A stretch of DNA of 54,173 nucleotides from a virus (taxonomy: Duplodnaviria; Caudoviricetes), in IMG/VR virus record IMGVR_UViG_3300013101_000011, positions 1 through 54,173 of that record; one strand, given 5' to 3'. This document shows positions 1 through 54,173 of this stretch, one piece after another (positions within the stretch are counted from its first letter, which is position 1; the number at the start of each line of letters is the position of its first letter). The notes beneath the pieces were generated by a model, which was not told the origin of the DNA, made no database searches, and saw nothing but the letters and a program-made list of their open reading frames with translations. A program made the translations under genes and the position numbers.

Positions 1-593
1 CCTGTTATTACTACTCGGTAATCACCAATCCCTGGTGCGACTGCTAAGGTGATTGTTACGTTATTAGCATCGTCAATTTCAACGCTGGTAGGAATCTGTA
101 ATGTTGCTGGGGTAGTTGTTAAATCATATACTTGTACAATGACGTCTGTTGTTCCGAGTGAATGAGTAAATTGTTCTGCTGCGACGGCTGTTGTGTTGTC
201 TTGTGCAAATTTTGTTACTGTGCTACTGCTTGGCCCTGACAGATCTACTGTTACACCATTTAACCGTGCATTGAACGCGCCTGCTGCTGTTACCCAAACA
301 TCACCATCGTTCGGAACTGTTGGCGCTACGCCTTCTGCAATGTTTAATCCTGCAGTTGCTGGCGCACTAACCGCGATAGTTAATAATGTAGTCAATACGT
401 TGTCAGTTACGCTTTCGCCATCAAGCGGAGCTTTTAATATTGCCTTAGCTTGTAAGTCTTCGATTTCGGACACAGCAAAGGTAAAGTTTGTACTCGTATT
501 ACCAAAATTGTCTCTGAATCCTTGACTGTCGTTATCAATATCCGCGACAGGATAATCACCGTCGATATTGCTTGGATTTATATTGCTTGCCAT
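1..593 (-). CDS. Putative virion tail/baseplate-associated protein, runs off the left edge
   Basis: ATG at 593 with AGGAG upstream. N-terminus MASNINPSNIDGDYPVADIDNDSQGFRDNF resembles a motif recalled from jumbo-phage structural proteins. Adjacent to baseplate-like genes. Confidence 0.65.
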   Translation of the reverse strand, partial: MASNINPSNIDGDYPVADIDNDSQGFRDNFGNTSTNFTFAVSEIEDLQAKAILKAPLDGESVTDNVLTTLLTIAVSAPATAGLNIAEGVAPTVPNDGDVWVTAAGAFNARLNGVTVDLSGPSSSTVTKFAQDNTTAVAAEQFTHSLGTTDVIVQVYDLTTTPATLQIPTSVEIDDANNVTITLAVAPGIGDYRVVIT

Positions 594-648
594 TATTATG
601 TTAAACTCCTTTCTATTTGTTATATTTATCTAAGTCTATTTATTTTAA

Positions 649-2922
649 TTATGAGAAAATATTAGTCTTAGGGAATTTAAGGAGTTCTTCAGTTATTACG
701 ACTTGACCTAAGGTAGAGCCGAATGTTGTTTCGTCGTTGTCGAGTGTCATCATGTCGTTGTCGAATGTTGTTGCAGGAGCATCGTCTAAATCTGACAGGC
801 TATTATCCCATACATACCGATCAACTTCAAAACCAAGTGTCTTAATATCCCACCCGTAATCGATTATGTTGAATAATATTTGTTGTGCTGTGCCGGGCTT
901 GCAATAAACAAGAGGCACCGCTGTAATAAATCCTAATGTTCTACCATCGGGTTGTGGACTAGTCATCCATTTTGGTAATAGATTGTCGCTAACACTTGTC
1001 TGTCCTATTTGATCTAAGATCCTTAAACGCATATTAGTCAAACTAGCCGGGTACCCAATTAATTGCCCATCACTGTTGTATGTTGGAATGCCTCCTTGTG
1101 CGATAACTTCTGCTGCGGACACATTATTTAATACTAGTTCTTGCCCAATAGATACATCACCTTCTTCTAGGAAGTCAGTCACGTCAGAATAAATTACTTC
1201 ATAAATCAAGTCACCATTTGCATCAAGTGCTTCTGCAATACGCAATTCGTCAAATCCAAATTTTCGTGTATAATGATTTTGCGTCATTGCGGCAGCGTAC
1301 GAAGTTCTACTAGATGGATTCAATCCGTTTACTAATTTAAATCGAACGTCGGCCGCTATTCCGAAATTCTCATCATCTAATCTATATACGTCTTCCCTCG
1401 GCACAAGAGCTGGTTGATCGGTTAACTGATTAAAGTAAATTCTGTCTTGCACTGGAAGATATGATACTAAGGTTAGGGATTCGTAAGGTTCGTTGTTTAC
1501 AGGAGCTACAATAATAGTGAATTCCATTTCGGTATCAATTACGGCAGTTACGTCAACTACCCTAACATCGAAAATAAAAGTGTTATCAAAGGAACCGCCT
1601 AAGTTACTGCAACTTGTATCTGGGCCGGGGCCTCCGTCGATTGTAGTAGCACCACCATCCAATTTAAAGTAATCAAATCTTGGTCGGCCAATAATTAAAC
1701 CCTCGGGTGTTAATGTTAATCCAGGAGGAAGTCGTCCGCCTACTAATGTGTAAGTCATTGCAGTTTCGAAAGTTGGAACAGCTTCAATAAACAATTCACT
1801 AACAGATCCATTGTCTAAACACATAATGGTTGGGTTAGTGAAAGTTAGGGCAGTGCTCAAGTCACCAGTTATTGTCATTGTGAATGTAGAGACGTTACTA
1901 GAGATAGTCGGATCTATAATTTTATATGTGATTATATCAAACGTAAATACTTCTTCCGCATCTACAATTACATCGAGGAATCCATGTATGTATCCGGATT
2001 CTGCATCTAATGCCAAGCTCGGAGGAAGTCCACCACCGGGGTTGCTGAACTCGATTGCATTTGATTCAAAATCATATCCTTCGAATTGGAATGCAAAATA
2101 ATTGTCGTGTAAATATGTACCTAAGTCGCCCTCTGGTGTAGTGACGATCGGATTAATTCCTGTTGATCTGTCTGCTGTGATAGTTGTGTCATCAGCTGTG
2201 ATATCTGTATTGTCTGCAGATAAATTGTATGTGCTTTTTAAGAATATTGAGAATGTTTTTGCATCATATCCAATACCGTCTGTGGTAGATATTGTAAACT
2301 GGTAATTTTTATCAAGTGTGCCTAGTCCGTAGTCGAAACCAAATTCACCAATGTCCTCATCAAACTTCGAACCGTCAAATCCTAAGTCAGTGCCTGCAGG
2401 CAGTGCGCTGACCGGGAAAGGATAACCACGTATGTAAGCTATTCTATCGTTGTCTGGATCTTGTACTAGGAATAATCCCTCGGGCAATACTGCGCCAGAT
2501 ACCGACCATGTTAATACGTTGGCGTCATCTTCGTCAATTGCGTCTAGTTGTATATCAACATACTCGCCGTAATAGAATTCATCTAGTTGGCCCGATGGAG
2601 TTATGATGTGCGGAATTCTTTGACCAGACACTTGCAAAGAAAATGTTACGTCCGATACTTCGTTCGTTGTTGTTGTTGCGCGAATAGTAAATAAGGATGA
2701 CGTATCAACGTCTACCTCTGCAGGCGTACCAACAATTTTAATTGGAAAGCCTGCAATTTGTGTTCCTGAGATATAAATGCCTTCTGGTAAGTCGCCCGCG
2801 ATGTGAGAATATGTTACCACATCCAAATCGGTATCGATCGCTTTAAGCTCGTACTCAAAGAAAATATTTTCCGCAATCGTACCTAAGTTCGAATTACGTA
2901 CCTGCCAGATTGGCTGTCCCAT
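649..2922 (-). CDS. Putative baseplate wedge / Ig-like repeat virion protein
   Basis: 757 aa, acidic, repeated LP(E/P)GL Ig-like modules, C-terminal LPKWMTSPQ...PLVYCKPG segment. Confidence 0.65.
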   Translation of the reverse strand: MGQPIWQVRNSNLGTIAENIFFEYELKAIDTDLDVVTYSHIAGDLPEGIYISGTQIAGFPIKIVGTPAEVDVDTSSLFTIRATTTTNEVSDVTFSLQVSGQRIPHIITPSGQLDEFYYGEYVDIQLDAIDEDDANVLTWSVSGAVLPEGLFLVQDPDNDRIAYIRGYPFPVSALPAGTDLGFDGSKFDEDIGEFGFDYGLGTLDKNYQFTISTTDGIGYDAKTFSIFLKSTYNLSADNTDITADDTTITADRSTGINPIVTTPEGDLGTYLHDNYFAFQFEGYDFESNAIEFSNPGGGLPPSLALDAESGYIHGFLDVIVDAEEVFTFDIITYKIIDPTISSNVSTFTMTITGDLSTALTFTNPTIMCLDNGSVSELFIEAVPTFETAMTYTLVGGRLPPGLTLTPEGLIIGRPRFDYFKLDGGATTIDGGPGPDTSCSNLGGSFDNTFIFDVRVVDVTAVIDTEMEFTIIVAPVNNEPYESLTLVSYLPVQDRIYFNQLTDQPALVPREDVYRLDDENFGIAADVRFKLVNGLNPSSRTSYAAAMTQNHYTRKFGFDELRIAEALDANGDLIYEVIYSDVTDFLEEGDVSIGQELVLNNVSAAEVIAQGGIPTYNSDGQLIGYPASLTNMRLRILDQIGQTSVSDNLLPKWMTSPQPDGRTLGFITAVPLVYCKPGTAQQILFNIIDYGWDIKTLGFEVDRYVWDNSLSDLDDAPATTFDNDMMTLDNDETTFGSTLGQVVITEELLKFPKTNIFS

Positions 2923-2925
2923 GTT

Positions 2926-3318
2926 TTATACATGATCCACTATTGCGGACTTCTTCCAGATCGGACTAGTTGCACCATCGTAGTCTGCAATACAGACATA
3001 CATGAATCCCGTATCCCAGGCTATATCACCTGCGGTGTCGCCTATCGCGCCAACGCCTGTTGCAGGGGTTCTAGTTGTGCTAATATTAATCGTGTCGGTA
3101 TCGAACACAATTATGCCGTTACCGTTTGCTGTTAGGGTTATATCTTCATCTAGAACAGATGGAGTGATATCATTAAGATTGAAAACTAGAGTGCTTGTTC
3201 CAATGCCGGTGATGTATATTTCGTCGAAGTTGTCATTAACTTTATCGAACGCGTCGCGGATAGGATCGCCGGTGTTGTCATTGGCGACCGTTCCTATATT
3301 TATTGTTTGCTGTGCCAT
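2926..3318 (-). CDS. Baseplate/tail protein with T4 gp9/gp10-like N-terminus
   Basis: N-terminal INIGTVANDNTGDPIRDAFDKVNDNF motif; GATAAATA upstream. Confidence 0.7.
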   Translation of the reverse strand: MAQQTINIGTVANDNTGDPIRDAFDKVNDNFDEIYITGIGTSTLVFNLNDITPSVLDEDITLTANGNGIIVFDTDTINISTTRTPATGVGAIGDTAGDIAWDTGFMYVCIADYDGATSPIWKKSAIVDHV

Positions 3319-3362
3319 TAGTTGTAATTACCTCTATAATTACAACTATTTATCGAGAATAT

Positions 3363-3692
3363 TTAAATAATAAACCGCTTGATTGTTACAGTTGGTGTGC
3401 CACCTTGTCCCCATAATCCAATTGGACGATCGGTAGCAATAGTACAAATGAATTCATCTGACCCACCAACTAGAAAACTTGTTGCGTCGGCCGCTGCTCC
3501 AATGTTGACTCTAAAAGGCCCAGTGCCAGTAATGTGTAAAACCACATATGTAGCGCCCGCCCTAGTGTTCGCAGCTCCTGGAATTCCTGCTGCTATATCA
3601 ACTGTTGTGTTTGCCCCAGATGTAATTGAAGCCTCTGTTAGTTCTAAGTATGTTGCCTTTATTGCGCCGGCGTACGCTCCGAAAATTGCCAT
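3363..3692 (-). CDS. Hypothetical protein, possibly virion
   Basis: 109-aa ORF coupled to the upstream gene by TAATG overlap. Confidence 0.6.
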   Translation of the reverse strand: MAIFGAYAGAIKATYLELTEASITSGANTTVDIAAGIPGAANTRAGATYVVLHITGTGPFRVNIGAAADATSFLVGGSDEFICTIATDRPIGLWGQGGTPTVTIKRFII

Positions 3693-4084
3693 TAGTAATT
3701 CCCCCTAGGGCCGCTTCGGCCAGGTGATGGGCGGCTAGGCTCTGGGTCTTGTCCTTCGTAGTCGGACATGTCAAATTCATCACTAAGCTCTTCAATTGTG
3801 TCTTGGACTGTAGTATTTCCGCCGCCCATCCACATGTGGTCATTGTCCAATGCCATCATAATATGAGGATACCAATATGCTTTTGCGCGGTTCTTTGCGT
3901 CACCATTTGGAATAACGTCATACAGTTGCTCAACAAGATCTTTAATCTCTTCTTTAAGCCTTGTCATTTCCTCAGCATCTTCGCCGTACCGTTCTTCGCT
4001 AAGTACAGTTTCGGTAATTTTACGTGAAGGAGAGTTGTCCATCATCTCCATTAGGGTTTTCATTTCGTCGTGCTTGTTAGTCAT
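3692..4084 (-). CDS. Hypothetical protein
   Basis: 130-aa ORF after GATAAATA motif and AGGA SD. Confidence 0.65.
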   Translation of the reverse strand: MTNKHDEMKTLMEMMDNSPSRKITETVLSEERYGEDAEEMTRLKEEIKDLVEQLYDVIPNGDAKNRAKAYWYPHIMMALDNDHMWMGGGNTTVQDTIEELSDEFDMSDYEGQDPEPSRPSPGRSGPRGNY

Positions 4085-4114
4085 AAGTTAAATCCTATTA
4101 TTTAACTTATTTAT

Positions 4115-4459
4115 CTATTTGCAGTTCTCAAGTTCATAATCGTAAATCCTCATCCAATCATATTCCCGTGCAGTAGTGACCACTCCGTCGCTATTGGTAG
4201 AACTGGTGATAGCAATACGAACAGCCACTTTCTCTTTGTGCCTGTTTGACTCGATGACCTGAACCCGGTCTCCTGTAATTACCATACATGCAACATCACC
4301 TTCTTTAAATTCGTGAGTGAATGTTGCCTGCTCTACATTAGCAAGTGCAATGAAAAAGGCCAGGACTAAGCCCCATACTAAAATCTTACCCCAGTGGTCA
4401 CAAAAGAATATGACGAATTCATAAAAGATCTCGTTAAGGTTCCTAAAAAACTTTTTCAT
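4115..4459 (-). CDS. Hypothetical membrane-anchored protein
   Basis: N-terminal hydrophobic helix; ATGA overlap with upstream gene. Confidence 0.6.
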   Translation of the reverse strand: MKKFFRNLNEIFYEFVIFFCDHWGKILVWGLVLAFFIALANVEQATFTHEFKEGDVACMVITGDRVQVIESNRHKEKVAVRIAITSSTNSDGVVTTAREYDWMRIYDYELENCK

Positions 4460-4692
4460 TCTTTATCTCCCGATAGTGTTAACTTCTTCAGCGCAACTTC
4501 TTCAGTAATCCACACAGATTGCTGTGGATCATTCACGCATCGAAAAGTCGTCTGGGCGTTGGCCCATTCCTTGATTCCTGCAAGTCCGCCTTTGTCAGCA
4601 CAATACAGATTGCCAAGTTCGATATCTTTATAATCGACTTTTTGATAACAGCCGGCCAAAGTTAAAAGTGCTGCTATAAATAAAATTCTCAT
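4456..4692 (-). CDS. Putative lipoprotein
   Basis: MRILFIAALLTLAGC lipobox; start reassigned to 4692. Confidence 0.6.
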   Translation of the reverse strand: MRILFIAALLTLAGCYQKVDYKDIELGNLYCADKGGLAGIKEWANAQTTFRCVNDPQQSVWITEEVALKKLTLSGDKE

Positions 4693-4982
4693 TTGTTCTG
4701 TCTCCGTATGATGGCATCTAAACATGCCTGCATGTTATCGCGCCCTGCTGGGTTCGCGGTGTGAAAATTAATTTCTGGAAGTGGGATCATGTTATCGTAC
4801 ACTGCCATTTCGATCCAACACATAATATCGTATCCTGTGGGCTCCCCAACATCGCCCAAATCATGGTCGAGCGACAAATGGGTTATCTTGCCCTCCTTGA
4901 GGACCTTTAATGTTTCTCGCGCATTCCAAGTCTGTTCCCAGCCCTCGGGCGCAATTCTAATGTCGTCTACGTAAAGTTTCAT
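4689..4982 (-). CDS. Cyclic-phosphate-processing receiver-like (cREC) domain protein
   Basis: MKLYVDDIR...SLDHDLG...TGYD...HTANPAG motifs; start reassigned to 4982. Confidence 0.75.
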   Translation of the reverse strand: MKLYVDDIRIAPEGWEQTWNARETLKVLKEGKITHLSLDHDLGDVGEPTGYDIMCWIEMAVYDNMIPLPEINFHTANPAGRDNMQACLDAIIRRQNK

Positions 4983-5622
4983 CTTATATAGAGTGCTATC
5001 AATAGTGGTGAAAAGGATATCCCAACATACATAAAAACTCCAAATAAGAAAGCTATAATGCATGCCGGCGCGCAGGCTTTGCCATTATATGCGAACCAAA
5101 CAAACGATTTTACAATTTCAACCATCATGTCAGTCTCGTTATTGTTTGGTAATCTGTGTCGATGCTTTGACCAACTTCCAATTTGAGCACGTGGTCTTCC
5201 CAAAACCAACGTCCGTCCATTGTAGATCCTTTAACAGTTTTTACACTCGTTAACCAATCTGGCGCAGTGCTTTCGTCAAACCATACCGGTTTCCTGTTGG
5301 GGATAAATCTTGGAATTCTCTCAAACGTTTTCACATCAATCCATTTGTATCCATTAAGTAAAACACCCACCAAACTACAGCGAGTAATCCTGAACAAAAA
5401 ACTGCAAAATTAAAGTCGTCAGTCTCGTCGCGATCTGCTGCTTCGACTATTGCTATCCATAATATGCTTGTCATCCTAATATCTCACGGATGGCCAGTCC
5501 GTACAAACATAGGACAAGCCCCAGGAGGCTCGCCGTTAATAACCAAAGCGGAGCCGCTGCAGAAACATGACGCCAATCTATTCGATTGTATAATTCGAAA
5601 ACCACATTAGACAAAATCATTT

Positions 5623-6081
5623 TCACTTGCTGCGGATATTGTCGAGGTAATGGTAAGCTTCGAGATATTTAACTGTGCGTGTCTTGTCCTTTTCCCGTAT
5701 GCCTTTCATCCTAGTAGGATCCATGTTGTGTTTAAGGTCGCACATTTTGATAATAATGCACATTGGACATTCTGTAATACGTTCGATATAATCCTGATAG
5801 GATTCTCCGGGCTGGTGTGTCATTCTAACAACACCTGCAATCACTTCTTCACAGAAGCCTGCGTTCCGCAATCGTTCCTTAGTCCATTCTGGAATGTCCT
5901 CAAGCAAATCATGCATCACTGCAATTTGCATGGCTATTGAATTCTTTTGGGTGATCTTTCCAACCCGTTCCATTACCGTCAGGCAATGCAGAATGTACGG
6001 AAAGCCACCTTTATCAAGTTTGGCAACAAAGGCAGTTGCTGTTATTTGAATTGCTGTCGCTAGCTCTTTGCCATCTTTCAA
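5623..6081 (-). CDS. HD-domain protein, small (p)ppGpp hydrolase / Mesh1-like
   Basis: DKGGFPYILH, MHDLLED, IKMCDLKHN motifs. Confidence 0.8.
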   Translation of the reverse strand: MKDGKELATAIQITATAFVAKLDKGGFPYILHCLTVMERVGKITQKNSIAMQIAVMHDLLEDIPEWTKERLRNAGFCEEVIAGVVRMTHQPGESYQDYIERITECPMCIIIKMCDLKHNMDPTRMKGIREKDKTRTVKYLEAYHYLDNIRSK

Positions 6082-6096
6082 ATTATTATCCTCTTT

Positions 6097-6366
6097 TTAT
6101 ACTGCCACTTTTACGTATTCAGTTACTGAGATGCACTTCGGACAGATGCCATCGAAATTGGGAGGTCCGTCGACCAATTCATGGTAACTGCAAAGCCCAC
6201 TTCTCGCTTGAGTTAAGTGTTTGCATTTGCCTCGGTATTTGAATCCGGCACAAGTACAAGAATCCGGATCATCGCCGATGGAAACATGTTGAACATAATC
6301 GCCGTGGTGTGTTTGTCTGCTATGGCGATTGCATTGCTGCATGATTTGGATTGTGAAATCCGGCAT
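6097..6366 (-). CDS. SWIM zinc-finger protein
   Basis: CTC-x-GFKYRGKCKH motif. Confidence 0.7.
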   Translation of the reverse strand: MPDFTIQIMQQCNRHSRQTHHGDYVQHVSIGDDPDSCTCAGFKYRGKCKHLTQARSGLCSYHELVDGPPNFDGICPKCISVTEYVKVAV

Positions 6367-6792
6367 TAGTATTCGCCTTCACATTCATAGAAAATGCCAA
6401 TGCCGGAACCGTTTGCGCTAGTCCAACCGGGCTGATGAATTTTGTCGAGATCGATTTCTTCGTACTCTGCAATGCAGCTCTCAGCGCCCCATTTAATTGT
6501 GGCCCGACCGTACCCCAGCTGGTCAATAACACCGTAAGAGAGAGGATGCATCGCACCCCATTCGCCCACAACCTTTGTTCCGATAGTTGGAGTAATCATT
6601 ACGTATTCGCCTTTATGTAGTCTTCAACAAGTGGCATGAGATCTGATCGAAACATCACCCTGTTTGCAATGTCGTCCTGCAGAAACAAATAAGTACAAAT
6701 TTCCTTCTTGTTCCAGCGGTCAACATTTGACGGAGCTCGCAACATATGAAAGTTGATTCGATCGATAATTTCTGCTTTGTAGCATTCTTCGA

Positions 6793-7074
6793 TCATAGCG
6801 AAGCCGTAAATTCAATTGTAAAATCCTGTTTCCGCGCTACACTGCCAGCATCAATTGTTGTGATTGTGATTGTGTGGCGACCGAATTGACCATCGCGCTT
6901 TGCTCGGCGATGATAATAAGTAACGATATCTTTGAAGGACTTCTTCATGAAATGATCGCATCCGCCAAGTAAAGTGCCGTCTGCGAATTTAATTGTGGTG
7001 TCGACTGTGCAGCCGATGCTGTCTGGCTGGTAGTTGATCGCGTAATTTGTGTATAAATCAGTAACAAATTTCAT
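6793..7074 (-). CDS. Hypothetical early protein
   Basis: First ORF after the early promoter at 7100-7139. Confidence 0.6.
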   Translation of the reverse strand: MKFVTDLYTNYAINYQPDSIGCTVDTTIKFADGTLLGGCDHFMKKSFKDIVTYYHRRAKRDGQFGRHTITITTIDAGSVARKQDFTIEFTASL

Positions 7075-7099
7075 ATTTTGGAGACCTGGTTTGTTTAAC

Positions 7100-7139
7100 T
7101 AATACGTGTATTATACAGGTTTGGACAGGTATGTCTACC
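7100..7139 (-). promoter_or_regulatory. Phage early promoter, sigma70-like
   Basis: GGTAGACA...TGTATAATACACGTATTA; the motif recurs across the window. Confidence 0.7.
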
Positions 7140-7160
7140 AATTGATTATGTAGCAAAAGG

Positions 7161-7628
7161 TTAACGTCTGTGGATATTAAGACGACCTTTGAGTTTTTCA
7201 GCATTGAACATTTCCTTATCAATTACCAAATTGAAGTGTGTATCAATATCTTTAAACGTTGCGGCATATGCCGGACTGTTATCAAATATCATATCAATGT
7301 AATGTGCTTCGCAGATTCTTGCTTTGACGCCATCCCAGGATGCGTCCGGCCAAAATTTACCTTCGGGACGTTCCTCGTAGGTTTCGTCGCCCGATTCTAA
7401 CAGGTATGTTTCAACTGAGAAATAATAATGATACCATTCGGTTAGAGTGTGCTCGTTAAGCAAAGCTCTCATTTCTTCGTCTAACGGTTGGCCGGAAATA
7501 ATGTATATTTCATATCCGAAATTATGCATGAAACGCATCATCGCACGATACTCTTCGTGCGTGTCTAAGACTCCGTGTACATCGAATGCTACTTTCATTC
7601 TTCCTCTATCCGTAAATGTGTTTCGCAA
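7161..7628 (-). CDS. HAD-superfamily phosphatase
   Basis: AFDVHGVL, ISG and IFDN motifs; true start probably the MKVAFD Met. Confidence 0.65.
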   Translation of the reverse strand: MRNTFTDRGRMKVAFDVHGVLDTHEEYRAMMRFMHNFGYEIYIISGQPLDEEMRALLNEHTLTEWYHYYFSVETYLLESGDETYEERPEGKFWPDASWDGVKARICEAHYIDMIFDNSPAYAATFKDIDTHFNLVIDKEMFNAEKLKGRLNIHRR

Positions 7629-8019
7629 TATTAAATGCTAACTTTCCATCGTACAGTCCTGCGTGGTTAGCCTTCAGGTATTGCATGGCTTCACCGAAAT
7701 TCTTGGCATCGGTTTTGGGAAGCAATTCGTATAAATCTGCTTCAGTTAATTGTGTTGGAATAAAAGTTTCCAGCAACACGTTTTCGGCCCTAAGGTTAGG
7801 GCAGCCAATTCCGAGATCATCGCTTGCTTCGATTACTTCATCGTTACCAGCAATGAATTTCTTACATGCTGCAATAACAATTGCATCTGTAATCTCATCG
7901 CCTGTGCGTTTTGCGGCACTCTCTAGCTCGCCCAGCAATGTAGTCAGCAAAGTCTTTCCGACGACATCTCTCGCCTTCATTGCTGCCATTCTGTCTTTTC
8001 GTATTTTTTCTATTAACAT
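7606..8019 (-). CDS. GatB/YqeY domain protein
   Basis: DRMAAMKARD...LLGEL...ETFIPTQLTE...YDGK pattern typical of YqeY. Confidence 0.8.
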   Translation of the reverse strand: MLIEKIRKDRMAAMKARDVVGKTLLTTLLGELESAAKRTGDEITDAIVIAACKKFIAGNDEVIEASDDLGIGCPNLRAENVLLETFIPTQLTEADLYELLPKTDAKNFGEAMQYLKANHAGLYDGKLAFNIAKHIYG

Positions 8020-8074
8020 TTTCTTTTCCTTTTAACCAGACACAAGGGGCCCGCAAGCCCCCTGCGACTAAGGC

Positions 8075-8635
8075 TTATTTAACTTGATTCAAAGCGTTAT
8101 TTGAGATCTTGGAGTAGAAGTTGATCAAGTATGTCTTAACCAATTGCACTACCATGTCGTAAATATCGCCCAGGACATTTTCAATGACACTAAACGGCCA
8201 AATCAAAATCCATTGTACAAGACGCGTAATGTTTTCGCCGGGATCAACTCGATCCTTCAGTCTGTCGAAATCCCTCGCCATTTCGCGTTCCATACGCTCA
8301 CGTTCGCCGGGGTCGGTGAAGTTGTTTTGCGCATACACCAATGTCTTTTGTTCGTTGTGTTCTTCAACCAGGTCTGCGCAGAAACGCTTCCAACGATAAA
8401 ACGACCAGCAAATGCCAATTGGAATCCATGCCGCCATACTGATCAGTAAGGTCATCAGATCGATCGTAAATACATTGTAGGTGATAAAGGCTAATACGAA
8501 TAACCAGGCAATTGCCCATGCTTCGCTTTCTTCGTGAACTAGCCATAATACGAATAAGGCTACAATGCCCATTCCCCAAAAACTAAAAAACACGGCAAGG
8601 CCCATGAGCCAGCCAGCTTCAAAAAATGCCATCAT
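8075..8635 (-). CDS. Hypothetical multi-pass membrane protein
   Basis: Several hydrophobic helices; start reassigned to MMAFF with GAGG SD. Confidence 0.65.
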   Translation of the reverse strand: MMAFFEAGWLMGLAVFFSFWGMGIVALFVLWLVHEESEAWAIAWLFVLAFITYNVFTIDLMTLLISMAAWIPIGICWSFYRWKRFCADLVEEHNEQKTLVYAQNNFTDPGERERMEREMARDFDRLKDRVDPGENITRLVQWILIWPFSVIENVLGDIYDMVVQLVKTYLINFYSKISNNALNQVK

Positions 8636-8707
8636 CGTTCTGTCCTCTATTAAGTAATGTGAATATGTATTGTAACATAGTGCCTGGGCCGGCACTACGT
8701 TTTTGGT

Positions 8708-8784
8708 TGGAGCCCTCGAGGAGATTTGAACTCCTACTTGGTCGGTTAGGAACCGACCGCACTATCCATTTATGCTACAAGGGC
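8708..8784 (-). tRNA. tRNA-Arg(CCU)
   Basis: Cloverleaf; anticodon arm GTCGG-TTCCTAA-CCGAC; encoded CCA. Confidence 0.9.
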
Positions 8785-8792
8785 ATTTTGTT

Positions 8793-8867
8793 TGGAGCTC
8801 TCTGTGAGAATTGAACTCACGTCACATCCTTACCAAGGACGTATAATTGCCATTATACTAAGAGAGC
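8793..8867 (-). tRNA. tRNA-Thr(GGU)
   Basis: Anticodon arm CGTCC-TTGGTAA-GGATG; encoded CCA. Confidence 0.9.
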
Positions 8868-8868
8868 G

Positions 8869-9240
8869 TTATTTAAATCCGTATTCTTGTTTGGTGTTGA
8901 TTAAAACTTGATGGCCGATCCTGCTCACTAACCATAATGTTTGCAGATCGTGTTCTTGCAAGGAAACTGTGTTCCCCATTGACAGCTTCATTCCGCCTGG
9001 GTAATATTTTCTGTCGTAGTGACTTTCTTGGCCGATCTTTCCATAAAGCGTTCCGCCACGGACATCTTTTGTTAGTTCGATAACTATTCGTTTTAGCCTA
9101 GGCTTAATAACTATATCGCCATGCCAGGGATTGTTTATTTCCTCGGGAGTCATTTTAAGGATAGCAATCAATATGTCTTGTTCGAGAACTTGATCCTCGA
9201 ATTCATGTATTTTGCCATCTTCCCATTTAATAATTGACAT
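8869..9240 (-). CDS. Hypothetical protein within tRNA operon 1
   Basis: 123-aa ORF after a TAAATA motif. Confidence 0.6.
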   Translation of the reverse strand: MSIIKWEDGKIHEFEDQVLEQDILIAILKMTPEEINNPWHGDIVIKPRLKRIVIELTKDVRGGTLYGKIGQESHYDRKYYPGGMKLSMGNTVSLQEHDLQTLWLVSRIGHQVLINTKQEYGFK

Positions 9241-9445
9241 ACAAGTATTTATCTTTCATAATTGGTACCACTGCCTTTAAAGCTGCCAATTGTTCTCGTT
9301 GTTTCTTCCTACGATTCCGTTTACTTTTTATGTTTCGTCCTTTCCATGTAGGTGTAATACTATGACAATTAGGGCAGAGAATTCTTAAATTTTCTCGGCG
9401 ATGATCTTCATAATCGAACCTCGTCGTTGTTATGATATTTATCAA
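9227..9445 (-). pseudogene. HNH endonuclease remnant, C-terminal part only
   Basis: ENLRILCPNCHSITPTWKGRN present; N-terminal CxxC and HNH start missing; no good start codon. Confidence 0.6.
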
Positions 9446-9470
9446 GGTTCGAATAGAGGATGATTTTAAT

Positions 9471-9561
9471 TGGTACTAGGCGGAGGAATCGAACCTGCAC
9501 CAGGGGGTTATCTGCCCAATCCGTCTATAAAACGGCCCACTCGCCACGAGTTACGCCTAGC
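9471..9561 (-). tRNA. tRNA-Ile(UAU), atypical, long variable arm
   Basis: Acceptor GCTAGGC/GCCTAGT; loop TT-TAT-AG; ~20-nt variable region; TTCGATT; ACCA. Confidence 0.7.
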
Positions 9562-9569
9562 ATTATTAT

Positions 9570-9668
9570 TGAGCCCTCCGGGGGTATCGAACCCTCTAGA
9601 ATATTCCTTCTCCCAATTCAACTATGCCGGCTGTTGAACGTGGCGCATTACCTTTATGCTAGAAGGGC
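9570..9668 (-). ncRNA. tRNA-like RNA with extended non-canonical anticodon arm
   Basis: Acceptor, D arm and TTCGATA T loop present; centre is a TTCAAC-N10-GTTGAA hairpin; no CCA. Confidence 0.5.
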
Positions 9669-9675
9669 ATTAATT

Positions 9676-9751
9676 TGGTGGGCCCCCGGAGACTTGAACT
9701 CCGCCCTAGCGATTATGAGTCGCTTGCTCTCGCCCGGTGAGCTATGGGCCC
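9676..9751 (-). tRNA. tRNA-Ile2-type (CAU)
   Basis: Anticodon arm AGCGA-CTCATAA-TCGCT, like the bacterial lysidine tRNA-Ile2; CCA. Confidence 0.85.
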
Positions 9752-9760
9752 AAATATAAC

Positions 9761-9818
9761 AGGATAGAATTTTATTTGATTAAAAGTCAAGTTGGTTTTG
9801 AGTTGCTGTTACTATCCT
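9761..9818 (-). ncRNA. Small RNA carrying a tRNA-Lys(UUU)-like anticodon stem-loop
   Basis: AGGATAG...CTATCCT closing stem, ACAGCAA segment, TTGA-CTTTTAA-TCAA hairpin. Confidence 0.5.
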
Positions 9819-9823
9819 AAAAC

Positions 9824-9898
9824 TGGTAGTGACGGTTGGAATTGAACCAACGACATGCTCCTTATGAAGGAGGGGCTTAACCATTCAGCTTCGTCACC
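9824..9898 (-). tRNA. tRNA-Met(CAU)
   Basis: Loop TTCATAA within CTCC/GGAG stem; CCA. Confidence 0.85.
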
Positions 9899-10119
9899 AT
9901 AATTCTGGCTCGTTTTTATAGAGGTGAACACTCCTCCTATTTCTTGCCATCGTCGTATAACTTTTTAATAGCTAGCCACGATGTTAAATCTCTCCTTGTC
10001 GTTTTAATAACAATTGGGTTTTTAGCAGTTTTTAAGATCTCTCTATACAGTTTGATCTTTGAAACTATCTCATAATAATCTACACTAATTGCTCATTCAT
10101 AATACACTCTCCTTTAAAA

Positions 10120-10275
10120 ATTGTATTCGTGCGCGGCCCGGGTCACAACCCCCGGTCTGTCTCTCAGTTAATGTTGGTGGCCACCAACATAAATCGATGC
10201 TAGGTGTACAGTGTCGTCAACCGTGTACTAAGGTCAGTTCATACCGTTATCTCAGCTTGCCGCGCCGAATACAAT
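10120..10275 (-). ncRNA. Structured ncRNA, copy A of the AGCTGAGA/palindrome family
   Basis: ATTGTATTCG/CGAATACAAT terminal stem; 20-nt palindrome at 10171-10190; GGTTGTGA-loop hairpin; covaries with copy B. Confidence 0.65.
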
Positions 10276-10283
10276 CTTATAAA

Positions 10284-10437
10284 ATTGTATTGATCCTGCG
10301 CCTCAGTCACAACCCTGAGATCTCGCAGTCTATGTCGGCGGCCGCCGACATAAGTGGTAGCTATGTGCGTGGAATGATCATTAACGGCCTTTTCAACAAT
10401 CAGCGCCACTTTCTCAGCTTACGCAGGTCAATACAAT
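10284..10437 (-). ncRNA. Structured ncRNA, copy B
   Basis: ATTGTATTGA/TCAATACAAT terminal stem; 22-nt palindrome at 10331-10352; CTCAG-GGTTGTGA-CTGAG hairpin. Confidence 0.65.
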
Positions 10438-10618
10438 CTTAATAACTTATTCTACAAAATTCACTTTCGTTTACTTGTTGCCAATATACTGTTCCTACTT
10501 CCGCATTTATCATATAAACCGTGCTGTCTATTTGAGTAACAATGTCTCCTAATAGACTGATAAAATACATGAATTGATCTACTGTTATACATTCAATCAT
10601 TTCCTTTTCCTCTAAATT

Positions 10619-10706
10619 TGGAGCCAACGGTCAGATTCGAACTGACGATGCCCTTTCGGATGAGGCTTACAAAGCCCCTGCATTCGACCGCTAATGCTAC
10701 GTTGGC
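10619..10706 (-). tRNA. tRNA-Thr(UGU), long variable arm
   Basis: GGGGC-TTTGTAA-GCCTC; variable arm with GAAA loop; CCA. Confidence 0.8.
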
Positions 10707-10710
10707 AAAA

Positions 10711-10856
10711 TTTATAGTGGCCTATTCTTCCTAGTCAATCCGTTTAAATATCTCTCCGCGATTCTCACCACCTGTATACGGGCCTGAGCTGGCACTTTGA
10801 GACCGACCTACGAGCTTTTGGTCATCCGCCGTGATCATCTTTCGATGCACTATAAA
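10711..10856 (-). ncRNA. Putative structured ncRNA
   Basis: TTTATAGTG/CACTATAAA terminal stem; internal CATC-GAAA-GATG hairpin; lies between tRNAs. Confidence 0.45.
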
Positions 10857-10858
10857 AT

Positions 10859-10934
10859 TGGCATCCCTAGAGAGATTCGAACTCCCATCTTTCGGCTTAG
10901 AAGGCCTAATGTTATCCAGTTGACTTATAGGGAC
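10859..10934 (-). tRNA. tRNA-Arg(UCU)
   Basis: Loop CTTCTAA; acceptor GTCCCTA/TAGGGAT; GCCA end. Confidence 0.85.
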
Positions 10935-10940
10935 ATAATT

Positions 10941-11016
10941 TGGTGCCGCAAGGAAGAGTCGAACTCCCGACCTGATGCTTACAAGGCAACTGCTCTACCA
11001 ACTGAGCTATTGCGGC
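10941..11016 (-). tRNA. tRNA-Thr(UGU)
   Basis: Canonical D arm; loop CTTGTAA; ACCA. Confidence 0.9.
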
Positions 11017-11017
11017 G

Positions 11018-11257
11018 TTATTCTATTATGACAGTTATGACTCCCGAGTTGCCCAATTTAATATTTGGATTCAGACTGTAGTCATATAGCAGTTGAATTA
11101 ATTCGTCTCGGATTACTCCGTGTCCAACGATAAATTCAGCTGTCTCTGTCTTTCCTGCTGTACGCACATCGCCTATAATTACTTCGGTTTGTCGTAAAGC
11201 ATCTTCTAGTTTGTTTCCATGGAAGTCGCGCTTTATCATACTTCTATTTATACTCAC
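11018..11257 (-). CDS. Stand-alone Smr-domain protein
   Basis: DFHG...A...FIVGHG...GNSGVITV matches Smr motifs. Confidence 0.7.
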   Translation of the reverse strand: MSINRSMIKRDFHGNKLEDALRQTEVIIGDVRTAGKTETAEFIVGHGVIRDELIQLLYDYSLNPNIKLGNSGVITVIIE

Positions 11258-11264
11258 TAATGTT

Positions 11265-11341
11265 TGGCTCCATTCAAAGGACTCGAACCTTTCGCGTGGT
11301 GATTAACAGTCACCCCCCATCACCAGGATGGGCCGAATGGA
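11265..11341 (-). tRNA. tRNA-Asn(GUU)
   Basis: GGTGA-CTGTTAA-TCACC; U1-A72, G73; CCA. Confidence 0.9.
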
Positions 11342-11540
11342 ATAAATTTGGTAGCTGCAATTCGGGATTCCAATTACGGTTAGGCAACCGACTAGCGGCG
11401 CTTTATAACCCTCGTATACTTTCCCCTAGCAACTTTCCAGGGTACGTATTATAAGCCGGTATTTGTTAGACGCTCATCAACGTCACCTTCTGTCTTCCCA
11501 AACAGTTAGGGAGGTTTCCCGGACCTCGGGAAATGTATTT

Positions 11541-11626
11541 TGGCTCCAGCGGTAGGGATCGAACCTACGCTCCCGGGGGAGTCTGCGCATTAACAGTGCG
11601 AAACATTACCTCTCTGCCACACTGGA
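11541..11626 (-). tRNA. tRNA-Asn(GUU), long variable arm
   Basis: CGCA-CTGTTAA-TGCG; CTCC/GGAG variable stem; flanked by a GTATTTTGG/CCAAAATAC inverted repeat. Confidence 0.8.
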
Positions 11627-11646
11627 CCAAAATACACTTACATCTA

Positions 11647-11760
11647 ATTTTATGACCTTGCCTATTTCTCCCTACAAATGTTACACAGGTCCTGCGACTC
11701 GAACGCTAAGGGCAGTAAACGACCACCCTGTCCACCTTGGAAAACCCGCATCATAAAAAT
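11647..11760 (-). ncRNA. Putative ncRNA with T-loop-like hairpin
   Basis: TTTTATGA/TCATAAAA terminal stem; GCG-TTCGAGT-CGC. Confidence 0.45.
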
Positions 11761-11893
11761 TAAATTTGGCGTCCCCGTTTATTTTTGTAGGGCAGGAACA
11801 AATACTCCCTAAATGGTTTTGGTATATGGGTAACAGAGGTGATCAACCTTAGCTTACATATACCGTTCGTCGCGACACTGTCCATCACAGTAT

Positions 11894-12008
11894 TAAATCA
11901 TCTTATTAACTACACTTTCCGGAATTGAACCGGCTTCTGCAGGTGCCCCACTTATCGTTCACGTCCTGGTAGCTACAACAGGATCAATGCAGTTAATAAG
12001 ATGATTTA
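11894..12008 (-). ncRNA. Long-stem RNA with T-loop hairpin overlapping the end of the ArfA-like ORF
   Basis: 18-bp perfect terminal inverted repeat, extendable with G-U pairs; CCGG-TTCAATT-CCGG. Confidence 0.55.
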
Positions 12009-12124
12009 GCCTTCTTGTCGTGTTTCCACTTACTCTTACCCTTACGGGAATAGTCCTTTTTACGATCTCGCATCGTAACAGATTTGTTATACTTGCGAGC
12101 ATGTTTTGCTACTAAGTTATTCAT
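11993..12124 (-). CDS. Small basic protein resembling ArfA-type ribosome rescue factors
   Basis: 43 aa MNNLVAKHARKYNKSVTMRDRKKDYSRKGKSKWKHDKKAKSSY; AAGGAG SD; below the ORF-track cutoff. Confidence 0.55.
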   Translation of the reverse strand: MNNLVAKHARKYNKSVTMRDRKKDYSRKGKSKWKHDKKAKSSY

Positions 12125-12321
12125 AACATTTCTCCTTTTAAAAAATTGTGCCGATGTATAGAGCCTCCCGTTTAAGAGCTTGACGCCCGTTCCCGAAGGG
12201 TATTCGAATGTACCACGGCTCGTACCTCGTTCAATTATCGCGTGGTTTTATTAGATCGCCAACTGTGCGACCACTTCCCGTTTCCCCAATTGGGTAAGGC
12301 GCTTACCACGTGCGCAGGGAT

Positions 12322-12397
12322 TGGTAGTTCCGGAAGGAATCTAACCCTCATTTCCCGGTAATCGGCCGGGCGTCTTAGACGTTAGACAGACGGAACT
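12322..12397 (-). tRNA. tRNA-Ile(GAU), atypical (C33, U37, T loop TTAGATT)
   Basis: Acceptor AGTTCCG/CGGAACT; CCCGG-CCGATTA-CCGGG; ACCA. Confidence 0.65.
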
Positions 12398-12405
12398 ATA
12401 AAATT

Positions 12406-12479
12406 TGGTTGCTGATAGTGGAATCGAACCACTGTCGGTAAGTTATCAGCTTACTGCTCTACCATTGAGCTAATCGGCA
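12406..12479 (-). tRNA. tRNA-Ile(GAU)
   Basis: GTAAG-CTGATAA-CTTAC; ACCA. Confidence 0.9.
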
Positions 12480-12556
12480 ATTGTGCTGGACTTGCTTTGG
12501 TCAGGATAGACCGTAGCCTTGTGTTGCCAGCATACACCTTTTTCTACATAATCAAT

Positions 12557-12568
12557 TGTTAAAGAACG
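12557..12568 (-). promoter_or_regulatory. boxA-like antitermination element
   Basis: CGTTCTTTAACA versus rrn boxA TGCTCTTTAACA; lies between the terminator and the first tRNA. Confidence 0.6.
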
Positions 12569-12596
12569 TTACACTTGTTTAGCAAGTGTGAGCCAT

Positions 12597-12631
12597 AAAA
12601 AAAGCCCGGGTTGCTTGCGCTTGCCGGGCTT
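12597..12631 (-). terminator. Attenuator-type intrinsic terminator of tRNA operon 1
   Basis: AAGCCCGGCAAGCGCAAGCAACCCGGGC-T7, 22 nt after the leader stop. Confidence 0.8.
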
Positions 12632-12653
12632 CTAGTATTTTATCTGTTAAGAC

Positions 12654-12740
12654 TTAAACTATCATACCCTCACGCGCACCAATAATATTTTTCATATTAT
12701 TAATTGTGGTCGTTCTTGTTATAATTGTTTCTGTGCTCAT
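12654..12740 (-). CDS. Leader peptide 1 (ANN-codon sensor), MSTETIITRTTTINNMKNIIGAREGMIV
   Basis: 19 of the first 20 codons start with A; ATG is 5 nt after GATAAATA; followed by a terminator and NNU-anticodon tRNAs. Confidence 0.8.
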   Translation of the reverse strand: MSTETIITRTTTINNMKNIIGAREGMIV

Positions 12741-12935
12741 GTGTTTATTTATCGCCTTTGTTAAATTTCGTTAAATTTCTTATCCTAAAACTTCGAGTGC
12801 CAGCTTATTCAAACGAGGACAATATATACCTCTTCGCTCTAATGCTATTTGTTCAGCTCGCAAATGATCGGTTCGCAATCAATAAGCTAGCACTCGATCT
12901 ATGTAGTATATATCCTTTGCGGATTATGTCTACCT

Positions 12936-13130
12936 TTATTTCTCCCAAACAGTAAAATCGTGTTCGACTTCGCTCGCGCCTGTTGTATGATGGATGCCGG
13001 GCAATTTCTGTTTTACCAGTTCCCGCGCCGCTTCTCCGGATTCAGCAATTACGATTGCTGTACCACGTTCGGTCTGCGACCATTGGTAACTAACAGCCCA
13101 TTTTCGAATTCTAGAATCTCGGGTATTCAC
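12936..13130 (-). CDS. Hypothetical protein
   Basis: 64-aa ORF in the gene tiling. Confidence 0.5.
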   Translation of the reverse strand: MNTRDSRIRKWAVSYQWSQTERGTAIVIAESGEAARELVKQKLPGIHHTTGASEVEHDFTVWEK

Positions 13131-13650
13131 GTCTGTCTACTTGCTCCCAACTTTTCTCATTAAATATTTGATCGAGTTCGCGCTTCGTTTGCACGTTGCT
13201 CACGTGGTGGATTCCAATTCCTTTCTTTGCCCTAAATGGTATAATGGATTTCTCCAACCTGTCGTCAATTAGGATAATGTCAGGATACGCAAATCTTTCT
13301 TTACTCTTAGAATCCGGTACAAGAAGAACTTCCTTAATCTCCGGAAAGTGTTCTTTATACCATTGAATTTTCTGTTTGCCGATCGCTTCCTCGTTGCTGA
13401 AACCCGTTGCTGTTAAAACTTTCACGTCAGCATCAAATCCCATTGCGTATGCTACTAAATCTTTGGCGCCCGGTAACATGGGGAGGTCGATGAAGAATGT
13501 CGGGGAGGCAAATACTTGGTTTTTTAATCCTGTGTCGGAAAATGCGTCAGGACCAGCCATGCTTAAATCGATTCCGGTAACTGCTAATACACCTGCTTCA
13601 AAATCGGCCAGGACCCCGTCGGAGTCGAAATATATAATTGGCCTGTTCAT
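13111..13650 (-). CDS. 5'(3')-deoxyribonucleotidase-like HAD phosphatase
   Basis: YFDSDGVLADF, VLTA, LIDD motifs. Confidence 0.8.
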   Translation of the reverse strand: MNRPIIYFDSDGVLADFEAGVLAVTGIDLSMAGPDAFSDTGLKNQVFASPTFFIDLPMLPGAKDLVAYAMGFDADVKVLTATGFSNEEAIGKQKIQWYKEHFPEIKEVLLVPDSKSKERFAYPDIILIDDRLEKSIIPFRAKKGIGIHHVSNVQTKRELDQIFNEKSWEQVDRREYPRF

Positions 13651-13662
13651 GCATGTATTTAC

Positions 13663-14364
13663 CTAGTCTTTATTTTTGCCTACGTTTTCGAGATTGACCA
13701 GAAGATCCGATCCCTCTTCCATCAACTTCTCGCATTTTGTTTCGAGAATTTCCCGGTTAGTTGATCCTGCCGGCTCAGCGTCGATTTCCTTTTGAAGCTC
13801 ATCGATTTTTTCGTTAATCTGTTCGATCCGCTGCATTGTTTCTATCACTTTGGTGAACTCGATCGCACCGCTGTTTACCGCTGCGTCAAGATCATTTATG
13901 ATCCGCGCAGCCATGTTTACTGCGGCATTATCAATATTGACAATAATTTTCATTTTCCGCACGGTAAAGAATTGCACAATTTCTGATAATGCGAATATAG
14001 CAGCCACAACATAAAATCCGTGTGTTATAAGGATGGGTGTCGCGATCACTGTACAGAATGCGGCAATTCCTCTTACTGTTGAGCGGGTTGGAGAGGTATA
14101 AACTTCCTTGCTCTTCTCAGTCAAGTCTCGTTTCGCTACCGTCTTCAGCGGCAGTATTAAAATTATACTACCCGCGATAAGAGCTATTAAACAAAAACCA
14201 GCAATTATGTATAGCAACCATTCGGCATATTCGTTGTCGTTAAAAGAAGCATATACCACAGTCATTAAAATTACTAGTCGGAAGCCAATGCCTGTGATGA
14301 AAATGTTTATCTTCTTTTGATTCGCTTTTGCTGTAATTTCTTGCTCAGTAGGTTCATTTTCCAT
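13663..14364 (-). CDS. Hypothetical membrane protein with C-terminal coiled coil
   Basis: About 4 hydrophobic helices; start reassigned to MENEP after an early promoter. Confidence 0.65.
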   Translation of the reverse strand: MENEPTEQEITAKANQKKINIFITGIGFRLVILMTVVYASFNDNEYAEWLLYIIAGFCLIALIAGSIILILPLKTVAKRDLTEKSKEVYTSPTRSTVRGIAAFCTVIATPILITHGFYVVAAIFALSEIVQFFTVRKMKIIVNIDNAAVNMAARIINDLDAAVNSGAIEFTKVIETMQRIEQINEKIDELQKEIDAEPAGSTNREILETKCEKLMEEGSDLLVNLENVGKNKD

Positions 14365-14489
14365 CTGTATTGTCTCGGTTTTGTTTAAATATACGTATAT
14401 TATACAGGTTTTTAGGTTTATGGTAAACCATAAAAAAACCTTGCAAATCAACGACTTACAAGGTTTTAAACTTCTTTAAAATCAATGCC

Positions 14490-14939
14490 TTATGCAGGAT
14501 CGCCTGACAGCTTATCAATCATACTTAGCTTGGAAGCCATGTCAATTTTGGATACGTACCTGGGCCATGCTACATTGCCAAGTCCATATGTGAAAAGAAT
14601 GCCTGCGTACCAATACATATCTGCCGCCACCAGGAAATAAGATGTGCCGCAACAGATCAAACCAAATGCATAAATTGCAATCGCTTGTGGCTTCCACATG
14701 TTAAATTCCAAAACTGCAATATCAGTCTTGATTGCATATTCTGCTGGAATTAATGTTGTGCAAAGTAACAGCATAACCGTATGTGCTACAATGAGGATAA
14801 TTACAAAAGCTGAAACGCCTTTGTCATCGTAGCCTGCCAACATGTAAAGTATCGGGCCGATGATCGCCATTCGAAGTGCAAAACCCAATGCGGTTTTTGC
14901 TGTGAATTTTAAAAACTTTCCTTTGTGATCTTCTGTCAT
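14490..14939 (-). CDS. Hypothetical membrane protein
   Basis: About 4 hydrophobic helices. Confidence 0.65.
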   Translation of the reverse strand: MTEDHKGKFLKFTAKTALGFALRMAIIGPILYMLAGYDDKGVSAFVIILIVAHTVMLLLCTTLIPAEYAIKTDIAVLEFNMWKPQAIAIYAFGLICCGTSYFLVAADMYWYAGILFTYGLGNVAWPRYVSKIDMASKLSMIDKLSGDPA

Positions 14940-15020
14940 TTCTATGTCCTAGTAATTTAAATTAATTGTTAAAGTAAGTATAAGGAATTCTGGGTTATTA
15001 GTAAATGTTTTTGGTAAGAT

Positions 15021-15042
15021 AAAAGGGGCCGAAACCCCTTTT
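15021..15042 (-). terminator. Intrinsic terminator
   Basis: AAAAGGGG-CCGAAA-CCCCTTTT hairpin after the YadA-like gene. Confidence 0.65.
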
Positions 15043-15058
15043 ATCCTAAGTTTCCTAC

Positions 15059-16192
15059 TTAGAAGCGGAAGGTAAAACCTGCGCTACCACCCGTTTCATC
15101 GCCGCCACCGTCTGTGAAGACATTAGCGTTAACAAACCAACGGTCGGAAAGTGCGCCACCTACACCAAGTGCAAGAGCTTCCTGTCCGTCAAAGTAACCA
15201 ACACCAGCACCTGCTTGAACACCAACGTAATCAGTGTCATAGTGGATAGCTGTCATTGCTGCAACACCAGCGATACCTTTACGTAATGTACTGATATCGT
15301 TATCCAATCCATTTAAACGATCTTCGTGATCATCTAAGCGAACATCTTGTGCTTCGTTTTGCTCATACAAGTCGTTAATCTGACCGTCTTGGCGATCGTC
15401 AGTAATACCACGAGAGTTGATTGCTGCTGTATTAATTCCGATGTTCTCAGAGTTAGTAGCAATTTCACCGTCTTGGCGATCCTGGTCAGTCCAGAGGGCT
15501 GTATCTTCTGCTTCACGTGCATCGCGTTCTGCTTGGATATCTGCGATACGTTGCTGTGCTTCTGCAAGATCAGCGTCATAACGCGCAGTCGCTTCATCAA
15601 CGTCAGCTTGGATACGAGCTAATGATTCGGCTTCAGTCCGTGCAATGGCGCGAGAATCAACAACTCGATCATTGGTGATACGCGTCTGCTCTTCGCTTAA
15701 TATATCGGCTTGCAAACCTGCGTCAGCATTCGCGCGAGATAGTGCTTCGGCTTCAGTCCGTGCAATGGCGCGAGAATCAACAACTCGATCATTGGTGATA
15801 CGCGTCTGCTCTTCAGAATCTAAATTCTGTTGCAATGCTGCATCACCTGCTTGACGATCGCCGACCTCATCGGCTAATTCACCGTCTTGGCGAGCTTGGT
15901 CGAGAATAGCTGCATCAATTACAAGTTGAGCATCATTGCGCATTGCTGCTTCACGTGCATCTGTGTAGGCGTCATTGGCTGCATCACCGTCGGCGATATC
16001 AGTAACGGCTACGCCTGAATCAACAGGAAATGCACACTCAGAAATCACGTGAGTTTCGCCGTTATATTCAAACGATGTCTCCACGCATTCTGCGAGCTGT
16101 CCTGTTGGGTTACGTTCTAAAGCAAATGCCGAAATAGGCGCAGATGCAATAGATGCGGCAAAAATTACCGCGGTTAAGTTTTTCATTTTCAT
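15059..16192 (-). CDS. Trimeric autotransporter adhesin-like protein with YadA C-terminal anchor
   Basis: Signal peptide; coiled-coil stalk; GIAGVAAM...GVGYFDGQEALALG anchor with terminal Phe. Confidence 0.85.
   Translation of the reverse strand: MKMKNLTAVIFAASIASAPISAFALERNPTGQLAECVETSFEYNGETHVISECAFPVDSGVAVTDIADGDAANDAYTDAREAAMRNDAQLVIDAAILDQARQDGELADEVGDRQAGDAALQQNLDSEEQTRITNDRVVDSRAIARTEAEALSRANADAGLQADILSEEQTRITNDRVVDSRAIARTEAESLARIQADVDEATARYDADLAEAQQRIADIQAERDAREAEDTALWTDQDRQDGEIATNSENIGINTAAINSRGITDDRQDGQINDLYEQNEAQDVRLDDHEDRLNGLDNDISTLRKGIAGVAAMTAIHYDTDYVGVQAGAGVGYFDGQEALALGVGGALSDRWFVNANVFTDGGGDETGGSAGFTFRF
15626..15814. repeat. 69-bp exact direct repeat with 120-nt period in the YadA-like stalk
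   Basis: 15626-15694 equals 15746-15814; encodes EEQTRITNDRVVDSRAIARTEAE twice. Confidence 0.9.
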
Positions 16193-16297
16193 TTTTTGTT
16201 TCCTGGCCGATGGCCGTTGGGTTAGTTGCTTCTTCACTCAAAACTATAAGCTATTTTGAATAATTTTCAAACATATTTGGATTGGACAGAGTGTGTT

Positions 16298-17269
16298 CTA
16301 CCGCACAGAATTGATAATATCCATATGCTTATTGTAGATCCAATTGTCCCAATATTCCTTATCGCTAGTCTCAGGGAGGCTGGATGCTGCGGCAAGTCTA
16401 GTAACCTCTGCAACCAATTCCTCAATAGCTGGTTGAACGACATCCTTGTAACCACATTTGCCAAGCTTGACATCCATGATAAAGTCTGTCTCCGGCAGAG
16501 GGTAATTGAACCCGCCAATCTCGTAAATGTATTTTGCTTGGTAGCCTGCGCGAAGTGCGTGACTAACTGCTTTCCAGTCAACGCCCATATTGCTTTCAGC
16601 TTTCTTTGCGCGATGACCATAGCCATCATAAATCTTTTGCATGTTATCTAAGATATACGGAAGCTTGTTTTTGAAGTCGAACTTACGTTGGCAAATTTCG
16701 TAGAAGTGTTGCTTCTCACCTTTAACTTCGGTTTCGACAATGTATGCATGTTCGCCAATTGGAATGTCGTCGATAACTTCTCCCAATTTCCATTCGTGAC
16801 CATCCTCACCATAGGTACCAAATTGTCTAAGGTAATCCATTGCCTCTGTTAATGCTGCAAGGCGCGAACCTTTAACACCATACTTCGCGGCTTGGCCTTG
16901 TACATAATCAACATATGAGGACATGTCTTTTGTGTAGAACAGGTGCCTCTTTTCCTGCAACTCTGCCCAAATTGGAGATGGGATTAAGACCTGCGCGTCC
17001 GATGCGTGAAGCATATCTATTGCAGTATTCTTTCCAGCCATTGCCATTTTTACAAACTTCTGCAAGCTCATAATTTCGTTGTCGACATCGTCTGCGGTGT
17101 TCTTGCTCACGTCATCGCCAGTGGATTGCTTGCGGCTGAAGTCTGCCTCTTGCATGATAATTTCTTTTGCAGTTGGCAACACAATAGCCGCGTAATCAAT
17201 ATCGCTTCCTTCGTGGTTCAACCCATACAGGTGAGAACCATATTCCATTTTTACTACAATTTCGTTCAT
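16298..17269 (-). CDS. Pol-beta superfamily nucleotidyltransferase, T4 NrdC.11/RlaP-like
   Basis: YGSHLYG...SDID; QAAKYGVKGSR; DWKAVSHA motifs. Confidence 0.8.
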   Translation of the reverse strand: MNEIVVKMEYGSHLYGLNHEGSDIDYAAIVLPTAKEIIMQEADFSRKQSTGDDVSKNTADDVDNEIMSLQKFVKMAMAGKNTAIDMLHASDAQVLIPSPIWAELQEKRHLFYTKDMSSYVDYVQGQAAKYGVKGSRLAALTEAMDYLRQFGTYGEDGHEWKLGEVIDDIPIGEHAYIVETEVKGEKQHFYEICQRKFDFKNKLPYILDNMQKIYDGYGHRAKKAESNMGVDWKAVSHALRAGYQAKYIYEIGGFNYPLPETDFIMDVKLGKCGYKDVVQPAIEELVAEVTRLAAASSLPETSDKEYWDNWIYNKHMDIINSVR

Positions 17270-17908
17270 TATTATTTCCTAATTTTTCAATACTGCGTCT
17301 GCCTTCTCACGAATGTCTGCAGAGATGGGATAAGTCCTTGCCCACGTGGCAAAGTCTTTTAATTTAGTCTGCTCCGCTAGGAGCCTTGTTCTAAGATCGT
17401 ACGTATCGCGCTCGTACTTTAATTGTAGAGCACTAAACGTATCGCGCAGTTCCCTGAGCTTAGTTTTTATTGGACTTGCGTTTATCATTCATCGCGCAAA
17501 GCCTTCCTGGCAATTGTGTAGAGTGCATTCGCATCCCATGATACCGCAGCATCGCCTGCTTTGGCATCTTCGGTGAGTTGCACAATCAGCTCGAGGGCGG
17601 CGCGGTGACGTTCTGCATTAATTAATGCAATGATTTCAGTCCCCATAGGGAGGTCGCCTACATAATCTATCACTGGTTTATCTCTACTCATTTTCCCTTT
17701 CTCCTGCGCAGTTCATCCGCGCAATAATTAATTTCATCTGCATAATATCCTACCTTATGCCCCGAGGGGTTTGCCTTTATTGCTGCAAAGGCGTCATGTG
17801 CAATATAATGTAGGATATCCTCGCTTTTATGTTTTAAGCTTTTGGGATATTCAATGTGATCAATATGCGATTCCATGTAAACACTATACAACCATTGTGG
17901 AATGATTC

Positions 17909-18175
17909 CTACCTGTATGCAGAAAGACCTGAAAGTAAATCGCCCTGGGCAACCATTTCCAAACCCTGGTCGTTCCAGTGATCTTCTAAGTAGAGCGCGA
18001 GTTGCTCTGCAATATATTTTGCCACTGCAGGCTTTGCGATAATTTCCGCGACAGTTAGGTTGTCCCAATCATCGTCTTCGAGATCGTATTCGTGCCGTTC
18101 GTTAAGACAATCGCAAATACATTGCAATTGGTTCTCACTAAAATTAACAGGAATGTTCAATACCCAAATAGCCAT
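17909..18175 (-). CDS. Hypothetical protein
   Basis: Coupled ORF in the early-gene tiling. Confidence 0.55.
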   Translation of the reverse strand: MAIWVLNIPVNFSENQLQCICDCLNERHEYDLEDDDWDNLTVAEIIAKPAVAKYIAEQLALYLEDHWNDQGLEMVAQGDLLSGLSAYR

Positions 18176-18480
18176 TAGTCTTCTCCAGTATCAAAAAGGA
18201 TTTTTGAAATCTCTCGCCGTTCGTCAGCAAGTTCGATAATTCTGTAGTTAAGGTTTACAATTTGCTCCCTTAGGTTCTTTTCAAATCTCAAAACCCACTT
18301 AGTGGCGGCGCCGGAGTCCATTTCCATACCAGTAAAGTTCTTCCATGCTACTGAATAGCCGCCCTTAACCAAATACCAACGTCCAAGACTTTCTACGAGG
18401 TAAACTTGGTACGTGTCTAGTTCTTGGTGAACTGTGCACCAGGGCGAAACACCCTCCATAATAAATTTTTCGTATTTCAT
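18175..18480 (-). CDS. Hypothetical protein
   Basis: Coupled ORF. Confidence 0.55.
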   Translation of the reverse strand: MKYEKFIMEGVSPWCTVHQELDTYQVYLVESLGRWYLVKGGYSVAWKNFTGMEMDSGAATKWVLRFEKNLREQIVNLNYRIIELADERREISKILFDTGED

Positions 18481-18749
18481 TTTATTCCCTCGCGCTCTCT
18501 GCGGATGTTAACAAGGTTCCAGAACTTAGTTGCATCGCCCTTAGATTTGATATGCAGGTCGGTTAAAACTTTCGCACCGTCTACAGTCTGCGACCAGGTT
18601 GCGCCGGGCAACACATTGCAGGAACCATCTGTGACAACAAATCCTTCTCTGACAATCTGCCCCTCGATGTGAAATCCATAACGCCCAAAATCCAATTTGG
18701 GTTTGATCGTAAAACCTCTGTATTTAGTATCCATTACTACCTCGGGCAT
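18477..18749 (-). CDS. Hypothetical protein
   Basis: Coupled ORF. Confidence 0.55.
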   Translation of the reverse strand: MPEVVMDTKYRGFTIKPKLDFGRYGFHIEGQIVREGFVVTDGSCNVLPGATWSQTVDGAKVLTDLHIKSKGDATKFWNLVNIRREREGIK

Positions 18750-19081
18750 TCATTGCATTGGTTTAAAGGGTTGCCATTGTCATCAAAGCAGACGCAAGCA
18801 TTCGGATCTAAGTCCAGGGGAGGATCAATGGCAGGATCGTTTTCCAGTGCTGTTGCATAATCTGCCAAGTTGGGTTCAATTTTATCGTTCACAAGCGGCC
18901 CTCCTATTAGGAACCATTTAACGGCTTCGTAGTCATCTTCAAAATTCATGCTAGTATGATCTCTGCACCAAGCACCGATTGCTTCGTACATTGGATCAAC
19001 AAGCTTTTTCCGTTTCCAATAAAGCTTGTGCGCGATCTTGCGGCGTTCACCGTATCGTTGCGCTGGACTAAGGTTACTCAC
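18737..19081 (-). CDS. Hypothetical protein
   Basis: Coupled ORF with C-terminal Cys cluster. Confidence 0.55.
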   Translation of the reverse strand: MSNLSPAQRYGERRKIAHKLYWKRKKLVDPMYEAIGAWCRDHTSMNFEDDYEAVKWFLIGGPLVNDKIEPNLADYATALENDPAIDPPLDLDPNACVCFDDNGNPLNQCNECPR

Positions 19082-19745
19082 AGTGCTCTAAATCCTTCGT
19101 AAATACGAAACCATTTTATAGCTTCTTCGTCGTCTGCGAACTTGATTTTCTTCCCGGCTGTTTTTTTGGCTAGTGCAACCATTTCTTCCCGGGGCTTGCC
19201 TCCACCGTCGACATATTTGTGTTTACCAAGTTTGTAAATAGGAGGCATGCAATCTGCGCAATGTGCCCGGCCGCCCCAGACATGTTCTGCCTTTTCGGCA
19301 CAGCCGATGCATTCGCATTTCATGTTAACTTCGACTCCGTTTAGATAAACTGGCATGTAAAAATTCTCCTTCTTTACCGTTAACTTCAATATACACATTA
19401 TAGACTATTTCTTGGAGCTTGTCAATCTGTTTTTGCATGTGGCGAAATCTGGATGCAACCCATTCCGGCTCGTTTTCGATCATTTGCTCCAATGTGCAGG
19501 GCTTCTCGTCTTGATCGAAATACTGCATTTCCAGGTACTTGTCCATTAGTAACAAATGTCGAGTGTAATGTGTTCAGATCCCGGTGGCATGTTCCAGTCT
19601 TCCGGATAAAGGTCATCCTCTTCAACTACCTCATGGTGAATCCCTTCTACCCCAGACATGGTGCCGTCTACGTTTACAAGCAATTCAACCTCGCCATGTC
19701 CTTGTTCAAGAAGTTCGTCGATTTTTACTTTTGCTTCATTTACAT

Positions 19746-20372
19746 TCATTCTCCTGTTACCTCTACGTTTAAAATTGCTGTTGGGCTGATTGTTACGTAT
19801 GCACGAAGTTGATCATCGTAGGGCTCGCAATTGAACAATACGGTTACAGAGCCATCCGCGTTTTCGCCACCATCAAAATCTACGTCAAGATCCCAATTGC
19901 CGATTTCCATTGCAGGCTTCATATCTTCTGGAGGCTCGAACTCGTTACTTACCTTGTCTTCGTGCGCTGTTACGTATGCGACAATACTTGCTTTCGCTTC
20001 ATCTTCTGTCACCTCGTCTTCTTCATCTGGATTCGCGCACAAGTGTTCAATTAACTCGGCAGCAAATACTTCCCACACATTGAGGGTTCCATTTTGGATA
20101 CCCTCAAACTGTTCTTGTTGATTTGGGGTTAATTCGAAATGTGTCTCATCATCAAAGAGACGTTCGGAACCGGCCCGCAAAGTATGCATAAAGGTTCCCT
20201 CTACCCACGTCAAATCAATTACATGATAGACAGGATCTACATTAGGATCGTAAACGTAATTGTCCCAAATATCAAACTGTTCGGCCAATTTTGTATACCA
20301 CTTTGTGAAGGTGCCCCGACCTTCGATATTTGCGATCAACTCTTCTTGAAATATGCTTAATTTAATATTCAT
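19746..20372 (-). CDS. Hypothetical acidic protein
   Basis: Start reassigned to MNIKL, giving an ATGA overlap. Confidence 0.6.
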   Translation of the reverse strand: MNIKLSIFQEELIANIEGRGTFTKWYTKLAEQFDIWDNYVYDPNVDPVYHVIDLTWVEGTFMHTLRAGSERLFDDETHFELTPNQQEQFEGIQNGTLNVWEVFAAELIEHLCANPDEEDEVTEDEAKASIVAYVTAHEDKVSNEFEPPEDMKPAMEIGNWDLDVDFDGGENADGSVTVLFNCEPYDDQLRAYVTISPTAILNVEVTGE

Positions 20373-20623
20373 TCTCTCTCTCTGGTTACAATCTCCGCCG
20401 GAATCCAATCCGGCAAGGTATCTGGTTTATAATAGCGAACCATTGCAAGCTTGAAAGCATCAATCCTGTTTCCGGCATGCTTAGTAATCAAGCCTTGTGT
20501 TTCGCTAAAAGGAGTTGTAACAATATCATCGCAGTGCAAAAAGGTTTCTACATCTGTTACCAGATGCCCCCAATGATTGCCGTCTGCTGCAATAAATACA
20601 TCTCCTACTTTGATGTCATACAT
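20369..20623 (-). CDS. Hypothetical protein
   Basis: Start reassigned to MYDIK, downstream of the tRNA-like element. Confidence 0.55.
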   Translation of the reverse strand: MYDIKVGDVFIAADGNHWGHLVTDVETFLHCDDIVTTPFSETQGLITKHAGNRIDAFKLAMVRYYKPDTLPDWIPAEIVTRERE

Positions 20624-20640
20624 TCTCTTTCTCTGTTGTT

Positions 20641-20718
20641 TGGCGGACCGGGCGGGAATCGAACCCCCCTCTAAGTTATGGCAGTAAGCTGTTCTCGGGT
20701 AGCCGTTGTATCCGGTGT
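20641..20718 (-). pseudogene. Degenerate tRNA-like element with an Asp-like 3' half
   Basis: GGGGGTTCGATTCCCGCCCGGTCCGCCA 3' end; the 5' half pairs only partly. Confidence 0.45.
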
Positions 20719-20803
20719 GACTACACTGCAACTCATTATCCTAACAGTATCAACATAAATGTATCAACTGCAAGGAGTGCTCCTGGATAGTATAGGAAAT
20801 CAT

Positions 20804-21190
20804 TTACGACATTTGATAACCGTTTTCACGTAGCAGGTCCATAAGTAGGTACTTCTTATAAGCGGCCTTGACCCTAGGATCCTTTTTCAAGGTATCCCAA
20901 TTTGAATCAAGCATTAAATCGCTCATAGTCATTTTTCTTAGAAAGTATTTCGCACGTTCTTTTTTCACTACGTTGCGTCTTTCCGCTTTTTGCAATCCGA
21001 TAATTGCATTGTTAGCGTCTTTCAATCCAAAGAACGCAATTCCTTCTTCCTGCGGAACTTTATCGGGACGCAGGCTGGATAGGGAAGTTCTGAGAATACC
21101 TCCGGAGAAGTTCTTCTTGTTAATTCCAGTTTCCGGACCATCACCGATCTGTGCGATAATTTTGTAAGGAGTGTTTTCTGGCTTAGCCAT
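20804..21190 (-). CDS. Hypothetical protein
   Basis: 128-aa coupled ORF. Confidence 0.6.
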   Translation of the reverse strand: MAKPENTPYKIIAQIGDGPETGINKKNFSGGILRTSLSSLRPDKVPQEEGIAFFGLKDANNAIIGLQKAERRNVVKKERAKYFLRKMTMSDLMLDSNWDTLKKDPRVKAAYKKYLLMDLLRENGYQMS

Positions 21191-21747
21191 TATGTATTCC
21201 TCAGGTTAGTTTTAGTCATCTTCATTAATTTGTTAAAATTAAATGCATCTGCAACTTGGTCGGCAAGGCTTGCTGTGCAAGTGTCGACAAACAAGATTCC
21301 GCGCAATGCGATTTTGTATTGGCCGAAGTCGGATCCTTCTACGTACCTGGCATAATCGGCGACCAACAGCCCGGCCAGTTCTCGCTTGCTTGGTAAATCT
21401 TCTTCGGGTTTAACAGCCTCAGTTACCGAGATTTTGACAATTATAAAATGCGTAGACCTTTCCAACTCGGCCTTAAGGTATTCAGTGTAGGCCGGTTCGT
21501 AGGCGTTATGGTCAATGTGGTTGCGAGCTCTCGCATCCTCGTTCTCCAGGATCCGCAAATTGATCTTGTCCTGATAACGTTGCAGTTTCGTTGCCGCGCC
21601 TTCGAAGCTGGAGGCCATTCCGGATGCCTTCGGAACAGTAGTATGGCGCAGTTCTGTCCAGTTGACAACATAAACAAATTTTTCGTCGGCTACGTCATAT
21701 AATGCGTAAACCGTTTCGCCCATTTCCAACTTAATTGCCTTTGCCAT
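21190..21747 (-). CDS. Hypothetical early protein
   Basis: Start reassigned to MAKAI after the early promoter and AAGGAA SD. Confidence 0.6.
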   Translation of the reverse strand: MAKAIKLEMGETVYALYDVADEKFVYVVNWTELRHTTVPKASGMASSFEGAATKLQRYQDKINLRILENEDARARNHIDHNAYEPAYTEYLKAELERSTHFIIVKISVTEAVKPEEDLPSKRELAGLLVADYARYVEGSDFGQYKIALRGILFVDTCTASLADQVADAFNFNKLMKMTKTNLRNT

Positions 21748-21767
21748 CTGTTGGTTCCTTAATGTTT

Positions 21768-21809
21768 TAATACGTGTATTATACATCCTATGCAAAGCCT
21801 TTGCAAACC
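21768..21809 (-). promoter_or_regulatory. Phage early promoter
   Basis: GGTTTGCAAA...TGTATAATACACGTATTA. Confidence 0.7.
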
Positions 21810-21817
21810 ATTTGTCC

Positions 21818-21845
21818 AAAAAAATAGGCCCCCGAAGGAGCCTAT
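21818..21845 (-). terminator. Intrinsic terminator
   Basis: ATAGGC...CCTTCGGG...GCCTAT followed by a T-run. Confidence 0.7.
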
Positions 21846-21869
21846 AAACCGGAGAATGCCAATGCCCGT

Positions 21870-22178
21870 TTATCTGTTAGCCCAATAGTCGTCGGGCCAT
21901 CCATCCGTTGGATCTGTTGTTTGGTCATGGAATGCTTTCTGCACGTCGATGTCTGCATCGCACAAGTGCCTCCATTCAGTCACTGTATAACTTTCGAGTT
22001 TTGTGTCCCATTCAATTGTCCCGTTCTCATTAATCTCGCCAGGATCACGGGCAGGACCTTCTGCGTCAAACTTTGTAATGGTGCCATCGCTTTGGTGGCC
22101 TGACAGACGCTCGCGGATCAACTCTACGCGAGCCTCATCGTTTATCACTTTTGTCCTTTTAAAGTTCCACCAAGCCAT
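21870..22178 (-). CDS. Hypothetical protein
   Basis: 102-aa ORF. Confidence 0.55.
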   Translation of the reverse strand: MAWWNFKRTKVINDEARVELIRERLSGHQSDGTITKFDAEGPARDPGEINENGTIEWDTKLESYTVTEWRHLCDADIDVQKAFHDQTTDPTDGWPDDYWANR

Positions 22179-22445
22179 TATATTGCATTATTCCATTCTT
22201 CAATGAATTCGTTAAGGTTAGAAGATATGACCACCTCGCAACCAGTAAGAGCATGTTCACTGCCAGCTGCATCTGCAATGCGAACAACTTCTTCGTAAAG
22301 CGACTCGTTCATTACACCTGCAACTTTAATTGTATTCTTAAGGCATCGTGCTTTCAACATAGTGTTGTTCCATATCTTTATTTAATATAACGTATTTTAC
22401 AGGAAAAAAGGTTCTGGACAACCTGATTTGTGACAGTTCTTAACC

Positions 22446-22470
22446 AAAAAAGGGGCCCGGAGGCCCCTTT
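22446..22470 (-). terminator. Intrinsic terminator
   Basis: AAAGGGGCC-TCCG-GGCCCCTTTTTT. Confidence 0.75.
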
Positions 22471-22490
22471 AATAAAACCCTGTACTAGGA

Positions 22491-23018
22491 TTAGTGCAAC
22501 TTCTTAACTGGCCTTGTTACGTCATTTGCATGACCTTGGTGCCTAACCATCCAGTCCGCGCAGTAAGATGCCGCGAATGCTTCAGGCTTTGGCTTTGCAG
22601 TTAGACCAGTCATACCAATAACATAACCACATGCTTGGTTAATGACGATGCTAGAGTTGTGCTCCTTGTCTGGGTTAATGTCCAAGTGGATTTCAACTTC
22701 GAAGTCCTCTAGTTCATTAGCCATGGCATGGTAGCATTCACATACCTTGTATGCTTCGTTCATCAAACGCATACGAGGCTTCGCCTTGTCTGGGTCGTAA
22801 TCGATTTCACGTTCAGTGTAACCGAACACCTTACAGCCTTTGCTAGACTCAATGTGAACTACCAAAACAGTAGTGTACCTTGCGTACCAAGTCTTACCTT
22901 TCTTGTATTTAATAGAGTCACAGCCCAGGTAAACTTTTGATGTCGCAGGAGTATTCGCCAAGTATTCTTTGACTTCTTCGATCTGATCTTGTGTAAACAT
23001 TTTCTTTTCTCCTTTCAA
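22491..23018 (-). CDS. RNase H-like YkuK (DUF458) family protein
   Basis: VYLGCDS, RLMNE, EIHLDIN, KP.AFAAS.CAD motifs. Confidence 0.75.
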   Translation of the reverse strand: MKGEKKMFTQDQIEEVKEYLANTPATSKVYLGCDSIKYKKGKTWYARYTTVLVVHIESSKGCKVFGYTEREIDYDPDKAKPRMRLMNEAYKVCECYHAMANELEDFEVEIHLDINPDKEHNSSIVINQACGYVIGMTGLTAKPKPEAFAASYCADWMVRHQGHANDVTRPVKKLH

Positions 23019-23075
23019 TAGTGTGCTGTAACCACTTTGTATCTCAAAGTAATTGCGGTATGAATTATTAGGGAT

Positions 23076-23393
23076 CTAAATACTAAATGATTCGCCGCAA
23101 CCACATGAGGTCGCTTGCGGGTTTTTAAATTCCATTCCAGAATTAAAACCGTTAGTGACGAAATCAACTTCGAGTCCGTCGAGTAATAATAGTGATTTGG
23201 GGTCGACTACGATTGTTACTTCATTTTGAATAAATTCTACATCGTCAGGATTTTTTGTATCTGCAAATTCAACAACATAAGAATATCCGCCACACCCTGC
23301 GCCTGTAACACCGAACCGAATTCCAAGTCCTTTCCCGCGCTGGGTTATTTGTGATAGTATATGCTCTTCTGCTTTCTCTGTCAATGTAATCAT
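23076..23393 (-). CDS. iscA: A-type Fe-S cluster carrier protein (IscA/HesB)
   Basis: MITLTEKA...GCGGYSY...NP..CGCGESF; start reassigned to 23393. Confidence 0.9.
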   Translation of the reverse strand: MITLTEKAEEHILSQITQRGKGLGIRFGVTGAGCGGYSYVVEFADTKNPDDVEFIQNEVTIVVDPKSLLLLDGLEVDFVTNGFNSGMEFKNPQATSCGCGESFSI

Positions 23394-23421
23394 AATATTA
23401 TTTATGATAAATATTGTAGCA

Positions 23422-24150
23422 ATGAAGATTAAAAACCTAACCGAAAAACTAACTCGTGTCAATGCTGATGTTGATATGATCTACAATCGTTGGTTTAAAG
23501 ATTCTTTCGATCATTTTAGAAAAACTGGCGAAGCAGATTTAAGTTTGTTTGGCAAGGGTGTGATGTCAACAGACAATTTAAAATCTGTCGTTGCAAAAAA
23601 AGCAGATGCTATACGATCTGCAACAATTCAAGCTAACACGAGAAATAAATCAGGGAACTCTTACGAACCTTTTTCTAGCGTTATAACACTGTCTTATCAT
23701 GTTGAAGCTTGGGAACTAGTTCAGACCAATGGCTGGGAGAAAGCATTAGGTATGGTTCCTGATCACCAGCTGGGTAGCTTTAGGGCTGAGTTCAGGCCGG
23801 AAATTATTAAAGGATCTATACACCACGAACTAAATCATTGGATCGATGATGTATTGCATAATAGACATATTAATAAACACGTAAAAAAAGCTAGCGAGCA
23901 GGGAGTTAGTCCTCAAGATAATGAAGGTCCGATGGAACGGCATAGCCAAATTCATAACATCGTACAATTAAAAAGAGTACATAAAGATAAATGGGATTCG
24001 ATATCATTTAATGATATGATTAGGTTAAGTCCTAGCTTCATTGTTATCACACAAAACATGTCTCCTGCAGGATTTAAAATGTGGCGAAGACTTTTAATGC
24101 TTAGGATGCATCGTGAAGGCTTGCTTGGCAAAATGATGGCACGAACTTAA
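23422..24150 (+). CDS. Hypothetical protein with HExxH motif, possibly zincin-like
   Basis: IHHELNHW; GATAAATA just upstream on the + strand. Confidence 0.6.
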   Translation: MKIKNLTEKLTRVNADVDMIYNRWFKDSFDHFRKTGEADLSLFGKGVMSTDNLKSVVAKKADAIRSATIQANTRNKSGNSYEPFSSVITLSYHVEAWELVQTNGWEKALGMVPDHQLGSFRAEFRPEIIKGSIHHELNHWIDDVLHNRHINKHVKKASEQGVSPQDNEGPMERHSQIHNIVQLKRVHKDKWDSISFNDMIRLSPSFIVITQNMSPAGFKMWRRLLMLRMHREGLLGKMMART

Positions 24151-24153
24151 AAA

Positions 24154-25083
24154 TTATCTATCTTTTATCCGGCCATGATATCTTGTTCCTTGTTTATCCA
24201 AACAGCTATGATCGATATAACCTCCATTGCGACCGTACATGGAAGCTCCTGCAGGATCTCTATTAAGTTGTTTCGGATTAAAAATTAAAGGCGAAAGAGA
24301 AAGTGATTCAATCCCAAGCTTAATAATTAATTTATGCATGAGTAGTCCGGGCTTTCTAAAATTAATCTTGTTCCAATGTCCAAGCAAGGTATGATAATGA
24401 TTTATCTCACTTAACGCATTTTGATAAAAATCTTTTTTAATAATTTCAACAGCTGATCGATTTAAGATGTATGCGTGAGACGGCATAAAAGTCGAACACG
24501 GATAGTATGGTTCCTATGGAGAGAATCCAAGCCCAAAGTCAGCTAAGAAAGGAATTTTGTGATCAGTATTATCTCTATCAAATATTTTTCGGTTCTTTGC
24601 GCTCAGTTCGTTCATCACTCCGGCCGTGTCTATGTTGAGATGGAATAAAGTGTCGGTTTGTCGCAAGCATATATAATCGTAATCTAAAATATCTGGATGG
24701 CTTAGTAAATGATCTATGTGCCACCAGCTAGCTAACACCTTCGCCATGCCACAATAAGGATTTCTCCAGTCGTCGTCGATCAGTTTCTCAAATTCATCTG
24801 CAGACGGATATTTTAATGAGTTTGTCAAAAGGTCAGTTAAGCAAGGCGCAGCATAATAACAAGTCTTATGCAGCATTTCTCCATATGATAATTTAGTAAC
24901 AGGCAAATTAAGAACATTGTCAAAATCATCGTGGTACGGATTCATACCTGTAGTGTTATCCCATGTTACCATTTCCTGTCCGGTCACTAGCTGTGACAAA
25001 TCGTTTGGTAAGTCTAAACATGTCCGATCAGGATGTAGAAGGATACGTCGGACTTGTCCATAAAAGCAATTCTTCATTTTCAT
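24154..25083 (-). pseudogene. Third paralog of the tandem family, interrupted by an in-frame TAG at 24514-24516
   Basis: ORFs 24514-25083 and 24154-24486 are in the same frame and together align to the neighbouring paralogs. Confidence 0.7.
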
Positions 25084-25991
25084 TTCTTAATCCTGTCTAA
25101 CCGAGCATAGTCGTGTTGTAAGGCCGGCGTTCCCCTAACGTTAATTGGATCGTCTACAATTGCCTTCATCTTAATAATTTCTATATCGTGTTTGATCGCT
25201 ATCTTCAACATAATAACTCCGGGTAAACCCATTGTAAAATTATCCTGTCCTATTGTTTTATAATAGTGATCACATTCAATCAACGCCGATTTATAAAAAT
25301 CGTCTTTAAGTAATTCAACTGCGGCACGATTAAGTAAATAGGCATAGGACGGAATGTACGAGCTTGCCGCAACTGCTGATTGAGGTTTTTGCCCTATAGT
25401 CGTTCTATGTTCTCCACTCATTTCATACATTAACGGAATATGAGACTTTGGTTGTTTTTGATTAAATAATTGCTTCGTTGTGCTTGTAATTTTGTCTATT
25501 ATTATTTTTTTAGTAATATGAGGACGGATTAGTGTATCAAATTGTCGTAACAAAATGTAATCATAATCTAATATGTCAGGGCTAGATAGTAATTTACTTT
25601 TAAGCCACCACATCGATAATCTTTTACAGGCAGCCGTGTATTGATTTTTGAAATCTCGCCTAATTAATTTTTCGTAACGCAATGGATCAAATGGCCCTTC
25701 GGATAATTCAGTAACGCATATTCCTCCTAGGGCGTATGATTCAACTAGCATGTCTCCATAGGAAAATTTATTACATAATACCCCAGGCGAAAGTTGGGAC
25801 GGAAGATCGTGCAAAGGATTCATCCCTGTTGCATTATCCCACGTTGCAATTTCTTGTTTAAGAATCATGCATTCTAAATCGTTTGGTAGGTCTGTACAAA
25901 TAGCATCTTCGTATCCTTTATAATGAGTCTCGTTAAGGTGGAGAGGTCTTACCTGTCCATATAAGCAATCTTTTATTCGTATGTGTCTCAT
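25080..25991 (-). CDS. Tandem paralog, possibly glycosyltransferase-like
   Basis: Shared CLYGQVR, TWDNATGMNP, YDYxxLRQxDT motifs. Confidence 0.65.
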   Translation of the reverse strand: MRHIRIKDCLYGQVRPLHLNETHYKGYEDAICTDLPNDLECMILKQEIATWDNATGMNPLHDLPSQLSPGVLCNKFSYGDMLVESYALGGICVTELSEGPFDPLRYEKLIRRDFKNQYTAACKRLSMWWLKSKLLSSPDILDYDYILLRQFDTLIRPHITKKIIIDKITSTTKQLFNQKQPKSHIPLMYEMSGEHRTTIGQKPQSAVAASSYIPSYAYLLNRAAVELLKDDFYKSALIECDHYYKTIGQDNFTMGLPGVIMLKIAIKHDIEIIKMKAIVDDPINVRGTPALQHDYARLDRIKK

Positions 25992-26860
25992 ATTCCTGTT
26001 CTATCTAGACGGGCATAATCGTTTTCCGGATAGTTTACCATTTCTTTACTAGTCGTTCCGCGGGACTGAGTTGGCGCTTGTATCGGCCTGTTTAATGCAA
26101 TCACATCTATGTCCTTTTTAATTGCAATGCTTAACATAATACCCCCTGGAAATCCTAATGTAAAGTTTTCCGAACCTATACGTTCGAAATATTTATTAAC
26201 TTCAAACACTGCATGTTGATAAAACGTATCTTTAATTGTGGAAACGGCAGCTCGATTAAGTATAAAGGCATACGGCCAGGTCATCATTGAACTTGCATGC
26301 CATTTACCCATTCCATGAGACATATCATACATTATTGGAATGTCTGCAAGATGAGCGTCTGCTTTAAACACTTCTATATTCCGTTGTGTCATTTCACCTA
26401 ATAGGCATTCTTGGTCTACATGATTCTCAAATATTGTATCAATTTGCCGTAGCACAACATAATCATATTCTAATATGTCTGGTCGATTTAGTAAATAATT
26501 GCAAGTCCACCATTGAGCTAGTCGTTTGCAACTAGCAGAATATTCATTCCTGTAATCTCTCCTAATTAATTTTTCGTATTCGGCAGATGTAAGTTTATTG
26601 CGGGTCAATGACGTAATACAAACGAAACCCATGTCATATGTTTCGGCCAGCATTTCTCCATAGGATAATTTGGCAACAGTTATGGGGCCAGCATCAAAAT
26701 AGTTGTGTAACGGATTCATCCCTGTTGCATTGTCCCATGTTGCAATTTCTTGTTTAGTTATTAGTGACGCTAAGTCTCGCGGCAGATCGGTACATAATTG
26801 ATTTTCATATTTGCCACCAAGTTTTCGCACCTGGCCGAACAGGCAATCTTTAATTTTCAT
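25988..26860 (-). CDS. Tandem paralog, possibly glycosyltransferase-like
   Basis: Same motifs; start reassigned to MKIKDC. Confidence 0.65.
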   Translation of the reverse strand: MKIKDCLFGQVRKLGGKYENQLCTDLPRDLASLITKQEIATWDNATGMNPLHNYFDAGPITVAKLSYGEMLAETYDMGFVCITSLTRNKLTSAEYEKLIRRDYRNEYSASCKRLAQWWTCNYLLNRPDILEYDYVVLRQIDTIFENHVDQECLLGEMTQRNIEVFKADAHLADIPIMYDMSHGMGKWHASSMMTWPYAFILNRAAVSTIKDTFYQHAVFEVNKYFERIGSENFTLGFPGGIMLSIAIKKDIDVIALNRPIQAPTQSRGTTSKEMVNYPENDYARLDRTGI

Positions 26861-26887
26861 GCATGTATTTATTGTATAAATATTGGT

Positions 26888-27880
26888 ATGGAAAAAATCA
26901 AAAAGGCTGTAATTGAAGTTTGCGGGTCCTGCAATTACTCTTGTCAAATGTGTCCGCAATCTGCGACACTAGGTGGAAGAGAAAAGGAATTCAAAAAGAA
27001 TATGCCACTCGCTACATTCAAAACAATACTAGACGAATTAAAGGCCGACCATGACCTACAGGAAATTTATTTAGAAGGTTCCGGTGAGCCTACAATGAAT
27101 AAGAAGCTACCGGATTATATTGCGTACGGAACTGAGCTAGGATTTAAAATGTCTTTCATTACCAACGGCACCGGCTTTACTGGACAGAAAATGAAAGACA
27201 TAATTGATGCTGGAATGCATTATGCCCGCATCAGCGTTATTGGTAGCACTCCGGAATTATATGCAGAGTGGATGCCGAATGCAGCTGGCAAGGATGAAGA
27301 TACACTTGAGGATATAATTGCCAACACTAATGAAACACTTGAATATATTAAATCCTCGGGAAGCAATGCGATCTTAGGATCGTATCATTTAATAACCGAC
27401 AATATGTTAGAGAAGGAACAGGTCCAACAATATAAAATGCATTGGGTTGATAGAGTCCCGGGTATCGCAGCTAACATCTGGCGTATGCATAATTGGTCAG
27501 GACAGTTGACTGGTGTTACATGGAGAGAAGGACACAAAATGAGAAGTTGCGGCCGACCAAATAGTCCTGACATTGTTATTAGAGCAGGCGGCATAGATGG
27601 CAAACACGCTGCGGTAGTTCCATGCTGCATGGTACTAGGACGAGACAGCGAAGCGGTCATGGGTCACCTTAGTGAAGATACAATTGCAGAAGTTTACAAC
27701 GGCGATGCTTATAATCACCTTCGCAAAATGCACGACGAACATAGATTCGATGAAATTAGTTATTGCAAGGATTGTGATATGTTATACGATGCTCCGGAGG
27801 CATTGGTGTGGAGTAACGCGGGCGCTGATTACAATACACTAACTGGTGGAATATTTGATATGAAAGAGTATAGGAAATAA
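26888..27880 (+). CDS. Radical SAM protein with SPASM/twitch domain
   Basis: CNYSCQMC, GEP, C-terminal PCC...CKDC; TATAAATA at 26875-26882. Confidence 0.9.
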   Translation: MEKIKKAVIEVCGSCNYSCQMCPQSATLGGREKEFKKNMPLATFKTILDELKADHDLQEIYLEGSGEPTMNKKLPDYIAYGTELGFKMSFITNGTGFTGQKMKDIIDAGMHYARISVIGSTPELYAEWMPNAAGKDEDTLEDIIANTNETLEYIKSSGSNAILGSYHLITDNMLEKEQVQQYKMHWVDRVPGIAANIWRMHNWSGQLTGVTWREGHKMRSCGRPNSPDIVIRAGGIDGKHAAVVPCCMVLGRDSEAVMGHLSEDTIAEVYNGDAYNHLRKMHDEHRFDEISYCKDCDMLYDAPEALVWSNAGADYNTLTGGIFDMKEYRK

Positions 27881-27908
27881 TGCACAAGCAGAAAACAAAG
27901 GAACAAAG

Positions 27909-28187
27909 TTATTCATCGTCTAGTGTAAATTCAAGATCAATTACAACAGAATGACCTTTGTGATCAATTCCTTGCACGGTCCAAGTATCTTTGATTGTGT
28001 TGTGGTGAACTACTGCTGACAATGAATACAGGTTGCCGTCATCGTATTCCGCAACCATACTGCATTTATGATTATGTTCCTTTTCAAATCCATGAAGAAC
28101 AACCTCAGTCGCTGTCGGAGGATTCTTCGTCGGAGCTCTCCTCTTGTACCATGTCACTGCGTAATCTGGTCGTATCGTAAAGTTCAT
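27909..28187 (-). CDS. Hypothetical protein
   Basis: 92-aa ORF. Confidence 0.5.
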   Translation of the reverse strand: MNFTIRPDYAVTWYKRRAPTKNPPTATEVVLHGFEKEHNHKCSMVAEYDDGNLYSLSAVVHHNTIKDTWTVQGIDHKGHSVVIDLEFTLDDE

Positions 28188-28844
28188 TGTAGTCTAATTC
28201 TTTCCAAGTTTTATAAAATGTTTGGGGAATTGGTATAGTGTGGTATGTTCCCCACATTGTATCCAATCCGTGATGTTCTAATAACTGCCTCATTGCGCCC
28301 GAACTAGTAGTCCACGTCTTAGACCAGGTCTTACCGTTAGCTGTGGATTTATAAGTCTTCTTAAATCCTCCCTTCTTTGTTACTCCTCCCTTTTCAAATA
28401 CACCAATCCAACCGAGGGCAAATGTGCTATCTTGCCCTCGGTATAGGATCTGTGTTACAAAACGTCCTTCCTTAATTTTCATTTAGTATTGAATCGTAGT
28501 ACGAACCAAATTGCGTCAGACTCTTTTTCAAACCACCATCTAGTATTGGAATAATGGTAATAATATTTTCCAGCTGACTCTTGTTGGTTGCACCACTCTT
28601 TAGCCTGTTGCATTTCTTCACGCTGTGGAGCAGAAACAGCGCACCAATCTTCTCGGCGGTCCTGCTTCTCTTTATTCGACCACTTCATTGGCCAATGTTA
28701 GCTAGCGAAACTACCATGATGACTGCACCTACAGTAATCATCAATAATGCTGCCAATACCATTCCGAAACGATTTTCATATCTCTATTCCTATTGTTTAA
28801 AGTACAATTATATTAGGCGAGCGCCTAAAGGTACAACGATTTGG

Positions 28845-29594
28845 TTAATCCATTTTCCAGATAATACCTTTACTTCGATCAAGTATTATGAATTCTCGTA
28901 TACCGGTAATAGGTGTTGCATTTGACGTCCCGGAATTAACAATTGTCTTAGCATGCCATGTGTGTCCATTCTCGTCTGTCTTTATAGTTTCAGTTACCAC
29001 TTCCCATGGGTAGCTAATAATTACACCGTATACTCGTAATTGATCACCGTCACAATAAACGGCCGGCCCTCCGCTCATGCCAGGGATTGCAAGTGCATTT
29101 GATCGAATTTTTCTCTGCTCGGTCAAGCGCAATACCATACCTCCATACGAATGCAGATGCGGTCTGTTATATTCCGGAAAGCCTATGTTCCACATTGGCG
29201 TGTGTTGGTATAATAGGCCTTGTGCCATTTTCATTGGGATCCAATCTTCGGGAGATTCTGCTGTTACAATTGCAATATCGCGGTGTTTGTTCCATCCAGT
29301 TATTTCCGATGGGACGATTTCTCCATCAACAAATAATTCTACTTTAGCAACATCAGCATCCCATATACTATGAGCTGCGGTGGCCCATTTGTTCCTTGCA
29401 ACGAGGAAAGCCGTGCTGAGTCCTGTAATTACTCCTTTTTCGTTTAGAGTCTTTATCATTACAATTGGAAGTTCGTTGAAGTCCGCCACACAGGAAGGTG
29501 GAACGATTACGTTTATTGCTGTAGCATTGGCGTTGGTTGTAAATAACAGCAATAAGATAATTAGATATCTTGCTATCACAATAGTATTTATCAA
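28845..29594 (-). CDS. Trypsin-like serine protease with signal peptide
   Basis: TAAH, DIA and GMSGGP catalytic motifs. Confidence 0.85.
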   Translation of the reverse strand: MINTIVIARYLIILLLLFTTNANATAINVIVPPSCVADFNELPIVMIKTLNEKGVITGLSTAFLVARNKWATAAHSIWDADVAKVELFVDGEIVPSEITGWNKHRDIAIVTAESPEDWIPMKMAQGLLYQHTPMWNIGFPEYNRPHLHSYGGMVLRLTEQRKIRSNALAIPGMSGGPAVYCDGDQLRVYGVIISYPWEVVTETIKTDENGHTWHAKTIVNSGTSNATPITGIREFIILDRSKGIIWKMD

Positions 29595-29867
29595 TTAGTC
29601 GTTAGTACAGATTTCTAGTATCCGCTTTGCACTGACGATTGTGCATTTATCTTGTATTTCTTTTATCCTACGCTTTGGAATATCGTAGTGTTTGTGGGTT
29701 GCGCGGGAATGATACCAGCACGGATGTATCCCTAAATCCTGCGCCATCTTGTGTAAATTTTCTACACTGTACGGGAGGCATACTAGATGCCTATTTTGGT
29801 CACAATAGTATTTTAAGTTTAAGGAAATAGTCATAAATAATAGCAGTAGTTTAATAAATGATATCAA
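29595..29867 (-). CDS. DUF4031-like small protein
   Basis: LHKMAQDLGI..W...HYDI motif; start uncertain. Confidence 0.6.
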   Translation of the reverse strand: MISFIKLLLLFMTISLNLKYYCDQNRHLVCLPYSVENLHKMAQDLGIHPCWYHSRATHKHYDIPKRRIKEIQDKCTIVSAKRILEICTND

Positions 29868-29999
29868 AAGGAACTATCAATCAGTTTAGCCCACAGTCTA
29901 TGGGTCTGGTGGAAAACGCTTGTGTTTTAAAGTAATAAATCTAAGATTTATTATGTTTATGTTCAAACACTGTTAGTCGTTTTTTTTACTCTTCTAATT

Positions 30000-30085
30000 T
30001 GGTGGGCCACGAGGGACTCGAACCCTCACTCCTTTCGAAACTGGTACCTAAAACCAGCGCGTCTGCCAAATTCCGCCAGCAGCCC
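30000..30085 (-). tRNA. tRNA-Leu(UAG)
   Basis: CTGGT-TTTAGGT-ACCAG; long variable arm; ACCA. Confidence 0.9.
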
Positions 30086-30091
30086 GTTATT

Positions 30092-30601
30092 CTATTTATT
30101 TACTTTATGTCTAAGCCTATAATATCTGCCCTGACAGGCACTACAGCTTATTCCTAATTTTTTTGCCGCCTCACGTTTTCCTATTCTATCGCAAAGCTCT
30201 ATTAATTCTTTTGGATCCATTGCTGGCTTCCGGCCTCCGTTTTTTGCCTTCGCCCTATAAATTGGATCAGTAGCATATTTCGCGTTTAACGACTTAGACA
30301 AATTCTTTCGATGTTTGTCTGATTTTCCTTGTCCTATTCCACCCTTGCCGCCTACTTTCATATTATAACATTGTTGATCTTTTACCAGCTCTTCAGTTAC
30401 GATTTCGGCCTCTCTACTAAATGCTTCGTCTGCTGTCTCGAATCTTTCGAGTACTTCTCTTTTAAATTTTTTAGTTCCGTACTTTTTAATGGCTTGTAAC
30501 AGAGCTGTCCCGGAACCTTTGTAACACGAATTAGTTAATCCATGGACTCCGATATAATATTTCCCATTAATAAGATTGGTAGTTTTATATAAAATATGCA
30601 C
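30092..30601 (-). mobile_element. Free-standing GIY-YIG (Seg-like) homing endonuclease gene in tRNA operon 2
   Basis: LYKTTNLINGKYYIG, YKGSG, YN...GG motifs; C-terminal HTH. Confidence 0.8.
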
Positions 30602-30650
30602 ATATTTATTTATATGCCATTTACCAATCTTGTATCTTTACTATCAAATT

Positions 30651-30727
30651 TGGTACGCCCCAAGGGATTTGAACCCTCATCAGTCCGGGTAAAAGCCGGA
30701 GGTAATTGCCATTTATACGAAGGACGC
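30651..30727 (-). tRNA. tRNA-Lys(UUU), C38 variant
   Basis: TCCGG-CTTTTAC-CCGGA; ACCA. Confidence 0.85.
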
Positions 30728-30737
30728 ATTAAAAATT

Positions 30738-30813
30738 TGGTGGGTCCGGTCGGGATCGAACCGACGACCAGGAGGTTAAAAGCCAACTGCTCTACCAACT
30801 GAGCTACAGACCC
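30738..30813 (-). tRNA. tRNA-Lys(UUU), mismatched anticodon stem
   Basis: Host-like body; GTTGG-CTTTTAA-CCTCC. Confidence 0.85.
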
Positions 30814-30823
30814 AAATCTAATT

Positions 30824-30914
30824 TGGTGGGACGGGCAGGGTTCGAACCTGCAACGGTGTTATTCACACTCCGGATTAAAAGTCCGGTACCTTCAGCCACT
30901 TCGGTCACCGACCC
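30824..30914 (-). tRNA. tRNA-Lys(UUU), long variable arm
   Basis: CCGGA-CTTTTAA-TCCGG; GTGT/ACAC variable stem; ACCA. Confidence 0.8.
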
Positions 30915-30988
30915 ACATTCTGTGCAAAACGATTATTCGTTGTGCAAAACGTTTTTATTCTTCGGTAAACGTTACAAACCGATTAACT

Positions 30989-31065
30989 TGGTGGGACGCC
31001 CGGGATTTGAACCCGGATCAGCCTGGGTAAGAACCAGGGGTAATTGCCATTTATACGAACGACCC
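30989..31065 (-). tRNA. tRNA-Lys(CUU)
   Basis: CCTGG-TTCTTAC-CCAGG; ACCA. Confidence 0.85.
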
Positions 31066-31142
31066 AAATTTGGGGCAGTTTATTTTAACGGATTCACTAT
31101 CTCCGCCTAGGTCAAGTCTGCCAACAACCTAGCTTGCAAGTT

Positions 31143-31217
31143 TGGTGCTCCGACGGAGAATCGAACTCCGATCGCCGGGTTGAAAGCCCAGTGTTCTAAC
31201 CATTAAACTACCAGAGC
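31143..31217 (-). tRNA. tRNA-Glu(UUC)
   Basis: CTGGG-CTTTCAA-CCCGG; ACCA. Confidence 0.85.
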
Positions 31218-31223
31218 GTAGTT

Positions 31224-31376
31224 TGGTACCCAGGGCAGGAGTCGAACCTGCAAAACAATACGACTATTTCCAGAAACATTGTTACGGCCTTTCTGGTCAT
31301 ATCCGCTCACCCTCTGCTTATTCTTCAGAGGTCACCCCCTTCAGGGAGGGCCGCTTTGCCATTTGCGTACCCGGGC
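31224..31376 (-). ncRNA. Giant 153-nt tRNA-like RNA with Leu-like body and ambiguous anticodon
   Basis: Acceptor GCCCGGG/CCTGGGT, D arm, GCAGG-TTCGACT-CCTGC, ACCA; about 80-nt structured insert. Confidence 0.65.
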
Positions 31377-31383
31377 ATAAATT

Positions 31384-31466
31384 TGGTATGCGGAGAGGGA
31401 GTCGAACCCTCAAGGGCCTTGTTTCTAAAACAAGTAGGTGTACCAATTTCCATTAGCCACCCGCGC
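31384..31466 (-). tRNA. tRNA-Leu(UAG), short variable arm and enlarged D region
   Basis: CTTGT-TTTAGAA-ACAAG; ACCA. Confidence 0.75.
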
Positions 31467-31477
31467 ATAAATAAAAC

Positions 31478-31680
31478 GTTGTAACCGATAGCCAGGATTC
31501 TGTCTTGGACAGTCATTCATCTATTGGCCGTTACCCGAGCATCATAGGATGGAACTTACCTAGCTCTGTTTACGTTGCAAACCCCTTTCGTATATCGCAG
31601 TACCAACGACCGAAGTCTCCTGCACGTTCCGGGCCTGTCCTGAGCTTCCTCACCTTACGGTGCGACTGCCTGGTTACAAC
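31478..31680 (-). ncRNA. rnpB: Minimal RNase P RNA-like gene, about 200 nt
   Basis: P1 GTTGTAACC/GGTTACAAC; CAGTCGC; GAGGAAGCTCAGGA pairs with TCCTGGCT (P4 with bulged U); TAGATGAATGACTGTCCAAGACAGAA 3' conserved block. Confidence 0.85.
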
Positions 31681-31771
31681 TAACTCTAAATCTTATACGG
31701 TTCCTATATCACCCATCGTCACCGTCAACCATTGAGGTAATGAGTAGGTTAGTACCCACGACCTGTTTGCC

Positions 31772-31851
31772 TGGTGTTACTGACGGGGATCGAACCCGCA
31801 TTTTCCTGGGTGAAAACCAAGCTGCCTAGTCCAAGTTTAGCAGACAGTAAC
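31772..31851 (-). tRNA. tRNA-Glu(UUC)
   Basis: CTTGG-TTTTCAC-CCAGG; ACCA. Confidence 0.85.
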
Positions 31852-31870
31852 ATAATTCTTTTGTACAATT

Positions 31871-31944
31871 TGGTGTGTCCCACGAGAATCAAACTCGTTC
31901 CTAAAGGGCCACAACCTCTAATGCTATCACTACACCAAGGACAC
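31871..31944 (-). tRNA. tRNA-His(GUG), atypical (A73, no G-1)
   Basis: AGAGG-TTGTGGC-CCTTT; ACCA. Confidence 0.7.
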
Positions 31945-31968
31945 TTTAAATTGTACTATAATTTACTT

Positions 31969-32044
31969 TGGGGTGACGTACGGGGTTCGAACCCGTTCCG
32001 ACTGAATCACAATCAGCCATGCTTCCAAGTACACCTACGTCACC
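31969..32044 (-). tRNA. tRNA-His(GUG)
   Basis: G-1/C73; GCTGA-TTGTGAT-TCAGT; CCA. Confidence 0.9.
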
Positions 32045-32071
32045 CCAAAATAAACTATTTCTTCTACTCAT

Positions 32072-32103
32072 AAAAAAACCCGACTTGCTTTCGCTGCCGG
32101 GTT
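32072..32103 (-). terminator. Attenuator-type intrinsic terminator of tRNA operon 2
   Basis: AACCCGGCAGCGAAAGCAAGTCGGG-T7; its 5' arm can alternatively pair with leader segment 32158-32169. Confidence 0.8.
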
Positions 32104-32134
32104 CAGTGTAAATCTTTTGTTAGAAGGAAACTAT

Positions 32135-32221
32135 CTAAATAGTCGTTCCTTCCGCCAACACGGAACCCGTACATGATTTCTCATGTAATAAATGTTCGAG
32201 TTTTAGTGTCAGTGTGTTCAT
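32135..32221 (-). CDS. Leader peptide 2 (Leu/Lys/Glu/His sensor), MNTLTLKLEHLLHEKSCTGSVLAEGTTI
   Basis: Codons 6-15 are all L/K/E/H; ATG is 5 nt after GATAAATA; same length as leader 1. Confidence 0.8.
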   Translation of the reverse strand: MNTLTLKLEHLLHEKSCTGSVLAEGTTI

Positions 32222-32336
32222 ATGTTTATTTATCTCTTTTTTAATATTTCGTTAATTTTCTTGTTCAAAAATAAAAAGTTCTCTGTTGGACTGAGCTCCA
32301 ACATTTAATCCGGTCGCAACGTTACGGAAAGAAAAA

Positions 32337-32410
32337 TGGTACTCGGACCAGGTTGAGGGTCTGGATATTAGGAACAAAGTCCCTGCTCTACTCACTTGAG
32401 CTATCCGAGT
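32337..32410 (-). ncRNA. tRNA-like RNA with non-canonical anticodon and T loops
   Basis: Perfect acceptor ACTCGGA/TCCGAGT plus ACCA and a D arm; short anticodon loop; T loop lacks TTC. Confidence 0.6.
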
Positions 32411-32420
32411 ATAAACTGTT

Positions 32421-32627
32421 AAAAGTGCTTTCGGTGGACGGCTAACCTGGGTCTAGGATCAGAAGTAAAAACATATATATTGTAATCACTTTCCAATCTG
32501 TACGACTTGCAGTTAACTCGCAAGCAAGGCTGTCCTAACATGTAAACAAGTCCGTCGACTCTGCTGCTAGTCCCTACACGTTGCATGGATCGGCTACGCC
32601 GTTTCTCCATCTCCCGAAAGAACTCTT
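32421..32627 (-). ncRNA. Putative ~205-nt ncRNA
   Basis: Paired ends (CTTTCGG/CCGAAAG); preceded by a TTGCAA-17-TATACT promoter at ~32646-32674. Confidence 0.45.
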
Positions 32628-32833
32628 CGGCATTTAATTGTTGTAAGTATATATCCTATGCAAATTAATTGCAACAGTTATTTACTCTAAATTTGTGGGG
32701 CTCTTGCCTCCCCTCGACAGTCGTCACCTATGGGATCTTAGTGCCCGGCAGACGAATAAGTCGCTTAGTTCAGGTCACATCATGCATAATGTTTCCACGC
32801 TTGTAGTTTACAGTCTTTGCAGTTTATGTCTAC

Positions 32834-33712
32834 TTATTTGATTATGACATTTGCAATATTATTGCATTTTGCTATTTTATTTAAGACATTCTGTTTATTA
32901 AATGGATCCGGTGTGAAATCCAATTGAGCTATTTTTATCTTGCCCGCTGTTAATCGCACGTCACCTACTTCATATCCAAATTCAGACAGGAGCGTTGCGT
33001 TGGTTCGTTTGTATTCTTCTTCTGCGTTTAATTGGGCAATGCCATCTGAATCGCAAAACCTAATAATAAAGTCCGCGCTATAATGTAGGTATGGAACAAT
33101 GGCATGATGGTCTGTATCATTTGCGACAGCCAATTCCTGTATGGGTTTACCCACATCAGTGTAATGCACATAGACCCCGCCAAAGTCCATTGAGGTAGTA
33201 AACAAGTCGTAATCCTCTGGCGCATACAATTCTGTTTTAGGCAAATCAAAATACACTACTCGTATCTTTCTGCTCTGCGGATCGCCAGAAGATTCGCAAC
33301 GATGTATGGTTTGATTTATGTAACTAAGGCTTTCCCTCAATGCGGGATTATTCAGTAGCAATTGATCTTCTTTCCAAGAATCTAATGTGCCGTGTGTTAT
33401 TTCAAACACCGCATGTAAATAATTTAATGTTTGCTGATCGGTCACGTCTGTTAAGTGTCTGTTAAACAGGCCGGGTTTAATCTCGTTGCATATATCGATT
33501 TTTTGATTCATGAAGGAAACCAACCAATCGTTACTCCACTCGTTATTTAGATTGTAAAACGCCCATGGCTCACTAATAGGATCCTTGCGTTCTTTTGCAG
33601 CATAGAATCTAGCCAGCCACTTGTCTTTGAAATGTGTCTCTTCAAAGGTGCAAGGTAATTCGTAAATCAACGTCGGTGCGGAGGTATGGTTTAATTGGAT
33701 TACTAATTTCAT
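32834..33712 (-). CDS. Hypothetical protein
   Basis: 292 aa, coupled to the TauD-like gene. Confidence 0.7.
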   Translation of the reverse strand: MKLVIQLNHTSAPTLIYELPCTFEETHFKDKWLARFYAAKERKDPISEPWAFYNLNNEWSNDWLVSFMNQKIDICNEIKPGLFNRHLTDVTDQQTLNYLHAVFEITHGTLDSWKEDQLLLNNPALRESLSYINQTIHRCESSGDPQSRKIRVVYFDLPKTELYAPEDYDLFTTSMDFGGVYVHYTDVGKPIQELAVANDTDHHAIVPYLHYSADFIIRFCDSDGIAQLNAEEEYKRTNATLLSEFGYEVGDVRLTAGKIKIAQLDFTPDPFNKQNVLNKIAKCNNIANVIIK

Positions 33713-34620
33713 ACAGGTCGATCACCTTTTATCATTATGCGGCGCATTTCTCTAACATAACCATAATGATCATTATGGGGAGCATGTATGGTGCATCGAT
33801 TATCCCAAATTGCTAAGGTATCTTTTTCCCATTTTAATCGACAGGTGAAGTCTGGAAAGGTTGAATGTTCGATCAGCTTTCGTAAAGTTGGCAGACTTTG
33901 TTCTTGACTTTGGCCGACAAAATGAGCAGTGAAGCTGGAACATACAATCAATGCTTTTCGCCTAGTTACTGGATGAGTCCATACAACAGGATGAACCGAT
34001 TCCTTTTCCCACTCCTTAGAATCCGCAGACTTGTATACACCTGACTTCTTGGTTCCTGGTTTAGGAATTCCAGTGTAAGAAAGCGAATTGGAATAGACTG
34101 CTTTCTTGTATTCCACCTCATCGCGAAGCCATGTAGGCAATGTATCCCAAGCGAGATACTGGTTCGAAAAAGTTGTATCTCCACCAACCGGCGGGGATAT
34201 TATGGAATTTAGAATAGTGAATTTTGGCGGACATTCTTGCGCCAAAGAATCGCCATGCCAACTGCTGCCGAAATTGTATACCGTGTCAGCCTCTGCGCGA
34301 AAGTTAGAGATCTCCGGATACTCCGACATGCCAAAAGAAGTCGGCGCGCAAATCGGCTCGCCAAAACGTCTTGCAAAATCTCGAAATGATTTTGGGCTAA
34401 GGGATTGCTTCCTAGCAAAAAGCATTAGATGATCAGTTAGCGCAGCCTTAAGTTCTGTTTCTGCATTGTCTGTTATATTGGCTAAATCTAGGCCGACAAC
34501 TTCTGCGCCCATCGCCCCAGACATCGGCACAACAGAGAAGTTCTCGTATTCTTTAGGATTCTGTTGTGGCTCGTGTGCGACTGCTGGAAGGTAGTAATAA
34601 GTAGATTGGTATTTGTTCAT
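33709..34620 (-). CDS. TauD/TfdA family Fe(II)/2-oxoglutarate dioxygenase
   Basis: WHGD, GGDT, HPVV..HP, WDNR...H, R motifs. Confidence 0.9.
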   Translation of the reverse strand: MNKYQSTYYYLPAVAHEPQQNPKEYENFSVVPMSGAMGAEVVGLDLANITDNAETELKAALTDHLMLFARKQSLSPKSFRDFARRFGEPICAPTSFGMSEYPEISNFRAEADTVYNFGSSWHGDSLAQECPPKFTILNSIISPPVGGDTTFSNQYLAWDTLPTWLRDEVEYKKAVYSNSLSYTGIPKPGTKKSGVYKSADSKEWEKESVHPVVWTHPVTRRKALIVCSSFTAHFVGQSQEQSLPTLRKLIEHSTFPDFTCRLKWEKDTLAIWDNRCTIHAPHNDHYGYVREMRRIMIKGDRPV

Positions 34621-34725
34621 AGTCTGTTCCTATTTTTACGTACAGTAAAAAAGAAATGATCGTTATCAATTTCTCCAGCATCATCTGCGCCGAATACGAA
34701 TTCAAACATTGCAATGAAGAGAGTT

Positions 34726-35067
34726 TTAATCAATTGTTTCACGCTTTTGTTCAAATACAACAGAGTGATTCCGCTGTCTGTATCCTTTAGTAAAGCCGTG
34801 TTCCGCAGCCCAAAGTGCCAAGTCAACAGCCGCCTTAACAGAGACTGGGTATTCAGCTAATTCAACTTTGACTACGACTTTAGTTGCGCGGTAGTTTTGC
34901 CATACCTTTTTGCAAACATAGGTTTCGCCGGCCATCTCTGCCAGTTCATCCATTGCGTGGACTTGGGTGCTGACCGTTTGCGACCGGTACATATCGTTTT
35001 GTTCTGCAGCATCATCTTTGCAATGAAACGCAGGTTGTTTTGATCTATTTTCTTCGTCAACTTCCAT
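34726..35067 (-). CDS. Hypothetical protein
   Basis: GAGG SD; 113 aa. Confidence 0.55.
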   Translation of the reverse strand: MEVDEENRSKQPAFHCKDDAAEQNDMYRSQTVSTQVHAMDELAEMAGETYVCKKVWQNYRATKVVVKVELAEYPVSVKAAVDLALWAAEHGFTKGYRQRNHSVVFEQKRETID

Positions 35068-35541
35068 AATTAGTTATTCCTCGATGTATCCACGTTTTAC
35101 CAGGTAACCTCGAATCCACCAACCAATGCCGGCACCGATTGCTACGAATACAATTAATATTCCGATTGCCCATAATAGTTCATACATCATGTTTCTCCGT
35201 TTGTGTGGTTTGTGCGGGCAGATCATCTCCACAAAATGAGACGCATGGTTCAGGTACTGCCACGAATACTAGGGCGAGTATTACCATAAGTGTAAACATC
35301 TTAGTTCCTGTTCAAGTTAAAAATATGCAGGGACAGCGCCGAAGTCCATTCTGTGTCCCTTGCATGTTCCAAATTCTTCATATTATCTATAATACTAGAA
35401 TTCAGCTAATGGGTATTTTAGTTCCGTTTCATATTTATATCATCTCTTGGTATCTAATTTAATTAGGTGCCGCTATATTTTCGACATCGCATATCAGCCT
35501 CCTTGGTCGGCGTTAGGTTTAATACATATTACTACATCCAT

Positions 35542-35575
35542 AAAAAAAGAGCAACCCTTTTGGAGTTGCTCTTTT
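35542..35575 (-). terminator. Intrinsic terminator after the PTH2-like gene
   Basis: AAGAGCAAC...GTTGCTCTTTTTTT. Confidence 0.75.
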
Positions 35576-35580
35576 AATTA

Positions 35581-35943
35581 CTACGCAGATATTAACTTTT
35601 CTGCATCCTCGTCCGGCAGATACAGATTGTACTTGCGCATTACTTCTCGCTTCGCTCCATAAAGCGGCTCGGTGGCAATTGCAGTATAACCCGGCAAGTC
35701 CGGCTCGTAAAACATGCAATGATCGACTCCATGGATTCCGATCCTTTCGGACGCTTTAAGTAACTCAGCTTCATTCTCAACACCAAAAAGGATAAGGTGA
35801 AGAGGATGTTCCGGCTTTTCAAATTTCCAACCTGCTTCGTAAGTTGCATGAGCCGCTTGCACGATTTGCTGTGCAGCGGTCAAGTCAGTTCTTATAAAGA
35901 CATAGGTATACGGAATGTGGTCAGTGTTTTCTCTGAATTCCAT
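35581..35943 (-). CDS. Peptidyl-tRNA hydrolase 2 (PTH2)-like protein
   Basis: YVFIRTDL...QIVQAAHA...FYEPDL...TAIA pattern. Confidence 0.7.
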   Translation of the reverse strand: MEFRENTDHIPYTYVFIRTDLTAAQQIVQAAHATYEAGWKFEKPEHPLHLILFGVENEAELLKASERIGIHGVDHCMFYEPDLPGYTAIATEPLYGAKREVMRKYNLYLPDEDAEKLISA

Positions 35944-36320
35944 TACTTTTCTCCTTTTGCCTTAATCTCATCCAATTCACTGCGGATTCTTTCAAGCATC
36001 TCTTGCGAAATTGTTTCGCCAAAGGGTGCAAGTAAATAATCTTTTGTGTGAGGGGATTTGATGCTGTAAAACGCTCGAGCTAACTTGTACTGGTGTTCAG
36101 TAAGCTTGCCGCTATTCTCCGGAGTAGTCCAACCTTTGGTCCAGTCTCGGTTGCGTAAAATTGCATACAATAAAAAGTGCTGGGAGTCTAAAGGCTTCCG
36201 CGCCTTAGCCCATGCTTTGAATGCTGCTGTGAATTCCAGGTAATGTTCCTTTGATGTGAACATGTCGCCGGTTTGTGTTTCTTCGATTTGTGTCTCTTTT
36301 GCTTCTAAAAATGATAACAT
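35943..36320 (-). CDS. Hypothetical protein coupled to the PTH2-like gene
   Basis: GAGGA SD; TAATG overlap. Confidence 0.7.
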   Translation of the reverse strand: MLSFLEAKETQIEETQTGDMFTSKEHYLEFTAAFKAWAKARKPLDSQHFLLYAILRNRDWTKGWTTPENSGKLTEHQYKLARAFYSIKSPHTKDYLLAPFGETISQEMLERIRSELDEIKAKGEK

Positions 36321-36413
36321 GATTTATTCCTCAATAATTAATATGTTTCTGCAGAACCTTGCTGCAGGTAGCAGGATTATTCCTGCGATTAGTTTAGTCG
36401 TAATTCATATTAA

Positions 36414-36464
36414 CTACGGCGGATCATGTAGTGAAGGGACTTAGTTATCTGTAACTTTAATCAT
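36414..36464 (-). promoter_or_regulatory. Leader uORF MIKVTDN-(TAA)-VPSLHDPP-(TAG)
   Basis: GATAAATA then GAGGA SD; in-frame ochre at 36441-36443; Pro-Pro-stop; three hairpins before the next gene. Confidence 0.6.
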
Positions 36465-36540
36465 TTCAAATTCCTCTTGTTGTAAGTTATTTATCATCGT
36501 AAAATATAGTATACAGGTTTTCTATTCATTGTACACTATT

Positions 36541-36722
36541 TTGGTAAAATTTGGTAACGTGGGATGGATTCGAACCACCGTCCTCCGGGGCATTAACCTC
36601 GGGCTATTCCAACGCACAGCCGCAATCGATTCCTCGGGTCGCCTGATCGAGCTCGATACTCTACAGTGCAATCTTTGGTATTGGCCAGTACTCTCAGCTA
36701 CCACGTTACCAAATTTTACCAA
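36541..36722 (-). ncRNA. Large tRNA-like RNA (copy C) within a 22-bp inverted repeat
   Basis: TTGGTAAAATTTGGTAACGTGG inverted repeat; TAGCTGAGA; 12-nt palindrome at 36646-36657; GGTGG-TTCGAAT-CCATC; ACCA. Confidence 0.7.
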
Positions 36723-37057
36723 GTCGCGTACTTTTCAACGCGAGTTGGATACAAAGTGTTGCCACCGTTTGCCGCAGAAATGGCATCTTCAATCCAACGC
36801 ATACCATATGCCAATCTTGGCACAGCAAACTTTCCAATGTCATCGTCATGAACTGCAAAAAATAAATCAATGCGTCCACCAGGGCCGGAATCGTCGGGGT
36901 TGGTAGTTATTTGTTCCAGGTACTGCCCACGTGCTCCGAGATCCTCTAAGAGAAACTGTTCAAAGTCTTGTTCCTGACCTTCTTCAAGTGTTGTTCCGGG
37001 CCAAACACAAACCTGCGTATGCCCATCTGCCAATTGTACATTTTCAGTCTTGTTCAT
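36716..37057 (-). CDS. Hypothetical protein
   Basis: AGGAG SD; 113 aa. Confidence 0.65.
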   Translation of the reverse strand: MNKTENVQLADGHTQVCVWPGTTLEEGQEQDFEQFLLEDLGARGQYLEQITTNPDDSGPGGRIDLFFAVHDDDIGKFAVPRLAYGMRWIEDAISAANGGNTLYPTRVEKYATW

Positions 37058-37074
37058 TTCTTTCTCCTAGTAGT

Positions 37075-37150
37075 TGGGGGAATGGCCGGGACTCGAACCC
37101 GGGACCGGCGGAGTTAAAAGCCGCTGCTCTGCCAACTGAGCTACCAAACC
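37075..37150 (-). tRNA. tRNA with UUA anticodon (ochre-suppressor-like), mismatched acceptor stem
   Basis: 76 nt; canonical numbering gives GCGGC-TT[TTA]AC-TCCGC; U-U at 3:70 and 4:69; C73; CCA. Confidence 0.65.
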
Positions 37151-38292
37151 ATTCATTCTTCAAACTCGTGTTCGAATTCAATCTGTTCAAAAAGGTCATT
37201 GCGGTATTGATTTGGATCAAAGCAATGACGTCCTTTCAGATCTGTCGCTATCCACTTTTGACCATGATACTCTGACCGCTGTATGTTAAGAACGTGAACG
37301 TCTTTGTGAAACACTTCGTACCGTTCGTTCAATACATCGCCGGGAGGATCGTAGTGTACGATTGTTAGATCGCCACGCAGTTTAATAGTTAGATCAGTCA
37401 TCTCTTACAAACCTCGGTGTTATTTGGATGCATTTTGAACAACCAATAAAACCGTCGTCCCTAAGTTCGAGAGTGCCTGCATCTTCGTATGTTGGGCACT
37501 CGGTGCAATACATACCTAAATTATCAAATAGCGGGATGGCATGCTTTTCCCAAAAACTTGTGCCGCAATGTCCTTGGAGTTTTCCGTAAATGTCAACGTA
37601 ATGCTGAAAGCCGTGACTTAATCCAGGTTGCGGATTCTGCAATGTTTCGCCGTCAACAGGAGTGACCGGTATGTTGGAAACTCCTATTAAATAGTATTTA
37701 GTCATACCGTTTCCAAGTCTTTCTTGCAAGTAATTAAATGAGCAAAATACTTAGTGTCTTCATTGGCACTGTGTCCAAGTGGAAGATAATGATATCCGAA
37801 AGTATTCACTCCGCCGATATGTCCTGTATATTTATGTGGCGTTTCAGAATGGTAAATGTTACCAACATGAACGTCTACGAGGCGTACCTCGACCACTGTT
37901 TCGTAAGTAACCATATTCTCGTTACTCATTATCCTACTCCGAAGAATCGATCAGCTTCGTCTTGATCCATGGCCGATACTGCTTCAACAACATATCGGTT
38001 TAGACGATCAATCTCTCGTTGCTGGTCGCCCATAACAATTGAAATTGCTTCTTCTTTTGTGGCTCCCTGTGATTTCAGGAAGAGGATTTTCTTTTTCGCT
38101 TGCGCTTTTGCTGGGCTGTTGCTCATTTCGATTCCTTTTTGTCGAAGTCTTTAAAGACTTTCATCATTGCTTCTGCATACGCCACGGATATTTCCGCGCC
38201 AGGCTTTTCCATTAGTGCTTCGAATTCAACAACGAAGGCTGCCTTCATCTCTTTCAATTCGGGAAATCTTTTTTCTGTTTGCTCTGGGGTCA

Positions 38293-38625
38293 TTACACTG
38301 TCTCCCAAAGTTCAATGTAGATGCCGCCACCGCCTGCATAAACGCTATGGACTTCGAGGTCGAACTGTTTCATGCGTTGGGCAAGTGAGCGCCGAAGTGT
38401 TGATACTTCTGCGTCGGTTGGCTGGTAAGTAACGGCATTTGCAGGTTGGTCCCAATACGAACGACCTTTGGTATCATAAAAACAAGATTTGAATTTAAGG
38501 TCACGTTTGTTGGGCATTGTTTTGCGGCCAGTATAATCGTTGTAGGCTGTTCCATTCTCAGGAAACTTGTTGCCGAATGCAACTTTAATCGCTTTACGTG
38601 CTTCGCCTAACATTGACTTTTTCAT
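38293..38625 (-). CDS. Hypothetical protein
   Basis: ORF in the early-gene tiling. Confidence 0.55.
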   Translation of the reverse strand: MKKSMLGEARKAIKVAFGNKFPENGTAYNDYTGRKTMPNKRDLKFKSCFYDTKGRSYWDQPANAVTYQPTDAEVSTLRRSLAQRMKQFDLEVHSVYAGGGGIYIELWETV

Positions 38626-38906
38626 AACTTAGTGACCCGCGTTTGAGTTGAGTTCACATTCGATAGCGGCAGCCGCATCTTCTAACAAGTAAACAGCACT
38701 GGTTAAATTCAATGCAACGCCGCTAGCCTCGATCATTGCGAGTGCTGTCCTGATGTTGGCTGCTTGTTCAATCAGCTTCTGCCGCGAGCGTTGGATTGAT
38801 GCTGCGGCATTGTTGATTGCTTCTAAGTCTGTTAATACGTTCATGTATTGGTTGTCCTAACTGTTAATATACATACATTATACACGAGCCTACAATTTTG
38901 GGCAAC

Positions 38907-39362
38907 CTAATAATACTGCTTGGTTTCCTCATGATTCCACATACCAGTCCAATCGATTTCGTGGCTTGCCCATTCAGCATCCGCATGGCGAATAAACTCC
39001 GAAAAGAACAACGGTATAAATTTGCTGTAGTCTGGACGCGGATCCTCTAAAGGAAAACCGATCTCCTCATCTAAGAAGGAAGTTAGGTCTTGCGTGGCAT
39101 CATGGATGATGTTGTACATCATGGAATGATTTGTGTTGTGAACGCGAGGGGCACGTTCAATATCGAGGATACCAACTTTGCTAGCGACATACATGTACGA
39201 CAGCCTCAAGTGATGGTCTGCCTTCATTGCAGAGTTTTCACTCTTGTATGTGTTGGCCCTTAGGTATTGGAGAATGTCGCGTTCCATTAACATGAACAGC
39301 AACCATTCGGCCCTTTCTGCAGGGGTTAAATCAGCTTCGCGTATTAGTGTATTCATATGCAC
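38907..39362 (-). CDS. Hypothetical protein
   Basis: 151-aa ORF. Confidence 0.6.
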   Translation of the reverse strand: MHMNTLIREADLTPAERAEWLLFMLMERDILQYLRANTYKSENSAMKADHHLRLSYMYVASKVGILDIERAPRVHNTNHSMMYNIIHDATQDLTSFLDEEIGFPLEDPRPDYSKFIPLFFSEFIRHADAEWASHEIDWTGMWNHEETKQYY

Positions 39363-39394
39363 ATTTTACGCGAAGCTGAGGTTTAGAGCAACCT

Positions 39395-40132
39395 CTAATT
39401 AGATGTAACTTCGCTGTTGTCGACAGTATTAATTGTGACAGTGCCAGAGCTAGATTTGATAATGTTGTCTCCGACTATGTCTGGATTGTTTACAACAATA
39501 TCCTTTAAAGTATCAATACCTTCATTCAAATCAACCTTGTTGCCGGCCCGGTATGCTGTTGTGCTGCAAGTGAAGTTCGAATACGAATCTGCAAGTCCTG
39601 CAACATTGTTAGAGACCTTGAAACTGTTGTTCACATTCATGCCGTAGTCACGTGCATAACGCTTCGCATCAATTCCTGCACCTGCGAAAATAAATTCCCA
39701 ATCCTTCTTCTTACTCTTAACAAGCTTTTGAACATCTCTCTGGGTATATTCGCTGCTGTAGTTTTCATCGCCGTCTGTGTGGATAAGAACAATAGCTCGC
39801 TTCTTACTTTTTAGACGATCAATTGTTGAACCAATCGCATCATACATAGCTGTCATGCCACGTGTGAAATATTGGCGATGAGTTAACTTCTTCACCCTTT
39901 GTAAATTGACTTGATCATAAATTACTTCATACTCGCTGTCAAATTTTACTAGGGTAAGTTTTGCCTTGCCCGGAAGTTCTTGCTGCTCCTTAAGGAACTT
40001 GTTAAAATTACTGATAACATGTTCTTCTTGTCCGCCCATGGATGTTGAACAATCCAAAATGCAGATGATGTGTGTTGTCTTTGCTTTCTTTTCTTTTACT
40101 ATTACTTCTACTTCAATTTTATTGCTAGCCAT
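39395..40132 (-). CDS. von Willebrand factor A domain protein
   Basis: MIDAS residues ILDCSTSM, GMTAMYDA, TDG.EN. Confidence 0.85.
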   Translation of the reverse strand: MASNKIEVEVIVKEKKAKTTHIICILDCSTSMGGQEEHVISNFNKFLKEQQELPGKAKLTLVKFDSEYEVIYDQVNLQRVKKLTHRQYFTRGMTAMYDAIGSTIDRLKSKKRAIVLIHTDGDENYSSEYTQRDVQKLVKSKKKDWEFIFAGAGIDAKRYARDYGMNVNNSFKVSNNVAGLADSYSNFTCSTTAYRAGNKVDLNEGIDTLKDIVVNNPDIVGDNIIKSSSGTVTINTVDNSEVTSN

Positions 40133-40137
40133 TTTTG

Positions 40138-40524
40138 CTAATCCTCGAATTTAATCTTGCGGCCGAGTTCCCAACCCTCAGGTATATCATCAGTTATTCT
40201 TATTTTCTTACTCTTCTTTTCTGCGTTCGAAAAGATCCACCTTGTTCCGAATTGTGAATTTCCTTCGCCTGCTTGATATACTGAGTTGAGTGCTCCGACC
40301 ATTGCTCTTGTCTCCGCGAGCGTTTCGCTGCCCGCGACTGCATTAAACGTTGCCGTCGAGAGATAATTTTGAATCGTTGAATCAGTTGTAATCATAGTAG
40401 GATATAATTCCTCTATGTTATTATAATCTGCTAACGCTTCACCGTTTGCAACAGGCGCATCGGATACCAGGTACCGATCGTCGCCAACCTTGTTTTCAAT
40501 TTTATATAAAGTTATTTTGTGCAT
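40138..40524 (-). CDS. Degenerate Seg/GIY-YIG-related protein
   Basis: LYKIEN N-terminus and GEGNSQFGTRWI...EGWELGR tail; no intact YIG. Confidence 0.4.
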   Translation of the reverse strand: MHKITLYKIENKVGDDRYLVSDAPVANGEALADYNNIEELYPTMITTDSTIQNYLSTATFNAVAGSETLAETRAMVGALNSVYQAGEGNSQFGTRWIFSNAEKKSKKIRITDDIPEGWELGRKIKFED

Positions 40525-40602
40525 ATAGTTATTTATGACAAGTTCGATATAGTCGAACTTTTTTCTATCAAGTCGTACCCTCGAACCGACTGTATTTTCC
40601 TA

Positions 40603-41487
40603 TTACAGATTATCATTTTTCAATTTGCCTTGTTGGCCTAACCTTTCAATTTCCTCAAACTGGGCATCTCTTTGAGCGCGGAGGCCGAACATGCTTTCTA
40701 GGGAGTCCGAACGAATATATCCCCTTGCTAATAAATCGTCGTCGTTGAATGTCCTCGACGAAGTTAAATGTTCAACAATTATCGAAGACTCGATGTTTTG
40801 GCTAATGTATCCGAAGTGTGTTTTGCCAGGAGTTCGAAATACAGATGGCGGTTTTATAATGTAATTTCTAAATTCTTCCACGCCCGAATTCGGAAGCCAA
40901 TATGTTGCATCAGCATCATTCCTTGTAGTTAATATTTCTACTGCTCCTAAATTACGGTACATGTTAATGCTGTTACCAAATAAAAAGTCTATATCCTTTC
41001 GTTCTGTTAAGGCAGACTTAATTTCTGCAAAACAAGAATAAGGAACTATCTCATATTTTTCGTGTCCGAAAGATTTTAGTACATTTTCTAATTCGATAAT
41101 ACGCATTTGCAGATCGTCTACACCAACCCGCAATATTTTATCAGGATCGTAATTTGTTAGTTTTTCTAGTGTTCCGCCTGTTGTAGATACAAAACTGTCG
41201 AAGCCATGGTACAGCCAATTTGGAACATGTTTCCCGGGCAATGCTGTAGTCCAGTCTGGCCAACCGAGCGAGCTTGACCTTTGTTGCATTCTACGTCCTA
41301 CGTCCATTTGTCGCTCTGCTTCCCAGCCTGTGTAAACAAGAATGGTTTCATTGTAATTCATGAAGGTGTACGCAGTATCAAAACTGTCCATGTATTTTAT
41401 GTTGGCGTCTTTAATTGCGTCTTTTAATAAGTTTGCAATCAATTCAGACCTGCCCCCAGGCCGGCCTGCAACTAAAATGCTCGTCAT
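40603..41487 (-). CDS. Hypothetical protein
   Basis: 294-aa coupled ORF. Confidence 0.65.
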   Translation of the reverse strand: MTSILVAGRPGGRSELIANLLKDAIKDANIKYMDSFDTAYTFMNYNETILVYTGWEAERQMDVGRRMQQRSSSLGWPDWTTALPGKHVPNWLYHGFDSFVSTTGGTLEKLTNYDPDKILRVGVDDLQMRIIELENVLKSFGHEKYEIVPYSCFAEIKSALTERKDIDFLFGNSINMYRNLGAVEILTTRNDADATYWLPNSGVEEFRNYIIKPPSVFRTPGKTHFGYISQNIESSIIVEHLTSSRTFNDDDLLARGYIRSDSLESMFGLRAQRDAQFEEIERLGQQGKLKNDNL

Positions 41488-41783
41488 TATGTTCGGTGAA
41501 AATCTCGCGCTAATATTTCTATTAGAGCTGCGTCTTCGAGTAATTCGATGTTTGCGCGGATTCTAAGTATGATGTCGGGATCTACAGTAATGCCGATCAT
41601 TGCATTTGCAAGTTTATCCCTGAGGAATTCTATGTCGTCACTAGTTGGAACAACTCCTGACGCTCTAAGAGCAAGGATACCTTCTTCAATTTCTTCATCT
41701 GTTAATTTTATTGTCATGTGTGTTCCTAATTTATACCTCACCTTTAAACTGTGGTATACGGTTTAGGTGAGGTATAGGTCTTA

Positions 41784-42005
41784 CTAAGCTACCAATCTGC
41801 GGGATACCGCGTATGAAGTGGTGCCTACTGTATTTTTACGAGTGCGAACCCGAAATCCTTCTTCACGCAATTCTGACATACGTGCCGAAAGGTTTAAAAT
41901 ACCATATGTTGCTTCGGCTTGGGCTGGAGTCATCTCGCGGCCGGTGCCACGCAGATGCTTCACTAAGAATTCATTCTGCGGTACTGTTAAGTTTGTAAAT
42001 GACAT
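41784..42005 (-). CDS. Small winged helix-turn-helix protein
   Basis: MTPAQA...NLSARMSELREEG pattern; AGGAG SD. Confidence 0.7.
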   Translation of the reverse strand: MSFTNLTVPQNEFLVKHLRGTGREMTPAQAEATYGILNLSARMSELREEGFRVRTRKNTVGTTSYAVSRRLVA

Positions 42006-42871
42006 ATTATTGTCTCCTATATTTTTATTATTTTACGTACTACTGGCAAATATTTATACTTGTACCATTGTACTGAAGATATTTTTAACCTTCTTAGCTT
42101 GAGAAGCACTTTCTTTTTCGTTTCATATTTCCAACTAAGTTTACCGGTATGACATTCTAAACAATAAAAGAGCTGATAAGCCCGGGGCCAATCGGAACCC
42201 TTTCCAATGTTAGATCTAAACATCTCACGTGACGGCAGTTTTGATTTTTTATATGCGGCGTTGGTGAGCCTTATAAGGTCGTCTTTGTCTTTGCTGAGCT
42301 GGATCCAGATTATTTTGTTTAGCGGATCCCAGGCAGCCAATTCCCAATAACAAATATGAACTTTAAGGCCAGTTAAAAGCCAGATCCATAATGCCACTGC
42401 TTGGCGGGCTCGTCTATATGTAGTTCTAATCCACATCTGCAGATCCAATATGTCCGTATGGCAATAACTTCGCCGGTGATAAGCGATTTAAGAGTATATG
42501 AAGTTCCTTCAATGTTGTGCCTGTGCCAATGTATGTTTATTTTCGTAATACGGAGAACTACCGTAGCGAAAAGATCAAATACTGTTTCTTTGAATTTGCT
42601 TTCTATTTCTTTGTCCAGTAATTTATACATTATGATAATAATAACGTGGAGTTATTGCAATTTATTTGGTGAATCTCTCTACCCTGTGGTTTCGACCACC
42701 GACCAAACTGCGAACTGATTTAATTGCTTCTTTGTCGCTTTGTCCTACATCGTACAATGTTTTAGTTTTAGGAAATTTGTCCCAATTTACATCGTAGGTT
42801 ACAAGAATTCTTGAATCTTTATTCCTTTCGGGCTTGGGTTCTGGGATGGCAAATTCGGTTAACCTCATTAA

Positions 42872-43588
42872 TTATGTTAGACTCATTTCCCTATCTGCAG
42901 CATCAGTTTGAGCGTCAATCAATCCTTGTAGTTTGCCCATATTTCTTAGAACCTTGTATGCCAAGTTTTCAGTGTCGTATTCTCCACCTCGTTCCAGACC
43001 AGCTTCCCTCATCTTCGAGATTTTCTTTCTAAGTCTGGTGTAAGCTTCTTCATCCCTTAGCTCACCATTTACCAAATTGTCAATTTCTCGCTCTAAGAAT
43101 CTAACTTTACGATTAATCGCTTCGTTGTCGTAAGTTGGGTCGTCATGTGTCGGCTTAGTAATCCATTTGTCATCCTTAACACTGTATCGACCTAGGCTGC
43201 GATTTGTTAAGTCACTATGTTCTACGTAAACTTCAACATCAACTCCGCGGATGGCAACATCGTGCTTATTGTTCCAAACATTTTTAGTAGCTTTGAAATA
43301 CCTTGACGCCATTTCAGGATCTTTGAATAGGTCAATATTGGTTGTTAGGTGTAGGTCGGCATCGCTGTACGGAGTGTAATTATAATTGGCACTTGAACCA
43401 ACTAGCATTATGTCGTCGATGTCTAATCCTGGGACTCGGATGTCATCGAGGAAATTATTTGCAATGTTCATTAACGCATTGCGGACTTCTGGACGCATCT
43501 GTCCAGACTCATCAAATAGTTTTGGGTTTAGGGTGTCGTTATAGGCTATGTTCTTAGCCGCTAGATCGTCAAGTTCAAATAATAGCAT
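42872..43588 (-). CDS. Pol-beta superfamily nucleotidyltransferase
   Basis: GSSANYNYTPYSDADLH and VEVYV motifs. Confidence 0.8.
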   Translation of the reverse strand: MLLFELDDLAAKNIAYNDTLNPKLFDESGQMRPEVRNALMNIANNFLDDIRVPGLDIDDIMLVGSSANYNYTPYSDADLHLTTNIDLFKDPEMASRYFKATKNVWNNKHDVAIRGVDVEVYVEHSDLTNRSLGRYSVKDDKWITKPTHDDPTYDNEAINRKVRFLEREIDNLVNGELRDEEAYTRLRKKISKMREAGLERGGEYDTENLAYKVLRNMGKLQGLIDAQTDAADREMSLT

Positions 43589-43636
43589 ACTGTATTTATG
43601 CTATGTGGGTCGAACTGTGTCACTCATCTTTAAACA

Positions 43637-43945
43637 TTAGTCACACTCCTTTAATTCAAATTGAGAATGCAATATAGTTTCGTCGGCCTCGTTTCGTGTG
43701 TGATAACGGAAATTGTAATATCGGTCTTTTATCATCACTTTCCGATCAGTTAATATAAGACAAACAATATCGCCAGAAGACCACAGGTATTGAGATACCA
43801 GTTCCGCCCTTTCGCGCCTTTTTTCTTCTTTCATATCAGACAGGATGTTTACGATAAAAATTAACGTAATCACTATTGCAATCACTATCGCAATTTGACG
43901 AAGGTTACCTCCAACAATTCCTCCAAGCCTTTTAAGTCTGCCCAT
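43637..43945 (-). CDS. Hypothetical membrane-anchored protein
   Basis: TM helix then GD.VC...T...V and FEL..C, similar to 4115-4459. Confidence 0.55.
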   Translation of the reverse strand: MGRLKRLGGIVGGNLRQIAIVIAIVITLIFIVNILSDMKEEKRRERAELVSQYLWSSGDIVCLILTDRKVMIKDRYYNFRYHTRNEADETILHSQFELKECD

Positions 43946-45181
43946 TATTTCTTCTCCACGTGCTCTTTAGTTTCTAGCACAGATTTAATGAGCGCCACGT
44001 ATTCGTCGTGCTCATCATAATATTCATCCCCCGGTTGAAATGCCGGAAACGTCCGCCTAGATTTATACAGTGCAAGCAAACGCTGGGCAGTCAACTTCTC
44101 CAATTGTTCTTTAGTTAAGAAATTCATTTTAATCCCTTTTTGATTTTGATCATATCAGTTATAAACAAGAAACCATCGTACATAGCTTCGCCATACGGAT
44201 CGTCTTCATATTCGAGTATGTTGTTTTGGTCGTACCATTCCTCAGCCTCTTTGACCATTGCTAGGATTCTTTGTTCTTGTACTTCGGTCATTGGCGACCA
44301 CCTGGTGGAATAGAGTGGCACATATAAATGGTATCGTCGATCATAAAGCTTACCTTATCATCGCAAAATCCGGTTACTCTATCAAGTGCGTCATCAACTC
44401 CCCGTGCGTAAGAAAATAAGATACAAACACATAGCACGCCTGCACATATTATGCCAAAAACATGCGGGCGGGCCGATTTAAATAATTTCATAAGCTATGG
44501 CCTTTGTTATGTTTCGGGAGTGCATAATCCGAATCAGCTTCGTGTTTCTTTGTGGTAATGCATTCTCTCCAAACGTAACCTTCGCTGTCAGGCTCTCCGA
44601 GTATGACACAGGTTGTGGGTTTGTGGAAATCGTCCCAGGTAGTGATTTTGTTGTATTCTTGTATTCCCACCAAGATCAGCGCAATGACAGCGAAGCCATA
44701 AAATATCTTATACTTCATCTCCATCTTTCCGTACTTACTCACCCTTGCCACCTTTATCGTTTGCAATGTCTGCGCACAAGGCCTGGATGTCGTCGACTAA
44801 GAACTGTTTAGTTTCTTCTAGGCGTTCATGGTTGATAGGAACTGTTTTGTGAGCTTCCATGTAGTCGCAAAGGTGTTTAAGTTCGTCTGTCTTCTCTTCA
44901 ATGACATGGACCTTGTTTATTAAGTCGGCAACATTATGATACATGTCAATCCCCTTGTTTTTCACTGTTGGCAGTAGCAACACCAAATACCATCATGCTA
45001 GCTTCAAACCTGGTGTTGCGGTATTCCACATCGTCAATAATACGGATACGGTTTTGTTCCAGTCTCGCCATTAATCCTGCAGCAAGGTTCGGACGTTGCG
45101 ATGCCGCTAATGCCGTTGTTTGTATATCCAACGACAGTAGGGCAGCGATCTTGTCCGATTCGTTTGTTCCGATTGTAGCCA

Positions 45182-45469
45182 TTACCGAGTGTACAGGTAA
45201 TCAGGACGCTTGGTGATTTCTTTCAGTGCGTTAGGGGCCTTCTTTTTGTGCGCGGTACGCAGTTGCTTGGCCATTTTCGGATTGGTTCCGATCTTGCGCA
45301 GGTGTCCAGCTTTAAGGGCAATGCCAAATGTATCTGCATTGCCTGCAGCATAATAAACGCCTTCGCATGGAGAATGATCAAACTCTCCAAAAATAACATA
45401 AACACGCGGCGCCTGAGATTCATCGGCTTCCACTACGTCTCCAAATTGGTAAGGGTTATTGTAATCCAT
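45182..45469 (-). CDS. Hypothetical protein
   Basis: GAGGA SD; 95 aa. Confidence 0.55.
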   Translation of the reverse strand: MDYNNPYQFGDVVEADESQAPRVYVIFGEFDHSPCEGVYYAAGNADTFGIALKAGHLRKIGTNPKMAKQLRTAHKKKAPNALKEITKRPDYLYTR

Positions 45470-46329
45470 CGTTATTTCCTCTTCTATTAAAATTAATTTA
45501 TGGGCGCGTTATTGCGCTGATACAACCAACGATCAGGTAGGCAACAGCCCATGCTCCGCCCATCCAGGATAATGCTTTAACACTTGCTACAATTGCTGTC
45601 GGCCAGTCCATCGTTATTTCCTCTTTCTGTTTATAAAATAAAAATAAGTTAACCATCCGAACCACCCAAACAATGCTAGTGGTCCGAGTATAAAACACAT
45701 TAGGATTATTGTTTCAAATGCCATGTTTGCGATCGCAATCGCAGCGTCTGGCCAAGTTGATCCCGGTTCAGATATCATCATTATGTCCGGCGCAGTAAAG
45801 GGATCAACGTAAGACATTTATGCTCTCCAATTGAATCCAATTTCAAACCAGGGGGTAATATGAATAGCATACACTTTCGCGTCGGGTTTCTTGTTTGAAA
45901 TAGTCGATACGCTAACAAATAACAATAGTGGAATTATTTGAAAGATATTAGTTTGTAGATTCCCTTTGAATGTTTGCATTATACTTTCTCTCCTACTATA
46001 AACTGCCATCTGGCCAATCTGGATAGGCTGTGTTGTGGTTGTCGCAATACGCTTTCATCGCTTCCCAGGGGACCATTCCGCTCATTTTCATTATGCGAAG
46101 ATGTTCCTGCTCGTCTTCGGGTGTAGCGTCAATCATAAAACGTGTATGAATTGCTTCGAGTTGATCGAGTTGTGATTGTTCGAATTCGGTCATTATGCTA
46201 CTTCTCCGAAAATTCCTTCATAATCCTCAACTGCCTGGTTCGCTGCGAGCAAGGACCCGAGATTCTCGCGCCCCGCGGCCACCGCCGCCATGTATGCAGC
46301 CAACCAAATTTGTCTTTTGTTTATAGTCA

Positions 46330-47772
46330 TTATACTTTCTCGCCTGCTTCAAAACCTCTAAACCTTCTAAAGCGCGGGAACCTCAGTGACCAAACATCGC
46401 TACCTTCGCTCAGCGTCGGCTTGTCTGCGCGGACTTCAACAATCATTCCAATTTGGGAATCACCTGCGTCCCAAAAGTCCTGGCGTTCCTTAGCTTTAAA
46501 TCCGCCGCCGCAGTTAACTTCAATTTTGATCGTAGCGCCTGCAGGCATATCAATTGCCAGTGCAAGCTTTTCAGTAAGTACCAATTCACCTACACAAGTA
46601 AATCCGCCCAGGATAAATTCGTTCTTTGTTTCCGGCTTGCCGTTGTACAAAGCTTTAATGGCCAAGTCAACTTCAATGTAGGGCTTCATCTTCATCCAAT
46701 CCGGAGTACGCTTTAACCGGTACTTGGAGTTGATGTCCTTAAGCATGATGCCTTCTTTCTTAGCTGCAAGTGCCAAGTCGTTAATTTCCATCAACCTAGC
46801 TTGACCTTCGTCAGTGTCCAGATCAATAATTTCGTATGCAATAACAGCAAGGTTAGGAAATTCATCTTCAAACGAATCGCCCCAATGCTCTGCAATGTAA
46901 GCGTCCAGGAATTCCCTGCGCTCAAGTAAGGTCTGCGTAGATTCGCCCTTAATAAATTCCTTCAGGGGAAGCATGTCAAAAATGTTTAAGATGGCATCGT
47001 CAGTTTGGACGTTGCGCTTTCTGCGTACTTGGCGCATAAGGTCTTGGAATTCACCAGACATTATTTCTGCGTCAACAAGCATGTCTTCTGTGAAATGCAC
47101 TTTGAAACGTTCCAGCTGTTCAACAACCTGCGGGAAGTTTTCCATATCGCGACCGTTGCGCGAAGTTTGGCGAACTGCCTTTGCAATGTGAGTGTGTGAA
47201 AGTACGCGGACGCCGTCTAATTTAATGTCGACCATTTTCAGACCGTTCATATCTTGCGGACGTTTTTCGCAATCAACTGCAAGCTGGCAAGTCTCAACCG
47301 GAATGCTGTACGACAAGAAACCGTATTGTTCTGGCTCCGGCTTTTTGATGCCATCGTTTACTTGCAAGATGTGTTTTTCTGCTTGCTCAACACCTTTGTT
47401 AACTGTAGACTCCGAAAAGCCCGCTTTCATGTCTTGCATCAAAATGCGACGAAACCAATCGTCCCATTGTGCTTGTCCACTTGCCAACATTGTGTCATGG
47501 ATCGCATCACGTGCGGCATGACCTGTTAAATTACGTTGCTGGAGTTCATCGCAAAGGAAAACAAAGTCTTCCCATTCCAGCAATTGTTCATCGCTAATAG
47601 CGACAGTTGATTGCGGGATTTGCTTTACGCCGAAAGTGATTAAAGGATGCAGACCGAGGGTCAATCCTTCGAAAAATTGATCATTGCCTGCAAGAGCTTC
47701 GCGCTTCATAATAGCGACTTTGAAATTCTTGCTGTTGTCTGTGCTGATTTCTTGAATAAGTTTAGCTGACAT
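46330..47772 (-). CDS. ATP-dependent DNA ligase
   Basis: KLDGVR, DAEI, FD, EGIMLK, WMKMK and SLRFPRF motifs. Confidence 0.95.
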   Translation of the reverse strand: MSAKLIQEISTDNSKNFKVAIMKREALAGNDQFFEGLTLGLHPLITFGVKQIPQSTVAISDEQLLEWEDFVFLCDELQQRNLTGHAARDAIHDTMLASGQAQWDDWFRRILMQDMKAGFSESTVNKGVEQAEKHILQVNDGIKKPEPEQYGFLSYSIPVETCQLAVDCEKRPQDMNGLKMVDIKLDGVRVLSHTHIAKAVRQTSRNGRDMENFPQVVEQLERFKVHFTEDMLVDAEIMSGEFQDLMRQVRRKRNVQTDDAILNIFDMLPLKEFIKGESTQTLLERREFLDAYIAEHWGDSFEDEFPNLAVIAYEIIDLDTDEGQARLMEINDLALAAKKEGIMLKDINSKYRLKRTPDWMKMKPYIEVDLAIKALYNGKPETKNEFILGGFTCVGELVLTEKLALAIDMPAGATIKIEVNCGGGFKAKERQDFWDAGDSQIGMIVEVRADKPTLSEGSDVWSLRFPRFRRFRGFEAGEKV

Positions 47773-47790
47773 GTGGTGTTCCTAATTAAT

Positions 47791-47831
47791 TAATACGTGT
47801 ATTATACACGAATCTGTAGTCTGATCCTACC
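47791..47831 (-). promoter_or_regulatory. Phage early promoter
   Basis: GGTAGGAT...TGTATAATACACGTATTA. Confidence 0.7.
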
Positions 47832-48374
47832 TTAAAATGTTCCGCCTGCAGTAAGAAAATCGGCCCATTCGTCGCGCACAACTTTGACGATCTTGGGAGG
47901 ATTAACAAAGCCTGCGTTAAGGTCGACTAAATCCTGTTTGGTGATTCGAGTATCTTCTGCAGGTACTGTTGCCTTCTTTCCAACAATTACGTAGGGCTTG
48001 TTCCACTGCCCAATGTTGATGTCGCTGTACCAACCAACGTGATGATAATCGCTCATCAGGTCAGACTTGTTAAAGTTGCCGTCGTTCATAACGTCCAGGA
48101 TTTCCTGCAAGCAATCCAATGCCTTCCCAGTGTAATGATCGCCAACCCAATAAACGTTAACGTTTTGGTGATCACTCTTTTCTAAGCGGTGGCCGGCTTT
48201 GGTAGATGCAAGATCGTTAAAGTTGCCGATGAAGTCAATTGGGCTAGTGCGAATGTTAACGACAAGCGTTGAATGATGACGAACAGCAATTGAAGCTTTC
48301 AGGCCGTACTTCTTAAATATTGCGCGAAGTTTAGGGGCCTTCTCTTTCTTGTTTTCCTGACTCATATACGCCAT
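47832..48374 (-). CDS. Conserved phage early protein, LPD29-like
   Basis: MAYMSQE...SDLMSDYHHVGWY pattern, recalled resemblance only. Confidence 0.55.
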   Translation of the reverse strand: MAYMSQENKKEKAPKLRAIFKKYGLKASIAVRHHSTLVVNIRTSPIDFIGNFNDLASTKAGHRLEKSDHQNVNVYWVGDHYTGKALDCLQEILDVMNDGNFNKSDLMSDYHHVGWYSDINIGQWNKPYVIVGKKATVPAEDTRITKQDLVDLNAGFVNPPKIVKVVRDEWADFLTAGGTF

Positions 48375-48396
48375 GTGCTGTTCCTATTTAATTATT

Positions 48397-48437
48397 TAAT
48401 ACGTGTATTTTACAACCATTTTGGACAAACGTCTACC
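48397..48437 (-). promoter_or_regulatory. Phage early promoter
   Basis: GGTAGACG...TGTAAAATACACGTATTA; nearly identical to 51907-51947. Confidence 0.7.
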
Positions 48438-48647
48438 TCTATTTCCTAAGGATCACCAACGAATTTCCTAGAATTTTTCCAGTACCAGCACCTGTGCCAT
48501 GGCACATTGCGTTTATGCTGCCACGTCCACTTCCATCCGAAAATATACCTCTTTTTGCCTTCCGGGCTGGCGGCAGTAGTCACTGTATACATTCCAAACA
48601 GAATGTGATGAGTAAGGAAATCTATCAGGGCTGCTTTGTAATCAATC

Positions 48648-49034
48648 CTAATCATCTTTTTTGTTAAGGCACTTTTCTTTAAGAATCTCGTCGAAATCCA
48701 ACCATCCAAATTCCGCAAACATTGCAAACACATTGCGAGGCTCTTCCCACTCAGTTGCAAAATGGTACTTCTTGCCTTCTTTGGTAAAAATGGTTCCTTC
48801 GAGTGTTATGACATTTGTAGCATCGTTGAATGTATCTGTAAACGCAGATTCATAACCATCAGTTGGTTCTTTGGTCTTCTCCCAATCAATCCCAGCGCGG
48901 CTAATGTCTCGCAATGCCTTAAGGGTTTTGGAATCTGTATCGCCATAGTCTCCGAAGTGTCCGCCATAATAAGACCACTTCGCAGTTGTGCCATGCTTAA
49001 TCAAATAAGCCCACGCTAATTTTTTAACCTTCAT
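48648..49034 (-). CDS. Hypothetical protein
   Basis: 128-aa coupled ORF. Confidence 0.6.
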   Translation of the reverse strand: MKVKKLAWAYLIKHGTTAKWSYYGGHFGDYGDTDSKTLKALRDISRAGIDWEKTKEPTDGYESAFTDTFNDATNVITLEGTIFTKEGKKYHFATEWEEPRNVFAMFAEFGWLDFDEILKEKCLNKKDD

Positions 49035-49458
49035 GTATTACTTCTCCGTTGGGCAGGAGTAAATAAGTTTCCTTGCTAAGTTTGGTTGCGTAACGGTAAG
49101 TCGCCCATGTTCCGCTACGTTGCTGTTCTTTGTTTGTTACAGGGCAAACAATAACGATATCGGATGCATCCACAATATCATGGTTCCTAACCAAATAATC
49201 TTTTGGAACGTACATCTCATCTGCACCTACACACCATGCGCGTTTGGTATCGATTATTGGCGGATGGATATGGATGTTGATTTGGTAGTTTGGATTCTCA
49301 TCGTTCAACCAACATACCATTGCATGGAGGCGATCATCCGCGCCTACGCAATCTCCGTGGTGCACCTCATGCGGGCGGAGAATCGTAAGCAATCCTAACA
49401 GACGATCGAATTGCTTTGCGTTGATATCTGTTTGTGTTCCTGTAAATCCTATGTTCAT
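49024..49458 (-). CDS. SLOG-superfamily (YspA/DprA-like) protein
   Basis: IGFTG, HGDCVGAD, RN..IV, SGTWAT motifs. Confidence 0.75.
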   Translation of the reverse strand: MNIGFTGTQTDINAKQFDRLLGLLTILRPHEVHHGDCVGADDRLHAMVCWLNDENPNYQINIHIHPPIIDTKRAWCVGADEMYVPKDYLVRNHDIVDASDIVIVCPVTNKEQQRSGTWATYRYATKLSKETYLLLPNGEVIHEG

Positions 49459-49781
49459 AATACCATTCCTTTAATAAAGAATTCAAATTCCTCTTCTGTG
49501 TACCTTGTTCCATTAACATGATACGATTGATCTATTATTGTTTCCCTAAACTTCAGGCAATCGGCAGGACCGTCTAGTCTGTGCAAATATCCATCCCGCA
49601 AATACCGAGTTTTAATTATAGCAGGATCCCTAGTTGCCAAGTTAGTAAGTTGGGCGACAGTATATCTTTTACCATCCATCTCCCATGAAACACTTCGAGT
49701 GTCTTCGTCTTCGTCCCAGGCCTCACGTTCTAGCATGGCGCGGACTATCCGCACCATGCACCGCTGTCTACCTATTGTCAT
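49455..49781 (-). CDS. HRLDGPA-motif protein
   Basis: YLHRLDGPA; C-terminus similar to 50697-51041. Confidence 0.6.
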   Translation of the reverse strand: MTIGRQRCMVRIVRAMLEREAWDEDEDTRSVSWEMDGKRYTVAQLTNLATRDPAIIKTRYLRDGYLHRLDGPADCLKFRETIIDQSYHVNGTRYTEEEFEFFIKGMVL

Positions 49782-50020
49782 TATTCTGGGCCGAACAAGG
49801 TTTCGGTTCGGTCTTCGAACTCTTCTCGTCTTTCGCGCTCTCTACGATCAACCAATGTTTCGTCCCGATCCTCTAGCGCATTATAAATCTTATAAAAATC
49901 TGTGCCTCTGCGCTCAGGCGCGCGAACTTTGACGTTAATGTTACGGGTAACCGCCCACACAAGAAAAAGCATAGATACAATAAGTCCTAATTTAAAAAGT
50001 AAAGTCTCCATCCTAATCTC

Positions 50021-50362
50021 TTATGGTCCGTTTTTGATTACGTCATCTACGTGTTTGCATTGTGAGCGGAATTTCCAACCTGGGCAAGTGCAACGACATT
50101 CTCCATCTTCAACTATAACATAATGTGTCTTACCATTGCTACCATCAAATGGAATTTTCATAATTGTTTCTTCGTGCGCTTCCGCATAGGTTCCAACTTC
50201 CTCGAACTTGCGCCTGCCTCTGTTGAAGCCTTTCATTGGTTCCTTAAATTCTTTGTACGGAGTGTTGGGCCCTTGGTATCCTACAAGTTGGTCATGATCG
50301 TTAACATGATAGATGCCGTTTGTGAATTTCCAATCTGTAATCTCTTTCAAAATAGTAATCAT
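50021..50362 (-). CDS. SWIM zinc-finger protein
   Basis: CTCPGWKFRSQCKH. Confidence 0.7.
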   Translation of the reverse strand: MITILKEITDWKFTNGIYHVNDHDQLVGYQGPNTPYKEFKEPMKGFNRGRRKFEEVGTYAEAHEETIMKIPFDGSNGKTHYVIVEDGECRCTCPGWKFRSQCKHVDDVIKNGP

Positions 50363-50696
50363 TGCATTACCTATTTTCTAATTGTTCTGCGAATTTCCAG
50401 CAGTTGTCGGACCAACGGTTTATTAACACCTCTGCTTGCCTTTCGCTTAATAGTACATAACAAAAAGCATCGGGATAAAAAGTAATCCGCCCATGGTAAG
50501 CATATAAACCTCTGCTTTGAATCTGAGAGAAAACACTACCAAGTACCATTCCAAAGTGCGCTGTCGCAAATGATAAGACTTGCTGCATCTTCGATTGTGC
50601 GTTCGGTCTGCGCATCTTCCATCATATCGAGGCAAATGTCCTCATCAAATGTTTTGCGGACTTCTGCGAGTACTTCTGCTTCTGTGAAATTTATTT

Positions 50697-51041
50697 TCAT
50701 GATATCATTCCTAATACAAAAAAGTTAAATTCGTTTTCCTGGTATTCGTGGCCTGCGCAATGAAAACGTTGGCAATCAGTTTTTCCTTCGAAATAAAATG
50801 CAGGACCATCTAATCGGTGCAATTGCTCGTTCCTGTAAAACCAAGTCTTTCTCGGAGCCAGTGTAGTAGTGCCGAATTGCTGGATGTAATAATTGTGGCC
50901 GTTAAAATCATAATGAATCTGTCTTACAAAATCAGATTCGGAATCATGGCGCCATTCCCATTCTTGCTCCTGCAACATCAAGAAATATTTCTTAGTGAGA
51001 CAGACTTCCTCGATTATAAAATTGATTGCATTCTCAGACAT
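50697..51041 (-). CDS. HRLDGPA-motif protein
   Basis: Start reassigned to MSENA with AGGAG SD; QLHRLDGPA. Confidence 0.6.
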   Translation of the reverse strand: MSENAINFIIEEVCLTKKYFLMLQEQEWEWRHDSESDFVRQIHYDFNGHNYYIQQFGTTTLAPRKTWFYRNEQLHRLDGPAFYFEGKTDCQRFHCAGHEYQENEFNFFVLGMIS

Positions 51042-51048
51042 TATATTA

Positions 51049-51360
51049 CTATTTCTCCTGTTCCCAATTTCCTTCAGCTGCAAAGTTGGCAACCATGCCT
51101 TCGATTTCCTCTTTAGTAGTAGAAAAGAAATCAAAGATTTCCAAAATGCGGTAAGTAACAGTTTTGTTAGGGTTGGTAGTTGCGGTAACAGTGCATCGCT
51201 CGCCGCCGAAAAATCGGACAGTCCAAACGTGGCCGGTGTCGGTGTTGTTGTTTGCAACAAAGGTACAAGTATTAGGGATTTCAAATTCCATAGTTCCTAC
51301 CCAGGGTGTTGTCTGTAAGTTAAATTGGAGTTTAGCAATAAGTGATTCGACTAACTTCAT
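51049..51360 (-). CDS. Hypothetical protein
   Basis: Coupled ORF. Confidence 0.55.
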   Translation of the reverse strand: MKLVESLIAKLQFNLQTTPWVGTMEFEIPNTCTFVANNNTDTGHVWTVRFFGGERCTVTATTNPNKTVTYRILEIFDFFSTTKEEIEGMVANFAAEGNWEQEK

Positions 51361-51570
51361 GCTTCAGCGTCGATGCCGTCTTGTATTTTTTGCAGGCTTT
51401 CGTCGCTGCAAGAAATGTGATGTGCGCGTAAGTATTTAATTTGTTCTATGCAGGCTTCAATGTTCTGCGCCAGATATTCCTCACTCCACTCCTTGGGAGG
51501 ATTCTTCCTCCATTTGCGGATAACGTTGAGGCGGTGGTCAATTGCAGTTTTGTATGGCTTCAGTCTCATT

Positions 51571-51885
51571 TTAGTATCCTATCGCCTTAAGGTCAGCATT
51601 CGCGCATCGCATACGAATTGTAAGGTAGGTCGACACGTAAGTTTTGCCGTTAACGTCTGTTTTGATTTCAACATCATCAAATACAGCACCTTCTTCAATT
51701 GCAAGTTGCAAGCGGTAAGCAAGGGTGCGATTGTTGCCGCAACTATAACTGCCGCAAACAGGACGGTCGACGTCAGCCCAAACAGGAGTGACTACGTAAC
51801 GGTCAGTGCCGTCACCTACAATGTCAACTTTCAGAAGTCTTGCGCTAGGTCGTTGCTTTATTTCGGGTGCCATTTGAGTAGCCAT
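51571..51885 (-). CDS. Hypothetical early protein
   Basis: First ORF after an early promoter. Confidence 0.6.
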   Translation of the reverse strand: MATQMAPEIKQRPSARLLKVDIVGDGTDRYVVTPVWADVDRPVCGSYSCGNNRTLAYRLQLAIEEGAVFDDVEIKTDVNGKTYVSTYLTIRMRCANADLKAIGY

Positions 51886-51906
51886 TTGCTGTTCCGTTTA
51901 ATTATT

Positions 51907-51947
51907 TAATACGTGTATTATACAACCATTTTGGACAGACTGCTACC
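51907..51947 (-). promoter_or_regulatory. Phage early promoter
   Basis: GGTAGCAG...TGTATAATACACGTATTA. Confidence 0.7.
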
Positions 51948-51948
51948 T

Positions 51949-52293
51949 CTAATTTTCGAGAGGACCGTACCCTTTATCGTCTTCGTACCAATAAATGTAC
52001 TGTTTAACTTCGCCCTTATAGCCGGACCCTTTTAGTCCTTTAAGGTGGCCGGTTTTCGGGCATTCTGAGTGATACCATATTACATCATTGCCGAATTGCT
52101 TCTTCAACATCCATTGGCGATGTGCTTTTAGTTTACCGAGATGCAGCAACAATTTGGTTTTTCGCTTTTTATTGAAACCGATGAATCCATTTAGCCGGAT
52201 GTGCGCATCTTGGATTGAGCAGTTTATATCCAAAAGCCGCGGCCATTGTGTTTCGTAAAACATTTTATGAATTACAAGATTTTGAATTTTCAT
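51949..52293 (-). CDS. Hypothetical protein
   Basis: Coupled ORF. Confidence 0.55.
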   Translation of the reverse strand: MKIQNLVIHKMFYETQWPRLLDINCSIQDAHIRLNGFIGFNKKRKTKLLLHLGKLKAHRQWMLKKQFGNDVIWYHSECPKTGHLKGLKGSGYKGEVKQYIYWYEDDKGYGPLEN

Positions 52294-52928
52294 TACTTCC
52301 TCTTGCCGTCCTCATGGCGTGGTTCAGTTACTTCGCACTTGCTCATTATCTTAACAAGGTCCCAAATATTCCACGGATAGTAATCGTTAGTGTCGACTCC
52401 GATGTCTCGTCCTCGGCCTGCTGCTACTTGCGGAACGGATCCATGTGTATGTCCGTAAAAATGGAATGCTCCGTGGTGCATACGATTCCACGTATACAAA
52501 GGATAATGCAATAAGATGATCGGAGCAGGACCGGGTTGCGGCAGCTTCAATTCGTGGTAGTCCTTCATCCAAACAAACTGATCTAAGATCAACTTCATCT
52601 TAGTCTTACGCAGTTGCCTGTCGTGATTACCAAAAATGAAATGCTTGTTACCATTCATTCGTACCAGGATCTCTGAGATTTCCGTTTCGTTCGCAAACGC
52701 AAAGTCGCCTAAGAAGTATACGTCATCACTGTACTTTACGACAGAGTTATGACGCTCGATCATTTCCTCACGCATATGAGTCGTGTCGGTAAATGGGCGA
52801 TCGCAAAAACGGATAATGTTCTTGTGCCCAAAGTGGTGATCAGATGTCACCCAAATGTTCTTTCTTTCGTTCATTCTGTTTCTTCTGTTTCTTCCTCTTT
52901 CTTCGGCACCAACGATACCACTGGGCAT
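52293..52928 (-). CDS. Calcineurin-like metallophosphoesterase
   Basis: SDHHFGH, LGD, GNHD, HYP and GHTH motifs; true start probably 52874. Confidence 0.9.
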   Translation of the reverse strand: MPSGIVGAEERGRNRRNRMNERKNIWVTSDHHFGHKNIIRFCDRPFTDTTHMREEMIERHNSVVKYSDDVYFLGDFAFANETEISEILVRMNGNKHFIFGNHDRQLRKTKMKLILDQFVWMKDYHELKLPQPGPAPIILLHYPLYTWNRMHHGAFHFYGHTHGSVPQVAAGRGRDIGVDTNDYYPWNIWDLVKIMSKCEVTEPRHEDGKRK

Positions 52929-53209
52929 TTCTTGTTACTAGTTACTTCTACTCCAAATGTAGATGCTACATGACTATGAAGCATTTTATGGAAATCTGTC
53001 GACAGCTCGGATCGACTGTGAGAAAATGCACCGGTGTCTAAATCAATGTCGAATGTTTTCCGATCGAATTCGATTTTTTTCGTCTTCGGAAATTCCCACC
53101 ACTCAACGTTAAAATGTAAAGTATATACATCATACGCATTAAATCCTTTAGCGGCACGAGTTGTAATTTCGTAAGCTTCAACCTTCTTTAGTAGTTGTTT
53201 ACTTATCAT
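52871..53209 (-). CDS. Hypothetical protein
   Basis: Coupled ORF. Confidence 0.55.
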   Translation of the reverse strand: MISKQLLKKVEAYEITTRAAKGFNAYDVYTLHFNVEWWEFPKTKKIEFDRKTFDIDLDTGAFSHSRSELSTDFHKMLHSHVASTFGVEVTSNKKCPVVSLVPKKEEETEETE

Positions 53210-53425
53210 AAAAATACTTTCCGTTGCGAATATCTTTCATCCGTGCTCGGCCATCAAAGGAGTAGGTCAGATCATCCAACCTATTCCAATCGTGCGCTTC
53301 GTACTCGGCCTGCTGTAAAAGCATAGCTTTCATTTTAGACTCAAGCTTGGCAATTTGCTCCTTAACGATTTCAAAATGTTCATCATCGCGCTCTAAGATA
53401 ATTGCCAGCCTTTCAATATTGCTAA

Positions 53426-54173
53426 TCATGTTAGAACCTCGCGGTCGAAAAAGTCTCGCAAATATGCAAAACGTTCCTGCTCAGTCAACACCATAAATGC
53501 ATCCTTGTTCTCTGCTAAATGATCCAACACGATATAATACTCTTCGTCTAGAATCTGTTTTGCAGCTCGCGTATCATCTAAGATTTCGTTCAACCGCTTT
53601 TCAGTCTTGCGTCCTAAAAATTTAGTAGCTAGGTAATATGGAGACTTGATTTTAATTTCGTTTCCAAAGTCGTCCCATACTACAAATCCTTCATGCTTCA
53701 CTGTGCGAGCTTCCTCTTTCAATTTAGCATAAGTATCGTAACGGTGCCAGTTTGGACGTCTGCATCCTAATTTATCTGCCTCTGCATCTAGTTCTGTTTC
53801 AGTCAATGCATGTTGATCGGCGTCCCAAGTCTTATAGCGAGCACCTAACAAATATGCTCCATATACTTCTGGCACGATGTGCGGATCGGTGGGATCGCAT
53901 ATTTCAAATGTGTAAGACAAGTCCGGATTCATCTTAAACCATGCCAACATCATAATATGATGTTCCGCAAGGTCTGCAAAATCAGACGCAATTGATCCTG
54001 TTGTAGATACGAACAATTCATTCTTATGTATTGTTGCGCAACCCATAAATCCGTTAATCTTTTCTGAGGCTGTGCAGGGCTTAGTCACTAACAAGCGCGG
54101 TGCCTTCTTTTCGTGTGCATTGAAAATCTTAGTAGGCGGGCGTTGGATGATGTTGTAATCATCGTCAACAACA
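53426..54173 (-). CDS. RNA ligase, T4 Rnl1-like, 5' end outside the window
   Basis: KIFN, EKINGF, FEI, EGFV and KIK motifs; frame open to the window edge. Confidence 0.85.
   Translation of the reverse strand, partial: VVDDDYNIIQRPPTKIFNAHEKKAPRLLVTKPCTASEKINGFMGCATIHKNELFVSTTGSIASDFADLAEHHIMMLAWFKMNPDLSYTFEICDPTDPHIVPEVYGAYLLGARYKTWDADQHALTETELDAEADKLGCRRPNWHRYDTYAKLKEEARTVKHEGFVVWDDFGNEIKIKSPYYLATKFLGRKTEKRLNEILDDTRAAKQILDEEYYIVLDHLAENKDAFMVLTEQERFAYLRDFFDREVLT

Follow-up and report, generated by a model that had tools for sequence, protein, structure and literature searches.

Translational attenuation of the ermC and cat type uses a short leader ORF, a helix that masks the Shine-Dalgarno (SD) sequence of the next gene and has its 5' strand in or beside the leader, and a ribosome that is held on the leader and opens this helix; the stall needs a ribosome-bound antibiotic. 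The tnaC leader of the E. coli tryptophanase operon encodes a peptide ending in Pro-stop, at which slow termination controls the downstream genes and Rho is blocked. In prfB, the gene for RF2, an in-frame UGA is passed by a +1 frameshift and the product reads that same stop. Finally, in stop-codon-recoded phages (code 15 or code 4) a suppressor tRNA permits the expression of genes with in-frame stops, which has been proposed to serve as a timing device; they carry so-called code change modules, recoding affects many of their late genes and the codon has mostly ceased to act as terminator, as far as the available part of the corresponding preprint describes (bioRxiv 10.1101/2021.08.26.457843).

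Here, we analyzed a stretch of 54,173 nucleotides from a Caudoviricetes virus record (IMGVR_UViG_3300013101_000011), a giant-phage fragment called the window in the following, in which a short leader precedes two small genes on the minus strand (Table 1). Like in ermC and cat, the leader ORF has its own SD and is overlapped by a predicted SD-masking helix, which was found computationally in all 14 leaders folded. Unlike in ermC and cat, with their antibiotic-dependent stall, the stall site is located behind a stop codon and Pro-Pro-stop would provide a built-in stall; the input of the window leader would be whether the first stop is decoded. The Pro-stop end of the regulatory peptide is shared with tnaC, which differs by sensing free tryptophan, by blocking Rho and by having neither an internal stop nor a link to a tRNA. 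Similar to prfB, an early in-frame stop is present and expression appears tied to how it is read, however, the frame of the leader stays in phase, the product has a PTH2 fold and a dedicated tRNA matches the codon. The prfB analogy drawn in an earlier, sequence-only reading of this DNA does not hold in this regard, because a frameshift is lacking and no release factor is encoded as the product. With the recoded phages the window shares a phage-encoded suppressor tRNA, but the window, representing about 16% of its genome, and the complete genome of a relative (G002) otherwise follow the standard code, and one small module is gated, often by a leader instead of within its coding sequence.

We regard it as likely that the leader works as a translational attenuator of the erm type and takes as input the nonsense suppression exerted by a tRNA that the phage itself encodes. 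In the OFF state, ribosomes on the uORF would end at TAA, 17 nt ahead of the anti-SD strand, while the helix 36423-36406 x 36345-36328 would stay closed and the SD of gene A masked. In the ON state, the phage tRNA(UUA) would decode TAA and the ribosome would run eight codons further into the 5' strand of the helix; residing on Asp-Pro-Pro-stop it would keep the helix from closing, so that gene A, with its SD exposed, would be translated, followed by the PTH2-like gene via the TAATG overlap. An Asp-Pro-Pro-stop context slows peptide-bond formation as well as termination, and slow termination at Pro-stop has reportedly been observed; the ribosome is proposed to stall at Pro-Pro-stop of the leader. 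The available part of a review on proline stalling (PMC13602936) contained nothing on termination at Pro-stop. A mechanism linking the stall to the genes was missing from the sequence-only reading, and the predicted helix hiding the SD of gene A would supply one.

Table 1. Features of the leader, the module and the suppressor tRNA gene in the window.
Feature	Position	Strand	Basis or remark
Suppressor-type (ochre) tRNA, anticodon UUA, encoded CCA	37075..37150	minus	ARAGORN: tRNA-Stop(tta)
Promoter-like motif GATAAATA	36488..36495	minus	resembles T4 late promoter
SD (GAGGA) and 7-codon uORF MIKVTDN	36441..36477	minus	SD-to-ATG spacer 7 nt; ATG at 36464
Gate codon TAA closing the uORF	36443-36441	minus	next base G
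Read-through extension VPSLHDPP, 8 codons in the same frame, then TAG (36416-36414)	36414..36440	minus	
Back-up in-frame stop TGA, two codons past TAG	36407-36405	minus	
Helix 5' strand: last base of the Asp codon, both Pro codons, final stop, next 8 nt	36406..36423	minus	minimum-free-energy folds, cross-locus duplex test
Two local hairpins	36386-36371 and 36367-36349	minus	within the loop closed by the long-range helix
Helix 3' strand, ending in gene A SD (GAGGA)	36328..36345	minus	minimum-free-energy folds
Gene A, 125 aa, all-helical	35943..36320	minus	model pLDDT 86
PTH2-fold protein, 120 aa	35581..35943	minus	model pLDDT 87 and Foldseek
Terminator-like 11-bp stem, 9-nt loop, then T-run	35542..35575	minus	read from sequence

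The elements named in the sequence-only reading, i.e., SD, uORF, TAA, HDPP-TAG, two hairpins, 125-aa gene, PTH2-like gene and terminator, were all recovered on the minus strand. Its statement that the TAG sits in a hairpin is right insofar as this codon is paired in the minimum-free-energy fold, but the partner is the distant strand of the long-range helix and not that of a small local hairpin. The two local hairpins of the window are absent from close relatives, which have an A/C-rich linker at this place. The motif GATAAATA, which resembles the T4 late promoter TATAAATA, is probably the promoter of the leader as judged from its sequence; the same motif is situated 5' of the leaders in four homologous loci (L020, L021, L023, L006). 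In the window, 16 matches to KATAAATA were counted, 13 of them on the coding strand, compared with a mean of 7.8 in shuffled sequences, among which 1 of 100 reached 16. The terminator-like stem is outside the range of our hairpin scan, which covered loops of up to 8 nt, and an Rfam match to SpF25 (27 bits at a cut-off of 48) merely reflects this terminator hairpin.

The suppressor tRNA gene, which was not mentioned in the earlier reading, lies on the strand of the leader, at a distance of 610 nt upstream. It scores 53.3 bits with the Rfam tRNA model (cut-off 29) and has U33 and A37, while a C31-U39 mismatch leaves an anticodon stem of 4 bp and the acceptor stem contains two U-U mismatches. Because of the two mismatches in the acceptor stem and the one in the anticodon stem, the tRNA may work poorly. 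It is presumably made, charged and able to read UAA. By wobble, tRNAs with a UUA anticodon are also able to decode UAG, and TAG forms the final stop of the leader; the TGA two codons further on still lies within the 5' strand of the helix. Contigs of a second sediment-metagenome run cover positions 35500-36508 and 36522-37200 with zero differences from the window, including an identical tRNA(UUA) sequence, hence a mistake in a single assembly does not account for the TAA or the UUA anticodon, although both runs may belong to the same sampling campaign. A look-up among RNA runs returned none that contains this part of the window. A DNA search against cultured phages returned only tRNA matches.

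Among 75 non-identical homologous loci, many of which come from related phages and do not count as independent events, a stop codon heads the module in 53. This gate occurs in two forms, either as a leader of the type uORF-stop-x(3-8)-Pro-stop or as a stop at codons 2-7 of the PTH2-like ORF itself. Sixteen loci have the leader gate, 35 the direct gate (an in-frame TAG at codons 2-7 in an ORF without ordinary start), and two have both; no gate was detected in 14 loci, and eight provide too little upstream sequence. Hence, the conserved uORF-stop-x(n)-PP-stop frame that the sequence-only reading had suggested to look for upstream of PTH2-like homologues does exist. The leader peptides (slashes mark stops) are MIKVTDN/VPSLHDPP/ in the window, MKKVTDN/TLSQHDPP/ in L020, MTKVTHT/INSIHDPP/ in L021 and MKRVADN/IHPIYDP/ in L023, with synonymous differences in the Pro codons of these four. 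The uORF peptide and the position of its stop are conserved in the latter three and in L030, and the ending [H/Y]-D-P-(P)-stop is found in eight non-identical relatives (these four plus L024, L033, L034 and L084). More distant leaders read M/IHINGPP/, ML/MPNKDPP/ and MKKL/VRNKSPP/. In L013 and in the GFT class of leaders, the gate codon is the same as the final stop.

The composite pattern of SD, ATG, 0-16 codons, stop, 3-8 codons ending in PP or DP, and stop matches only once in the whole window on both strands, namely at the leader under study. In 707 kb of related loci 29 matches were obtained: 17 within 1300 nt upstream of the PTH2-like gene, eight that are real leaders at 1343 nt upstream, and four (two distinct ones) elsewhere. 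When Pro was not required, the scan for two-stop leaders gave 27 matches upstream of the module and seven in the control space; a Pro ending was present in 19 of the former and in none of the latter. Weak support exists for a suppression-gated transcription terminator in some relatives, as scanning L075 revealed a single terminator-like site and scanning L072 gave none.

The gate codon corresponds to the anticodon of the suppressor tRNA. A TAG gate is accompanied by tRNA(CUA) in 16 of 16 loci holding both, the TAA gate of the window by tRNA(UUA) (one of one), and the TGA-gated leaders L006 and L013 belong to records with tRNA(UCA). The TAG-gated locus L001 is part of a complete genome of 350 kb, in which two genes for tRNA(CUA) are present, and the cultured phages RsoM2USA, GAP32 and ME3 each combine a TAG-gated PTH2-like ORF with a tRNA(CUA). 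The PTH2-like ORF of RaK2 has an ordinary start, and no tRNA(CUA) was found in this phage with a pattern search that also misses the tRNA of ME3. Suppressors account for 20 of the 89 tRNAs in the homologous loci and are the nearest tRNA in 17 of 33 loci with any tRNA; in the complete genome G002 they represent two of 56. The sequence-only reading had proposed that only ribosomes reading through the first stop reach Pro-Pro-stop and turn the operon on, and this core logic is supported by the comparison. Its further idea of a sensor of termination failure names an input that is not likely, because the gate codon tracks the suppressor anticodon of the phage across the relatives, which points to the phage tRNA versus release factor as the likely input. 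This explanation would do without the phage tRNA, in that near-cognate host tRNAs read TAA when release factor is short or termination fails in general. Such an architecture gauges read-through against termination, so low release factor would switch it on as well, and according to the available part of one report release-factor defects alter leader-peptide attenuation in E. coli (PMC5373646). However, neither the match of gate and anticodon in three codon classes nor the physical linkage to suppressor tRNA genes is predicted by a general shortage of release factor, and we consider it improbable as explanation.

Alternatively, the stop could be fully reassigned, in which case the leader would be a constitutively translated, ordinary ORF of 15 aa without regulatory information. 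The recoded phages with suppressor tRNAs introduced above provide precedents according to the available part of that preprint, stops are found inside the body of the PTH2-like ORF in a few homologous loci, and the window covers only about 16% of its genome. Nevertheless, TAA terminates 38 of the 83 minus-strand ORFs of at least 80 aa in the window, and no TAA-gated long ORFs were found in these 54 kb. The genomes checked otherwise use the standard code: complete relative G002 fits it, with gates of seven TAG vs eight TAA and 16 TGA, i.e., without an excess of TAG, and GAP32, ME3 and RsoM2USA are annotated with it. Full reassignment appears very improbable in the light of these data.

A purine directly follows the stop at 54 of 54 gates, whereas this is the case for 143 of the 299 ordinary stops of these loci. 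It might be argued that ribosomes terminate at the gate and re-initiate on the next codon, often ATT, ATC, ATA, ATG or GTG, without any read-through; indeed, this codon is a possible weak start at 35 of the 54 gates and is ATT at 26. At the other 19 it is a codon unable to start translation, e.g., GTT, GTA or ACT; the window has GTC at this place, and the match between gate and anticodon would be left unexplained, which makes re-initiation a highly improbable alternative.

Returning to the suppression-gated attenuator, all 14 leaders are predicted to fold such that the Pro-Pro codons and the final stop pair with the gene A SD region. Since the helix register was lost in the MAFFT alignment of the leaders, a cross-locus duplex test was chosen over column covariation. 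Outside the SD, cognate strands pair with a mean of -7.9 kcal/mol vs -3.6 for non-cognate ones; the cognate pair is the best in ten of the 14 rows and fails in four. Hence, the long-range helix covaries between loci. For the window, the gene A SD has a predicted mean unpaired probability of 0.30 both in the free RNA and when a ribosome occupies stop 1, compared with 0.76 when stop 2 is occupied. A rise in predicted accessibility exclusively with the ribosome at stop 2 was obtained for 12 of the 14 leaders, while no rise was predicted for L017 and L043. Since CCUCC by itself makes a good anti-SD, Pro-Pro could be conserved solely through selection on the RNA. The window has the codons CCG CCG, and masking is predicted to be weaker, as seen in the value for the free RNA. 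That the helix, the best-supported structural feature, masks the SD in response to some other signal with an incidental uORF frame is extremely improbable given the conserved SD and ATG, gate position, Pro-stop ending (19/27 vs 0/7 in controls) and post-gate purine, and given that direct-gated loci without such a helix still retain the gate.

Regarding the products of the module, gene A matched no Pfam or PHROG family, and its structure model gave no clear match in the PDB with Foldseek (best E 3.1), a best Z of 4.4 in the wide VIA-align search, which is noise level for helical proteins, and nothing above 0.85 in the ESM Atlas. Homologues of gene A adjoin the PTH2-like gene in many loci, either upstream or downstream. 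In the window the start of the PTH2-like gene overlaps the stop of gene A as TAATG, which suggests that the two are translationally coupled. The 120-aa protein matches Pfam PTH2 (PF01981) with E 0.0054 and 17.4 bits, i.e., under the gathering cut-off of 23. Its model is predicted to have the Pth2 fold: the top ten Foldseek matches in the PDB are archaeal or eukaryotic Pth2-family proteins, as are 12 of the 13 matches with E <= 0.002, among them 1wn2, 2zv3, 1q7s, 3erj, 1rlk, 1xty and 1rzw (E 7.5e-6 to 1.7e-3, TM 0.45-0.67). PTH2 enzymes use a Lys in their GK motif and an Asp in their DAG motif for catalysis. A weak profile alignment (E 0.19) of the PTH2-like protein places its D82, an invariant residue, opposite the DAG Asp, and the GK Lys is opposite Q25/Q26, of which Q25 is invariant and Q26 nearly so. 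The PTH2 of jumbo phages is of the archaeo-eukaryotic Pth2 type and has been proposed to act in ribosome rescue after tRNA cleavage, according to the available parts of two studies (PMC7824862, PMC3622015). As a guess, gene A and the PTH2-like enzyme might clear peptidyl-tRNA as a by-product of suppression or limit the suppressor by feedback. It is conceivable, albeit doubtful, that suppressor tRNA and stop-gated gene A/PTH2-like module form one self-measuring circuit in standard-code jumbo phages, in which the leader would read the level of suppression (with one to three gates in series in relatives) and an enzyme acting on the peptidyl- or aminoacyl-ester of tRNA would respond, either as set-point negative feedback or by clearance of peptidyl-tRNA. 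If such a circuit operates, suppressor tRNAs in non-recoded phages would be a regulated tool and no relic of recoding.

The design of a suppressor-tRNA-gated leader seems not to have been described before; our literature search found no description of one, and the word suppressor is absent from the main text of Iyer et al. 2021 (PMC7824862) and of the RaK2 paper (PMC3622015). If true, it would be a natural regulatory device that uses stop decoding by a dedicated tRNA as input, with the codon in the mRNA and the anticodon in the tRNA changed together in trans for all three stop codons. It also offers a testable reason for the presence of suppressor tRNAs in standard-code jumbo phages. Moreover, the leader would be a compact and portable read-out of suppression efficiency, which may serve genetic-code engineering. 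Cultivable phages, e.g., GAP32 and ME3, carry the module, which makes the idea directly testable. Gating would also offer an explanation for the absence or truncation of the PTH2-like gene in GenBank entries of cultured phages: no feature is annotated under the PTH2-like match in RsoM2USA and in several Erwinia, Serratia and Yersinia phage records, and in GAP32 the PTH2-like CDS is shortened.

All elements of the leader and operon listed by the sequence-only reading are present on the minus strand of the window: a uORF closed by TAA (stop 1, the gate), an in-frame extension ending on TAG (stop 2), and the module of gene A and the PTH2-like gene (see table). Its description was accurate and the outline of its idea, that read-through of the TAA leads to a Pro-Pro-stop stall switching the operon on, is kept here; however, it overlooked a tRNA gene with the anticodon UUA 610 nt upstream of the leader. 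The leader and tRNA sequences show no differences in contigs of a second sediment-metagenome run. The window (54,173 nt, GC 42%) has nearly all its genes on the minus strand and carries 20 tRNA genes.

Positions and sequences of features in the window and in related loci (L numbers; asterisk, stop codon)
Feature	Locus	Position or sequence	Strand	Annotation
GATAAATA motif	window	36495-36488	-	
GAGGA SD and uORF ATG	window	SD 7 nt 5' of ATG at 36464	-	
uORF MIKVTDN, 7 codons, stop TAA	window	TAA 36443-36441	-	
In-frame extension VPSLHDPP, 8 codons, stop TAG	window	TAG 36416-36414	-	
Two hairpins	window	between TAG and gene A	-	
Gene A, 125 aa	window	36320-35943	-	
PTH2-like gene, 120 aa, overlaps gene A as TAATG	window	35943-35581	-	
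Stem, then T-run	window	35575-35542	-	
tRNA, anticodon UUA	window	37150-37075	-	ARAGORN 'tRNA-Stop'; Rfam tRNA model 53.3 bits
Leader	L020	MKKVTDN*TLSQHDPP*		
Leader	L021	MTKVTHT*INSIHDPP*		
Leader	L030	MKVTDN*INSNHDPP*		
Leader	L023	MKRVADN*IHPIYDP*		
Non-SD helix strands	window	TTAATATG / CATATTAA		
Non-SD helix strands	L020	ATATCGT / ACGATAT		
Non-SD helix strands	L015	TTAAGTGT / ACACTTAA		
Non-SD helix strands	L014	TAATAAAC / GTTTATTA		
GFT-class leaders	six loci	L003 1729, L004 1968, L010 2017, L037 405, L040 272, L051 1006		
Mini-ORF/hairpin	four loci	L072 ~2380-2470; L075 ~2380-2450; L068; L015 ~2020-2100		
Overlong tRNA genes	window	9471-9561, 10619-10706, 11541-11626, 30824-30914		
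KATAAATA, among the 16 sites	window	623-630, 3347-3354, 4108-4115, 30607-30614, 35432-35439		

The 120-aa protein has 23 relatives in a large protein collection (24 matches including its own record; 46-88% identity), and their alignment was used to retrieve 17 viral and 72 metagenome loci; the contig size, 50-350 kb for most, is indicative of jumbo phages. In the closest relatives the leader is kept almost codon for codon, with synonymous changes in the Pro codons and varying final stops in L020, L021, L030 and L023, while remoter loci show the same design in shorter form (M*IHINGPP*, ML*MPNKDPP*, MHTQM*MAPKHPP*, MKKL*VRNKSPP*). The frame uORF-stop-x(n)-PP-stop upstream of PTH2-like homologues is thus conserved in close and distant relatives, as the earlier reading had proposed to check. 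A composite pattern (SD, ATG, 0-16 codons, stop, 3-8 codons ending PP or DP, stop) matched only the leader itself on both strands of the window, and 29 times on both strands of 707 kb of related loci: 17 matches are no more than 1300 nt 5' of the PTH2-like gene, another eight (in L007, L008, L009, L029) are leaders at a distance of 1343 nt, all with a gene A homologue downstream, and four lie elsewhere, two of them distinct. When the Pro requirement was dropped, 27 two-stop leaders were found upstream of the module in related loci, ending with PP (17), FT (7), DP, SP or QA (one each); the same scan of control space gave seven matches, none with a Pro ending.

In many loci the gate sits directly in the PTH2-like ORF, which opens with SD, ATG, 0-6 codons and TAG, then continues in frame (MS*IIDKNY..., MKKL*ITDKNY..., ML*IHHKTY...); an ordinary start codon is absent from these ORFs. 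Among 75 non-identical loci, 35 have a direct gate, 16 a leader gate and two both; 14 have neither by the criteria used, some of which look like variants outside these criteria, and in eight the upstream sequence is too short. L001 has MTKL*, then 31 codons ending on ATGA at the gene A start, and L058 and L089 are probable further gate variants. Without exception (54 of 54), gate stops are followed by a purine, whereas for ordinary stops of these loci the figure is 143 of 299; a purine at this position favours suppression over termination. A further leader class was observed 5' of gene A homologues, in which a uORF ends in TAG and x-x-G-F-T (or R-P-F-T) leads to another TAG, with the gate codon at both stops; in these loci the PTH2-like ORF is itself directly TAG-gated as well. 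Furthermore, in L072, L075, L068 and L015 the direct-gated PTH2-like gene is preceded by an additional mini-ORF (ML*I...) with a long GC-rich hairpin and a T-run behind it, and the post-TAG frame passes through the hairpin. One possibility is a transcription terminator that is itself suppression-gated and works in series with the gate on translation; a terminator scan supports a single site in L075, against none in L072.

The gate codon follows the anticodon of the suppressor tRNA, i.e. a phage tRNA with a stop-reading anticodon. ARAGORN placed tRNA(CUA) inside 21 of the 89 retrieved loci; 20 of 89 tRNAs in non-identical loci are suppressors, and the tRNA nearest the module is one in 17 of 33 loci with any tRNA. 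Where gate and suppressor share a locus, TAG is accompanied by CUA (16 of 16) and TAA by UUA (1 of 1, the window). The TGA-gated leaders ML*VYLQRPP* (L006) and ML*VKSQSP* (L013) come from records with tRNA(UCA) genes, and the complete 350-kb genome G002, source of the TAG-gated L001, has two tRNA(CUA) among 56 tRNAs; no mismatch was seen among the loci and records compared. In L020 and L021, the closest relatives of the window, the gate is TAG, and the leader is immediately preceded by a tRNA that has its D-arm in common with the window tRNA and, by standard numbering, the anticodon CUA; the ARAGORN label of the L020 copy, Arg(tct), is one base out of register. Hence, codon and anticodon have changed together within one clade. 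Stem pairing is weakened in the suppressor tRNAs of this clade: in the window tRNA the acceptor stem is interrupted by U3-U70 and U4-U69 and the anticodon stem by C31-U39, and in the L020 tRNA (1875-1950) three of five anticodon-stem pairs form. A 2026 paper (PMC13092985) reportedly describes tRNAs with 4-bp anticodon stems, which might be relevant here.

As far as seen in the window (about 16% complete according to CheckV) and in G002, neither phage is recoded. TAA ends 38 of 83 minus-strand ORFs of at least 80 aa in the window, where no TAA-gated long ORF was found. For G002 the standard code works normally: among 350 ORFs with at least 150 aa, 162 end with TAA, 156 with TGA and 32 with TAG, and this genome shows no excess of TAG gates (candidates: 7 TAG, 8 TAA, 16 TGA, mostly noise).

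Folding of 14 leaders gave, in every case, a minimum free energy structure in which the gene A SD and the bases immediately 5' of it are paired to the Pro-Pro codons, the final stop and the bases that follow. Most relatives encode Pro-Pro with CCUCC, which is a perfect anti-SD; the window helix (36423-36406 with 36345-36328) spans 18 positions with two mismatches. The helix portion outside the SD varies between loci with complementarity kept, and in a cross-locus duplex test cognate strands averaged -7.9 versus -3.6 kcal/mol for non-cognate ones, the cognate partner being best in 10 of 14 rows. When a ribosome footprint was forced unpaired at stop 1, predicted SD accessibility was unchanged, while at stop 2 it rose in 12 of 14 leaders (window: 0.30 free, 0.30 at stop 1, 0.76 at stop 2). 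With 18-27 nt between the two stops, the helix should lie beyond the reach of a ribosome that terminates at stop 1.

A suppression-gated translational attenuator is the likeliest mechanism for the leader, and we consider it probable. The logic is that of erm/cat translational attenuation, altered in one respect: a stop codon has to be passed before the stall site is reached. In E. coli, Asp-Pro-Pro and Pro-stop slow peptide-bond formation and termination. Rare read-through would, by prolonged dwelling at stop 2, open an extended window for gene A initiation, and translation of the PTH2-like gene would then follow by coupling via the TAATG overlap. Regarding the input, the sequence-only reading saw a sensor of termination failure; because the gate codon follows the anticodon, the suppressor tRNA encoded by the phage itself is the most likely input. 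Among the weakest points of the attenuator are the imperfect stems of tRNA(UUA) and the Pro-Pro conservation, which is compatible with selection on the peptide as well as on the anti-SD RNA.

The gate also occurs in cultured phages. By tblastn the 120-aa protein matched 35 phage records, of which four were examined. Ralstonia phage RsoM2USA (L092; ML*ISDKTY..., match region without annotated feature), Cronobacter phage GAP32 (L093; MAQ*NEKTW..., CDS annotated truncated) and Acinetobacter phage ME3 (MT*IHENKK..., preceded at 430 nt by a gene annotated 'tRNA-OTHER, anticodon CTA') are gated, and all three have tRNA(CUA). In Klebsiella phage RaK2 the ORF has an ordinary start, and a non-exhaustive pattern search found no tRNA(CUA). 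Several GenBank records of cultured jumbo phages lack the PTH2-like gene or annotate its C-terminal part alone, and the match of PHROG 34073 (77 positions) to the window protein is confined to residues 50-108; the near-start in-frame TAG is probably the cause of both. In full-text literature searches neither the phage PTH2-like gene nor any leader peptide was tied to a suppressor tRNA. PTH2 is noted in the jumbo-phage survey of Iyer et al. (PMC7824862) and in the RaK2 paper (PMC3622015), the word 'suppressor' being absent from both main texts; the text of a phage recoding preprint (10.1101/2021.08.26.457843) contains neither 'hydrolase' nor 'leader'.

Regarding the products, the 120-aa protein scores 17.4 bits against Pfam PTH2, below the cut-off of 23. 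Its model (pLDDT 87) matches almost exclusively Pth2-family proteins among solved structures (Foldseek: the top 10, and 12 of 13 entries with E <= 0.002; TM 0.45-0.67). In a weak profile alignment the invariant D82 lies opposite the Asp of the Pth2 DAG motif and a Gln opposite the Lys of the GK motif, hence the protein is only a putative hydrolase. The gene A protein is helical in the predicted model, without recognisable family in Pfam and PHROG or fold match in structure searches; gene A accompanies the PTH2-like gene in both gene orders.

Other RNAs were observed in the window and in related loci. Between suppressor tRNA and leader lies a structured RNA of about 180 nt (36540-36720, minus strand) with a closing 22-bp stem and a tRNA-like end of T-arm, acceptor strand and CCA (-71 kcal/mol; z -4.9 versus shuffles); standard ARAGORN and Rfam made no call, and ARAGORN with introns gave a doubtful tRNA-Ile(aat) with an 87-nt insert. 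L046, a tRNA-rich phage locus, has a permuted tmRNA gene (ARAGORN, 3087-3473) about 1 kb downstream of the PTH2-like gene, which is a second ribosome-rescue function beside the module. At 86-91 nt, several tRNA genes of the window (Ile, Thr, Asn and Lys) exceed the usual length of their types, suggesting inserts or extended extra arms. Finally, KATAAATA occurs at 16 sites in the window (shuffle mean 7.8), of which 13 lie on the coding strand, and it frequently stands shortly before a gene start; it is probably a promoter motif of this phage, similar to the T4 late promoter.

Follow-up and report, generated by a model that had tools for sequence, protein, structure and literature searches.

Transfer RNAs with stop anticodons have been noted repeatedly in phages that keep the standard genetic code, and their presence there has gone unexplained. 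Among jumbo phages, XacN1 encodes two CUA suppressor tRNAs, for which no target is reported to have been found (PMC5852040), and other reports describe a CUA tRNA in RsoM2USA (PMC8504454), a UCA tRNA in Atu_ph07 (PMC6102473) and a UUA tRNA in phage G (PMC12484599). Peptidyl-tRNA hydrolase genes are listed for XacN1 (PMC5852040) and Atu_ph07 (PMC6102473) in the same texts. In phages that use genetic code 15 or code 4, a suppressor tRNA has been proposed to unlock late genes (Borges et al., 10.1101/2021.08.26.457843); recoding of TAA was not found there or in PMC13037316.

Here we analyse a 54,173-nucleotide stretch of a virus of the Caudoviricetes (the window; IMG/VR record IMGVR_UViG_3300013101_000011), in which the gene at 37075–37150 on the minus strand is a real tRNA with anticodon UUA, carried by a standard-code fragment of a tRNA-rich jumbo phage. 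As described for XacN1, RsoM2USA, Atu_ph07 and phage G, the window combines a stop-anticodon tRNA with the use of all three stop codons. UUA is the rare case, phage G being the only other one named in the accessible parts of those jumbo-phage papers. Whereas those papers identify no target, or guess at many, we propose a single, cognate stop-gated target, and RsoM2USA itself holds an unannotated gated gene. The recoded phages resemble the window in that stop-containing genes are proposed to be activated by a suppressor tRNA of the phage; they differ in that in-frame TAG or TGA codons occur genome-wide in many genes, whereas the window has the standard code and a single TAA at a fixed spot in one operon.

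In ermC- and cat-type attenuation, a leader open reading frame (ORF) with its own Shine–Dalgarno (SD) sequence is combined with a helix that hides an SD and AUG, and the position of the ribosome decides the outcome; in TnaC-type regulation the ribosome stalls at a Pro-stop. The window likewise has a leader ORF with its own SD, a predicted helix hiding an SD and AUG and a readthrough extension that ends in Pro-Pro-stop, but the signal, which in those systems is an antibiotic or an amino acid, would here be a trans-acting tRNA that passes a stop. In the autoregulation of prfB (RF2), an early in-frame UGA and a +1 frameshift allow the gene to sense its own product. An early stop in a translation-factor gene would similarly sense decoding at that codon here, with the differences that readthrough by a separate tRNA would be sensed and that the gene would encode a hydrolase. 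In Escherichia coli, ochre suppressors made in the laboratory have the anticodon UUA and derive from Lys, Gln or Tyr tRNAs. The window tRNA shares with them UUA, U33, A37 and a class-I body resembling Lys-type tRNAs; unlike them it is natural and phage-borne, derives from a CUA lineage and has C73 and stem mismatches.

The original prediction described the gene as a 76-nt tRNA with a canonical UUA anticodon, and both ARAGORN, suggested there as a check, and Infernal with Rfam uphold this. ARAGORN calls tRNA-Stop(tta) at 37075–37150 (minus strand), with the anticodon starting at position 34, and draws a full cloverleaf in which the stop-complementary anticodon occupies positions 34–36 of a 7-nt loop. 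The Rfam model RF00005 scores the gene at 53.3 bits against a gathering threshold of 29, over model positions 1–71 of 71, placing it eighth among the 20 RF00005 tRNA matches in the window, and the Infernal register reads the loop as U32 U33 U34 U35 A36 A37 C38. The tertiary positions conserved in tRNAs (U8, A14, G18 G19, U33, purine 37, G53 U54 U55 C56, A58 and C61) are all intact, and CCA is encoded, as it is in all 20 ARAGORN tRNAs of the window. The predicted irregularities were likewise seen in the Infernal alignment and a stem tally: the non-standard pairs are 31–39 (C·U), 3–70 (U·U) and 4–69 (U·U), and the discriminator is C73. Three stem mismatches are the most found among the window's 20 tRNAs, C73 is unusual, and position 38 is C as against A38 in the relatives; stem mismatches are also present in 9 of the 19 other tRNAs. 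A scan for sigma-70-like promoters near the gene gave 7 sites against 4.0 ± 2.6 expected, none of them directly upstream. Contigs from four DNA runs are identical wherever they cover the region, with no variation; tRNAs of other organisms pile up on the UUA tRNA in the DNA runs. The window also holds four Lys tRNAs and a tRNA-repair gene set.

TAA was claimed to be a common true stop of this phage, and it is the commonest: crude minus-strand ORFs of at least 60 amino acids (n = 101) end in TAA, TGA and TAG in 53, 28 and 20 cases, respectively, and in a two-strand ORF call TAA ends 42 of the 80 minus-strand ORFs. An active ochre suppressor would also decode roughly half of the stops that end the phage's own ORFs, yet no excess of backup stops follows TAA (an in-frame stop within 3 codons in 11 of 53 cases, against 15 and 11 in the other frames). 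When PHROG alignments were sought across 12 stop junctions of the window (8 TAA, 4 TAG), none clearly spanned one, the sole exception being a 4.8-bit gain at the TAG junction before the nucleotidyltransferase. Reading TAA through raised crude coding density in the window from 0.71 to 0.81; a similar rise occurs in unrelated loci and reflects the fusion of neighbouring ORFs. A scan of the window for further TAA-gated ORFs returned none that was convincing. Genome-wide recoding of TAA is thus not supported, given that TAA ends 53 of 101 ORFs and that no PHROG alignment runs over the 8 TAA junctions.

The TAA-containing leader placed by the original prediction about 600 nt from the tRNA is real, its ATG (36464) lying 611 nt downstream of the tRNA 3′ end. 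This leader ORF (36441–36464, minus strand, like all features that follow) encodes the peptide MIKVTDN and ends at the putative gate codon, TAA at 36443–36441; its SD (36471–36477) aligns with the AGGAG of relatives. A further in-frame ATG lies upstream of the leader start, at 36497. Upstream of the leader, the motif GATAAATAA (36487–36495) is conserved at the same place in 5 of 6 sequences of the leader-bearing type described below; it may resemble the T4 late-promoter consensus. Past the gate lies a putative readthrough extension (36405–36440) of 8 codons, VPSLHDPP, followed by TAG at 36416–36414, two codons and TGA at 36407–36405. In the minimum-free-energy (MFE) fold, the His-Asp-Pro-Pro codons (36419–36429) form a masking strand predicted to pair with the translation initiation region of the next gene, ORF125 (36317–36332; SD 36328–36332, ATG 36320–36318). 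A predicted inner stem joins a 5′ arm directly past the second stop (36406–36417) to a 3′ arm just upstream of the ORF125 SD (36334–36345). The z-score of the leader fold is −3.86, and 0 of 200 shuffles fold as well.

Two elements lie between the tRNA and the leader. An ORF of 113 amino acids (ORF113; 36716–37057) has homologues in two further phage contigs (57% and 50% identical), neither of them next to a tRNA, and no match in Pfam, PHROG or NCBIfam. A tRNA-like element (36552–36707), whose membership of the module is uncertain, has a 7-bp acceptor stem, a T arm, an ACCA end and some 87 nt of inserted sequence; ARAGORN reports it solely when introns are allowed, and then with a doubtful anticodon. 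It folds at −58.5 kcal/mol (z −2.98) and has no match in Rfam. Together the two make up the stretch of about 580 nt from tRNA to leader that is absent from the related metagenome locus L073.

Downstream of the leader, ORF125 (35943–36320) encodes a conserved five-helix protein that is a recurrent neighbour of PTH2-like genes: it has 39 homologues, and in 17 further loci a profile match immediately precedes the PTH2-like gene. Its AlphaFold2 (AF2) model has a pLDDT of 84.7. Neither Pfam, PHROG and NCBIfam nor structure searches gave a match (Foldseek best E 2.4; VIA-align best Z 4.8; Atlas best score 0.85).

The following gene (35581–35943) encodes a 120-amino-acid protein resembling peptidyl-tRNA hydrolase 2. 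The PTH2-like neighbour named in the original prediction is weak by sequence, as PF01981 scores it at 17.4 bits, under the cut-off of 23, and stands by structure. Among 24 members of the family, 11 match PF01981 at E ≤ 0.01 (best 5.4e-4); phmmer against the PDB and NCBIfam found nothing, and a profile search of the PDB reached one peptidyl-tRNA hydrolase chain at E 0.66. The AF2 model (pLDDT 86.4, pTM 0.79) confirms the predicted Pth2 fold: the 13 best Foldseek rows listed (ranks 1–15) are solved Pth2 or Pth2-fold chains, with probabilities of 0.99–1.00 and TM scores of 0.45–0.74, among them 1wn2, 2zv3, 1q7s, 3erj, 1rlk, 1xty, 2gax and 1rzw. Matches to solved Pth2 structures reach a probability of 1.00 at TM 0.6–0.74. 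Residues R18, D20, Q25–A30, H32, D82, T87 and R99 are invariant; among them are the R-T-D-L and Q..HA motifs, which the profile match (E 0.66) aligns with a solved hydrolase.

The window's arrangement recurs in metagenome contigs. Besides the window, 7 of the 57 metagenome loci have a leader ORF with its own SD ahead of the gene presumed to be regulated, a layout that we call type A. In L073 and L074, whose PTH2-like proteins are 83% and 81% identical to that of the window, a tRNA heads the same string of leader, ORF125 and PTH2-like gene. The window tRNA is identical to theirs at 57 of 76 and 56 of 76 positions, respectively, and blastn aligns it with an orthologous CUA tRNA at 81% over 70 nt. 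A gapped alignment places its body at 59/76 to the window's Lys(UUU) tRNA and equally at 59/76 to the L073 tRNA; because the Lys(UUU) body is equally close, orthology rests on synteny and shared quirks and not on identity alone. C31·U39 is common to the window, L073 and L074 tRNAs, C73 recurs in L074, and the L073 tRNA has two acceptor mismatches as well. A sigma-70-like promoter adjoins the tRNA upstream in L073 and L074 and is absent at the UUA tRNA.

In these type-A modules the stop and the anticodon match. Leader ORFs are 6–11 codons long and end in the stop cognate to the resident tRNA: the first leader stop is TAG in 7 of 7 metagenome loci (5 distinct leader sequences), and the tRNA is CUA wherever the contig reaches it (L073 by the Infernal register; L074 and L084, with copies L085 and L121, by ARAGORN for L074 and L084). 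The window pairs a UUA tRNA with a TAA leader stop. The homologues thus carry an anticodon other than UUA, a finding that the original prediction had counted against a suppressor; it is still a stop anticodon, however, and the leader stop changes with it to TAG, so that the suppressor reading is strengthened. The second stop is TGA in all 7 TAG-gated loci and TAG then TGA in the window, that is, a codon that the resident tRNA would be expected to read poorly. Judged from these comparisons, the window seems to be an ochre version (UUA/TAA) of an otherwise amber module (CUA/TAG), in which key and lock would have changed together. The UUA/TAA pairing is known from one genome only, so the covariation of anticodon and stop is a single event.

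The geometry around the stops is conserved too. In all type-A sequences the two leader stops are separated by 8 codons, the last four being His-Asp-Pro-Pro, with Pro codons that vary synonymously (CCT/CCG). In MFE folds of the window and five orthologues these codons pair with the ORF125 SD and AUG in 6 of 6 cases, and z-scores were −3.86, −3.54, −2.69, −4.30, −1.30 and −3.34, that is, at or below −2.69 in 5 of 6; the L084 fold (−1.30) is no better than shuffles. The masking helix shows no covariation because its two strands hardly vary. The inner stem is retained with unrelated sequences in L077 and the window, and the relatives have a stem at the same place.

A simpler form of the arrangement is widespread. 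We collected 71 PTH2-like loci (57 metagenome, 10 IMG/VR and 4 cultured), which fall into 53 clusters at 90% identity of the PTH2-like protein. In 32 of the 53 an in-frame TAG lies 2–5 codons past the ATG of the PTH2-like gene itself, and TAA or TGA is found there in 0; this TAG is followed by A in 26 clusters and by G in 6. In these loci TAG is the rarest stop, ending just 0–6 ORFs per locus, and there is no sign of TAG recoding: the gain in crude coding density on reading TAG through does not exceed that of the TGA and TAA controls. The original prediction had suggested looking for co-occurrence with PTH2-like genes across phages, and the association is there: ARAGORN calls tRNA(CUA) in 22 of the 57 metagenome loci encoding the PTH2-like protein, where it is the commonest tRNA beside PTH2-like genes (23 of 70), whereas none of the 73 tRNAs on three other phage contigs rich in tRNAs is a CUA. 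Of the 38 PTH2-like loci of at least 2.5 kb, 20 have a tRNA with a stop anticodon, mostly on the same strand and within 1 kb. Among eight cultured jumbo phages examined, five have the TAG gate (GAP32, CBB, Serratia BF, ME3 and RsoM2USA); the annotations GAP32_397 and CBB_406 begin downstream of it, and the gated site is unannotated in RsoM2USA and Serratia BF. GAP32 and RsoM2USA have one tRNA(CUA) each, separated from the gated gene by 2.8 kb and 13 kb, respectively.

Together, the match of anticodon and stop in orthologues and the co-occurrence of tRNA(CUA) support the functional link between tRNA, TAA leader and PTH2-like gene that had been suggested, and the UUA reading, with CUA orthologues that have matching TAG leaders, supports the suppressor idea. 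We consider it fairly likely, from sequence comparison, that the UUA tRNA is a suppressor and that, by reading through the matched stop, it allows the ORF125/PTH2-like operon to be translated. The tRNA would decode UAA, and probably UAG by wobble, and one of its jobs would be that of a trans-acting key to a translational switch. On termination at the leader TAA, the ribosome would halt 4 codons before the RNA helix, and the closed helix would hide the ORF125 SD and AUG, leaving ORF125 and the PTH2-fold gene untranslated. Were the tRNA to read the TAA, the ribosome would travel 8 codons more, enter the helix and end on Pro-Pro-stop, thereby freeing the ORF125 start region. A Pro-Pro-stop context terminates slowly. 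We infer readthrough itself, and activation rather than repression; the fixed 4 + 4 codon spacing and the Pro-Pro-stop ending suggest control by the position or stalling of the ribosome on the leader. Most other phages would use simpler wiring, with the TAG 2–5 codons past the ATG of the PTH2-like gene. As for the enzyme, we would guess that it removes by-products of suppression or keeps them in check, for example peptidyl-tRNA that has dropped off or stalled, or that it provides feedback by deacylating the suppressor. More broadly, we give about even chances to a tRNA-keyed lock shared by jumbo phages, in which an orphan suppressor tRNA unlocks a PTH2-like hydrolase, often together with the five-helix partner, through a single stop either in a leader that masks the operon start or in the gene's first codons, with key and lock co-evolving (CUA/TAG nearly everywhere, UUA/TAA here).

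Other readings of the tRNA have to be weighed against this switch. The shifted Lys(UUU) reading raised in the original prediction seems very improbable to us; in the form considered here, the gene would be a variant of tRNA-Lys(UUU) whose anticodon loop is enlarged or displaced (CUUUUAA and two further bases), and it would read AAA while evading anticodon nucleases or serve as a decoy for them. This reading draws on the fact that opening C31·U39 puts the Lys loop sequence inside the loop, on the four Lys tRNAs and tRNA-repair gene set of the window, and on likeness: in a loop-masked comparison of 92 phage tRNAs the nearest to the UUA tRNA is the window's Lys(UUU)b, U4·U69 is common to the UUA tRNA and two Lys tRNAs of the window, and a search with a D-arm plus TTTTAA pattern found one Lys-like phage tRNA with an 8-nt loop, in another phage contig. 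However, ARAGORN and the canonical Infernal register both give UUA at 34–36 where tRNA-Lys(UUU) has UUU, the discriminator is C73 as against A73 in all four Lys tRNAs, the shifted stem pairing is impossible, and the cognate TAA of a conserved leader would go unexplained. The reading is disfavoured because the C31·U39 behind it is inherited from CUA orthologues, whose loops are un-Lys-like. Somewhat less remote, though still improbable, is that the copy is inactive or decaying, its amber key mutated (C34→U), its gate drifted to TAA and the module being lost. The three stem mismatches, C73, the C38 that replaces the relatives' A38, the loss of the adjacent promoter and the insertion that parts tRNA from leader would all fit, and drift of a decayed gate from TAG to TAA would be unsurprising because TAA is the commonest stop of the phage. 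Yet 53.3 bits is mid-range for the window's tRNAs, every invariant position is kept, and mismatched stems occur in 9 of its 19 other tRNAs and, in the acceptor, in the L073 orthologue. The leader SD, the open 8-codon extension, His-Asp-Pro-Pro and the predicted masking helix (z −3.86) are intact, as are ORF125 and the PTH2-like gene, and the inner stem has been rebuilt from new sequence.

The tRNA might instead be a general ochre suppressor with its main purpose elsewhere (to lengthen proteins of host or phage, to sabotage termination in the host or to counter a defence directed at stop codons) and with the leader match secondary or a coincidence. We regard this as unlikely, although it is the least unlikely of the rivals. 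Jumbo phages with the standard code have been reported to carry orphan suppressor tRNAs that lack a known target; TAA has a prior of about 0.5 for any stop in this phage; and in GAP32 and RsoM2USA the tRNA(CUA) gene and the gated gene are 2.8 kb and 13 kb apart. Against it, all 32 gated clusters use TAG as the gate though no stop is rarer in those loci, the leader keeps its architecture around the cognate stop, and the window offered neither an alignment clearly spanning any of the 12 tested junctions nor another convincing TAA-gated ORF. A general suppressor is also compatible with the switch, and both could hold. Release-factor bypass, in which the tRNA occupies stops and the PTH2-like enzyme releases the peptide in place of host release factors, was a further suggestion of the original prediction, for which nothing was found in support and which we rate as hardly credible. 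Suppressor tRNAs are tightly linked to PTH2-like genes, and synthesis of the enzyme would be gated by the tRNA; however, the module ties the enzyme to readthrough and not to termination, the 54 kb showed no inhibitor of release factors, and Pth2 enzymes act on free, not ribosome-bound, peptidyl-tRNA.

Searches for closer relatives of the locus returned little. A 4-kb megablast query had no match among 50,697 phage records, and the exact tRNA pattern with a free anticodon loop had 0 matches in IMG/VR and 0 in metagenome contigs; in GTDB genomes it matched two actinomycete tRNA-Met genes, which are irrelevant. In two contigs found through ORF113 the homologue has no neighbouring tRNA, and one of them (G002) has 21 tRNAs but none with UUA; two found through the nucleotidyltransferase had 27 tRNAs, none of them UUA or CUA. 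A DNA ligase search gave nothing and tblastn gave identities below 30%. Distant blastn matches of the UUA tRNA were generic Lys, Asn, Met and Ile tRNAs at 75–87%, and a leader-pattern scan of IMG/VR gave one chance match without a leader; both were set aside. A literature search returned no paper tying a phage suppressor tRNA to a stop-gated Pth2-like gene; supplementary tRNA tables of jumbo phages lay outside that search and may list these tRNAs.

For the suppressor tRNAs of standard-code phages, the analysis offers a concrete and testable target, and it shows that several published annotations of jumbo phages omit or cut short a gene for an amber-gated PTH2-fold enzyme. If the switch is real, it would be the first defined target for the suppressor tRNAs of standard-code jumbo phages (GAP32-like phages, RsoM2USA, ME3 and others). 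Stop suppression would be coupled to peptidyl- or aminoacyl-tRNA hydrolysis in a feedback or feed-forward circuit, and the anticodon and the regulatory stop codon would co-evolve as key and lock; the ochre version suggests that the system can shift even to the commonest stop of its own genome. Such a natural orthogonal gate of tRNA and stop codon would be of interest for synthetic biology. It would also hint at a need for phages to control either how much stop suppression takes place or the by-products it leaves, which bears on the evolution of full recoding.

The stop-anticodon tRNA of the window is called by ARAGORN as a 76-nt tRNA-Stop(tta) at 37075–37150 (−). It scores 53.3 bits against the Rfam tRNA model (gathering score 29; rank 8 of 20 window tRNA matches), and in the Infernal register its anticodon loop reads U32 U33 UUA A37 C38, with non-standard pairs C31·U39, U3·U70 and U4·U69 and a C73 discriminator; the original prediction described the tRNA correctly in every detail. 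Like the other 19 tRNAs that ARAGORN calls in the window, it has an encoded CCA. Exact-pattern searches for the tRNA, with the anticodon loop left free, gave no matches in IMG/VR and metagenome contigs and, in GTDB genomes, hit two actinomycete tRNA-Met genes only. UUA was found in none of the contigs related to the window through a 113-aa open reading frame (ORF; 21 tRNAs) or the nucleotidyltransferase (27 tRNAs).

The 54,173-base IMG/VR virus contig (42% G+C) encodes 22 tRNA genes by ARAGORN and Rfam combined, all on the minus strand, together with PHROG matches to T4-like baseplate and tail-fibre N-termini, a nucleotidyltransferase, an HD (SpoT-like) hydrolase, an RNA ligase, a phosphoesterase and an ATP-dependent DNA ligase. 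It is probably a fragment of a jumbo phage, because relatives of 46–59 kb are only 15–35% complete according to CheckV. No phage record is close to it by DNA, and its DNA ligase is <30% identical to that of any phage record; identical sequence occurs in contigs from two sediment runs, possibly its origin, and short identical pieces in one marine and one hydrothermal-vent run. The genetic code of the window is standard. The stops of 101 crude minus-strand ORFs are TAA (53), TGA (28) and TAG (20), and no PHROG alignment spans any of the eight TAA junctions between in-frame neighbouring ORFs. Crude coding density rises from 0.71 to 0.81 when TAA is read through, but similar rises occur in unrelated loci and are caused by the fusion of neighbouring ORFs. 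At 649–3318 (−), TAA terminates a 130-aa ORF whose matches to baseplate and tail-fibre families of 400–700 residues are confined to the first ~50 positions of these families, and a 757-aa ORF with no family match starts one codon on in the same frame; no alignment spans this TAA. At 16298–17488 (−), reading through a TAG at ~17281 moves the start of the PHROG nucleotidyltransferase alignment to 7 residues before the TAG and adds 4.8 bits (291.3 to 296.1), which may be chance or mark a second gene touched by readthrough.

Downstream of the tRNA, the 120-aa product of 35581–35943 (−) is predicted from its structural model to be a PTH2-fold protein and putative hydrolase. It scores 17.4 bits (Pfam threshold 23), 11 of 24 relatives match PF01981 at E ≤ 0.01, and its AlphaFold model (pLDDT 86.4, pTM 0.79) matches solved Pth2 structures with probability 1.00. 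The 125-aa ORF directly upstream (ORF125; 35943–36320, −) is confidently modelled as five helices (pLDDT 84.7) and has no structural or family match. Members of the ORF125 family immediately precede PTH2-like genes in the clade with the leader described below and, more weakly, in five more distinct lineages (L079/L130, L082/L083, L080, L087 and L089); in four further lineages they are found nearby on the downstream side. A TauD/TfdA-family dioxygenase (33709–34620, −; Pfam E 8.9e-49) and a von Willebrand A-domain protein (39395–40132, −) are encoded near this module.

Stop-reading tRNAs recur beside PTH2-like genes. The window protein has 23 relatives in a large protein collection, 14 of them at 74–88% identity, and an alignment of such relatives used as a query on metagenome contigs yielded 57 loci. 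ARAGORN finds 70 tRNAs there, of which CUA is by far the commonest (23; CAU 8, GCC 7, UCC 7, UCA once). A stop-anticodon tRNA is present in 23/57 loci (20/38 of those of at least 2.5 kb), mostly on the strand of the PTH2-like gene and often <1 kb away, compared with no CUA among 73 tRNAs of three other tRNA-rich phage contigs; the co-occurrence that the original prediction proposed to look for is thus present. These phages are not TAG-recoded, because the crude coding density of the 35 loci ≥10 kb long gains no more from TAG readthrough than from that of TGA or TAA, and TAG terminates only 0–6 ORFs per locus. The single UCA tRNA (ARAGORN 'SeC'; L090/L131, 3542–3619) lies 6.4 kb upstream of a PTH2-like gene at which no TGA gate was seen.

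The sequences indicate that orthologues of the UUA tRNA carry CUA. In L073 and L074, two loci collinear with the window whose PTH2-like proteins are 83% and 81% identical to its own, the L074 tRNA is CUA by ARAGORN, and the L073 tRNA, labelled 'Arg(tct) at position 33', has the loop UUCUAAA, that is CUA, in the Infernal register. The L073 tRNA is 81% identical to the UUA tRNA over 70 nt (ungapped, 57/76 for L073 and 56/76 for L074) and has two acceptor-stem mismatches, as does the UUA tRNA (Infernal); L074 shares C73, and the window loop differs from both by C34 to U and A38 to C. Both tRNAs follow a sigma-70-like promoter (TTGCAA or TTGACT, 17 nt, TATAAT); unlike in L073, there is none directly before the UUA tRNA. 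The original prediction had offered a shifted Lys(UUU) loop, suggested by C31·U39, as an alternative. On tRNA similarity alone, a Lys-derived ochre suppressor or this shifted loop would be the best guess, as the window's own Lys(UUU)b is the closest of 92 phage tRNAs with the loop masked and U4·U69 is common to two window Lys tRNAs, but L073 and L074 carry the same C31·U39, which is therefore an inherited quirk of a CUA lineage, and the shifted loop is disfavoured. In gapped alignment the UUA tRNA body is 59/76 identical to Lys(UUU)b and equally to the L073 tRNA, so the case for orthology comes from synteny and shared quirks; the UUA/CUA lineage as a whole may have a Lys-like origin. Elsewhere, normal Lys(UUU) and Lys(CUU) genes of a 120-kb IMG/VR phage contig (L072) are accompanied by a Lys-like tRNA (789–862, −) whose anticodon loop, UUUUAAAC, has 8 nt (ARAGORN 'ttaa').

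A candidate target of these tRNAs lies in the PTH2-like gene itself. In most loci, upstream in-frame translation gives ATG, 1–4 further codons and a TAG ahead of the conserved protein (such as M-S-TAG-I... or M-K-K-L-TAG-I-T-D-K-N-Y...), and among ten added IMG/VR loci this gate is present in five and tRNA(CUA) in four. After dereplication of 71 loci (57 metagenome, 10 IMG/VR and 4 cultured phages) at 90% protein identity, 32 of 53 clusters have the in-gene TAG gate, and a TAA or TGA gate occurs in no cluster; the base 3′ of the TAG is A in 26 clusters, G in 6 and never a pyrimidine. The remaining 21 include the leader-type clade, own-start genes, two fused forms and contigs too short for a call. 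Plain termination–reinitiation could use any stop; that the gate uses TAG throughout, although this is the least frequent stop in the loci, argues against it.

By tblastn, PTH2-like genes occur in 35 phage records, nearly all of jumbo phages, and five of eight cultured phages examined have the gate: Cronobacter phage GAP32 (JN882285, 290.1–290.5 kb; M-A-Q-TAG, with annotated CDS GAP32_397 beginning downstream), Pectobacterium phage CBB (same gate; CBB_406 annotated from a downstream start), Serratia phage BF (M-T-H-TAG; gene unannotated), Acinetobacter phage ME3 (M-T-TAG) and Ralstonia phage RsoM2USA (MG752970, ~68.9–69.2 kb; M-L-TAG; gene unannotated). XacN1 and RAS14 encode the domain as a fusion with a larger ORF, and the RaK2 gene has its own start. 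GAP32 and RsoM2USA each encode one tRNA(CUA), 2.8 kb and 13 kb from the gene. An in-frame TAG after the ATG likely explains missed or shortened annotations in jumbo-phage records. The gene is likewise missing from the annotation of several Erwinia and Yersinia phages. In the available text of the reports on XacN1 (suppressor tRNAs; PMC5852040), RsoM2USA (one; PMC8504454) and Atu_ph07 (one; PMC6102473), no target is identified and no connection to a hydrolase is made. A Sup:UUA tRNA is reported in phage G (PMC12484599), and TAA recoding in phages is not reported in the available text of two surveys (10.1101/2021.08.26.457843; PMC13037316). Our search of article text found no paper describing a stop gate of a PTH2-like gene.

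In the leader-type clade, the gate sits instead in a mini-ORF upstream of ORF125. Within 45 nt of its tRNA, L073 has a Shine–Dalgarno sequence and MKKVTDN-TAG, followed by eight codons (TLSQHDPP) and TGA; the L074 leader is MTKVTHT-TAG-INSIHDPP-TGA. With L077, L081, L084, L085 and L121, the design (6–11 codons, TAG, exactly eight codons ending HDPP, TGA) occurs in 7/57 loci, in five distinct leader sequences. The window leader is MIKVTDN-TAA (ATG at 36464, TAA at 36443–36441, −), extended by VPSLHDPP-TAG, two codons and TGA. A CUA tRNA accompanies the TAG leader wherever the contig reaches the tRNA (L073, L074, L084 and copies); thus, CUA goes with TAG and UUA with TAA. The second leader stop should be poorly read by the resident tRNA. 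An ochre suppressor reads UAG too, by wobble, and in the window the TGA stands two codons past the second-stop TAG. Compared with L073, ~580 extra nt separate tRNA and leader in the window, comprising the 113-aa ORF and a tRNA-like element (36552–36707, −) within the inserted DNA. The acceptor stem of the element is perfect and, flanks included, can extend to 15 bp; it also has a T arm and ends in ACCA, but ~87 extra nt take the place of the D and anticodon arms. ARAGORN calls the element only with the intron option, and it has no Rfam match. Other variants with TAG and then Pro-rich codons are found in L126, L118 and L094; the L126 and L118 designs belong to more distant modules and suggest that proline-rich readthrough extensions recur. 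The L126 version (~9440–9510) reads M-R-T-P-F-W-TAG and then a stretch with Pro-Pro-Pro; that of L118 (~10308–10375) reads M-F-T-TAG and then G-P-P-P.

Folds of the region between the first stop and a point slightly beyond the ORF125 start share one minimum-free-energy design in all six sequences, with z-scores against shuffles of −3.86 (window), −3.54, −2.69, −4.30, −1.30 and −3.34. In the predicted outer helix, the His-Asp codons pair with AUCAUG, which holds the ORF125 start codon, and the Pro-Pro codons with the ORF125 Shine–Dalgarno sequence; the predicted inner stem starts directly after the second leader stop and is made of unrelated sequences in L077 and the window. Four variable codons always separate the first stop from the helix. 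The outer helix is nearly invariant and shows no covariation in the six sequences. Because the leader Pro codons differ synonymously, peptide and pairing may both matter. A ribosome terminating at the first stop would fail to reach the masking helix; one reading through would enter and melt it, ending at Asp-Pro-Pro-stop and exposing the ORF125 start. The Asp-Pro-Pro-stop context terminates slowly. That readthrough would activate expression is suggested by the simpler wiring of the in-gene TAG.

Other features of the window also concern tRNAs. Lys(UUU), Thr(UGU), Asn(GUU) and Ile(UAU) tRNAs of 86–91 nt (30824–30914, 10619–10706, 11541–11626 and 9471–9561, −) carry a long variable arm, which is expected only of Leu, Ser and Tyr tRNAs, and most adjoin a normal-length copy with the same anticodon. 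Two tRNA-His types (31871–31944 and 31969–32043, −) are present, one with C73 and a preceding G (G-1 type), the other with A73 and a preceding A. An RNA ligase, a phosphoesterase, a nucleotidyltransferase, probably CCA-adding, and a small HD/SpoT-like hydrolase (53426–54094, 52293–52928, 16298–17269 and 5623–6081, −) form a tRNA repair and maintenance set alongside four Lys tRNAs, which fits pressure from tRNA-targeting host defences.

On these comparisons, we think it fairly probable that the UUA tRNA is the ochre member of a phage suppressor-tRNA family coupled to a stop-gated PTH2-like operon. This reading is weakened in that the UUA/TAA pair is known from the window genome alone, the prior for TAA as a stop is high in this phage, backup stops are not enriched after TAA, and the structures are predictions. 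Suppressor strains burden ribosome-rescue systems, short peptidyl-tRNAs are prone to drop-off, and aminoacyl-tRNA deacylases also use the Pth2 fold. From this background we draw two guesses about the purpose of the coupling: it may supply, in a feed-forward manner, a hydrolase that removes by-products of suppression or, alternatively, provide negative feedback that limits the charged suppressor.
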